From Octopus vulgaris (taxonomy: Eukaryota), in the NCBI GenBank assembly GCA_951406725.2, contig OX597825.1, forward strand, positions 15,252,001 to 15,316,000: DNA of 64,000 nucleotides, in the 5' to 3' direction. Of the stretch, positions 1-64,000 are shown piece by piece (within the stretch, counting starts at the first letter, position 1; each line of letters opens with the position of its first letter). A program made the position numbers and the translations under genes. Below the pieces are notes generated by a model that worked only from the letters and a program-made list of their open reading frames with translations, was not told where the DNA came from and searched no databases.

Positions 1-32
1 ATACATCGAGTCGAGTTCGCAAATTGTTATTA

Positions 33-146
33 CCCAGAAAGGATGAGAGGCAATGCACACCTCGGCAGAATTTGAACTCACAACGTAAAGACTAGGAAAT
101 GCCGTCAAGAATATTCTCCGGCGTGCTGAGTATTCTGCTCGCCGCC
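33..146 (-). mobile_element. tRNA-derived SINE, family A, degenerate 5' part
   Basis: Reverse complement aligns with the GGCGGCGAGC...GAGTTCAAATTC..GCCGAGG...CATCCTTTC head of the copies at 31412 and 37521. Confidence 0.75.
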
Positions 147-726
147 ATTTTTGTAGTTCATAATAATTTTGATTTATACAATCCAAATTCAGATTTGCTA
201 CATGTGCTGCAGATATTGTCTAAAATATCTCATGAGTATTCAAATTAGGAAAGAAAAGAAGGTTGTCACATATACATTTCGTATATCTATCTGTCCTATA
301 GCTATCGATACTAATATATGCGCTGATATTTATAAATTTGTACGCGTGATTGCCTTCATGGGGTGGACGTCAGATTGTGTGTGAAATTGTATGTCAGTCT
401 GAGTCAATGCCTGAATATACATCTCAATTTTTGTATGTTTTTCTTTCGAGTCCAGTGAGATATTGGATTGATGACAACAGATTGACGCAACAAGATTACT
501 TGAAGGGAAATATGTGCCAGGTTCGACAAGATCTTCTATAATGATTGTAGTGACGCAGATTGGTTGCAGTCCGCAACAAAAAAACACCAAAGTAGAGGAT
601 TGTCTGTGTGTATGTCTCTAGGGATGTATACACACGATGTGCGTACACATAGGGGCACACATACGCATATACATACACATACACGCAAACGCACACACAT
701 ACACAGACAGACAGACAGACAGACAG

Positions 727-758
<32 letters not shown>

Positions 759-764
759 CCACGC

Positions 765-1080
765 GGAGGCGCAATGGCCCAGTGTTTAGGGCAGCGGACT
801 CGCGGTTGTAGGATCGCGGTTTCGATTCCCAGACCGGGCGTTGTGAATGTTTATTGAGTACTAGTGGTATAACCCGGCCTTGCTCGGGATTAAGTTGCGA
901 TTATTAAGCTAATCAAGTTCTTTATTTCAAACCAAACTAAGTAATATAGACGTCAAATTCGGGCGAAATCCGTATTAGTTATATTAGTCATTTGAAGGCT
1001 AAGCCAATGCGAAGCGCATTGTGACCAGCGATGTGTAGCAACAACTGATAGCCTGGTTAGATCACCTTGATCACGGTGAT
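765..1080 (+). mobile_element. tRNA-derived SINE, family C, interrupted at about 859-990
   Basis: GGAGGCGCAATGGCCCAGTGTTTAGG A-box and GGTTTCGATTCCC B-box; matches 31672-31800 up to TTATTGAG; 993-1080 is the presumed 3' tail. Confidence 0.75.
860..990 (-). mobile_element. Helitron-like 3' terminus fragment
   Basis: Minus strand reads CCCGAGCAAGGCCGGG hairpin, 8 nt, then CTAG|T, the canonical Helitron 3' end; the 990 boundary is approximate. Confidence 0.6.
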
Positions 1081-1183
1081 ATATATCCATATCTGTATAA
1101 ATAGGTATACGCGCGTTTATGCCTGTGCGTTTCTGTGTGTGCGTGTGTAGATGTGTATTTTATGTACATTTGTGTGTGTGTGT

Positions 1184-1284
<101 letters not shown>

Positions 1285-1287
1285 ATT

Positions 1288-1575
1288 AAATATAAGAATA
1301 CACAAGTTAGACACAGGAAACTATAAAGTATCTTAAACATATCAAATACAAAAATGTATATATATTTACATACAAAAAGGCCCGACTTGCACAGAATACA
1401 AATATTATAGACAATTAAATGGGTTGAAGAAATCCCTTTAATTCCCTATATCATTTGTATTCTGTGTAAGACGGACCTTTTCATATATAAACATAGATAC
1501 ATTTTTATTTGTATTTCATACTTTTAATATACGTAAACAGTTTCATTTGTCGAACTTGCTTATCCTTACATTTGC
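1288..1575. repeat. Diverged foldback inverted repeat (arms about 135 bp) between two (TA)n tracts
   Basis: AAAAGGCCCGACTTGCACAGAATACAAAT versus reverse complement of right arm AAAAGGTCCGTCTTACACAGAATACAAAT; centre about 1428. Confidence 0.85.
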
Positions 1576-1578
1576 TCG

Positions 1579-1638
<60 letters not shown>

Positions 1639-1663
1639 GTATGTATGTATATATATATATATG

Positions 1664-1718
<55 letters not shown>

Positions 1719-1796
1719 TTTAAATCTCTTCAGCTCTACTAAATGTATTCTATACGTAGAATATCTCATTCTCCCCTATGAACTATATATGCATAC

Positions 1797-1846
<50 letters not shown>

Positions 1847-1990
1847 TACCACGCACACACACATATACACACATACATATATACTTGTAAATGTGCGTCT
1901 ATATACAGGCATAACTACACGCGTTGTTGTGTGCGAGTGTATACATTTCATTATATGACAATATTCATAAATAAGTGCGAAGCGATAGGC

Positions 1991-2077
<87 letters not shown>

Positions 2078-2329
2078 CAGAATATTTTTCTATGTATTTC
2101 AGCAGATATCTGTAGTTAAATATATGCGCGTGTTTCTATGTAAACGTATGTTCGTTTTGTGAGTGTTAAAATCATTTTATTAGATTTTCTGACCAGATGT
2201 CTTATTAATAAAACAAAACTGTAAACAATAAAACCAAAATTTAAAGACATGGCACAACATATTTTTATACAAGAATAAGATGTCTACACACACATCCTTA
2301 CGCATATACATATACACACATAGACACAA

Positions 2330-2362
2330 TATACATGTATATATATATATACATGAATATGG

Positions 2363-2400
<38 letters not shown>

Positions 2401-2471
2401 CATACATATACATAAGATACACACATACATACATGTATATATATATAAGTGTGTATATTTATACAAATATG

Positions 2472-2512
<41 letters not shown>

Positions 2513-2670
2513 ATATATATGAATGTATATATGTATATATATTTATATGTATTTAGATACACCCTTACATATATATATATACACATTATAAACACACATA
2601 AAGGTGTACTTATATATATATATATGTGTGCGGCGCATGCGCATTTACATATATGTATATGTATATACAT

Positions 2671-2708
<38 letters not shown>

Positions 2709-2821
2709 GAATATGTATATACATATATATATATATACATATATATATAATATACATACATATACATTTCACACATACATACATGTATATATATATAAGG
2801 TTATATATTTATACAAATATG

Positions 2822-2853
<32 letters not shown>

Positions 2854-2861
2854 CAAATATG

Positions 2862-2908
<47 letters not shown>

Positions 2909-3043
2909 ATATATGAATGTATATATGTATATATATTTATATGTATTTAGATACACCCTTACATATATATATATATATATACATTATAAACACACATATT
3001 TGTGTACTTATATATATATATATATATGCGGCGCATGCGCATT
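2330..3043. repeat. Tandem duplication of a roughly 350-400 bp compound-microsatellite unit
   Basis: Anchors TTTAGATACACCCTTACAT and GCGGCGCATGCGCATT each occur twice (about 2552/2946 and 2629/3028). Confidence 0.85.
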
Positions 3044-3534
3044 CGTGTGCATCTATATGCATATAAATATATATGTTGCGTACCCATATATTTCTACGTA
3101 TATTCTAGTATATACGCGTATGTATTATACATGTTATTTTGTGTATATATATATATGTGTGTGTGTGCGTAAGTATTGAGTACTTGAATAATTACTGCAG
3201 CCATCCTAACGTACGGAATTATGTTCACAAGATAAAATGTAAATTGAATCAAGATCACTTTTGTGATGCTAATATCGAAGTGTTGCTCTAAACTATATAT
3301 ATCCTGACATTTGTATTGTTTTTGTTTTGTTTTGTTTTTTCTTTGCCATTTTCATCTCATCAAAAAAAGTTACTATTGTTATGCTAATTGTTGTCTGCAC
3401 TGCCATAAAGTATAATCTAATAATTGTGAAAAAAATAAATGCATACATAAATACACAAAGATAGGCACATACATACATACGTACATACAAACATACATTC
3501 ATACATAAATTTGTACATATATACATACATATAC

Positions 3535-3572
<38 letters not shown>

Positions 3573-3627
3573 GCACACATACACAAACGTATATACATAG
3601 GTAGATATAGATATACACAAATACATT

Positions 3628-3700
<73 letters not shown>

Positions 3701-6664
3701 TGATTGATTCATAGAAAAATTGATAGATAGATATGTTTGCGTGTATAGTTGTTAAATTATTAATGTATATGTATGTCACTAAATATTAATGTCTACTGGT
3801 GTTGTTTTCTCTACGAATTTTCATCATTATTAAGATATTTATCATTGTTATATTATTTGGGTTTGATGGTTGATGTTGTTGTTGTTATTTACTGAAGTGA
3901 ACAGACGTTTATATCCATGAAAAAGCAAATTCTCAACTTTACTTTTTATATTGCTTCAGTGCCACTAACGAAATTTCAACTTCTAATCAACTGTTTGTTG
4001 TAGATACGTATCAAGGATAATAATTCAGTGACAATTAGGGATAATACTTCGTCTTTTGACAATATTAGGCATTCGCAATATTGTCCCAAGTTGTAACACT
4101 ACCACTTTAGAAACGCTACGATAAATTTTTCTCACTGTTGTGATATCAATACTCTCATTAGCCGAAATATAAGTAAAAAAAGATTCCTAATAATCTTGAA
4201 GCGAAAAATGTAAAGTAACTAGTTTTCTTAAACAAAGGAAGAGAGGAAAGTACTGAAAAAAACACACCGATCGTAAAACTAGAATAAAACCCGAAATATA
4301 AATAATGCTGGAAGTACGAATTTTTATAAAGTTGTGCTAACAGTAACGGCAATATGAGAAAATCTAGCCTTTTTCCTTGGCTAAAAGTATAGGGTCATAG
4401 GAAGAGATTCGATTAGAACTAGATAAAAAATATATTAAATGTGTGTATTTCATATTTAAATGTGTGGAAGCTCATGAAACTCTGTGCCTTCTTGCCCTGC
4501 GAATTTGTGATATATCAAAAAAATTAAGTCTTCGATATCCCCTGCTAACGATGAATCGGGTGGTGTTTTGCGTGCTGTGTTATAAAATTATATGCTGCAA
4601 CAGTGAAGACAAGGCTCTTGGAAGCATGTGTTCCATCTTTAAAAGTCAGAATCCACAAAGAGTGTGTTCTCATGCGCAGATAGATTCTGTCATAGAAAAA
4701 TTTAAATAAACATGTGAGTTATTAACGCGCATATAAGATTGGGCTTTTTCTGCTTTGATGGAGATATATATATACTATCGGAAGCGGTGGAGGTTCATTC
4801 GACAGTGGACCGTGCAGAGATCCGACTCGCTACACATTTTGTAACGACTAAAGGGCACTTGATTCATTCTGTCTAGAAAAATGTGAAAGTCAATGACAAA
4901 AGAGAATGGCAGTTAAAAAGATAAAACGGAGACAGAAAGAAACTTCACACTATCACACGTCCCATCTTTGAGTATACTAAATATCGGAGCGAACACAAAT
5001 TCTTCATCCGCAAAGCCACCACCGGAACATTAACCGACGATGACAGGAGACATAAGGCTTCTTCGCAAGCACAGGAGTGATCAGTGTCAGCAAACAGTAT
5101 TATTATCCATTATTATGAGGTGAAAGTGAAGAGATGATGATAGGAAACGTGTAGGATACTGGTGAGAGAGAGGAATAAAAGAAACATATTAACAAAAAAC
5201 CATTACACCATCAAAAAAGATACAAAACAAAGAAAATCACTGACGTTGAAGAGCTCGTACGTCAATCGGATTTGAACTTTCAGCTTATTCAAAGGTTCAA
5301 ACTAACATATTCCAATTTTTGATTGGTTTAAGAGAATACGAATAAAATAGTGACTTAGGAAGTGATTGGAATGAATTCCGGAAGCTCCTAGTTAATGAAT
5401 GATGAATTACAGAGCGTGACGCTACTTCATGCCGTTGCGCTCTTTAGGCGAGAACTCTTACAACTTAATGGTGGGACATTTATATTATATGGTGCATGTT
5501 TGTGTGTGTGTGTGTGTGTGTAAATGAATGTGTGTGCTTTAGTGAGTGTGTGTGTATGTGAGATAGACAGGGAGAAGAGAAGAGGGGAAGAGAAGTCTAG
5601 TACTTGTGTTTATTCACCAGGTTATGTTATGCGTTTATTGATGAGATGCTGTTGCTTTTTTCCTGATCTCTGCATTGGTTGTTAGTGTTGTTTTTCTGTG
5701 GTATGGTACTTTTTTTTGTTGTACTTTCTGATAGGCAGGTGTGTTATTAATTTCTTTATGATCTATTGTTGATTTGGTGTTGAGTTCTGTTTCTTTCTTC
5801 TTTCACTGTGTCTGTGCGTATGTAATGTAGTAAATGTTGTTTTGATAAAAGCTGATTATGATCTGAATGAGGTTAGCAGTAAAATTAATTAAAGACATAT
5901 CTATTGTAAGTAGCTTTATCTCTAATGAATGGTACTTTTTCGGTTGAATGTTTTCGGTGTGTTTTGTTGTTAAAGATTTATCGGGAATTGTTTTGTGAAT
6001 AAACACATTTTTGTGTTTCTTGGCAATGTAATTTTGTTTTCTTGTTTGAAAAAATATTTGTGTAAGTGTGTGTGTATGCGTTCGTTTGAATTTCTGTAGA
6101 ATTTTTCTCTTTGACATGTTTCATAAAGAAATATCTGTTTGTGACGTACGTTTATGTAGGTGCGTTCACTTGGCTTGTGCGTATGGCTGTAATGGCTTTT
6201 GGGTATTTTACCAGAATTATTAAAATTGAAAAATAAATACGTGTGTTTCAGTTTGTAAGTTTCTTTAAAGAAAAGTGTACACGAGTGCTTATGCGTAGTT
6301 TTTAATAGTAAAAACAATTAACATATCTATTGTGGATAGAAATCGTTTTCGTGACCGAATGTTTTTGGTGTGTTTTGCTATCGAATACTCCTTATGCGCT
6401 GATGTGAATATGTAATGAACAATAATCTCCTTGTATCATCCTTTGAAGATTTTACTACAGATACCAACGTAGTTTATACCTGCTCGTCCTTTCTGTAAAA
6501 TTGTTCTCTTATATATTCACAAAGTAATTCCCAGTATACAAAAACACAACGCGCCAAAATCTCTCAGGCGTCAGAGCGCCATGATTTAGTTTAAACAAGC
6601 TAACGCCATTCATAAACTACATTTCTCGAAACAATAATGTAGAACACTGGATAAAACCACGCAC

Positions 6665-6716
<52 letters not shown>

Positions 6717-6990
6717 CACACACACACACACAAACACACTACACACACACAAATATACATACACAGATGCGAATGGATGAGAAAAAATTCCCTCCCACCG
6801 ATTCACCAAAAGATTGTAAACCAATTAGTAACGTGCCCTTCTTCCATTAATTACAAGAAATACAACAAACAGCTGATCACAATTTAGAAGGCAGAAACAA
6901 CAACTACCGATCAACAAATGCAAAGTGCCAACCACTGAACAAACTCTACTCTAGGACAAATACACAAGTCGGTTTTGAGACGTCATGATA

Positions 6991-7555
6991 TTGGGTTGTC
7001 CGGAAAGTTCGTGCCGATTTATAGAAGCTTACATTTTTACTTATTTTTGAACATGGTTGAGTCCATAAAATAGGATTTGACTACACCTCCATTTAGAAAA
7101 CAGTTGAAGCTATCTTTTCGTGGAAGAAGGTTTATGTTCCTATAACCTGTGTTCATTCTGTAACCTTTTAAAATGGAAGATAACAAAGTACACTTTTGGC
7201 ACTTGAGGATTTGGGAACCAGACAAAAGTTGCTGCAGCTCGGCTGGGATGTGTTACCCCAACCTCCATATTAACCAGATATTGCTCCTTCGAATTTCCAC
7301 TTATTCAGGTCTCTGCAGAATAGACTGATGGTAAAAATTTCAATTCCTTGGATGACGTAAAAAGATACCTTGATGAATTCTTTGCCATGAAATCACCTCA
7401 ATTCTGAGAAGAGGGTATTTTCAAGTAAAATGAAAGATGGAGATGCATTGTGCAACAAAATGGTTCATATTTGGTTGATTAAAAATGTAATGGCAAGTAT
7501 TTATTGACCTGTATCTTTCCTTTAAAACTCGGCACGAACTTTTCGGACAACCCAA
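6991..7555 (+). mobile_element. Internally deleted mariner transposon with both TIRs and TA target duplication
   Basis: TA|TTGGGTTGTCCGGAAAGTTCGTGCCGA ... TCGGCACGAACTTTTCGGACAACCCAA|TA; N-terminal MEDNKVHFWH (7173) joined to C-terminal LGWDVLPQPPY*PDIAPSNFHLFRSLQN...RWRCIVQQNGSYLVD* (YSPDLAP motif). Confidence 0.93.
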
Positions 7556-8447
7556 TATGAACCTTTCAGTTATTGTAAATGCCATTACTGATATAATTGA
7601 AGTCAGTTCTATTAATGATTAATAGGAACTAGGTTTAAGAAAGATAAACTTATTTTTTATAGAACGGTCTTAAGCACTTTAACAGCTGAAATAAAATATA
7701 GGATTTTATTTCAAATGAATTATAATACTTAAATATGTAATTATCATGGCATGGATTATGCCTATTAACGATTCTATAATTCATTATATGGGAGGAGTTT
7801 AAACATAATTAATTATAATTCCACAATAATAACTGGATTTAATTTATGTTAATTCAATGATATAATTCTGTCATTTGGCAAGTACCAATATGAACTGTCT
7901 AAAACCCTAAATAAAATTCTAATTTGAACGTAGTAAATGAAAACCTATTTGAAAAATTTCAATTGAATGCCAAGATCTTGACATTAAATTGGCATTACTG
8001 ATATCACTGATAAATGTACGCCAAGTGGAGTAAGAAAAAATACGACAGCTTATTACAAACGTGCAAGTTATTGTGGATATTTATTCCTGGTTAATTTCTT
8101 AGTAATGATGATAAGAAGGAGGAGAAAGAAAAAGAGAAGGAGTAAGTCAATGACGACGGCGTCTTCCTCCTCTTCCTCATCAACGTCATTGTCAACAATA
8201 TCGTCAACATCATCATTACAACAATCACTTATATGACAACGATGAAACGATAGTAATTATTACAGCATCTATCATTAAGAAGAGTATGGAAATTACACAA
8301 AGAAGCAAATGAAACTTTGCTAGGGGAAATACACAAGTACGCAACGTAAGTGTCTGTTTATATACGTATACACCCACCCATACGCATCACTCAATTTCTC
8401 TCTCTCTCTCTCTCTCTCTCTCCCTATATGTATAAGTGTATGTGTGC

Positions 8448-8484
<37 letters not shown>

Positions 8485-8744
8485 TATAAGTTAAGCAACT
8501 CTTCATCCTTTTGGATGGGAATGCATTTTTGTCAGTTTTTGCCCAGAAGAGATTTTTACCTATGAAATGCATAATGTAATCTTAATTACAAAATATGAAT
8601 GAAGGTAAGAAATTGGAACGTACGTAGTACGTAGGTGATATGGAAAGAGACACAGCTGCAGAAAAGTAAGCATGCCAAGAAACGAGCACTACAAAAGCCA
8701 AAGCATCTCAAAGTAATGAACAGAGGTATACACAGCTGACAAGG

Positions 8745-9120
8745 AATAGGATCGCTCATCGTGCTCCAGGGACGTTTTTCGGCTTTTGAAGAGACCATGC
8801 CACTCAAAACATTGCGAACGACCCATTACCACATCGCAGTAAGCTTGCCGAAGCAAACTTAATGTATTTGTAGTAGACTTCCCAATTCTAACACAAAATT
8901 TCACATTTATCTTTGTTTCAACTTTCTGTCCAGGACAAAATCTTAGATTACAACATACAGGCGGACACAAAAACAAAAGTTTCACAACTTGCGAACTAAA
9001 CACAAGAATGTAACTCGGCACATGGCCTCATCACTGTTAGCCCTCGTTGTGCACGCAACTGTATGCTATCATCTGTTGGCGCGCTACAGAGCTAGCCGGG
9101 AGTCTTTTGGTACCACCTGG
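8745..9120 (-). mobile_element. Mariner 5' end with transposase N-terminal (HTH) remnant
   Basis: ETKINVKFCVRIGKSTTNTLSLLRQAYCDVVMGRSQCFEWHGLFKSRKTSLEHDERS; TIR-like TA|CCAGGTGGTACCAAAAGACTCCCGG. Confidence 0.85.
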
Positions 9121-9569
9121 TATATATATATATATGTATGTATGTATGTATATGTATATAGCAAATTATTTTATTTGCGAAATAAAATTTGTAAAAATAT
9201 AACAAGGTAAAATATTTTATTTTTCATTCCCTTCGAAATTGCACTTAAATGTGGTTTTGCTATGCTTTTTCTAGCGTGTAAAGCTACCTGTTAAAGGTAG
9301 ATTCTCTTGTGTTTCAATGTACACTATTATATATTTATATACCCACACATACAGCCATACAAACATATGTCCATATACGAGTAATGACCCCCTTCCGTTA
9401 TGAATGTCCATAAGATTGCACATAGACATTTCCGGTCCAAGGCACAATTCCAAGCAGGTTGTCTTGGGAAGGACCACCTGCCGTCTATACATACTAGTCT
9501 CCCCTTTCCACCCCAATATTGTCGAATGGAAATGCCAAAGGATGATACTGCTTGATGTAAGTGACTTTG

Positions 9570-9705
9570 CAACTCATTTCTACAGCGGCGTGAACTGGCG
9601 CTATAAGAAATAGTGTATTGCTCAATAAAAGACACAACATACAGCCCGGTCTCGAAATCGGACTCACAACCTCGCTTGTGCAGATCCGATGCTCTAATCA
9701 CTAAG
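9570..9705 (-). mobile_element. Degenerate tRNA-derived SINE head
   Basis: Loose similarity to the heads at 39737 and 46530 (TTGAGCAA...CACT segment). Confidence 0.45.
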
Positions 9706-9728
9706 AATGCACCTTCAATCTCTCTCTA

Positions 9729-9780
<52 letters not shown>

Positions 9781-10884
9781 AATGTGTGTGTGAGTGTGTG
9801 TGTGTGTATGAAATATTTCCTTTTCAAAATTTGATTTCACTACGACTAGCTTTCACACAAGGTTATAAGTCTTAACAATCTTGGTGCAGTTTCTAATAAA
9901 ACTTATGTCAGCATAGAATAATCTTTGAAAAATATATGTATATTACTTATGGTAATGACAAACTTCACAACGATAACTTTTTAGCCAATAGTCAGCTGTC
10001 AGCGGAGGTCAGACGTACGTTCTCATGCTCTGACAAATATTATAGAGAAAGAACGAGATTTCGATTTATATTTCTATGAAAAATATACTCATTTAAAACG
10101 TTGAGTAACTGGATTTTTTTTTTTAAGTTCATACTCTCTTGGCATCTAAAAGTATTCTAGATATTTGGCTCTTGACATCATTTTCCTTTTCTAGAATCTT
10201 CTTGAAGTAGACGGTTTTATGTTTATTCCGTCTGCTTTCCAGATAATGTCTTCCGAACTTCGAGTCATTCTTAGCACTTTAATGCTTTACCGGTTTTATT
10301 ATTTTAACGAACGGTATTCTTAGTCTTTATTGTCCTCATGTTTGTCCATGAGTTGTGAAGAAATCTACGACAGCATGTATATTCAATTGAACTGAACGTA
10401 ATAAATGGTTGGAATTAAATTTATCGAAGCTAGATCAATGGAAATTTACGTCATCACTAGATGGATATAAAATGAGAATACGGAGAAATATGTGGTTTAT
10501 ACGTACATCACTTTTAAATCACTTCACAGCGAACTTGTAAACTGCACATCCACACATTAAAACCTGTTCTATTTATCCGAGTTGATTGTTAATTTATGCA
10601 TAAATTTTATTTGGCAATATAACTTAAGAGTCACCAACTTGCTGGAAATGTGTTGCATAATAGTATTTCCATTTTTCCTATTACATTTGATAAATTTCAT
10701 CGTTTCTAGCAAGAGAAATATGAAAACAATATGTACAAATAAAAACAAACCTGAACACATAGCACAAGACCGTTTTCAACAATTCTACAAATGCCGCATC
10801 TCTTACAATGAAATGCAAAGATACCTTTGTCTGGTTTTGAACTCACAGGGCACAGATTCGCAAGAATTATTCCAGAGAAGCGGC

Positions 10885-11245
10885 AAAGTCGATTGCATCA
10901 TCCTCAGTGTTAAACTGCTGCTTATTTTGTCGACCCCCAAAAGGATAAAAGGCAAAGTTGACCGGCGATATTCGAACTCAGAGCAGGACTGACAAAAATG
11001 CTAAGCATTTTGGCCGGCGTGCTAACGGTTCTACCAGCTTGCCTTAAAGTTGCGAGAAATATTGGCTTCGTTTCAAATTTTGGCACAAAACGAGTAAGGG
11101 TGGTATGTATGTGGTGGGGTAAGTCTATTACATCGACTCCACTGCTCAACTGCTCGTAATATTATTGACCCAAAAAGAATGAAAGGCGAAATTGACCTCG
11201 TCGGAATTTGAACTCAGAACGTAAAGACGGACGCAATGTCAGTTC
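10885..11245 (-). mobile_element. Two adjacent degenerate family A SINE copies
   Basis: TCGACCCC.AAAGGAT.AAAGGCAAAGT and GGAATTTGAACTCAGAACGTAAAGAC motifs occur twice. Confidence 0.8.
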
Positions 11246-12231
11246 GCCGTCCTAAAACAGCATGGCAAACCTTCCCATCCTGTGCTCCAGATGATTCTAA
11301 TTTGCGACTTTTGTTATAAGTTGTAAATTTCATACATTTTGCAAATGCATTCATTGCATCCATAAACTGAAATATGTACTGTTTACTCTGGGTCACTCGC
11401 TGCCTTATAATAGATGAACAAAGAATGTGTTAGTGTTAAATTATAACCGATTGGATCGATTTAATTAATGTATGGAACTTGTTGAAGACAATGTCGACCT
11501 GGGCACACTTCAATCAAACATTAAGGTGCATACATAAATCTTCTTTTTACTATTTCAACCAATTACTTTTCTTATGTTATGATAGATATGAAATCTAGTT
11601 TTCGTCGTAGTATCTCACCAATAAAATGTAAATTAAAATATCGAGATATCATTTAATTGTCCGATTATTCTGACGGTGGTGATAATTAGATTTGGGGTGG
11701 TAGGGATAACGGTGGAGGGAAGAATTTGTTAAAGGGGGAAATATTTCTTGGTTTATAAAAGACTTCAGAAATGAACTGTAAGTTCATTGAATGTGCGTTC
11801 TTCCCCCACACTAGACACGTCGTTGTCTTTCTCCACACACTAATTTACATTCTCTGGGAGTTATCAAAAATCTCATCTTTGGTAATGAGATATTTATTTC
11901 TAATTCATTAGACGCATCAATAATTGGTAATATTAAGAACTAGCTTAAAAGGCTAAACGTCAGAGAATAAAATTAGCATCATTATATGCCATCTTATTCT
12001 AAAATTAGATAACACAAACACAAACCTGGTCTCGTATTTGTAAATAAATCAATAAAATTAGTATTAATAGTATTAATCCGTTAAATTATGTTGGACAATA
12101 TAAACTTTAATCTTCAAAACTAATCTTGAGCCATCTCCAACAATAAAAAATTTACACGAGCAAACATATGTATAGATATATATATGTTTGTGTGTGTATG
12201 TATGCATGTCTATTCATACATACATACATAC

Positions 12232-12281
<50 letters not shown>

Positions 12282-12282
12282 A

Positions 12283-12397
12283 GCGTTCAGTCAGTCCTAT
12301 TGCGAGTTACCTTGGACAAATGTCTTCTACTATAGCACCGTAGGACCAATTTCTTGCAAATGAGTTTGATAGAAGACATCTGTGTGGAACCTGTCAT
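12283..12397 (+). mobile_element. Family B (CORE-like) SINE fragment
   Basis: ACCTTGGACAAATGTCTTCTACTATAGC matches family B. Confidence 0.6.
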
Positions 12398-12641
12398 TTA
12401 TTTATCTTATTGTTGTTTTTTGTTTTTGCGAAGGCAGTAGTCACCAAGCGACCTACGGCCCTGGATTTCTGTACCTGACGTAACATTTTAAATGACTACT
12501 GGATAAGTCCCATGAACGAAACCGTTGGACATCGATCGAAATCGTAAATGTTAACGATTTGTAGTGATAATATCATTCTACAATTGATACAAGACCTGAA
12601 AATTTTGTCGAAGAGTCAGTCAATTATATCGACTGGTACTC

Positions 12642-12679
<38 letters not shown>

Positions 12680-12749
12680 ATGTGTGTGTGCGTGTGTGTG
12701 TGTGTGTGCGTGTGTTTGTGTGTGTGTGTGTGTTAATATATTACGGATA

Positions 12750-12810
12750 TGTGGGGCGGAATCTGTGCTGTTGTACGGGTCTCAGACTTGGACACTGACC
12801 CAAAAACAAT
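12750..12810 (+). mobile_element. Short RTE-type LINE ORF remnant
   Basis: AESVLLYGSQTWTLTQK is homologous to VEPILLYGSETWTLSKK at about 35505. Confidence 0.65.
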
Positions 12811-13014
12811 TCCGATGGCTCGCTCGCCAACCCAGCGAGTTAGCTTCATTCGAAAGTTAAAACATTTCAAAGTGCATTGTCGCCAACCTTGTATAACAGC
12901 AAACCATACTCTGGTCGATCACGTTTTTAAGTGTTATATTTATGCACATACTCTGACATACACACACAGAGACGCATAAATATATATATTTTTATTTATT
13001 TATTTATTTACATA

Positions 13015-13061
<47 letters not shown>

Positions 13062-15201
13062 GTATGCATATATTTTATCTTTATGAGGAAAAGGTTGACA
13101 ACGTCTTTAAAATGTCAATATACATAAACATACATACACAGAAACACACGCGCAAACGCACACGCCCGCATGCGCACAAACATATGTATATATTTATGTA
13201 TACGTCAGTACATAGATTGCGACAAACATGCATATTTACATATATGTATTTACCTCATAATATAATATATATTCGTGTTATATTACATTCGTTTCAGCTC
13301 CATTGAATCATAGAAATAATATTTGCTTTAAACTTAATACAGCGACAGAAATGAATATTTTATTATATCAATAAATACTTTTGCAACCTGATTGGCATAT
13401 AAATAAATATTTCACTATGTTTTGTTTGAAATTTTATATCTGAAATTTCTGTGGTTTCTCGTAAGAAAATTAACTTCCTTAGAATTTATTGACAAAATCT
13501 TTGTCATCTCGGCAATGCCAATACAATTTTCATGTATGAATTCATATAGGAGATCAGGACAATAATTCAGAATTTTTTTCGTAAATTTGATTATTGAATG
13601 TGAAAATACTTATGACAATCCATCCTTGGCAGAGCAGAGAAAATGAACATCTTATATATTTAGATTATATACCTACAAAGGCATTGGACTTAAAACAGAC
13701 ATAGAGGAACAAGGTTAACTTACTTATTTCTAAGATTTCAGGACTTGTTAAGTAGAAACTGTCTATGACTAGATTAGCGCTTATAGACGAGACGAACAAG
13801 GAAAGTTTGTCTTATGCCGAAAGATACATAAGTAATTGAAAATAAAGTAATTTAAGAATTTTATAGAAACTATTTAGGATTCAGTATATATCCTAATGGC
13901 TCATTCTGTCACAAACACAAGAAAATAAATGTAGCTCAAAATTTGTGCGACAATAATTAAAAGAGAGAGAGACAACATTTGCATTTGTGTTACTAGATGT
14001 AATGATGGGTCAAAAACAATGTGACCCAGGTTTTTCAGAGAAGTTTCATATTATTCAATGCGTATTTCAATCAAATTCTATATGTTAAATGTATATTTTA
14101 GTTAGTAAATTATTAAAAGCAATGACGATAAAATGTAGTTCACTACGATGAGTGGTATTACTTGAGACAGTGTTATCAAATCTAACTTGTCTTCAGCCTT
14201 CAAGAAAAATATATTTTATTCTTTGTTGTCCTATTTACTTTGTTCCAAAATACAGTATTCAGTATGTTGATAATAAATCCGTGTTTGTAGAAATGTGTAG
14301 TGTAGGCGACGTAAAATATTCTATGTATGCAAAGTCTCGTGGACTAGAGCTTGCTGCATTGCAGTTATAACACGACGCTGACATGTTTGCATAAAATTAT
14401 GCACAACAGACACAATTCGCATAATATACACAGCAATCCTAAAAAATATCTTGTGCATTTATGATTATCAAAAAAGAGTAAAAAGAGTCTATCATACCAT
14501 GTAGTTTGAATTTATCTGTCTCGTATCGACATAACATTTTGATCGCCCACGAATACATACATCTGTATGCTCAGTCGGGCGTGGGTGTAGAATGACAGCG
14601 CTATAATCTTACCACACATCCTATCGAACACTTGCTTAACAATAAACATAGAGTAATGAAATGTTATTCAAATTTACCCTCGCCTAAACATACGCATATC
14701 CACACAAAAAAGTTTTAAGTTATTCTCACAGAATGCAATATTTTAGTTAATACTAATTTGTTATATATTTATAGGATTTATTTCATAAAAGATAAAGTCA
14801 TTTTTTTTTCTTCTCAGAATTCAAAACCATTTTATCTTACTATCCAATTTCTCTATTTCTCTTTTTAATTTATATCTTTCTGATCTATTTTATAATATTG
14901 AATACAACAGAACTTTTCTATACTTCATAATATCCTCTCCGCATTGGCATGAATTCCAGGAGTCTTGTTCAATTACACTTTCTCTGATAGAAAAATCAAA
15001 TATATCTATCAATCATTGAATTTAGGTTGTTGCCGTTGTTATTGTTATTGTTGTTGTTGCTGTTGCTGTTGTGTTTCTTGTTTATGTTGCGAGCTTTATT
15101 ATATCAATATCCCGATGTATGTCTTTGAATATGTATGAACTAGAAAAATGCAAGCGCCTGAAAAAAGACAACTTATCTATCACTTTATCTATTTCTCACT
15201 G

Positions 15202-15235
<34 letters not shown>

Positions 15236-15383
15236 GTTATATATATATATATATATACGTACATATACATATTACACAGAGATATATACGTATGAGTCTA
15301 TTCGTATAAATATACAGATTTTTATGCATACATATATATGATATATATGAATGTATATACATAATATATATATATATATATAG

Positions 15384-15414
<31 letters not shown>

Positions 15415-15478
15415 GATATAGATATATATTCATACATGTACATACATATATATATATCTATACTTATACATATACATG

Positions 15479-15542
<64 letters not shown>

Positions 15543-15631
15543 TGTATAATATTATACGTATATATATATACATACACATATCATTGTGCATAGTATTATT
15601 AATTATTAGTATTTGCTTATTGGATCTGTTG

Positions 15632-15699
<68 letters not shown>

Positions 15700-16193
15700 G
15701 ATATCGTTATATTATTATTGTTGTGGTTGGTGGTGGTGGTTTTGTTGTTGTTCTTGCTGTCGTTATTATTTTCATTATTTAGCGTGAAGCAAATATTTGA
15801 AAAGTCAGATTTATATTTTTGTGATAGTAGAACTCATAAAAGTGCATTATTTACCAACTCCTATATATATATGCAACCAATACATGCACTAATATGCCAT
15901 CCTATTGTGTTCCTTCGTTCTTTGTGGGTGTCTTAAGCGATTATTATAAGTTTCTCAGTCTATAGAATAAAACTTTTTTTTATGCTATATTTCACTATGT
16001 CAAAGACGTATGGTGGGAGTATCCAAGAGTGAAGTACTGAAGTAGTAAATATTGGACAATAGTTTAACAGTTTACATTTGTCGTGGATTTATGCCACTGT
16101 TTAGTGGCATACATTTACGTATCAGGTCTAAGGAATAAAGGGCCGTGCTCTAAGAACAATACATTTCTAGCTTGTTGTTAAAAACCTTACTAA

Positions 16194-16582
16194 TACTCTT
16201 TTACTCTTTTACTCTTTTACTTGTTTCAGTCATTTGACTGCGACCATGATGTAGCACCGCCTTTAGTCGAGCAAATCGACCCCAGGACTTATTCTTTGTA
16301 AGCGTAGTAGTTATTCTATCGGTCTCTTTTGCTGAACCGCTAAGTTACGGGTACGTAAACACACAACCAAGCAATGGTGGCGGGACAAACACACACACAC
16401 ACAAACATATACACACATACGACGGGCTTCTTTCAGTTTCCGTCTACCAAATCCATTCACAAGGCTTTGGTCGGCCCGAGGCTACAGTAAAAGACACTTG
16501 CCCAAGGTGCCACGCAGTGGGGATGAACCGGGAACCATGTGGTTGGTAAGCAAGCTGCTTACCACACAGCCACTCTTGCGCC
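16194..16582 (-). mobile_element. Full-length family B tRNA-derived SINE (CORE-like ACCTTGGGCAAGT domain, internal microsatellite, AAAAGAGT-repeat tail)
   Basis: Reverse complement aligns end to end with 42484-42904. Confidence 0.92.
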
Positions 16583-16822
16583 TATAGTCTATAAATGGCC
16601 AAAAGTGTCCATACAAATTGGATTTGGGAGATGGGAGCATTTGCGGTCCGTTCGAGGTTGAGTGTTTATGCCTCAAATTGAAAGACTGATGGTTGAAATT
16701 TCTGTGTGCTTGACCACTGTATGCAAGATGCAAACAGCAAAATTGGCGAGATACGTTAGAAAAATAAATGTAATGTGTGCCGTTGAATGTTTTAATTTGT
16801 CTTTTTTCTTAAAATTTAAATA

Positions 16823-17180
16823 CTGTGTGGGTGCTACCAACCACATGGTTCCGGGTTCACTCCCACTGCGTGGCACCTTGGGCACGTGTCTCTTACTATA
16901 GCGTTGGGGCGACCAAAGCCTTCTGAGTTGATTTGGGAGACGGAAACTGAAAGAAGCCCGATGTATATATTTATATGTATATATGTGTGTGAGAGTTTGT
17001 GTGACTGTGTTTGTTCCCCTCCAACATCCTTTGACAACCCGTAATATAGCCGTTCGGCAAAAAGTGACCGATAAAATAAGTAGTAGGCTTACAAAGAATT
17101 AGTCCTCGGGTCGATTTCTTCGACTAAAGGCGGTGCTCCAGCATGGCCGTAGTCAAATGACTGAAACAAGTAAAAGAGTA
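16823..17180 (+). mobile_element. Family B SINE, inverted relative to the 16194 copy
   Basis: CCAACCACATGGTTCCGGGTTCA...GGCACCTTGGGCA...CAAATGACTGAAACAAGTAAAAGAGTA. Confidence 0.9.
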
Positions 17181-17349
17181 AATATTTTAATTCTTCGTTC
17201 ACATGTATCATGTTGTGCCACATTTTTATAGTATAAATATTATGTATTCCTGTGGTAATACATATTTTGTACTAGCTTACAAGCCATTCTATCGAGCTGC
17301 TTTTAAGCTAGCTCCTGTGGAGGGGTTTCTATTGGGCCTTGAGCCCAAT

Positions 17350-17764
17350 AATGACACTTCTGCATTGGGTACATATGCGCATCTCTGAACACGAGCAGAG
17401 AAGTAGTGGGGGAGCATCATAACCATGTGTCGAGAGCAATTCTTTGGAGTTTGAATAATTAACCTCTGGAGGCATGGTTGTTTTCTTCATCATCCTTAAA
17501 GGAAACCTTATTCAGGGACCTGTTGAGTAGGGGAGGCTACTCGAGCTGAAGAAAATTCTAAATGGGCCCCACCTGCAGGTTAATGCGCTGTTTATCTTGA
17601 TATGAGATTATCAAGTCACGTACATATGATTGCGATGCACGTGCCCGGTGTACCCTTAACAGGGGGGTAGTCAGAATGGAAATATCGGCCTTCATATATT
17701 TCAACAGCAGTGTCACCTTGTTAGCATGCGCTGCTCTCTCACTCAACAACAACAACAATAACAA
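17350..17764 (+). mobile_element. Probable non-LTR retroelement 3' end finishing in (AAC/AAT)n
   Basis: GC-richer block ending CTCTCTCACTC-AACAACAACAACAATAAC; family not verified. Confidence 0.4.
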
Positions 17765-18374
17765 ACCTAATTTCGCCACTTCCGTTTCATACAGCTAAAA
17801 GAAATGTTACGTTTGGCGTTTTTGACATTCTGTATTAAAAACACTCCAAGAAACAATTATTCCGTTGTTTAATTGGCCACAGTTAAATATCATACGAAAG
17901 TCACAAGTTAAAGATACTCAAAAAATTTTCGACTGCTTTTTTATGGTTAGTTTCTTCATTCAAGGATCGTTGAATACCACCATATAATAGTCAATAAATT
18001 GTAAAGAAAAGAAACTTTTCGATGATTCACGTAACGTAATGTTATCACTGATTAAGATTACTGTATAAATATATCTTGCGATTAATAGCCATAACCGAAT
18101 TGTACATTCTTTGATTTGGTGTTTCCTGCAGACATACCTTTTTCACAATATTCTTTATAATTTGTATAAATGTCATATTCCATTCTTGTAAAGGAACATA
18201 AATTCACTTGTGTTCATGGTTTTATCTTTAGCCAGAGGAAACCATCTGACATAAACTGTAACACATTTTCTGACGTATACACAGCCACCTATATCGGCTG
18301 AAAAATTACATCCTCACGCACAACACTTATCCACACGTCCATACGCATGTATATACATTCCATATGCATTATAA

Positions 18375-18441
<67 letters not shown>

Positions 18442-18522
18442 CATATACATGTACATATACATATATATATAAATATATATATATATGTGCGTGTATATAT
18501 ATATATATGAATATATAGATGT

Positions 18523-18567
<45 letters not shown>

Positions 18568-18683
18568 TATATGTATGTATATGTGTATACAGTTATATAT
18601 TTATATATACGTATATGTATTTTACTATGAAATGAAACGCACACACACACATACATATATGTGCATGTACCTGTCTATGTATA

Positions 18684-18714
<31 letters not shown>

Positions 18715-19229
18715 ATGTATATATGTATGTATGTATGTGGTGATCATATTTTCATAAAAACTGAAAAATGATTTATGAAAAGAAATAACAAAGAATAAAA
18801 TCAAAAAGCTAAAGAACTAAAAAAATCCAAGATACACAGAAAAAGTAAAAAAAAAACAGAAAAGAAAATCACTATAATTATGAGATAAAATTATTTTGCA
18901 TAAGAAAATATATTAATCGATTCGATATTGATACATTTTTGCGAAATTTATTTCTTTTTCTCTCTCTGACTGAATGGTTCCTCAACCGTAAAGATTGCCT
19001 GATTTATTCCTCATTTTTCGGCTTTCTTTGAAATATATGTCGAGTTACGCTATGGTCCAACTTTAATGTCTCTATCTCAATCGATATTTCATACAATATA
19101 TTGCCTATTAAGATCATGGGGCTATCACTAAAAGATTTGTGAGATTATTTCCTTGGATAGCTGCACTGCGATCATCGTCATACATCATCATCATCATCAT
19201 CATCCTCATCATCATCATTTTACCATCAC

Positions 19230-19260
<31 letters not shown>

Positions 19261-19700
19261 GCTTTTGAAGTCCATTTTCTATACTAGGGCTGGTGGATAG
19301 TTTGTGCTTCATATATGATATATAAACTGATCTATATATACGTCTGTGTGTGCATCCATCTCTGTGTGTGTGTATGCATGTGTGTGTGTATGTATGTGTG
19401 TGTGCGTGTATAATTTGTTTGTGTGTATATGTTTCTAAAACAGACAGATTAGAGCGTCAGTGTTTTAATATAAATCTCTATTTGATATGTTTTTTTTTTG
19501 CTTTTCTCTCACTGTATCGCATTCTTTATAATGCAGTTTTTTATTCATTTTTTAATGGATCCAATATGTGTATGCATTGTGGGAAATGCCCTTAGTTATT
19601 CACTGAAGGACCAAGAGTTGTGAGAGGGAAGGCCGAAACTAGCTTTGAACAAGATACGTGTAGTACCCAAGCACGAGGTGGTAATATCAAATTAATTGTA

Positions 19701-19900
19701 AGGCATCGAGGTGGCAGAGACGTTAGCACGCCGGGAGAAATGATTAGCAGTAGTTCGTCCATATTTACGTTCTGAGTTCAAATGCCACGGGGGTCGACCT
19801 TGCATTTCATCCTTTCAGGGCCGATAAAATAAATTCCAGTTGAGAACTGGGATTGGTTTAATTGTCTTAGCCTCTCACTCGAAATTACTTGGTTTGAAAC
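19701..19900 (+). mobile_element. Family A SINE
   Basis: GGCAGAGACGTTAGCACGCCGGG...GAGTTCAAATG...TTTCATCCTTTC. Confidence 0.8.
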
Positions 19901-21300
19901 TAATATTATACTAATGGTAATGATGCTACGTCTATCTGTCTAGAGACGAGTTCTTAAGAATCAACTTCAATTCTCAGAAATGCAAAGCATTCTTACTGTT
20001 CTGTTTCTCTGTAAATTGCGTCAGTTCCCAGCACAGAATTCTGAACCTCTTGTGAATAACATTCAATATCATCTTGATGCTTTTACCTCCTATATTATAA
20101 ATATTAATTCATTCTTACCGATCGACCAATAAGAGGATTACTCTCTTGTGACACCAAGTAGTGAGTGCTCCACAAGCATGAGAAAATTTACGCGATTGCC
20201 CACAAATCTAAATCACAACTTCATGTTTATTTACGATATATAGTATAACATAGTTTTATATACTCAGAAAATGGCCGGTGGTTAACTTGGATTATTGCTG
20301 TTCATATGTCCACTGAAAAAGAATTAATTCCGTACAAAGCAACACCAATAACTAATTTCTTAAAACAATAGATAAAATTCTTGATAGCAAATCAATAAAC
20401 CGTTCCAAGAGGTACGGAATCCAAATATCCTGTTGTCCAAGTAACCCGTCACCATTATTACGAAGACTGAAATTTTATTCCCGTACTAGTATTTGGAGAA
20501 TTAGTACGCTTAAATACATATGTATACACAAGTTGGTATAGAGAACAAGAACTTCTGAGATAACAAATCACTTCATTGGTGAATTCATACAAATGACCAT
20601 CGCCTGTACTTTCCTAAATAGTCGAATATATGACAATAATTGACTTTTTTCACCGCACCACATAAATTTGTCTATATTCCTAAGTCAAGTATCCACGCAG
20701 AAAAATAGCCTCATTCACTTATAACACATAGTGTATTTACTTTATGTAATCAAATATTAGCATACGTTAGATTTTGTATAATCATTGAATCTTATTTTTC
20801 ACCTGCTTCCTGGCAAAATGCTGTCTGAAGAGACCAGTATTATTAGATATGCATTGAAGAATACATTTATACTTGAGAATATTGTTGACATATTAGAAAC
20901 AGTCTGGCGGATGTGTGTGTCTGTGCGTGTGCGTGTGTGCGTTTGTGGGGTTGTAGAGAGTGAGATAAAGATTATTTTCAATTCATAAGTTGGTCAGCTA
21001 TAGAATGATGGAAATAATAATGACAAACAGACAGACATAATTGGTACTTACCATCATTGATACACATGTTTTAAACTCGTTTAAATTTATTTGTTCGTGT
21101 TTCTAATTCAGGGAATAGGATTCGGTTGGAGAATTTACCTTAAGTTCTGGAAGCATTTTCTATCAGCCATCAACCAGAATTCAATAAGAAGAAGTGTTGA
21201 AATAAGAAATTACCTTTTAACACATACCTCTCAGTTACTTTCATCCTTATACACGTGTGATATGAGGGGCTGAGCGAGTGTGATATTAGGTTATCAACAA

Positions 21301-22048
21301 TGCGGCGAGCTGGCAGATTCGTTAGTGCGCAGGGCGAAATACTTAGCGGTATTTCGTCTGCCGCTACGTTCTGAGTTCAGATTCCGCCGAGGTCGCCTTT
21401 GCCTTTCATCCTTTCGGGGTCGATTAAATAAGAACCAGTTACGCACTGGAGTCGATGTAATCGAATTCATCAGTTTGTGTGCCCTTGTTTGTCCTCTCTG
21501 TATGTAGCCCCTTATAGGCAATAAAGAAATAAGAAATGCTAGCACGCCGGTATTTCGACTGACGTTACGATCTGTGTGTAAATTCCGCCGAGGTCGACAT
21601 TGCCTTTCATCCTTTCGGAGTCGATTAAAAAAGTACCAGTTACGCACTGGGGCAGATGTAATCGATTGGTCCCCTACCAAAAATGTCAGGCCTTGTGCCT
21701 ATCGTAGAAAAGGATATAAGGTTATCAACAAGGCGGAGAGCTGGCTGAAACGTTTGCACGCCGGGCGAAATGCGTAGCCGTATTTCGTCTGCCGCTACGT
21801 TCTGAATTCACATTCCGCCGAGGTCGACTTAGCCTTTCATCCTTTCGGGGTCGATTAAATAAGTACCAGTTACGCACTAGAGTCGATATCATCGACTTAA
21901 TACGTTTGTCTGTCCTTGTTTGTCCTCTCTGTGTTTAACTCCTTGTGGGTAGTAAAGAAATAGAAATAGGTATTTCGTCTGTCTTTACGTTTTGAGTTCA
22001 AATTCCGCCGAGGTTGACTTTGCCTTTTATCCTTTTGAGGTCGATAAA
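21301..22048 (+). mobile_element. Cluster of family A SINEs (four body units, two heads)
   Basis: TTCCGCCGAGGT(C/T)G...GCCTTT(C/T)ATCCTTT occurs four times; heads at 21301 and 21732. Confidence 0.92.
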
Positions 22049-22159
22049 CACACGCACACACACACATATATAAACACACAAATTCACACACACACATATA
22101 AACACACAAATTCACATACACACACACAAACACACACAAAAACACACATAAGCATATAT

Positions 22160-22310
22160 ATCTGACAGGCTTCCAAGAGTTTGTTTTGAACCAAATTCAT
22201 TCATAAGGCATCAGTTGTCTCAAGACTATAGAGGGAGATATTTTACTTAAATGCCGCACAGTCAAATTGAACCCAAACTCACGTAGTTGCAAAACGAGAT
22301 TCTTCAGCAC
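22160..22310 (-). mobile_element. Degenerate family B SINE fragment
   Basis: GACAGGCTTC...ACCAAATTCATTCATAAGGC...ATTGAACCC resembles 16420-16570. Confidence 0.5.
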
Positions 22311-22929
22311 CACCAGGGCCTTTTGGTAACACTTTTAACCCTTTTAAAATATAAAGGCTTCGTTTTAATTTTGCAACACTCTTCCGTAATGTAAGTACAA
22401 TTTCAAACAGGAAGGATGTATGGCTTTTCGAATTCTGTTAGGAAGATACATATTTAAACACTTGACAACATTACAGCAAATAAATTAAATAAGTAAATTA
22501 ATTTTACAGTTTCACTGTTAAGTTTGACTGAAAGCCGATATTAGAAATAACAGAAAATTAAAAATTAGAAATGTTGATTTATATGCCACGGTAAGTTTGA
22601 TTTATTAACTCACAAATCATAAATGACAAACATTTATTTATATTACTTCGAAAACATATAACACTTTTAAAAATACATGCTTATATGTATGTACATATAC
22701 GTGCGTATTTTTAGGGGCATATATAATGGCTGGATAGATAGACAGATAGAGCAGACAGCTGGACTGACAGGCAGATAAATAGAGAGACGCATACACATAG
22801 GTAAATACGTACATACATACATCTCTCCCTCTCTTTCTCCTGATGTATATATATATATATATACATACATATATTTGTTCCACGTCCTCGCGTTGTTGTG
22901 TTTTCTCTTTGTGTTTTCATGTTTGGATT

Positions 22930-22979
<50 letters not shown>

Positions 22980-23552
22980 ACATATGTATATCTGTACGTT
23001 TTTTAAAGAGATGTATGTATGTATCTATATTTACAGAGAAAGAGGAGGAGCTAGAGAGATAATAAATCGATAGATAGATAGATCGATAGATAGATAGATA
23101 AATAGATAGATAGATAGATATATAGACAGATAGATAGATAGATACATACATACATATATACATACATACAAACATACATACATACATACATGCATACATA
23201 CATATAAACATACATACATACATAAATACATACATACATAAATAGATACAGGAAAAATCTGTTTGGAGTGATAGGGAATTTAGATATCTAAAAAAAAATC
23301 ACTTGAAATTATTTCTACATATTAAAATTTTCAAAAATGAAAATGAAACTCAGTAAACATCGATTTTTTTTTCCGCGGCAAGGCTCATATACGTCACAGA
23401 ATAATACCTGCAGGGAATTAAAGTATGAAATATTGCCAAGAATGAATCACGAGCAAATGTAGTGACCTATTTTTCGTCCAATGATAATAATAATAATAAT
23501 AATGATAATAATAATAATGATAATAATAATAATAATGATAATAATAATAATA

Positions 23553-23609
<57 letters not shown>

Positions 23610-23610
23610 G

Positions 23611-24438
<828 letters not shown>

Positions 24439-24440
24439 GC

Positions 24441-25438
24441 TAGGTAGGTTGGCAAGTAGCTAGATAGATAGGTAGATAGATAGGCTGGTTAGAAGGTAGA
24501 TAAGTAGGTAAATACGTAGGTAGGTAGGTAGGTAGGTATAAAGGTAGACAGGTGGATAGGTAGGTAGGTAGGTAGGTAGGTAGGTAGGTAGGTAGGTAGG
24601 TTGGTAAGTAGCTAGATAGATACATAGATAGATAGGCTGGTTGATAGATAAGTAGGTAGGTAGGTACGTATATAGGTAGGTTGGTTGGTAGGTAGGTATG
24701 TAGGTAGGTAGGAATGGATGTAGGTAGGTAGGTCGACAAGCAAGCTGATAGGGAGGAAGGGAAGGATGTATGTATCTAGGTATGTATGTATGTAGGTAGG
24801 TAGGTAGGTAGATAAGTAGGTAGTAAGGAAGGTAGGTAGGGAGGGAGGTAGGTAGGTAGGGAGTGAGGCAAGTAGGTAGAAAGGTAGGTAGGTAGGTAGG
24901 TCGGTAGAAAGGTAGGTAGGTATGTAGGTGGGTAGATAGGTAAGTAGGTAGAAAGGTAGGTAAGTAGGTAAGTTGGTATGTATGCAGGTAGGTAGTACGG
25001 TAGGTAGGTAGGTAGGTAGATAAGTAGGTAGAAAGGTAGGTAGGTAGGTAGGTAGGTAGTAGGTAGGTAGTAAGGTAGGTAGGTAGGTAAGTAGGTAGGT
25101 AGGTAGGTAGGTAGATAAGTAGGTAGAAAGGTAGGTAGGTAGGTAGGTAGGTAGTAGGTAGGTAGTAAGGTAGGTAGGTAGGTAAGTAGGTAGGTAGGTA
25201 GGTAGGTAGTTAGGTAGGTAGGTAGGTAGGTAGGTAGGTAGGTAGGTAGGTAGCTAGGTAGGTAGGTAGGTAGGCAGTTAGGAGGTAGGTAGCTAGGTAG
25301 GTAGGTAGGTAGGTAGGTAGGAGGTAGGTAGGTAGGTAGGTAGAAAGGTAGGTAAGTAGGTAAGTAGGTATGTATTAGGTAGGTAGGTAGGTAGGTACGT
25401 ACGTACGTACGTATACGTACGTACGTACGTAGGTAGGT
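24441..25438. repeat. About 1 kb degenerate (TAGG)n satellite
   Basis: Direct reading. Confidence 0.95.
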
Positions 25439-26027
25439 GTCCGGCCTGAGAGTGAATATTTTCATAAGATATTCTACTTAATCGTTCAGCCCATTCTTGT
25501 TCTCCACCACTTTATTTTGCAAATATTGTAAAGAAACGAAATGTGTCTCTTAGATATCGATTTCTTTCGTAGAGTTACGAAGCCAATTACAGAACTGCGG
25601 ACGTGGGATTCCGCGACATTCTTCTACTACACAAAGTATATTCACGGTTTAATGCTGCCAATTATCTGGATATAGTTTGAACAAATATCTAAATGAGAGA
25701 AAAATATTGAAGAAAATTTAATGCATGGGTAAATATGCATTTGTATTTAAGAGAAATTGTTGTTTCATTTCAAATAAATTCTAATTAAACGAATAATGAG
25801 AAAATCATATTTAGCTAATAACATATCTAGAGTTCTTGCAATGGTTATCGTAATTATTGGATATGTTCAACACTATTAGGCTTACTCTTTTTGGTTTTCA
25901 CATTTTACACATTTTTTAATAGGCTTGGTTTCTGTCTTCAGATATATATTTGTGTATAATATATACGAGGTTGAAGTACGGTGAGCTGCCGGACTCGTTA
26001 GCATGCCGGTTGAAATGCTTAGCGCCG

Positions 26028-26196
26028 TTAACCACTACGCCATATGCCCGTGGGCAGTTATGGAGTGAATTTTGGGGCTTATAAATCTAATATTCCCCTG
26101 TCCTTCCTTAATACCGGTTCCTACAAACAAGATGAAGACAAGTGTCCGTCAAATGTAAATAATGTACATAATCCCTCATCTCTTACATATAGAACT
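26028..26196 (-). mobile_element. 5' end of the tRNA-head/hammerhead element: inverted terminus, TATA box and start of tRNA head
   Basis: 26123-26196 is the reverse complement of 36235-36326; 26031-26049 reads GGGCATATGGCGTAGTGGT on the minus strand, matching the head at 36723. Confidence 0.8.
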
Positions 26197-26223
26197 TGAA
26201 AAGATTATATGTACGCAGCTGAA

Positions 26224-26595
26224 GGGCGGCGAGCTGGCAGAAACGTTAGCACGCCGGGCGAAATGCCTAGCCGTATTTCGTCTGCCGTTACGTTGTGAGT
26301 TCAAATTCCGCAGAGGTCGACTTTGCCTTTCATCATTTCGGGGTCGATAAATTAAGTACCAGTTACGCACTGGAGTCGATGTAATCGACTTAATCCTTTT
26401 GTATGTCCTTGATTGTCCACTCTATGTTTAGTCCCTTGTGGGTAGTAAAGAAATAAGTATTTCGCCTGCCGGTACGTTCTAAGTTCAAATTCCGCCGAGT
26501 TAAGCACTGGAGTCGATGTAATCGACTTAAACCACTTCTCTGTCCTTGTTTGTCCCCTCTATGTTCAGTCTCCTGTGGGCAATAAAGAAATAAAT
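26224..26595 (+). mobile_element. Family A SINE with partial second unit
   Basis: Head GGCGGCGAGCTGGCAG; second unit restarts at GTATTTCG (about 26457). Confidence 0.9.
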
Positions 26596-26599
26596 ATGT

Positions 26600-26816
26600 A
26601 GGACGCTCTGCTGAAAAGTTTCTGGTTTTAAGGGTGTTGCGATACGCCTGGTTGGAGTCCCAAAGTTCCCAATCCTTTTATAGGGCTTAGAAAAACTGAA
26701 GGTTTGCTGCAATAAGTGTGTGAATCTGAAAGGGGAATATTTTGAATAAAATCATAATTAACCGATCCTCCTGTATTTTCTTTAACTCACAGCCAGTATC
26801 TTTCCAGCACACCCTA
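26600..26816 (+). mobile_element. Mariner-derived MITE (degenerate)
   Basis: TGCTGAAAAGTTTCTGG and CCAGTATCTTTCCAGCA ends; GLEKLKVCCNKCVNLKGEYFE* transposase C-terminus. Confidence 0.75.
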
Positions 26817-27121
26817 CTTTATCTTATATCGTTGCTATTAGTCCAAAAACGTTGTCTTTTCAGGAAACAAATAAATAGTTTCCCCATTTCATAGCAAAAC
26901 CGTTGTATTACACTTTGACAATTTTTGATATTTTGGCATCTGAAGCAGCTGGAGACACGATGGTTTGACCAAAAGAACCGGCTATTGCAAGCTAAAATAA
27001 ATATTGAAAAAAAACCACGCACGCGACCAAATTTAGACATACGACAGTTTATCATAATAGCAACGATATTTCTGCGCGTGTGTGTACCATGTATGTATGT
27101 ATGGATGGATGGATGGATGTA

Positions 27122-27310
27122 TACAGGGGGTGCTGAAAAGTTCCTGGCTTTAGAGGAATCGCGGAAGGCTTGGTCGGAGGCCCAACCTTCTGAGTCTTTT
27201 TACAGTGCTTAGAATCTGAGAGGAGAATATGTTTAATCAAATAAATATTAAGAGATCCGACTGTATTTTCTTATTACACAAAGCCAGGAACTTTTTGGCA
27301 CCCCCTCGTG
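27122..27310 (+). mobile_element. Mariner-derived MITE
   Basis: TIRs GGGGGTGCTGAAAAGTTCCTGGCTTT and AAAGCCAGGAACTTTTTGGCACCCCC. Confidence 0.85.
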
Positions 27311-27889
27311 TATGTATTTGTGTATATCTTTGTATATTAAGTGTTTTACGTATGTGCGTATGTATGTGTGTTTCGTCTGAGTAATTTTTCCTTCTCTTTC
27401 CTTTTCTCCGTCCCACATTTTTCTTTACATTTACTGCTTTATGTAGTTGCATGCCATGTGTGTATATATGTGTGCGCTTTTTGTATGCGTAAGAATATGC
27501 ATAAGTGTGTAAATATATGTGTGTGAATGTGTGCACATAAATGTGTGAATCAATATGTATTTATGTGTATATCTACATGCGTGTGTACGTGTGCGTGTTT
27601 CTATATATGTGTAGTTGTGTAACTCCCCTTCTCTTCAACATCACTCGAGCAGTAACTAAGACCATATTAAAAAGAACTCTGATACCAAAACCAAAAAAAT
27701 ATAAAAAGGTGTTAGAAAATTACTTTTTAAGTAAGAAACTCAATCCCAAATCAGAGAGCCGTCTTATATTGTAAAACATAAAAATCAAAATGCCGCTCAC
27801 TGGAAGAAAATAAGTCACGATATGATATGATAACATCTAATTATTAAATGGAAAAAAAATGCTAGAAAAATCGTTGCTATTCACTTTTT

Positions 27890-27920
<31 letters not shown>

Positions 27921-27996
27921 TCGTCGGCATTTTGGCTAAGATAAAAGTGTCGAATATATACATAGATATATATATATAGATATATATATACATATA

Positions 27997-28323
<327 letters not shown>

Positions 28324-29046
28324 GTATATATAAGTTTGTATACATACATTCATGTATACCTGCGTGTGTATAGATGGCAGATGGCTCTGCAATTTAGAAA
28401 TAAATTTCTTAATCACATATTTTTACGTTAACTCCCATTAGGCGTTATGTTTGGGAGGAGTACTTTCTACTATAATCTGGGACGATCCCGCTTTGTCGCT
28501 CGATTCGGTTGGCAGAAAGCCTGCCAGTATATCCATAATCAGACGACATCAACATCATTTAAATAGGTTTCTTCTATGTTTTTTGCATTTTTTTTGTCTT
28601 TTTGTTTTACCCTGAAAAATATGCATGTCTTAACTCTTTCTGAAAATGCCCCATGCGAAAACTTCCTATTTAGTACGACATATTTCCTTCTACGAGAAGT
28701 ATTTACAAAATATTGATTATTCTAGACGATGTTAAGGGTGTTGTTTATATACTAATTTTTCGTCTGAACAATTTCCAACATAGCGTACATTCTACTTCAT
28801 AACTAAGCTCCAACCTATGTATATCTGAAGTATTTTCTTCATTTTTTCTTTTTTTTATGAGGCGGGGGTTAGATTTTTCTGTTTTCTACTACTTGTCGTC
28901 TGGAAAAAATCTGCTGGTGGCAATTTTCTTTATGTCACATAGTGTACCGCTTTGAATGGTGTAAACTTGTTCCTGCCACTTCAGTAAGCATTTTGAACCA
29001 TGAATATCAATGGAAATAGATATTTGCCAAAATATATTGACACTTA

Positions 29047-29107
<61 letters not shown>

Positions 29108-29471
29108 GAACGTTTCCAGTACTCCAGGTGATTGTACGGGCTACACTCAAACGATTCCGAATGTTTTCTGATTGTAAAGCTGCATAAAAGAGAATAACTT
29201 CGTAAGAGACCATCGTTTTTCTGTTTTTCTTTTTATCTTCTGAGTAGTTTGACATATAGAAGAAGAAGAAGAAACAGAAGAAACAGATGATGATGATGAT
29301 GAAGCAGGAGAATGAGGAGGTGAAGGCAGAGGGGAACGTGTTCCTATAATATCTCTACATTGGTATAGATTAATGTTATTCTGAAATACTATATGTATAC
29401 GTACATATATATCTACTTGTAATTCCCTACTCAAATCTTTGTTAAAAGTAAGCACATGCACATACACACAC

Positions 29472-29531
<60 letters not shown>

Positions 29532-29783
29532 ATATATATATAAACATATATATATATACATATATATAAATATATGTATATATATACATACATATTTATA
29601 TATATATATATATATATACATACATATATATATATATACATATATATATACATATATATATATACATATATACATATACATATATATTTATACATACATA
29701 CACATATATATAAATATATATATATATCTATGTATATATACATGCATACATATATATATATATACATATAAATACATATATTC

Positions 29784-29814
<31 letters not shown>

Positions 29815-30418
29815 ATTAAGTAACCAGATTTGGTATACACCATTAGTCCAAAATATTACACATCACACACACACACAAACACGAACACGCACATAGACAT
29901 AGATATATGCAAATAGATAGATAGGTAGATAGATAGATACATAGATACATATATACATACATACATACATATACATTAACGTTTTTATTTTATAAGGAGA
30001 GCCTAACGAAATTAATTTGCAATAAGGAAACCGCATTATATGAATGCATTACGAATTATTAAACCTGACATTTTACCAAAAAGCGAAACTAATATCTCGA
30101 ATTGGATTTTATTCAGTTCAAATTCAACGAACCGCATGAATATAAAACGAAGTAATTTTCCAGAAAACATAATGGTTTTAAATAGTATTTTTTCTTTCTT
30201 ACGTTTGTCTAAGATCGGAAATTAATTAACTTCAATAAATTATCAGCTATAAAGATGACAGCATTTCAGAGTATAGCAAACAAATAATTTACTTGTTAGT
30301 GTTAGCTAATGATTTAATTGGTATTATCAGTTTGTGACACGAAATAGCATTCACTTCCACACAACTAAATTATTCAAGAGCATTTCCAAGTCGAAGTGAG
30401 AAATCATTTTGTAGCGAC

Positions 30419-30494
<76 letters not shown>

Positions 30495-30519
30495 CAGCAG
30501 CAGTAGCAGTAGTAGTAGT

Positions 30520-30568
<49 letters not shown>

Positions 30569-30690
30569 GTAGTAGTAATAGTAGTAGTAGTAGTAGTAGT
30601 GTTGGCTGGTGTTAGTAGTAGTGTTGGTGGTGGTAGTAGTGGTGGTAGTGGTGGTGGTAGTGGTGGTGGTAGTGGTGGTGGTGGTGGTTG
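30419..30690. repeat. Compound trinucleotide microsatellite (GTA/GCA/TCA/GTG)
   Basis: Direct reading. Confidence 0.95.
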
Positions 30691-31411
30691 ATGTTGTATT
30701 TCTTTCCCTTTCTCTTCTCTTTGTTTTTTTTGTGTTTTGGGGTTCTTACGACTACCACCACTTCAGCCACTATTACATTTAACCTTCCTCCCAGCAATCC
30801 TCATCCCCCGACCCGCTCCCATGAACGAGGAATGAGATCGGCAAAAATCAAATCGCTACCACCACCACCACACCATCATGATCATCATCATCATCATAGG
30901 CTTTTCCTCGTCTCCATCATTTGCGCTGCCATTCGCCTAATCATCATCATCAGCGCAGAGTTGCAATTTCGAAATTCGTATTAACACTAATTAAATATAT
31001 CTTAATCAATTATGCTTTGTTTGTCTGCGTATTATCTGTACAAACTATCATCGCCACTTCCTCCACCTTCATTATCAACGCCTTCTTCCTCGTTATCATG
31101 GACATCGTTCTGGCTCGGCCTTGCCCATTATAAAGCCTGATAACTAACCACGTACGCGGCCAATATCGTCATAAATAAACTTCTATCTCTTTAATCAAAC
31201 ATTACAAACTTATATAACCATCGTTCATTCTCTCACTCGTCTTTTCTCTAGTGTTTCAATCATTATTCTTTGTATCCAGACTTTCTGGAATACTATTTCT
31301 GTACACAACAGCAAGAGGAGTCGCTGCACTGTTATTCTAACCGCAAAGCAACGAAACTTTTAAACGCGGGCGCAGGCGTGGCTCCGGATTCTATCCACGT
31401 TGTGGTATATA

Positions 31412-31645
31412 AGGCGGTGAGCTGGCAGAATCGTTAGCACGCCAGGCGAAGTGCGTAGCCGTATTCCGTCTGCCGTTACGTTCTGAGTTCAAATTCCGCC
31501 GAGGTCGACTTTGCCTTTCATTCTTTCGGGGTCGATTAAATAAGTACCAGTTACGCACTGGGGTCGATATAAGCGACTTAATCCGTGTGTCTGTCCTTGT
31601 TCGTCCCGTCTGTGTTTAGCCCCTTGTGGGTAGTAAAGAAATAGG
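31412..31645 (+). mobile_element. Family A SINE monomer inserted into a family B head
   Basis: Flanking direct repeat GGTATATA (31404-31411 and 31644-31651); family B pieces GGCGCAGGCGTGGCT before and GGGCAAGTATCTTGTACTAT after. Confidence 0.9.
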
Positions 31646-31671
31646 TATATAGGGCAAGTATCTTGTACTAT

Positions 31672-31800
31672 GGAGGCGAAATGGCCCAGTGCTTAGGGCA
31701 GCGGACTAGCGGTCGGAAGATCGCGGTTTGGATTCCCAGACCGGGCGTTGTGCGTGCTTATTGAGCGAAAACACCTAAAAGCTCCAAGAGGCTCCAGCAT
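31672..31800 (+). mobile_element. Family C SINE 5' part
   Basis: Near match to 765-858. Confidence 0.85.
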
Positions 31801-32344
31801 TGAATACGTACCAAGGCTTGTAATTTACAGTTAAAGACACACAGGGAAGCAATCAGCACTATGTGAGCGGTTTACATTTGTCGATGTTGGAAAGAACTCG
31901 TTCTTGAGTAATTGTACTGGTGACTTTGAAGTAAGTATTTAATTAAGGGAAAACATTGGATCGTAATGAATAGAAATCAATTGTTTTAGAGATGTTTTCC
32001 GATCACGCCAAAAGGTGGCGGTGATCACAGTTGTTGTGATGATGTTGATGATGGTGGTGAAGCAGATGCTGGCGTTGGTGGTACTGGTGCGAGCGGGTGG
32101 CGGTGGTACAGAGGGGAATAAGTTCAGTATGTAAAGGGTTACAGTGATTACAAAGTTACTATTGTTGATGGCGAAGGTAGCGGTAGAGACGAAACTGATG
32201 GAGGGATAATAATGCTGGCGATGATGTTGCTTACAAACACTCATACTGACCTTATAATTTAATCATTAAATTAATCGTAACAACTGCTTTCAAAGTTGTT
32301 ATCGTGGTTTAATTTTCTCTTCCTTCACATCCATATTCCATTTG

Positions 32345-32443
<99 letters not shown>

Positions 32444-32654
32444 AAGTCTATATAGGATTTGTCAAGTAGATAGCATGTAAAACAGTTTAGGTATAGATTA
32501 ATACGGAGTATATAATATTTTATAATACTTATAGCAAAAGCAACTACATGATAGAATCAGATGCTAGAAAGAGATGTCAAATGACTCTAAAATTACATTT
32601 TTTGTCATATAGATACGGACTGGAAGCGAAGGAACTGAACGAAGATTTTATACA

Positions 32655-32706
<52 letters not shown>

Positions 32707-32713
32707 CGATAAG

Positions 32714-32819
32714 AAAATGGAGAAATAATAACAACCTTTGGTATTATAAAGCGATTAATTAAATAATGGCTCTATAACCCCAAAGAGCCATTTCTCATTA
32801 TTATTTAGTTCTCCATTTT
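32714..32819. repeat. Short imperfect inverted repeat
   Basis: AAAATGGAGA..AATAATAA..CTTTGG..TTATAAAGC versus GCTCTATAA..CCAAAG..TTATTATT..TCTCCATTTT. Confidence 0.65.
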
Positions 32820-33008
32820 GTCATCGACTTTATATACATTAAACTACGGTTTACCTTTTAAATTACCTACTACCGTATACTTTATAACAAAGATCATTCA
32901 TACTGAGATAATTACCAGCCGTGCCTCAGTTCAGGTGCTTGTGTGTATGCGTGTGTATATGTGTGCATATTTACTCATACATATGCATGCATCTGTATAT
33001 ATATATAT

Positions 33009-33039
<31 letters not shown>

Positions 33040-33090
33040 TATAGATAGACAGAGAGAGAGAGATAGATAGATAGATAGATAGATAGATAT

Positions 33091-33129
<39 letters not shown>

Positions 33130-33149
33130 TATATTTAGATAGATTCATT

Positions 33150-33242
<93 letters not shown>

Positions 33243-33254
33243 AGACATAGATAG

Positions 33255-33390
33255 TAGTGGTTTTGTGGTAAGTAGCTTGCTTACGAACCACATGGATCCG
33301 GGTTCCGTCTCACTGCGTGGCACTTTGGGCAAGTGTCTTCTACTATGGCCTCGGGCTGACCAAAGCCTTGTGGGTGGATTTGGTAGACGT
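33255..33390 (+). mobile_element. Family B SINE 5' part
   Basis: GTGGTAAGTAGCTTGCTTACGAACCACATGG...GGATTTGGTAGACG. Confidence 0.88.
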
Positions 33391-34642
33391 GGTTAAGCTA
33401 CTTCTGTGCAGAGCAAAAGTAGGGAAAATTACGTTATACACAAGTTTATATTATTAGATCTTACGTACGTTTCACCATTTTGACTGTTTGGAAATCCATG
33501 TTGTATGTCCCAATGAGAAATAGATGCACCACCATAACGGATAATCAGGGAAGTCTATTTTGCGGTATGTTACAGAGATATAAAGTTTCTGTAGGTAATG
33601 TCTTTAGTTCTCAGTAATGTAATGAAATTAAGTATTCCTTGATGATCCGTTGCTGTTACGAAACCAGTTGCACATGGAACATTTGAATGCAGAGTTCACA
33701 TATATAAATATACTTATGTGTGTGTATGTGTTTTTATGCATGTACGCATGCTTTTTTTGTGAAATTAGCGGTCAATATTTTCATTTCAGCTGCTGTCATT
33801 ACAAGCATTTAATTATTAAATATTTGAGATTCTTCTAATATACAAAGCAACGTTTATTTCCGTACCACGTCTTAACATTTTCCAGCGTAACACGCTTTAA
33901 TTTAATATTTATGTTTGGCTTTCGTGGAAAAATATTGCTCAAGGTTTGATAAATTTAAGAAATTCAACAGCTTTAACTGAGAAATTAATTATTCTATCAA
34001 CAGAGTGCAACACTCGAATCTGGTTTTGCAATTTTCAGATACTAAAAGAGTGACTTACTTGATAGTAGGTTCAAATCACATGTTAATATTAATCTTTAAC
34101 CCCGCTCCTGATCACAAATTCATAAGAGTGTGCATGACATTGAAACTCACACAGTCGCACTCATATAAATGCCAGTATATATTTGCGTGTGTATGAGTGG
34201 GTGTCTGTTTGTGTGTGTGTGTGCTAGTGTCTGTGTGTTTGCATACAAATATTTGTATGGTTTTTCTTAGAGTGTTATTTAAGCTCTTCCTGAGAGAGTC
34301 CAAGCCTGTCGCTAACGAAGCGTCAAGTCTTTTTGAGTTCAGAGATTTCTCGGTGTTTGTTAATGTGCGGTTGACTTGGTGTGTTCGTTGAACTGACGAT
34401 GCATACACCCGAGTATGTGCAGCTATTTACATAAGACTCTCAGATGGATAATTTTCGGTTTGTATTACAAATATGCACTGTGCCATTAATAGATTGTATT
34501 TCTCTGTGAAACCGCGTATTTCTAAGTTTTTCTGCAAATTTGTTTGTATATAGCCTAATGCACATAGGCATGTATGTATGTTTGTATATATACATACATA
34601 TACACTCATATATATATATATATATATATATTCGTATGTATA

Positions 34643-34680
<38 letters not shown>

Positions 34681-34848
34681 CAGATTTATATATATATATA
34701 TATATATGTATGTATATGTATGTGTATATAAATAATATGAATACACTAGTACACTTTCATTCATACACATATACATTCACACAAATTCTCTCTCTCGCTC
34801 TCGCTCTCTCTCTTTCTCTCTCTCTCTTTCTCTCTCTCTCAGTTTCTC

Positions 34849-34901
<53 letters not shown>

Positions 34902-35397
34902 ATGTGGGGATGTAGAACAAAACATAATCGGGAGAATATATTCAGCAATACAGAATAAAGACATATAAACAATTGAGTACGCATAGGAACGCGTGTAGCG
35001 CAGAAACCTTGATATTGTGAGTACATACTAGGGCTTGAACTCTCATCACTAGAGTTCAATCCTGGACGTAGTTATTGTTCTTGCATATCATACGTAGTAC
35101 TTCGTTATCATTTTTGACAATATCCATATCTGGATACAAATTGTTTAATATCTGTCCGCAAACATATTTCAATCTAATGCTAAGACTTCAGTCTTTCTTC
35201 AGTAAACATCGAAATAAACAATTAAATGCTAATAATGAAAGTCACTATTTGGTTTCTTGAATAAATTGCATTTCAGAATAACAAATGAAAATTGATAATG
35301 CTGAATCACAGGCATGAAGAAAACAATGGTGTATGCAATGTGAGTGTATACGACTTCTACAGAAATAGACTTACTGTGTGGGCTAACGTAAGAATAG

Positions 35398-35924
35398 CTT
35401 TCTAACTAGAAAGGGTATGGCCTGGTCAGCCTGTAATGACATGCATAATATCTGGTCATCAAATCTAAGTAGAGACTTCAAACTTGAAATCTTCAAAGCC
35501 ACAGTCGAACCAATTCTACTATATGGCTCAGAAACCTGGACGTTATCAAAGAAGCTTCAGAGGCGGTTGGATGGAACCTACACTCGCCTCCTTATGAGAG
35601 CTCAAAATCTCTCGTGGAAGCGCCATCCAACCAAAATGCAAATATATGGGAAACTACCACCTGTGTCATCTCTTGTGAAAGGTAAGAGAGTCCAGTTTGT
35701 TGGACATTGTTGTAGAGCTGAAAAAGAGGTAATTTCTACTCTTCTCCTCTGGAAGCCATCTACCCACAATACCAGAGGGCGCACACTCTCCTACCCTGAT
35801 GTAATCTCCAGGGATACAGGCATCCAGCAACAGGACCTCCGTAATGCCATGATGGCCCGTGAAGTCTGGCGTAGAATGGTAAATTCCATTGTCTCGACCA
35901 CGGTCGCACAATGATGATGGTGAT
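35398..35924 (+). mobile_element. 5'-truncated RTE-type LINE with open C-terminal reading frame, (TGA)n tail and target-site duplication
   Basis: ORF 35417-35914 contains FKATVEPILLYGSETWTLSKK...RVQFVGHC; TSD GTAAGAATAG (35388) and GTAAGGATAG (35925). Confidence 0.9.
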
Positions 35925-36234
35925 GTAAGGATAGGCATTATTTCTGCTGCACCATACGCTCATTATTTCAGCTCCATCATATTTACATTGTTCCTACCAT
36001 AAACGTGTGTTGTGTTTATTCTCCGCAAGGCCGTTACACTTCATATTATCGTTGGTATTTTTACTACATTATGAGAAAGGGAGAGACTATACCGAGTCTT
36101 CACGACTACCAGGAAGGAGAGAGGAAATTATTAATCCACCGGTGAAATTATTTGAATTACTCCAATAGAGGAAATTCCACTAAATTCACTAAATTACCAA
36201 GCGGTGGTGTTTAAACGTGTAGTAGTCGTTATTA

Positions 36235-36515
36235 GGTTCTATATTTAAGAGATGAGGAATTATGTTCATTATTTACAATATTTACATTATTTACATTTGA
36301 CGGATATTTGTCCTCATCTTGTTTGTTGTTAACACAACGTTTCGGCTGATATATCCTCAAGCCTTCATCAAGTGTCTTGGGGAAATTTCAAACCTGGCTT
36401 CTCAATCGTAAGGTATTTTTCGATGTTGTTGTTGTTGCTCTTCTTGTTGTTGTTGTTCTTCTTCTTCTTCTTCTTTTTCTTCTTCTTTTTCTTCTTCTTC
36501 TTCCTATTATTATTA

Positions 36516-36550
<35 letters not shown>

Positions 36551-36729
36551 ATTGTGTTTTGTGTTATTGTTGTTGTTGTGTTGTTGTTGTTGCTGTGTTG
36601 TTGTTGCTGTGTTGTTGTTGTTGTGTTGTTGTTTTTGTTGTTGTTGTTCATGTCATTGCTGGGAATAGAACTCGGAATCTTGGGGTTAGTAACCAGCGCT
36701 CTTAATCACTCCGCCACATGCCCGTTGGC
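36235..36729 (-). mobile_element. Non-autonomous element: tRNA head, (AAC/AAT/AAG)n tract and hammerhead-containing tail
   Basis: Minus strand GGGCATGTGGCGGAGTGATTAAGAGC...GAGTTCTATTCCC (A/B boxes, 36723 to 36650), microsatellite 36424-36648, HHR 36375 to 36332. Confidence 0.8.
36332..36375 (-). ncRNA. Minimal type-I hammerhead ribozyme fold (C3U variant)
   Basis: ACAC-TTGATGA-A-GGCT tgaggatatatc AGCC-GAAAC GTT-GTGT; palindromic AACGTT stem III. Confidence 0.7.
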
Positions 36730-37520
36730 TTTTGCGTCAACAACTCAAGTCAAAGAGAAAGAAAATATATCCGATAATTTCGCCAATTTAGTATCTTGCG
36801 TTGCTACATTATTTTATAGAACTCTAAATGATGGGTGTCAAAGACAACTGAAATCTGAAATCAAAGATAACTGAGAGTTGAAATCTGAGCGCAGAAGAAA
36901 CACTGCCAGTTGTTTTGTGAAACACTTTAACGATTCTGCCAAGGCACCGCCTGTAGTTTTACAATGTGCACAAAATTATGCTTTGAAATATAAGCGAACA
37001 CATTTACTATTTATTTCATAGATGTTCCCATGGTTGGAATTTATTAAAATCTGAATTCAATTACACTATTCAACACCTAGGAGATTTTCAAGAATAGAAT
37101 TTTGAAAAACTTGAAAATTAATTATCTTACCAAATAGTCTCAAATACATCATGAGAATACAATTTTATGCGAATTTCTTTCATTTCTGCAGAAAGAGAGA
37201 AAGAGACAGATAAAGAAAACAAAAATCTCTTCATCGATCCAATTTGTTTCCATTCTTTCATTGTTCTGTTTTATTTTATTATTTCAATAGTTCCAATTCT
37301 TAGGCTGCTGCTATGACAAGATACAATTATTTGCAGTTTAAATCCATTTTACCGAATCCATACCTTGCAGTGTTACTTATCAGGTCTCCTTCAGGAGTAC
37401 GAGCGATGAAATTTACCAAAGTGTGACAACTTATATAAGGGAAATATGACCAGAAATCTAAAGGGTTATCTTTTCTATTCACAGCAACAATTCAAACATC
37501 CTTTATATGAACTGAAGTTA

Positions 37521-37933
37521 GGCGGCGAGCTGGCAGACACGTTAGCGCGCCGGGTGAAATACTTAGCGGTATTTCGTATGTCGCTACGTTCTGAGTTCAA
37601 ATTCCGCTGAGGTCGACTTTGCCTTTCATCCTTTCGTGGTCGATAAATTAAGTACCAATTACGCACTGGGGTTGATGTAATCGACTTAATTCGTTTGTCT
37701 GTCCTTGTTTGTCCCCTCTGTGTTTAGCCCCTTGTGGGTAGTAAAGAAATAGGTATTTCGTCTGTCGTTACGTTCTGAGTTCAAATAACGCCGAGGTCGA
37801 CTTTCCCTTTCATCCGTTCGGTGTCGATAAATTAAGTACCGGTTACGCACTGGAGTCGATGTAATCGACTTAATTCGTTTGTCTGTCCTTGTTTGTCCCC
37901 TCTAAGTTTAGCCCCTTATGGATAGTAAAGAAA
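37521..37933 (+). mobile_element. Dimeric family A SINE
   Basis: Head followed by two roughly 184-bp tandem units, each starting GGTATTTCGT (37568, 37752). Confidence 0.93.
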
Positions 37934-38539
37934 TATACATACACTAAAGTGTCACTATATTAAAACTATTTCACACTTCATAGCGTACACTCATTGTGAG
38001 TAAAATATCTTTTCGCTATTTAAATGCGCCCCTGAAAAAGAAATCACGTTATGCAAATTAGACTGACATGGCTGAAATATCGTTTGCAATTAAGATTTCT
38101 TCGAAGCATAAAGGGTGACAGGAAGTTATCGATTTAAAGTGATGTCCAACTATCCATGAAATACGCCAGGGGGACTTTTTATATTTCAAGGATTATAAGA
38201 AGTTAACACAATATATATTCATTCGTTTACTTCACATATCGTATGTGATACAAGCAGAAGTTTAAGATCATTAAATTTAACTAAGACTTTTTTACACACG
38301 TTATTCATTTAGAAAATATTCAACTATTTATTTACGATAGGCAAATAAGATTGATTGTTTCAGTTAAGGCCTAATTTGTGCTTGATCCCAATTGCAATTG
38401 ACATCAACTTAACATAGTGAGCAAAGGATGAATACTTCCAAGCCATGCATGAATATCCTTTTACCATTCACAGAATAAGTCAGGCTGCCGAAGGTGATAA
38501 AGGAGGAAAATGAAAGTGAGAAGGAAGATGAAGGTAACG

Positions 38540-38860
38540 ACTAGGATTGCTGTATTTTAGAGACTGAAAGAGTAAATAAAAAAAGTTAGAGCAACAGTTT
38601 TGCCTTATTCGCGGGATCCTCTCTAATGCCCCGCTGTCATTGTATTGACGATTTAGTGCTATCAATCCCATGAAACGACAGCTCCATTTTTTCATGTCAT
38701 TTATTACCTCTCTTCACTCTACTTTAGAATTTAACTTTTCCCTCTCCGATACTTCCTCAAGATGTTCGCGATTATCATCACGCTCCTTCGGAACTTGCAC
38801 TGAAATACTATTGACTCCCTCTCTATTATACTTTTTTGCTTGAACTCATTAAGGCCATAT
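38540..38860 (-). pseudogene. Possible very old CR1/L2-type ORF2 remnant
   Basis: Broken frames EVINDMKK...EDPANKAKLL resemble the EN-RT linker; weak. Confidence 0.3.
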
Positions 38861-39736
38861 AATTCTGAATGCTCAAAACTGTATCTAACTACTTTCAGTA
38901 ATAACACTATGAAACAATTAAAATGGAATAAAGTAACATCTTTTAATCGCTTCTTATAGAATACCTTGCTGTGATCAATTACTGTGGATTAATCGCAGAA
39001 GAACCCTTATCGAATTTGTTGAAAGGAATTGTAGCTGATATGTTTCAATTCTCTTGCATTTTAATATTACATTGTTCAAAAACGATTAGGTGTTGTTCGA
39101 GAAAGAAATTACTGCTTTTTCCGCCACTTGTATGCATATGTGAAGATTACACAAGGTTCGAAATCCACAACTAAAACGAAGTACGATGTTCAGTAATACA
39201 ATTAAGTGGTAGCGATAGATAAAGTACACCCTCAATGTACTTTAGTTTTATCGGAATATCATATTTCGAATTCGGTAATTTCAATTAGGAAAGATTACTC
39301 GTACAACGTTATGTTCATGAATTTGTTTTGCTAGATATCTGCTGTAAAATCGCGTGTTCAAACAGATATTGTTATATTTTGGGACGGTCATTTGTTTTTT
39401 CTTGCCAAATAAACACACGCTCTATATATATTCGTTCTGCACTCGTTTACTGTTGTTTTTATTTTATCATACGTGTTGAGTAAAATAAGCAAGACAATAT
39501 TACCGAAGATATTGTGATATTAAACGAACTGCTGTAGTAATTCATAAAGTTGCTTTAACTTTTAATTTCCCCAATGATTCCCAATTGAAGGAAGGAAGTT
39601 ATCATACCAGCTTTGAAGAGTATAATAAAGACTGTCATGATTGCTTAACTCTGCACATTGCACATTGGAATTCCATATCTTATCAAGCAGAAGACGCGAA
39701 CAGGAATTAATCCAAAATTGATTAAGCATAGTGAAA

Positions 39737-40030
39737 GGGCGTGGCTTATTGGCTAAGGGTATTCTGTTCATGAGCCTGAGGTTATGAGTTCGACTCCTGG
39801 TGGCGTATTCTATCCTTGAGCAAGACACTTTATTCTACGTTACTTCAGTACACTCAGCACTAAGTTGTTCTTTGAATTCAAGGGTCAGTCTTGTCACAAA
39901 GTGTGTCACTCTGAATCTCCATGAGAACTATATTAAAGGTATGCATACCTGAGGAGAGCTCAGCTATTTCCCCACTAATTACACGAGCAGGCAGTTCCGT
40001 CGATCGGAGTCGTCGTAACCGACGGAGCGC
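39737..40030 (+). mobile_element. tRNA-derived SINE (further family)
   Basis: GGCGTGGCTTATTGGCTAAGG A-box, GAGTTCGACTCC B-box, TCCTTGAGCAAGACACTTTATT. Confidence 0.7.
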
Positions 40031-42483
40031 GAGGAGGAATGAAACGTTACTTCAAACATAAGCCTAGTTTCGGTTTGGTTAGTAAGAGAAGTTGTTCAAT
40101 AAAGGACGCCTAACGAGCTTAGTAAAGGTTTCACAGAAGTGGAATAATTATTAATTTTGAAAATACCCTTCCAATATGCATGCATAACTCTTTAATATAA
40201 TTTTCCAAATTGTATTAAATGGAGATCCAACTATATATTCACGTTATAGTCAAATTACCTTATTTTAGCCCAATTTCAAATTGCTCAGAAACCTGAGGAC
40301 GTCTTCTATGGGGACAGATTATATAAAATATATTTTGACATCGCTAGAAAAATGAGAAAAAACGCCATGAAACTTGCTTTAATTTTCTTTCTCATTCCCA
40401 ACTCTTTTTTACTGTCTCAATTTTTTTACTTCCCCTACTCTTTCACTCATATTCTCTTTATAATTTTAGCTTCTTAATTACACCTCATGATTTAAGCTCA
40501 TTTTTATTTCAATAATTAATCAACAAAAGACAGAACGGCTCCTTAACTTTTCCAGGCTACACTGACACACGACGGATTTGGTTACTGTTTTGTAGATCCA
40601 GATATAAAGAAAATCTGAACGACTGTGAGTCTCGAAAGTGATGATTGGCACAAATGTTGCGTTATGTAATGCAGTAGAGAAAAGCAAAGGTAGACATAAT
40701 CTCGTTAGAGAATTTGGGTGCCGACAGGGTCGAGAATTAATGTAGTTATAGAAGAGAATGAATAAAACAGCAAATTATTTAAGTAGACTATTTCATTCTG
40801 AAGTGTTTTATATGGTAGACTAGAAAATGCACACTGTACAAAATATGCATTTGAGCTAATTCTAATTATCTCACAGCCCAGTTTAACACCACCGCGGAAC
40901 TCTTGGACACCCTTAGGTGAGCTGATCCAATCACATGTATTTAGATTAGGTTCCCTTTTGAGTATAACTTCTATCCTTCCTGCTGAAAATCAAATAGGTC
41001 CGGAAAGCTTTAACACGTCTTTCATTTTACATGAAGTAATTGAAAAACACTTCCGCTCTGCAAAATTCCGCCGACAAAATTCCTCTTTCATGTTTCTTCA
41101 TTGGAAAAGCAATATCTCTTACCGAATGAAATTTATTTCTTCTACCGAAATTATTAATACAGTCCACCACTTTGTTTCGTCTGAACGTGATTACTGAAAT
41201 TACAAAGCTCAAAGATTACTGTTAGCTATCCGTTCACCATTACAACTGCACACTCATTGCGAAATATTCTAGTTTTGAGCACTGCGTTTACATTTTCTCA
41301 GTTTCCTTAATATATACAACGTAGCGCAGATAATGACAGTTATTCCTATATTTTCCATTATCCACTATCCTCCAATACAGACCACAAACTCACTACAAAC
41401 TTTCTTTTCCTGATACCGACCATGACTTTTAATTACAGCGCAAAACTTTATTCTGAGTTTTCATTTTCTTCTTTACATTATTTATAAGACCTAGCTCAAA
41501 ACTTTGATAACTTTCATCTGCCTCCTCTCCCCAGTTTTAGAAATTTTACGTTATTGTCGTTATTTATAAATTTGTATCTGTTTATATAAAAGTTAATTTC
41601 TGTAAGAGATTTTGATGTTAAATTACCAGACAAAATGGAAATACAATTCTGTATGCATTGAAGTGTAATTTGTTAGACACACAATATGAGGCAGCACAGT
41701 ACAAATTGCTTTTCACTTTAATATAATATATTATCGGAATAATTATATTGAAGGTTGAGTCAAAGATAGAAATAACAAATAAGAAATGTAAATATATATT
41801 TATAGGTTGATAGGGCATTGAAAAATGATTTCATAATTTGACAACATGTCACAGATCTAAAGAAAATACATATATTCCAGTTGCCCTCAAAGTGTTACTT
41901 TTGCTACCGTTGTTGACTTCGGTGAAGCCACAAAGCATGTCCTTTGCAGCCATACTAATTGTGATTTTCAATAAAATTTGAGATGTAATAAGTTGGATTT
42001 TAACTTAAGGCAAACGGCACTACATACGATCGAAATACTAAATTGGTGAAAAAGCTTTATTAATGTTGAAATATATTAATATATTTTGCCTCATAGTTGT
42101 CGTTCTTTGTTAAACGATACACCTAAAAGCATTTGCGTTATTACAATTTAAATATATTAATATAATAAACCCGAATCTTAATATCATGCAAGTATCAGCT
42201 TTTTCTGACCAGATGGAAAGATGAAATTTGTATGGAAAGGAGTGTAGGCAATACTGCTTCACTGTATTTCAGATATTTTTAATAACCCATTACATCCAAT
42301 TAAAATATGATGGCGTTTCGACTTCGAATCTGGAAGATTCAATCTTTTATTGGTTGTGAAGAAATTGCGGCGATAGAAGCAATAATGAGGACCTTGTTTT
42401 CTTCGGAAACCCCAACCAGCAGCATTAATCTGGACATTCATATGTATATAATGATGCAACTTCTGAAACATTTTAAGAACTTG

Positions 42484-42649
42484 AGGAGTGGCTGTGTGGT
42501 AAGTAGCTTGCTTACCAACCACATGGTCCCGGGTTCAGTCCCACTGCGTGGCACCTTGGGCAAGTGTCTTCTACTATAGCCTCGGGCCGACCGAAGCCTT
42601 GTGAGTGGATTTGGTAGACGGTAACTGAAAGAAGCCTGTCGTATATATG

Positions 42650-42680
<31 letters not shown>

Positions 42681-42904
42681 TTGTATGTCTGTGTTTGTCT
42701 CCCCAACATCGCTTGACAACTGATGCTGGTGTGTTTACGTCCCCGTAACTTAGCGGTTCGGCAAAAGAGACAAATAAGTACTAGAACAAATAAGTACTAG
42801 GCTTACAAAGAATAAGTCCTGGGGTCGATTTGCCCGACTAAAAAGGCGGTGCTCCAGCATGACCGCAGACAAATGACTGAAACAAGTAAAAGAGTAAAAG
42901 AGTA
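42484..42904 (+). mobile_element. Near full-length family B SINE
   Basis: AGGAGTGGCTGTGTGGTAAG head through GAAACAAGTAAAAGAGTAAAAGAGTA tail. Confidence 0.93.
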
Positions 42905-43636
42905 TCGTGTCAAGGTTTCCAAATTTGGGTAATATTGTGTTGTTTTTTTAAATGAAAATAATGCCGCTGGACGACACAACACAACTAAGCACTTAATACA
43001 TTGAGTAGCGAAAACTTTATTTCATTAATAATATAATGTTCAAAGACATGAGGCTTGATTTTAATGGTGCTGAGGTCTATGACACCCTAATGTGTAATCC
43101 GGTGGAGACTCATATACAGTTTCACATGTTGAAATAATATATAATAATGATCTTTTATTTCATTCATGATCTCTCTCCACAACAATCCACTTTGTACTGT
43201 ATATACTTATATACATATATACCTTTTCTACTGGTTATATATAATTGATGACTTTTATCACCAAATTTGTCCATACAGATTCATAACTTTCAAAACGTAT
43301 ATATACAATATATATATTTTCAATAGAAGAACAGCACTTGACATTCTGGTATTATTCCAAATGTCAGATATAACAATGTTTGAAAATGTTCTTGTGCCAA
43401 ATTTTCCGACGAAATTATCATCGGACATGATTGAAACATCAATAAAATTGTTGGTAACAATGAAAGTAATGGCATGGAGTATTTTGTATAGGCATAATGT
43501 CTAACGTTTTGTAATGGCTACGATGTGAGCATTTTAAGATGTTAAACAATTTGTGCGCTGTTTTTCGTGTAATGTACGTAGAAGATCCTGATGGTTTTAT
43601 GGAAAAGCACTAAGATTTTATTGTATCCCACATATT

Positions 43637-43682
<46 letters not shown>

Positions 43683-43705
43683 CATGTATGTATGCAGCAC
43701 GGAAT

Positions 43706-43756
43706 TTTGTCAGTGAACAGGTCGCGGTCTCAATGCGACGAAAATATTTTGACAAA
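43706..43756 (+). ncRNA. Hammerhead-like fold with G3-C8 swapped core, inside a (TA)n-flanked element (about 43690-43845)
   Basis: TTTGTCA-GTGAACA-G-GTCGC ggtctcaat GCGAC-GAAA ATAT TT-TGACAAA. Confidence 0.6.
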
Positions 43757-44315
43757 TTTAATTTAAATGTTGAAGTGAATCTCATGTGTTTTTTGTGTTT
43801 ATTAAATGGCTTATAAACACCTTCCACGCTGCAATTGTTTATAATTATATTTATATAGGTATCTATATTTGTATTTATATTTATATTTATATATATATAT
43901 GAAGAGATACAAGAATTGGCTTAAAGGAGCCAATAGCATGATTTAGGATGTTAAATCTAACCGGAGATGTACGGAATAACTTGCTTGACTTCTTTACTGA
44001 AAGTTCTACAGAATTTCAGCACACAGATCAAATCATTCGTGGCATTGCTTATGGACTTCATATGAAGAAACTTTTTTATTATTTGAAACGTACAGTGTCG
44101 ATTTGTTATATATAGAAAGAAGCTAGTCTTTGCAGGGAGATGAAACCATGGACACTTGATTTTGTCTATTTGACTTAGTGGCATCTTAAATTGCAATAAG
44201 CATAGAATTTATTGTGTGACAGTCCAAACGTCTCTCTATAACTACTTGTGCTATTTCGGGACATTGATAATTTTCAGTCGAGTCTGTGATCTTTTAATTG
44301 TTATACATTTCTTAA

Positions 44316-44480
44316 AGCGGCGAGCTAGCAGAATCATTTCAGAGCTGCAAAAAACGGTTAGTGGTATTTCTAACTTGAAACGCTACCAGGGTCGACTTTG
44401 CCAGTTCATCCTTTCGGGGTCGATACAATCGACTTGCACCCTCCCCCAAAATTCTTGCCCTTGTGTTCAAATTTGAAACC
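44316..44480 (+). mobile_element. Degenerate family A SINE
   Basis: GCGGCGAGCTAGCAGAATC...GGTCGACTTTGCC..TTCATCCTTTCGGGGTCGATA. Confidence 0.75.
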
Positions 44481-46094
44481 AGTTTACATTAATTACTTTC
44501 ATCCAAAAATATAGTCATATAACTGATCTGCAAGTATGGTAAAACTGAAATATACAACACGTTCAAATAAAGGAAGTCTCGATATCTATAACACAATGTC
44601 ATATCACATGTATATGCATATAGATATGAACATCTGTTTTGAGATTATCCACCCGTTTTCCGATTACATACATACATACACACGTGTGCTCACACGTATA
44701 TGCATCTATATCTGTATGCATGTTAGGACACGTGAGTAATGATGTATGTGTAGTGTACGTATGTGTGTAGGAATGTAATAGTATATGTACATTTATTTAG
44801 TAATGAATGTAATTTTTATGAAAATATTTCCATATTTAGCCACTCCCACGTCACAAATGCATTCATTCCTGCATTTTATTAACTGCCGTGAAGGCTCTTC
44901 CGAATGCAACACCCTGGTGATCATCATGTTAAAAGATACGCCCCCTTCTGTGCTTTTCAAACATTCTTTTCATTTGTACATGTTGTCATTCATACAGAGC
45001 TTACTTGTAATCTACCGCACCCAGATTGCTAAAACAATACATACAACCAGTAAACCCCTGTCCTCTTGAACTGAACAAGTTACAAGCTATGGATGGACTG
45101 GATTGTCATGCATGCGTAAAGATCTGAAGCACAAAAGGTTTCACGTATGCGTACAAATGCACTTAATTCTAAACAGGTGAAGCCTAAACATCCAGCTATG
45201 TTTTCTGAATGACATCTCAATTTGTTAAATTCTGTTTCCAATTCATATGTACTTCATATGTCAGTTAGAGAAATTCCAGATGGAATCTTTCTTCAGATCC
45301 CAATACAAATCCCATTAAAGAGCTAAAGGAATGTGGCTTAACAGTCTTCAAAATATTCGTTGAAACTTTTAGATGTTACCTACTTGCATTACCTGCATTT
45401 TTCAGCAATCAAAACTTCTCTTAACTTCAAAGCTCACTAAAATGTAATCCTAAAGATTTGACGAACTTTGTTCATTCTTTCTTCTTTTTCTTTCCCTTTC
45501 TTCTTTTTCTCTCGTCAACATTCGATCTCCAGTCAGTATTCATTTGATAAACACCAATATATTAACATACACATTCTACCCAAGGCATTTATAGAAAACG
45601 TGCTAGATAGATTCTCGATATGGCCCCCGACACTTTTCGGTATGGATAAAATCCAGTATTAAGCTATTAATATTTCATTGTTACTGAAAACCTCATTATC
45701 TGTTGGTCTTTTGTGTGTGCGCGCGGTTCTGTGCGTGTAAGTGCGTGTTTTAGTGCGTGTACGTGTGTGTGTGTGTACAGAGATACGTTTATAAAAAGAA
45801 AATACAGAATGCATTTGGATAATTCGCATAAGGTATGGAATTAAGTGCTATGTTTATGTCTTTTCATTTGCCTAGCTCGTTAACATCTAGCGTCTTGCTT
45901 ATTTGAGAAAACGTATTTCGTAGTAAGACGGCTTGGCGGCTATTTTTAGCAAACGAGGGATCAACATAGAGGTCTCTCCTATTGCTTATATTTAAACGAA
46001 ATTCATGGTCCCCGGAGATTTTTAAGTATGTGGCCACTAGATGAAACAGATGTTATTTAATAATATTATTTAATAATATTAATTTTTATTCAGA

Positions 46095-46144
<50 letters not shown>

Positions 46145-46152
<8 letters not shown>

Positions 46153-46275
46153 TTAGAGACAAAACCACTATTTTGCAAATCAAACAAAGAAAGACTTAAT
46201 CCAATACATAAAAAAAATTTAATATAAATTAAATAAAATTAAATTCGCCACTACAATTGTTTCGTGTCTCTTCTA
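46145..46275 (-). mobile_element. 3' tail fragment of the 56-59 kb element family, including the 3' half of the HHR
   Basis: TTAGAGACAAAACCACTATTTTGCAAA...CGCCACTACAATTGTTTC matches 56196-56296; abuts (TA)n. Confidence 0.85.
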
Positions 46276-46282
46276 ATAAATA

Positions 46283-46530
46283 CATGCGCCTTTTCAAAGC
46301 CTAGCCAGGCTCATGGTCCCGGTTTCCCGGTTTCAATGGCGTATGTGTTCCCCAGCTGGACGAGATGCCAGTCCATCGCAGCGTTACTCATATTTGCTAA
46401 CTGAGTGGACTGGAGCAACGTGAAATTAGGTGTTTTGCTCAAGAACACGATGCGTCGCCCGGTTCAGGAATCGAAACCACAATCTTACGACCATGATGCT
46501 GACACCCTAACCACTACGCCACGCGCCTCC
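46283..46530 (-). mobile_element. tRNA-derived SINE with V-domain-like core
   Basis: Minus strand GGAGGCGCGTGGCGTAGTGGTTAGG...GGTTTCGATTCC...CTGCGATGGACTGGCATCTCGTCCAG. Confidence 0.8.
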
Positions 46531-48309
46531 ATATATATATATATATATACAAAATTTAGAGGATTGACCACTAAAAGTGGACAGCCTATAATGCTAAACA
46601 TCTCAACTTCTTGCTTTAAATTTCCTTTCGCGGTCTTAACAAGAGTATATTTCTATCTTTTGACGCACCTGAGGCTTTTTAAATTTTCTTTTCACTTTGT
46701 CTCTCCTTTTGTCTCCTTTCATTATAACCTATTTATGTGTCCCCTTTACAGCTATCTATTCCCCAATTACACACGTACTGCTTCCGTTTACGCCACTTCT
46801 ATTTCATTTCATTTACAGCTTCTTTAGCGTGAACTCCTATGTTGCTTTCCTCCGTTACCTAATCATGGAATTTTTCAGCGTTTAACACACATTTTTTTAA
46901 CGTGTCACATCTCAACCTGTTTTATGATTATAATCGTAATCCGCTGATGAATTATGAACTAGCCACATACTCTAATAATTGTTGATGTCCCTGTGGTTTG
47001 CAGTTTCGTCTGGGACGCCGAAACCGTCATAAAATTTCGGTATAATTCAATGTTCAGCCACTGATTTAATTGTATGGTTCGTCTTGAATTTTAATCAATT
47101 AACGGCAAGAGTGTCCGTCCAGTACTTTACTAATTATGGAATATGATCAGTTATCATGATTCCATAAAATTATGTTCTGAAATTATTCCAAACCCAATAA
47201 ATCTCAATTAATTCTAAAATTTCAAAAATGCCATTAGTGATTTTTTATAGTCTACATATCTTTGTTGACCGCAGACATTAAATACATGGCTTTACCTATT
47301 TATTTTGTTATGTATAGAGACAGTCACCATGCCAATATAATTAATACACCCACTGGCTCAATTCTAATAATTTATTAAATATGCGATTGTTTTGGTCAAA
47401 TCTCTTGCGTTGCTTTTTGCAACCTTCTCAATGACTATCGACCCAGTCCGATACAGAGGGTGCATTTGATTCACTCTTTGAGATGTTATGGCAAGTGTGT
47501 ATGTGTGCATGCCAGCGTGTGCGTGTGCTTGTGTATGTATGTATGTATGTATGTATGTATGTATGTATGTATGTGTGTGCGTATGTATGCTGTATGTATT
47601 TATGTATGTATGTCATTATTCAGTTTTATTTCAAGATTTCTGACCAACAAAGAAAGAGCCGGTTTCTAACCTAGATCCAAGGCTCCTTCATTGGAATTTC
47701 AACATCAACAACGGGTTTTTTGTATGAACTTAATGTGAGGATTTGTATGTTTTGTTCTATGTATGTCTTCTCATGCATACACTTCCATAACTGGATATGA
47801 TCGTATGTATGTATGTATGTATGTATGTATGTATGTATGTATGTATGTATGTATGTGTGTATGTGTGTATTCTGCGTATTCATGTGTTTTGTGTGTGTGC
47901 GTGCTTGTGAGTGTGTGTGTAATACTGTGTCTCTCTGTGTGCGTGTTTGAGTGTGTCTATGCGTATAAGCTTGTGTGAGTATGCACATGTGCCTGTTGAG
48001 TGTGTGTGTGTGTGTGGAATGTATGCGTATATATGATCAGGTGTTTCTTTCTCCTTATGTGTGTGTTCTTAGATACGCATTTGCGGTTGCATATATAAAC
48101 TATGCACATATATGGAATTGTTCATAAAATACATCTGACAAGATTTAAACATTTTACCCCTTCCCATAATTTCTGATATTTAAAAAAATCTCCGTTACAC
48201 CTGAATCTTTAATCCAAATGTCATTCGTTCAAATAATACAAGATGGAGGACTCACTTTCTACAACTATCATGAATTATTGGTTTCTATTTTTTTAATTCT
48301 ATTTTTAAT

Positions 48310-48480
48310 TTTTGTCTCAGTTACTTGACTGAGGACGTACTGGAACACCGCCTTAGTACTTAGTGCACACTAGTACTTATTCTAGCGGTATCTTTTGCCG
48401 AACTGCCATGTTACTGGGAACATAAACACACCAGCATCGGTTTCCAAGCGATGGCGGGGGCACAAACACATGCCCCCACA
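48310..48480 (-). mobile_element. Family B SINE 3' fragment
   Basis: CACCGCCTT...TTTTGCCGAAC...AAACACACCAGCATCGG. Confidence 0.7.
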
Positions 48481-48538
48481 CACACATAGATACATACATA
48501 TATATACATATATATAGATACACATACATACATAAGGA

Positions 48539-48686
48539 GAATGAAGAATTTTAACATTCAGAATTTATGCTTATTTCCAGTTAGTTTACTCAAAATAATT
48601 GCCCAACACCTGTTTCGATTCCACTAACTATAATTTTGAGTAAGCTGGAAATAATCATTAAGTTTGAATGTTCAATGTCTTCATTC
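48539..48686. repeat. Inverted repeat with about 57-bp arms; spacer contains CGAAAC on the minus strand
   Basis: GAATGAAGA..AACATTCA..TTATTTCCAG..TTACTCAAAAT versus its reverse complement at 48631-48686. Confidence 0.85.
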
Positions 48687-48792
48687 ACTTTATTATCAAT
48701 AATGTACTTCACACTCTAAGTAGCCAAGATATAAACTGTAACATCCAATGGGAGTTAAAGGGAGTTTTGAAAAAAAAACGCATCATCTAAAC

Positions 48793-49213
48793 CAGGGGTG
48801 GGGAAACACTTTTTGTGCCCCGGGCAAAAATTTTCAAAGATAAAGGTCCGCGAACGGATCACAAGTTTTAACTCTTATATCTGTGTAAATCTTGTATATA
48901 TCTATGTATAAATCGATATACATTTATAAAGATAATTTTAGCACATTAAGTTAACACTTAACATCTTCATTATCGCCGCCACTGAATTTAGGATGTTTAT
49001 ATTACTTATGAGGTATTCTTTATATTTCAGTTACAGTGTAACAGGGTCTCAAGAGGGCGGTACAAACCTAACATGTGTTTTGTAGTGAAGACAAAGATTC
49101 CATTGAAATGGCAATTACCGGACGATTTTCTGTTTGAGTCTAACCGTTTAAGTCGTAGAGGAAATGCGACTTACACAATTGCGCCCGCCAGCCCATTTTA
49201 TTGCACCCGCAGG
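48793..49213. mobile_element. Possible hAT-type MITE
   Basis: CAGGGGTGGGGAA left terminus; right terminus only loosely recognisable. Confidence 0.3.
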
Positions 49214-49332
49214 CTGGTAAACTCGTATATACAGAATATACCCTTCATCTAAAGAAGAGTCAGCTTTGGCTTTTACATACAGAAATTCGGTATCTGACTG
49301 GATATTATATTCTTTTTCTTACTATATATATA

Positions 49333-49483
49333 TACGACAGGCTTTTTTCAGTTTCCGTCTACCAAATCCACTTTGGTTGCTCCCAACCTAAAGTAGAAAA
49401 CCCTTTTCCAAGGTACCACACACGGCACTGAACCCAGAATCATGTTGGGGAGCAAGCTTCGTACTACACAGTCATGGCTGCGT
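49333..49483 (-). mobile_element. Family B SINE 5' fragment
   Basis: CGACAGGCTTTTTTCAGTTTCCGTCTACCAAATCCAC...CCAAGGTACCAC..ACTGAACCCAGAA. Confidence 0.8.
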
Positions 49484-50570
49484 TCCTATGATTAAAATTA
49501 AAGCTTTGTTCTAAAAGAAAAATAAATCCCAACATATATTTATTCTATAATCATAAGGTACGTTCCGTGGGATATATTAATTAACTTGGTAGAGGTTATA
49601 AAACGCCCATCCATTCTTGCATACTTGATGAGTAATAGATTTATTTTTTAGTTTCGCTTAAGGAATAGACTCTTGGTTAAGGATAGCCACTTTCCACAAC
49701 AATACGTTTTAAAATTTAGTAGTTTCAATCACTGAACCGTGCCCTTGCAAAAAGAATGCCTATAAATGTATAATCAGTTACATGGCAACCAGTAAACGAC
49801 TTGTATTTAATTTTATTGACACCTAAAACATAATAGGTAAATTCCGTGAAGGTGAGGTATGAATTCGGTGTGAGTAGGGCCGTGCTAAATTACTTTACGA
49901 TCAATTGTAGAAATCTCTACTAATTCTATATTCTATTGCTTCGTTAAATCTCTTCTTTCTATTATCCTAATTCTGAAGACATGTAAATTAATTCTAATGT
50001 CACAAATGAATGAAGGAAACCAGGTTTTCTAATTAACACATTTTTATTGTAAATGAAGCATAATTACTTTGAACATACACAGAGCCTATTTCTTCGCGTA
50101 TGCTCGAAATAGAAATACAGGAGAATTGTTGCTTGAAAAAATAAAAGAATGGAAGTTAAATATGTAACTGGGAATCGTTGAACAAGTAACTACATATAAA
50201 TACATGCATACGCACACAGATATATGTATGTACGTAACATATATATATACATATACATATACATATATATATACATACATATATATATATACATATAAAT
50301 ATACATTTATATGTACATATATATATACATACATACATATGTGTATTCATATGTGCATTCATACATGTATATATATATATATATATGTATATACATATAT
50401 ATACATATAAATATACATATATATATATACATATGTACATATATATATATATATACATACACACATTCATACATACATGTGTGCATACATACAAACCATA
50501 CAACATACACACAAATATATATATATATGTGTATACACACATGCACACACACACACACGCACACATATAT

Positions 50571-50618
<48 letters not shown>

Positions 50619-51739
50619 CATATATATTATATGTATTATATTTATTCTTTTATTTTATGTATAGATATATTTAGGGAGGGAGAGAGAGAGAGAGAGAGAG
50701 AGAAAGAAAGAATAAATTTTTCATAATTATCTATTTCTTCTGGCATAAACATCTGTCTATAGAAAATGTTCCTTCACAATGACATTAATCAAAAACATTG
50801 TGGTTTTGCATCTCAAAACAGAAAAAGAAAAACGATGCGATGTTGATGGTGAATTAGAAAAAGGAGACATCAGCGAAATATTATGTTTCGAAATGCAATT
50901 TATTTTCTGCTTTAGTTTCAGTATTATGTATCAGTAATTTTATTTTTAGTTAATTTGAGTAAAGAAGAACGAACGCACATTGCATCCACAGCGATGCATT
51001 AAAATTACTACAACAGAAACAAAAGCCTTGTGTATGAGGTAAAGAAATTATTGTAATTATATAGGGAACTGTAAGCATCTTCAAGCAAATAATAGAATAG
51101 TTTAAACAGTTCAAATGTACGATAAATCAACATTATAAAACCCTAATTTGTTTGAGGATATATCAAGAATATAGAATCCTAATTTGTATGATGATGCGTA
51201 TCTCTCTAGTTACAATTTCAATTTACATTATAGATATCAAGACCATACTGGAAAAATTGATCGAGGTAATAAATTTTTGTCTGAAATTCTTGATTTCACT
51301 TTGTAAAAATATTTTCCTCTTCATTTAATTTTTGGTGATAAGATTATGGTGTTCTACGTATTTGTCGGCATAGAGTTCCTGGCTTGAAAGACAATAGCAG
51401 AATTGTTATCATGACCATATTTATGGCTTATTTTTCGCTGCTATTAACACAGGGCTGGAGAAGTCAGAGAATCTTAAATGGGGCGACGTGTAGTGTTCGT
51501 AACAAGACTGTGATAGCAAGATTGATTTTTCCAAATAGTGCCTGGTTTTGTATGCAATGTAAAAATATAAATCACGTTTTGGACAAGTAAACATCAGAGA
51601 GTGAGAAATACGATGAACTATCAATGCCTTTGTTAATTCAATATGTGAGGAAATTATCGACATGCTTTACGTGGTGGCAGTCAATTAGAGGAACATTGAT
51701 TCTTCCGATCGAGAAGACAAATCTATGGTCTTTCGAAAC

Positions 51740-52055
51740 AACTGGATCCCCAGCCCAATGGTTTAAGATTACAAAGTGGATATTTTCTAATGCTATTGCT
51801 AAACTGTAATAAAGCTAATGAGCTCAGCCTTACAATAGAACAAGTATGTGAGTAATCCATTTATATAAATACATGATTTAGACTGACATTGTCACAGGTG
51901 ATCATTACGGACAATATGTCATATTGCGAAGAATTAAATTGACACCTTCTGACATTAATCTTCCATTCAACCTTAAATGATTACAGTTACCACATCCAAT
52001 GGAGTTCAAAATGGCAGCCAATAAATCTTAATGCCATGCTTTTAGTAAAGTGGCT
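51740..52055 (+). pseudogene. Helitron PIF1-type helicase C-terminal remnant
   Basis: DIVTGDHYGQYVILRRIKLTPSDINLPFNLK*LQLPHPMEFKMAANKS*CHAFSKV parallels the conserved IPRIxLxPSDxxLPFxxxRxQFPxxxAFAMTINKSQGQ motif. Confidence 0.8.
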
Positions 52056-53610
52056 CACCTCGTCCTAACTTATCTACTTGTGTATTAACAATTGTATGTA
52101 GCTATCACAGGAACTGTGTAGGATGCTTGCTACATGCGTAGGAATAATTTCAGAATGTTCATGAACACTCTGTAAAGTGAAGTGTTTTCGCCTTAAAACA
52201 TTATTGTTAACTTTTATATAACCGAATGGGTGATGCAGAGTAAAAGAAAACGACATATATGTGTGTGTATGTACGTGTGATTGTGTGTAAGTCTGGATGG
52301 GCTTGTATCGTCTCACGGGGAAAAATACAGCAAGTATAAAAAATGTCTTCACCATGTTTAGATCACATTTCCATTTATCTGGGAAATATTGCAACTTAAA
52401 TAAGTGGCACACACAGGGTAACTTATATGTTATTTATTAGCACCACAAAATGGACGAAGAGAGAGTAAATTCGTTACACAGATATCTGGTCTTCAATACA
52501 TTCATATCCAAAGTCACCATTCCTCACTGTGTTACTGTAAACATTTTCGAGTTATTTATGTGTTATAAAAACATGCTGTTATAGTTAAAACATACCAAAT
52601 AATTTATTACAATAAGTTATATTCCACTTCACAGCTAATTGAGTTGGGGCAAGGATCTGCAAGTGAAAGGTGGAAAAAAGATGCTGTACTGAGGAATCGA
52701 TGGATTAAGTTGTCTGCTATTAGTGAGAGAGAATGGCAGGGGAAAAAGATATCAAAAATGCAGATGACGATGATGATGATGATGATGATGATGATAGTGA
52801 TGATAATGACGTTGGCATCGTCGCAGTCGTGGTCATTATTTAGTGAATTACTGGCTATAATACTATCAGTCGTCCATTTCCTCCACATTGCAACAATTGA
52901 TAATGTAAGATAAGATTTGTATTCTGACTAATGACAATTGCAGGAATTTAGGTTTTGCAAAATTGAATAGTTATTTCAATAAATTTATCTAAAATAACTC
53001 CATTTAGCTGAGAAGATAACATGTTGAATTGAACGACACTACGTGCCTTGTAATAATATTATTGCAAATTATTTCTCCATACGAGTGTACAATAAACAGC
53101 TTGAACATGCTGGGTAGAAATAAGCATAAATAGAAATATGTCGAAAATTCGCTCTTAAAAAATATCCGTAAAAATGACATCCGAGAATAAATTTTCATCG
53201 AATTCTGTCAGGCATTTTTTTTTTTTGGTGTGCCTCATAGTAAAAATTGTATTTTATCACAGCTTATTCAGCTTAATGCAACGAACATAGTGACAGGTGC
53301 CAAAGCATTTGAAATATGACAATATTACGTTTAAAGTTTAATTAATTTACCTTCTATCAGGTAGTAATTCATTTTCCGTTCTTTTTTTTTTTCTAGTTTT
53401 TCACTCTAATAAATTACTTCATTTTGAGTCCAACGTTCATTTTTTGGTAACAGAAATAATTAATTAAAAATTCTCCACTACTAATTATTTTTATCACTGA
53501 TAAAGTAAAATTTCGATGTCTAAATGCAACTATCTCTTGCGTACAAATAATTTATATATTTTGCACAAACACACACACGTACACGCGCGCACATACACTT
53601 GCATACACAG

Positions 53611-53661
<51 letters not shown>

Positions 53662-53725
53662 TATAGGTATACATATGCTGTACTACGTATATGCATATCA
53701 TATAGTCGTTTATACATGTATATTA

Positions 53726-53786
<61 letters not shown>

Positions 53787-54020
53787 TATTCATGAGCATA
53801 TATGTATGTGTGTGTGTGTGTGTGTGTGCGTGTGACGATGATCGTACCACTGACACAGGAACTTGGTGTCATGAATGTACTTATCCATATCGGTACATTT
53901 CAATATCCATACACATTCGTATACATATATATATATATATATATACATATTTACATACATGCATGCATACATACGTACGTACGTAGGTACATACATACAT
54001 ACATACATGCATATTTACAT

Positions 54021-54108
<88 letters not shown>

Positions 54109-55488
54109 GGGGTACGCCCATTCATTGTGAATTTTCCGCTCGCTTCTTTGTCGAGCCTGTTTAGTATTTGAAATGTATATATGTAATGTATGCGTTTAAG
54201 TATCTGTATATAGTGTTCGTATATTTGTAACACTAACTAAAACTTTACTGAAACCCTTATTCACAACAGAATATTGGAATTTACAGTTACTTGTATAAAT
54301 ATATGGAAGTACCTCTCCTTTATCAACGCTAATTTATCTTTTATATATATTTGACTGTTTGCGCATGTGTATAATTATACGCCTTTCTATATGCTTTCAT
54401 TGAAATCAATATATTAGTCTTACACTTTCAATGTTCCCCTTATTTAACTCTCACCAAACTTCTTGCTGCGATTTTGAACCATGTCACAAAATCCCATTTA
54501 CATTGTATTACAAATGTTTCCCTACAAAATTCTAAAGATTTATATAAATTCAAAATATTTAAAATAATGTTTCCGAAAACATCTTTAACGTTTCCTCTTT
54601 GATACCAATCCTTCGGTGATTTGTAATAATTCAATAAAATTATTCCTTTTACTTGTATACATATTCAATTCTTTTGCAGATTTCACATTAGTATTCATAG
54701 ATCTTGTTTCATTTTGTATCAACAAACCACCCCTGGCACTTTAAAATTATGTTAACATGATCGATTCGCGTACAATTCGATTATATATAATTTTCCAATC
54801 ATATACACATCTACATCAGAATCAGATGCATTCCTTTCAGCATTTAAGTTAAATTAGGTCAGATATATCAATCATACTTCTTTTCTTACTACCACTACAA
54901 CAACTCTTTCATAGCAGCAACTGTTTAATTTCTAAGATTGTAGAAACATTACTGAATAGAATCGTACTTTATCATTTTAGAAAACAATACCGTTGAGTTA
55001 ATTACAATGATACAAGACGTTGGTGCAACAATACGCAGTGAACTGTCCTCAATTTGATCAGAGTAAAAATTCAACAAAATAAAACAAGACAAATGTGATA
55101 ATATACAGTGAAAATAAATTCAAATACGAGTGAAATCAAACCTAACATGTGCATAGACTCTTCTTAGAACTCTAATTAAAGAATTGTTTGCAGTATTTAT
55201 TTGTGATAGAATAGCACAAAACAAAAGAAAATATGATATTTACTATCCTTTGAAGGAAAATACAATTTTCAAACTGTATTGCATAAAGTATTTTCATAAA
55301 GTTAGTATAGAGTGGAAAGTATATAATTACATGCATATATTCACGTGTGTTGAGCGTATATGTCTATGTATATGTCTATGTATATATGCGTATATGTGTA
55401 CTCATACACACATATAGAAAGAAAGATTTACAGCAATGGAGATAGATACTTATTCGCATATACATACATACACACATACATACATATA

Positions 55489-55524
<36 letters not shown>

Positions 55525-55588
55525 TAGATAGATAGATAGATAGATAAATAAATAGATAGATAGATAGAAAGATAGATAGATAGATACA

Positions 55589-55621
<33 letters not shown>

Positions 55622-55789
55622 GCATACATATATATACACACACACACACATTAGAAATGTTTATCATCATTGTTGTTTTACGTTTCCTTTCCGTGCTGTT
55701 AAGGTTTGATCATACGTAATTATATGTAAGATGTACTCTCCCATCGAAGGTGACGCATGTGCGTTCAGCCTTTGACGAACGACCTGCAC

Positions 55790-56000
55790 AAAAGATTTGT
55801 TTACAGTGATCAAATGCCTGTGCCGCACATTAGCTCACTCCGTCCACCAAATTAAAGTTGCATGAACAGAAGCACGGAGTGTCACGCATCAGTTGTTGCA
55901 GAGATGAAGTGTTTTTATCAACAACACAACGTACCACCCATTCTAGGACCTGAAAGAGATGGTAAGGGAAACACCCTAACCACTGCACCATCCACGCTCA
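55790..56000 (-). mobile_element. Degenerate tRNA-derived SINE
   Basis: ACACCCTAACCACT and GATGAAGTGTTTT..CAACAACACAAC match the 46283 family head. Confidence 0.55.
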
Positions 56001-56006
56001 CTGTTG

Positions 56007-56107
<101 letters not shown>

Positions 56108-56280
56108 AATATTAGGGAATAAATCCAAATTTACAGGGAAAAAAATCAGATTTAGGATTAAATCCAATTTTATAGTAAAATATTATAAAATATTATTAGA
56201 GACAAAACCACTATTTTGCAAAACAAACAAGGAAAGACTTAATCAATACATAAAATTTTAATAAATAGTCAAAAAAACCG

Positions 56281-56323
56281 CCACTACAATCGTTTCTTGT
56301 CTTGATCGACAATCTTCAGGTGG
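56281..56323 (-). ncRNA. Minimal type-I hammerhead ribozyme
   Basis: Exact reverse complement of 59692-59734. Confidence 0.8.
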
Positions 56324-56754
56324 ACTTCCAATCTAAAATATCAATATTTTAAAATATAAAAATAATAATTTTAAAATAATTAAAGTATGAATGAAAAAAT
56401 ATAAATATATAATCCATATATAACCTATATATAATCCATATATAATCAATATATAAACAATATATAAACTAAAATAAACCTATCAACAATTAAATATAAA
56501 ATATAAAATATAAAATATAAAACAAAACAAAAAAATAATAATAATATAATAATAAACTATATATACACCCATACACATATACCTAATTATATATAACCAT
56601 ATCTAACTACATACACTAAATCACACACCTATATATATATCCCTATACATACACATAAAAACGTCTAGGCAACTATAAATAAATAAAATAGCTAAATACT
56701 TCAACACAATACTTATTCATACTCCCACACACACACACATACAACCCACATTCA

Positions 56755-57830
56755 CGCTCTAGAAAACGGACATCACTCAAAATTATGAACGGAGAAATGG
56801 AATAAATGGAATTAAAAATTATATTCACTTGGTAAAACGAACACTACTTAAAAATTATGAATGAAACAATGCAATAAAACAACAGACATCGCAAATAGAC
56901 ACAAATTACTACGAATTCCTTAACAAACCCACCATGATAAACCAAAACTCATAAAAACATATAATGATAAAATCTCCCTTTACTAAACTCTATCACATAC
57001 CTATATAGCAATCCCCCTAACCTAAACATTCACACACAAATACACACACGTAAACCACACACCCACGACATATACAAATACCCACACCACTTACACATAC
57101 CAATACATACATATAAACCTCAACATATACTCCAAAAACCCACTCAACCCCACACAGACAAAAAAACACAAAAATTATGAATGGATTCTTTTATAAAACT
57201 ACCATGATAATCTAAAACTCACAAAACAGAAATGATAAAACCTCCCTTTACTAAACACTATAACATACTTATATAGCAATCCCTTTAACCTATACATTCA
57301 CACACAAATACACACACATAAACCACACACCCATAACAAATACAAACACCCACCCCACTCACACACACCCACAAGTACATATAAGCCTCAACATATACAC
57401 CAAACAAAATTACTTTACCAAGGAACTTAACATATGTATAAAAAGTATAACCGCTCTGGAAACGAACATCTCTAAATTAATGAATGGAGAAATGGAATAA
57501 ATGGAATTAAAAATAATATTCACGTGGCAAAACGAACACCACTCAAAAATTATGAATGAAACAATGTAATAAAACAACCAACATCGAAAATAGACAAATT
57601 ACCACGAATTCCCTAAAAAAACCATGATAAACCAAAACTCTTAAAAACATATAACGATAAAATCTCCCTTTGCTAAACTCTATAACAAACCTATATAGCA
57701 ATCCCCCTAACCTAAACATTCACACACAAATACACACACATAAACCTCAGACCCACGACTTATACACATACCTATACTAACTTATAAACCTCAATATACA
57801 CCAAAACCCACTCCCTCCCCACACAGACAA
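56755..57830. repeat. Internal direct repeats (about 700-bp period with nested sub-repeats)
   Basis: GGAGAAATGGAATAAATGGAATTAAAAA at 56791 and 57486; CTCCCTTT...TATATAGCAATCCC three times (about 56975, 57242, 57665). Confidence 0.9.
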
Positions 57831-59691
57831 ATTAACACATACATCCCAAAACCTAAATAACAAACCCATATACACATTCACACACAAACACACACACACG
57901 CAAAACACACACACACAACAGATACATATACTCCCTCACATATACGCATATACATACTCACTAAACTCGATATATACAACAATATTTACACAACCACACT
58001 CATACAGATAAATAAATTATACAACTAAAAACTCACACACAATCTCATATACATAAACACTCCTATGAAAACAACATTAAATACATCGTAATTAACCAGA
58101 ATATCAAAAATAACAATATGACATAAGGATAAATAAAATACATACTTACAAGTCAGTTTCAAATTATGAAGTGAAATTAAATTCTTAGCCGTTAAAAAAA
58201 TCAAACCAAAATTACGTTACCATAGAAATAACTTATGTTAAAAAAAGAATACATACAAACATACAATACATACAAACATACAAAACTCAATAAAAACACC
58301 ACTAAATAACACCCATCAACATATAAATATATCCTCCAAAATACATATAACAAATGCATAATAAAAATACATAATAAAATAAAATAAAAATAAAAAAATA
58401 AAAAAATAAAAAAATATATAAATAAAGAAATAATTTAAATGACGTTTACTTTCCATGGCGCGTATTCTTTTTTTAACATAAGTTATTTCTATGGTAACGT
58501 AATTTTGGTTTGATTTTTTTAACGGCTAAGAATTTAATTTAGAGATGTTCGTTTCCAGAGCGGTTATACTTTTTATACATATGTTAAGTTCCTTGGTAAA
58601 GTAATTTTGTTTGGTGTATATGTTGAGGCTTATATGTACTTGTGGGTGTGTGTGAGTGGGGTGGGTGTTTGTATTTGTTATGGGTGTGTGGTTTATGTGT
58701 GTGTATTTGTGTGTGAATGTATAGGTTAAAGGGATTGCTATATAAGTATGTTATAGTGTTTAGTAAAGGGAGGTTTTATCATTTCTGTTTTGTGAGTTTT
58801 AGATTATCATGGTAGTTTTATAAAAGAATCCATTCATAATTTTTGTGTTTTTTTGTCTGTGTGGGGTTGAGTGGGTTTTTGGAGTATATGTTGAGGTTTA
58901 TATGTATGTATTGGTATGTGTAAGTGGTGTGGGTATTTGTATATGTCGTGGGTGTGTGGTTTACGTGTGTGTATTTGTGTGTGAATGTTTAGGTTAGGGG
59001 GATTGCTATATAGGTATGTGATAGAGTTTAGTAAAGGGAGATTTTATCATTATATGTTTTTATGAGTTTTGGTTTATCATGGTGGGTTTGTTAAGGAATT
59101 CGTAGTAATTTGTGTCTATTTGCGATGTCTGTTGTTTTATTGCATTGTTTCATTCATAATTTTTAAGTAGTGTTCGTTTTACCAAGTGAATATAATTTTT
59201 AATTCCATTTATTCCATTTCTCCGTTCATAATTTTTGAGTGATGTCCGTTTTCTAGAGCGTGAATGTGGGTTGTATGTGTGTGTGTGTGGGAGTATGAAT
59301 AAGTATTGTGTTGAAGTATTTAGCTATTTTATTTATTTATAGTTGCCTAGACGTTTTTATGTGTATGTATAGGGATATATATATAGGTGTGTGATTTAGT
59401 GTATGTAGTTAGATATGGTTATATATAATTAGGTATATGTGTATGGGTGTATATATAGTTTATTATTATATTATTATTATTTTTTTGTTTTGTTTTATAT
59501 TTTATATTTTATATTTTATATTTAATTGTTGATAGGTTTATTTTAGTTTATATATTGTTTATATATTGATTATATATGGATTATATATAGGTTATATATG
59601 GATTATATATTTATATTTTTTCATTCATACTTTAATTATTTTAAAATTATTATTTTTATATTTTAAAATATTGATATTTTAGATTGGAAGT

Positions 59692-59734
59692 CCACCTGAA
59701 GATTGTCGATCAAGACAAGAAACGATTGTAGTGG
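59692..59734 (+). ncRNA. Minimal type-I hammerhead ribozyme
   Basis: CCAC-CTGAAGA-TTGTC gatcaa GACAA-GAAAC gatt GTA-GTGG; intact core; predicted cleavage after 59730 (GUA). Confidence 0.8.
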
Positions 59735-59821
59735 CGGTTTTTTTGACTATTTATTAAAATTTTATGTATTGATTAAGTCTTTCCTTGTTTGTTTTGCAAA
59801 ATAGTGGTTTTGTCTCTAATA

Positions 59822-59877
<56 letters not shown>

Positions 59878-59917
59878 CATCTTCCTAACTCTATTGTCCT
59901 ACTACCTTTGTCCAGCC

Positions 59918-60115
59918 AGTCGCCATGATTGACCGCTAACTCCAAAAGATTTTATTAATTCTCTTCCTGTTTAATCCCCTGCATTCCTTGCTGTTTAAGA
60001 GCGTAGGATCGAAATGTAAAATGGTTTCTCACATTCCCGACCGTCAAACTAAAACACCTGCGTGTTGTTTATACACCTTTCTTCGTCTTTCGTTTTTCTG
60101 TAAATTTCAACTATT
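59918..60115 (+). mobile_element. Diverged copy of the 27997 PLE-like tail element
   Basis: GTCGCCATGAT start; AGAGCGTAGGATCGAAATGTAAAA; TCTTCGTCTTT. Confidence 0.6.
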
Positions 60116-60232
60116 TATGTGTGTATATATATATATACAAGGACACACTTAATTTCATTCAGAGAAAAAAGTTCCTGATAACCATCACGCCCACTACATA
60201 GAACGTTGGTATTTGTCTCCATCATGGTGGAG

Positions 60233-60310
<78 letters not shown>

Positions 60311-61009
60311 TGCCTTTTTTCTACTTAGACATGAACTGTGATAGTTTTCATCCTATTACAAATTTCTTATTGTACTTAGGGCAATTATTTTTATAAGTAT
60401 ATTTTTCATGCGTTAATAGTCGTAAGCTTTGAAAACGTAAGCACGTGTAATGTAGTACACATGTTATAAGTTATGTGTTATATATTATATGTTACCGTAT
60501 GTTGTAAGTACAATGATTCTCAATAAAATGCTCCCCAGCACTTCGATATATATATATGATGCATTTATAACGAGAGTGAGATATCATAATGTATAGGATA
60601 TAATTTATGTGAAGTATCAAGTATAAGGAATTAAATCTCTGAGATAATTGAAGATAAACAATATCGAACTTTCTGGGGCATAAGTAAATATGTTTTGAAC
60701 AATGAATTGGACAATTTGTTGATGTTGTAACGGACTATTTTGCTACAAGTATTACAGAAAACCTTAATCACTTTGTGTAGAACAGTTATATTAGAATGTA
60801 GTAATAAAGATATTCGCCAAACAAAATTCATACACAAATTCACAGACACAGCCATACAGCATACAGGCACACGCTCATAAACATACACATCCATACACTC
60901 TACATACACTCTCATATACATATATGCCCGTACAGTATACATATACGCCTATACACAGGCACACACAAACCCACACAAGCATACACATAGCAATCTAGCT
61001 AGGAGGGTA

Positions 61010-61515
<506 letters not shown>

Positions 61516-62173
61516 TCAAAATTGAGAGAAAGTATAAAGAAGTAGTACAGTGGAGCATCGAGCGTCCAACATTTCCAACAAATTCATTTCTATGGTTTAA
61601 GATGGCAGGGACCCAAATTGAAAGACAGATGTATTTTGCATTCTGTATGTTTGATCAACTGGCAGACGCTCGGAGGGAAAGGAAATCAATTTGACAAGGC
61701 ATAAGTATCAGGAGAGAAAATCTACTGACAGAAAAAGAAATGAAGAAGAATTTTAAAAAAGAGAGTCTTCTTAAAATAAAGTGGGGGGAAAGTAATGAGA
61801 GCATTAAAAGATGACGCCAAGATTACTTTCTTCGGAAGAATTAAAGCTAGAATGAAAGACGTTTATTTAAGCCAAACGGTGCCACGATTCTATATTTCCA
61901 TATGGAACATTATTCTTACTGACTTCTTGAGTGTGTAGATCCATTGAAAGCAGATGTGCTAGTCACTGACAGGTAGGTAATAGAATTATTACGGAAAACA
62001 AAGTCGTTGGCCTAGTATATGTCCTAGAATACTATGTATATGTTCGCAAAACATGTCAATGATGCGATGACACTCTCCCCCAATATAAAGGACACCATAA
62101 ATTCTATAACTACAAATGATGCACTATACGCTATTAATAGATATGTAGCAAAAAACACTTTGTCCGATGTGAT

Positions 62174-62392
62174 TACAAGGGGATATTGAAAGTCTCTGGT
62201 TTTGGGTAAAATAATATACAGGCGGATTAGTTCATTACGATTTTATTGAACGTATTTCTCTCTCTCAGACTCACACATATACAGCGGTTCTTCAGATTTC
62301 CTAAGTCCTTTAAAAGAACTCTGTGTTTTTGGCTTCCGGCCTAGGCTTTCACGATACCCATACAACCGGTATCTTTTCAGTGCCCCGTCGTA
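62174..62392 (-). mobile_element. Third, degenerate copy of the mariner-derived MITE
   Basis: Reverse complement aligns with 26600 and 27122 (GGGGCACTGAAAAGATACCGG...CTTAGGAAATCTGAAG...GTGTGAGTCTGAGAG). Confidence 0.65.
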
Positions 62393-63167
62393 TATGAATA
62401 ACGGGCGGTAATAATCGTGGTGTTGATGATGTAAACATAGGTACTACATTACCGTGGAAGGCACTAACCTGTACCTGGTCCCGTGTGGCTGGGTACCATT
62501 AAAATTGCAAGAGTTTTACAGGCTTCCCACTTTGTTGAGGCATAAATGTCAGCATGGTTGTGTGGCGAGCGAATAGAATTTGGATGTTACGGATGAGTAT
62601 GCTCTTCAATAGAAGAATAGATGCATAGAATGTAAACAAAATTGTATTATTTTATATTTAGTATTTTAGACAATAATTTGCGATATATTTCTGTTCATAT
62701 GAGTACTTTCTAGCTTTGTAATGCTAGCAAAGTTTTTTTCCGGAACTTGCGAGGAGGATTGAACAAACTGTTTTCATTATGGTTTGCCAAATTATAGAAT
62801 TGCTCCGATGAATTTTTGGCGTTAATCACAAGAAAACAATGTCATTATTGATAAACTATTTTCAAAGTGTTATGTGTCGCTTATGGCTCCAGTGCAAAAG
62901 GAATCATGCTTGATTCTTCAGCAAAACTCTTTACATCTCCTGGGTGGTAAAACAAATTAATTAATACCTTGTAGAATATATATATATATACATCCAATAT
63001 TTCGAATATAGTCCTGTGAGAAAAGTTCCATCATCGATAATATTTGTGAAGAAAAATACGAAAACACAACATCTAGGTGTACATGGACCAGTTAATGCAA
63101 TATATACGTCTACACATATATATTGCATTCAACGCTGTTTCGTGCGGTCCCAGTGTTTTTGTTTTAA

Positions 63168-63313
63168 TAGCTTGCTTACGAACCACATGGTTCTGGGTTC
63201 AGTCCCACTGCGTGGCACCTTAGATAAGTCTCTTCTACTATAGCCTCGGGCTGACCAAAGACTTGTAAGTGGATTTGGTAGACGGAAACTGAAAGAAGCC
63301 CGTCGTATATATG

Positions 63314-63344
<31 letters not shown>

Positions 63345-63583
63345 GTGTGTGTGTGTGTGTGTGTTTGTGTGTCTGTGTTTGTCCCTCCAACATCGCTTGA
63401 CAACCGATGCTGGTGTGTTTACATCCCCGTAATTTAACGGTTCGGCAAAAGAGAAACCGATAAATTAAGTACTAAGCTTACAAAGAATAAGTCCTGGTGT
63501 CGATTTGTTCGACTAAAGTCGGTGCTCCAACATGGCTGGCCGCAGTCAAATGACTGAAACAAGTAAAAAGGGTAAAAAGAGTA
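63168..63583 (+). mobile_element. Family B SINE (slightly 5'-truncated)
   Basis: Aligns with 42503-42904. Confidence 0.92.
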
Positions 63584-64000
63584 TCAGTAATTTTATAGTC
63601 TTGTAAATAAGAACACCCCTTATTATAGGGCTGTAAACGACTGAATCAATATTCATCGCTGATGAAGTGTAACCACACACAACTCACGCATCCTAAGAAT
63701 CGATGATGTTATTCATAGAGCAATTATGCGTCTTCCCATTTATTCTCGATGGCGAAAATTTTCCTCAAGAGACGATAACAGCAGTGAAAATTTTTACCAC
63801 GTTCGAATGCGCAAAAACGTGTTAAATATGATTGCATTCATATATACTTCATTCAACGCTAATTCGTTCGTCTCCACTTAGTGTTGCATTACATTTCATT
63901 ATCCTTTCTATATGTATAAATCAATCAATTATTATAACTAATAATTACGTGATAGATTTAATTTAATTTAATTTAATATCTTTGATCTTTTATTAATCTT

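What the first reader, a model, noticed from the sequence alone, without database searches (positions are those of the whole stretch)
26028..26196. The same element appears to carry its own upstream TATA box and about 75-bp inverted termini
Seen: on the minus strand this fragment begins with the reverse complement of the element's own 3' tail, followed by about 35 nt, TTTATAA, 29 nt, and the tRNA head GGGCATATGGCGTAGTGGT. The 36.7-kb copy shares the 6 nt just upstream of the head (GTTGGC versus GTGGGC). Combining the two copies gives IR - TATA - tRNA head - microsatellite - HHR - IR. A plain Pol III retroposon cannot copy sequence upstream of its own start site. Inference: either a DNA-transposon shell carries a Pol III ribozyme cassette, or a PLE-style inverted-priming mechanism regenerates the promoter.
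Basis: partly seen in the sequence, partly recalled or inferred. Interest (0 to 1): 0.78.

Follow-up and report, generated by a model that had tools for sequence, protein, structure and literature searches.

The report
Penelope retrotransposon with built-in tRNA promoter
This stretch is the scrambled front end of a broken copy of a common Penelope retrotransposon, not a DNA transposon; the family is unusual because it carries a tRNA-derived segment where most copies begin and its gene avoids T-runs, so it is likely transcribed by RNA polymerase III.

Summary
The bases are as described, but they are the 5' junction of a truncated Penelope/Poseidon-type retroelement (PLE). In other copies the 'upstream flank' runs on into a GIY-YIG endonuclease and reverse-transcriptase ORF; TTTATAA is its last codon plus stop. 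The inverted arm has no fixed length (inner distance 67-1221 nt in 66 head-to-head pairs). In 62 of 66 pairs only one arm has the ~40-nt tail, and 35 of 57 have 9-16-bp target duplications. These are published PLE traits, and a DNA-transposon shell is refuted. Most copies lack the TATA.

The unusual part is a tRNA-derived head (A and B boxes) between the stop codon and the hammerhead. Of 73 arms that reach it, 62 end at -8..+6, and none at -13..-9. The likely start, G(-6), lies 30 nt behind TTTATAA. The 2.4-kb coding strand has no T4 run and T-rich 5-mers at 0.18 of expectation, lower than all 33 control PLE ORFs (0.48-1.91). Best reading: Pol III transcription from the pseudo-LTR yields SINE-like short copies, possibly also the coding RNA. 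No RNA data were obtained, and a Pol II start at the same site is not excluded.

The parts
26123..26196 (+). Inverted arm: 3' tail of the PLE including the optional ~40-nt extension (ends ...ATAGAACT); encodes part of the ORF's N-terminus in full-length copies
26079..26121 (-). Last 14 codons of the RT/GIY-YIG ORF (EPVLRKDRGILDL*); 5'-truncation point of the forward arm at about -72
26079..26085 (-). TTTATAA = end of Asp codon + Leu + stop; TATA-like, 30 nt upstream of the inferred start
   Evidence: promoter role inferred
26050..26078 (-). Spacer; inferred RNA 5' end at G 26055 (-6); mini-palindrome TGCCC-AC-GGGCA overlapping the head start
26028..26049 (-). First 22 nt of the tRNA-derived head with A box (TGGCGTAGTGG, 26042-26032); rest of the copy is lost
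25977..26031 (+). Unrelated SINE fragment abutting the truncated head (internal 12-nt deletion; junction at a short TTA overlap): secondary rearrangement
36651..36729 (-). Second copy: starts at -6, full 73-nt tRNA-like head (36723-36651), B box decayed
36423..36650 (-). Second copy: (AAC/AAG/AAT)n microsatellite between head and ORF start
36331..36376 (-). Second copy: minimal type I hammerhead (stem I GACAC/GUGUU, stem II, palindromic ACGU stem III, GUU triplet); core C3 is changed to U in this copy; lies inside the ORF's 5' end
   Evidence: sequence, stem II folds in L056/L100; Rfam gave no hammerhead hit
36236..36330 (-). Second copy: tail with extension

Best explanation
[quoted passage not shown] Shown: the repeat unit is ATG-hammerhead-tail-RT-GIY-YIG-TAA-spacer-tRNA head-(AAT)n-next ATG; insertions are usually two head-to-head arms of variable length, one with and one without the ~40-nt tail, flanked by a 9-16-bp duplication; most head-bearing arms begin at -8..+6. 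Inferred: A/B boxes (helped in source copies by TTTATAA at -30) start RNA at G(-6); with no T4 terminator in the unit the RNA reads through hammerhead and tail; the element's RT/endonuclease nicks both target strands and starts cDNA at two internal sites bracketing the tail (as shown in vitro for the Anolis element), so undefined 3' ends of Pol III RNA are tolerated; the two cDNA ends join head-to-head by microhomology, often at the GCCC-AC-GGGC palindrome. RNA from 3' pseudo-LTRs and solo copies would give the thousands of SINE-like short copies; longer RNA gives copies such as this one that include the ORF end.
For: PLE identity: ORF ending at TTTATAA with GIY-YIG and RT motifs, RVT_1 E 2.7e-6 (below cut-off), telomerase RT best PDB hit, 1537 homologues, 803-codon open frame in the majority of 18 copies. 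Architecture: 62 of 66 pairs tail-asymmetric, inner distance 67-1221; TSD >=9 bp in 35 of 57 versus 0.89 under shuffled pairing. Start site: 62 of 73 arms that reach +6 end at -8..+6, 0 at -13..-9, 11 further upstream; exact 24-mer counts fall 3293 -> 791 across the head boundary but 791 -> 680 over the next 73 nt; 5 of 8 direct 5' pLTRs in front of ORF body begin at or inside the head. tRNA origin: collinear with host tRNAs, 49/76 to tRNA-Arg(TCT), z 6-7. Terminator avoidance: 0 T4 runs versus 4.3 (P 0.012) or 3.0 synonymous (P 0.026); T-rich 5-mers 4 versus 22.8, ratio 0.18, all 33 control PLE ORFs 0.48-1.91; A4 runs as expected.
Against: No RNA evidence was obtained. TATA at -30 plus a pyrimidine-purine start fits Pol II equally well. 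ARAGORN and Rfam do not call the head a tRNA and it does not fold as a cloverleaf. The 18 copies descend from one family, so T-depletion is one observation; 3 of 13 other host retroelement ORF fragments also had low ratios (0.29-0.40, none significant alone; pooled 131 vs 121), so a host effect is not excluded. Calibration of the genome counts is noisy (exact-match rates 5/14, 5/15, 8/17, 2/17; corrected ORF count 5780 exceeds corrected TATA count 1681). The 96 arms include paired arms and a few duplicated loci, come from contig C1 only, and three were reassigned by eye. 3 of 8 direct 5' pLTRs extend upstream of the head. The palindrome blurs end calls between -7 and +5.
Confidence: 0.62

Rival explanations
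1. Ordinary PLE with a Pol II promoter in the pseudo-LTR (TATA at -30, start at -6); the tRNA-like segment is a passenger, an old SINE or tRNA fragment captured in the UTR.
For: TATA-to-start distance of 30 nt; Drosophila Penelope uses an internal LINE-like promoter in the pLTR (PMC2377424, passages); a TATA+Inr pLTR was described in rotifer Penelope (PMC3846280, passages); a capped RNA would solve translation.
Against: The start coincides with the 5' edge of a full-length tRNA-like unit with both boxes intact; T-run and near-T-run avoidance below all 33 control PLEs, whose pLTRs are mostly T-rich.
Confidence: 0.25
2. The pile-up of 5' ends is a reverse-transcription or integration hot spot (RT stalling or cDNA snap-back at the GCCC-AC-GGGC palindrome), not an RNA start.
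For: 8 junctions in L061-L210 are perfect head-to-head palindromes at this site; palindromes at inverted junctions are published for PLEs (PMC3846280).
Against: Most junctions in the peak are asymmetric or have no inverted head; ends stop at the far (5') side of the structure with none at -9..-13; the hairpin is only 4-6 bp; does not explain T-depletion.
Confidence: 0.1
3. A DNA-transposon shell (fixed ~75-bp terminal inverted repeats) carrying a Pol III ribozyme cassette.
For: Only the look of this single locus.
Against: Variable arms, tail asymmetry, variable TSD length, contiguous RT/endonuclease ORF.
Confidence: 0.01

Closest known systems
Penelope/Poseidon-clade PLEs (Poseidon_Ac of Anolis; Penelope of Drosophila virilis; Adineta Pen2a)
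   Same: Single RT + C-terminal GIY-YIG ORF of ~840 aa, minimal hammerhead overlapping the ORF start, 5' truncation, inverted 5' arm, optional 30-40-nt tail on one end, 8-10-bp TSDs, palindromes at inverted junctions (PMC11167929 parts 1-2 of 4; PMC8557442, PMC3846280, PMC2377424 passages; PMC4209133 part 1 of 4).
   Different: A tRNA-derived A/B-box head in the pseudo-LTR at which most copies begin, and a coding strand free of T4 runs; neither seen in the control PLE loci nor in the passages read.
Schistosoma Sm-alpha / Sj-alpha SINE-like elements
   Same: tRNA-related Pol III promoter followed by a hammerhead (PMC6765202 and PMC2770079, passages).
   Different: Those are described as non-coding tandem repeats cut by the ribozyme; here head and hammerhead are part of the autonomous element itself, and short copies keep the head and insert as inverted pairs.
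TRIMp3 elements (Cassandra, Helenus, Ajax)
   Same: Small-RNA-derived Pol III promoter inside a terminal repeat (PMC10886601, passages).
   Different: Those are non-autonomous LTR elements; that paper argues autonomous partners must use Pol II. Here the repeat belongs to an RT-encoding PLE.
Animal non-LTR retrozymes
   Same: Short hammerhead-bearing derivatives of PLE pLTRs (bioRxiv 10.64898/2026.07.22.740005, part 1 of 5 and passages); tandem derivatives occur here too (L391, L392).
   Different: That text has no occurrence of tRNA, Pol III or promoter; most short copies here are dispersed inverted pairs.

Membership tests
Penelope-like element (EN+, Penelope/Poseidon type) | Single ORF with telomerase-like RT and C-terminal GIY-YIG endonuclease | tested here: met
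   the endonuclease was recognised by motif and by PF01541 on some homologues; Pfam gave no hit on our own endonuclease fragment
Penelope-like element (EN+, Penelope/Poseidon type) | Pseudo-LTR from partial tandem, with minimal type I hammerhead overlapping the ORF start | tested here: met
   direct 5' pLTRs in L384, L385, L397, L400, L402; hammerhead core by sequence; homologue P0003 begins with the parallel TPDDG..PKRCVNN peptide; no Rfam hit
Penelope-like element (EN+, Penelope/Poseidon type) | Variable inverted 5' arm; 30-40-nt tail on one end; short variable TSD | tested here: met
Penelope-like element (EN+, Penelope/Poseidon type) | Clade placement by RT phylogeny | not tested
   no tree with named reference elements was built
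TIR DNA transposon / MITE | Fixed-length terminal inverted repeats with symmetric ends | tested here: not met
TIR DNA transposon / MITE | Fixed-length TSD | tested here: not met
   6-16 bp, mode 11-13
tRNA-derived SINE (short copies) | tRNA-derived head with A and B boxes at the 5' end of copies | tested here: met
tRNA-derived SINE (short copies) | Transcription by RNA polymerase III | not testable with these tools
   only indirect: T-run depletion
tRNA-derived SINE (short copies) | Separate non-autonomous family with LINE-type 3' simple-repeat tail, single-arm insertion | tested here: not met
   short copies are a sub-sequence of the autonomous PLE and often insert as inverted pairs
Functional tRNA gene | Cloverleaf recognised by ARAGORN/Rfam | tested here: not met

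The most novel reading that the evidence does not exclude
An autonomous, protein-coding retrotransposon transcribed end to end (about 2.8 kb) by RNA polymerase III from a captured tRNA promoter, with its whole ORF purged of terminators, its stop codon doubling as the TATA box, and its own pseudo-LTR acting as a built-in SINE: LINE-like master and SINE-like parasite in one sequence.
Probability: 0.33. Interest if true: 0.82.

Novelty: new variant of a known kind. Interest (0 to 1): 0.56.

Why it matters
The inverted ends are textbook Penelope. What would matter is the promoter: autonomous retroelements are assumed to need Pol II (or Pol I co-transcription), and SINE-type Pol III heads are seen on non-autonomous elements. 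A PLE with a tRNA head in its pseudo-LTR gives a direct route from PLEs to Sm-alpha-like 'SINE plus hammerhead' elements. If the coding RNA is also Pol III-made, it raises a testable question of how an uncapped RNA is translated. The family also offers thousands of insertions for testing the two-start-site model of PLE integration (tail on exactly one arm in 62 of 66 pairs).

Tried and rejected
Rfam over the window and over family copies found neither tRNA nor hammerhead; ARAGORN found no tRNA in the window or 60 loci. blastn of the head against phage records gave only E 2 on an annotated tRNA (not used). The repeat finder was swamped by microsatellites. A search of G000 with a distant PLE protein returned only this family (30 of 30 loci), so no same-genome PLE control exists here. 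Viral contigs held no relative. An apparent 5' boundary near -770 was an artefact: L017 and L023 continue into RT. Calibrated genome-wide copy numbers were too noisy to use. No RNA data were obtained, so start site, strand and polymerase remain inferred. The search of earlier findings returned nothing. Literature searches for a tRNA/Pol III promoter in PLEs found no description; Repbase, Dfam, subscription journals and the supplementary repeat library of PMC13282606 were not seen and may already hold this family.

Full report
Observation. To the left an unrelated SINE fragment abuts the head, so the rest of this copy is gone. The 36.7-kb copy starts 6 nt before the head and has no TATA and no inverted arm.

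What the flank is. A DNA search of the genome gave 2014 candidates, 40 scored; 35 of the 40 matched only from query position 69-76 onward, at 91-95%. In the 30 loci fetched the shared sequence continued upstream for tens to hundreds of bases and translated, in the frame that ends at TTTATAA, to ...CVYSIPCSCGKLYKGET...EVKIIDREHHWKIRKLKEAAHM...IWEPVLRKDRRILDL*, and further up to RT motifs. A 569-aa open stretch (L041) hits RVT_1 at E 2.7e-6, below the curated cut-off; Pfam gave nothing on a 205-aa endonuclease fragment. It has 1537 homologues at E <= 1e-20, and their profile's best PDB hit is telomerase RT. The column majority of 18 long copies has one open frame of 803 codons. The 'TATA' is thus the last codons and stop of a Penelope-type ORF. 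The unit is ATG-hammerhead-tail-RT-endonuclease-TAA-spacer-head-(AAT)n-next ATG; homologue P0003 starts with a parallel peptide over its hammerhead. The host is probably an octopus; this rests on recalled SINE sequence and genome size, not on a call.

The inverted termini. Among loci L002-L240, 66 head-to-head pairs were found, with inner distances of 67-1221 nt; in 62 exactly one arm carries the ~40-nt tail extension. Of 57 asymmetric pairs with callable ends, 35 have a direct repeat of 9-16 bp at the outer ends (mode 12), against 0.89 under shuffled pairing (maximum 4 in 200). This excludes a TIR transposon. It matches published PLE anatomy: inverted 5' copy and one-sided tail (PMC8557442, passages), 8-10-bp TSDs and palindromic junctions (PMC3846280, passages), and extension of both target strands from two internal RT start sites that bracket the tail (PMC11167929, parts 1-2 of 4). 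The window locus is one such junction: tail-bearing inverted arm joined to a forward arm truncated at about -72.

The head. It is 73 nt, collinear with host tRNA genes (49/76 to tRNA-Arg(TCT), 47/75 to Arg(TCG), 45/75 to Thr(AGT); z 6-7; 30 tRNA loci compared), with A and B boxes in place (box consensus recalled), but it is not called by ARAGORN or Rfam and does not fold as a cloverleaf. In samples anchored on the hammerhead (90 loci) or on the 3' half of the head (30 loci), all from contig C1, 96 arms carried the head. Of these, 23 end at +7..+23, 62 at -8..+6, none at -13..-9 and 11 further upstream (three arms with small deletions were moved to the long class by eye; paired arms and a few duplicated loci are included). 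Genome-wide exact 24-mer counts are 4994 (head +32), 3293 (head +2), 791 (stop/TATA) and 680 (ORF, -111); calibration on long copies is noisy (5/14, 5/15, 8/17, 2/17), so these are supporting only. Only 2 of 54 pairs in L061-L210 include the TATA. So most copies begin at the head and lack the TATA. The outer limit, T(-7)/G(-6), is 30 nt behind TTTATAA. Of 8 copies with a direct pseudo-LTR in front of ORF body, 5 start at or within the head and 3 reach into an upstream ORF end (30 of 82 matches examined); several tandem derivatives join an ORF stub to the head at -7..-5. Eight junctions are perfect palindromes at GCCC-AC-GGGC.

Terminator test. Pol III stops at T runs (established knowledge). 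The majority coding strand has no T4 run in 2.4 kb (4.3 expected by shuffling, P 0.012; 3.0 by synonymous shuffling, P 0.026), and none occurs in the pseudo-LTR profiles; 5-mers with >=4 T number 4 against 23, while A4 runs are as expected. Eighty PLE loci from metagenome contigs have more T4 runs than expected (701 vs 480). For the 33 near-intact ORFs of >=1.5 kb the 5-mer ratio is 0.48-1.91, against 0.18 for the family majority and 0.12-0.61 for its 18 decayed copies. None of the 80 control loci had an A/B-box match between ORF end and hammerhead (23 spacers read). Against this: the family is one evolutionary observation, and 3 of 13 other host retroelement fragments had ratios of 0.29-0.40.

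Mechanism. Shown: PLE identity, insertion anatomy, pile-up of 5' ends at the head, T-depletion. Inferred: Pol III starts at -6 and reads through the terminator-free unit; the RT starts inside the RNA at the tail, so ragged 3' ends do not matter; two cDNAs primed on opposite strands join head-to-head. Short RNAs from 3' pseudo-LTRs yield the SINE-like majority; longer RNAs yield copies with ORF end and TATA, such as this locus. Whether the translated RNA is also Pol III-made is open. A Pol II promoter with the same start remains the main rival, since no RNA data were obtained.

Comparison. It is a member of the endonuclease-bearing PLEs by every feature tested; clade placement was not tested by a tree. 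It works like a SINE in its short form, and resembles Schistosoma Sm-alpha (tRNA-related head plus hammerhead; PMC6765202, PMC2770079, passages) and the Pol III-promoter TRIMs (PMC10886601, passages), all non-autonomous. Eight library searches showed no report of a tRNA-derived promoter in an autonomous PLE; passages of PMC13282606, PMC4209133, PMC2377424, PMC6685494 and the retrozyme preprint mention none. Repbase, Dfam and supplements were not seen.

Verdict. The tRNA-headed, T-run-free Penelope family behind them is a new variant worth a bench test.

Noticed in passing
window 56184-59831: A 3.6-kb structure with two arms of about 1.3 kb that are 100% complementary (599 + 702 nt, offset by a 1-nt indel) around a 1053-nt AT/AC-rich spacer that itself has an inner inverted repeat; no ORF of 90 aa or more. 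Recent foldback element, organelle-derived insert or assembly artefact.
   Followed up: partly
L067, L068, L073, L083, L087, L094 (upstream of the hammerhead): The (AAT)n microsatellite of the pseudo-LTR is often directly preceded by the 3' end of other non-LTR elements (R4/Dong-like by recalled motifs), which appear to insert there and separate head from hammerhead.
   Followed up: no
L390-L393, L396, L406, L408: Tandem, internally deleted derivatives (head/hammerhead/tail plus a 100-220-nt ORF stub, repeated), resembling retrozymes arising from this PLE.
   Followed up: partly
L385 (G000:C1 around 71.38 Mb): A partial-tandem copy with a direct 5' pseudo-LTR starting at -301, i.e. TATA and head in front of a long ORF: the arrangement expected of a source copy.
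   Followed up: no
window 35387-35911 (+): 175-aa open stretch of an RTE-like LINE RT C-terminal region (label from recalled motifs).
   Followed up: no
window 19708, 21303, 21734, 25977, 26226, 31415, 37523, 11027: At least eight copies of an abundant unrelated SINE family; one abuts the finding on each side.
   Followed up: no
L083, L087, L175: Three host R4-like ORF fragments with low T-rich 5-mer ratios (0.29-0.40); could be chance or a host-wide avoidance of T runs.
   Followed up: partly
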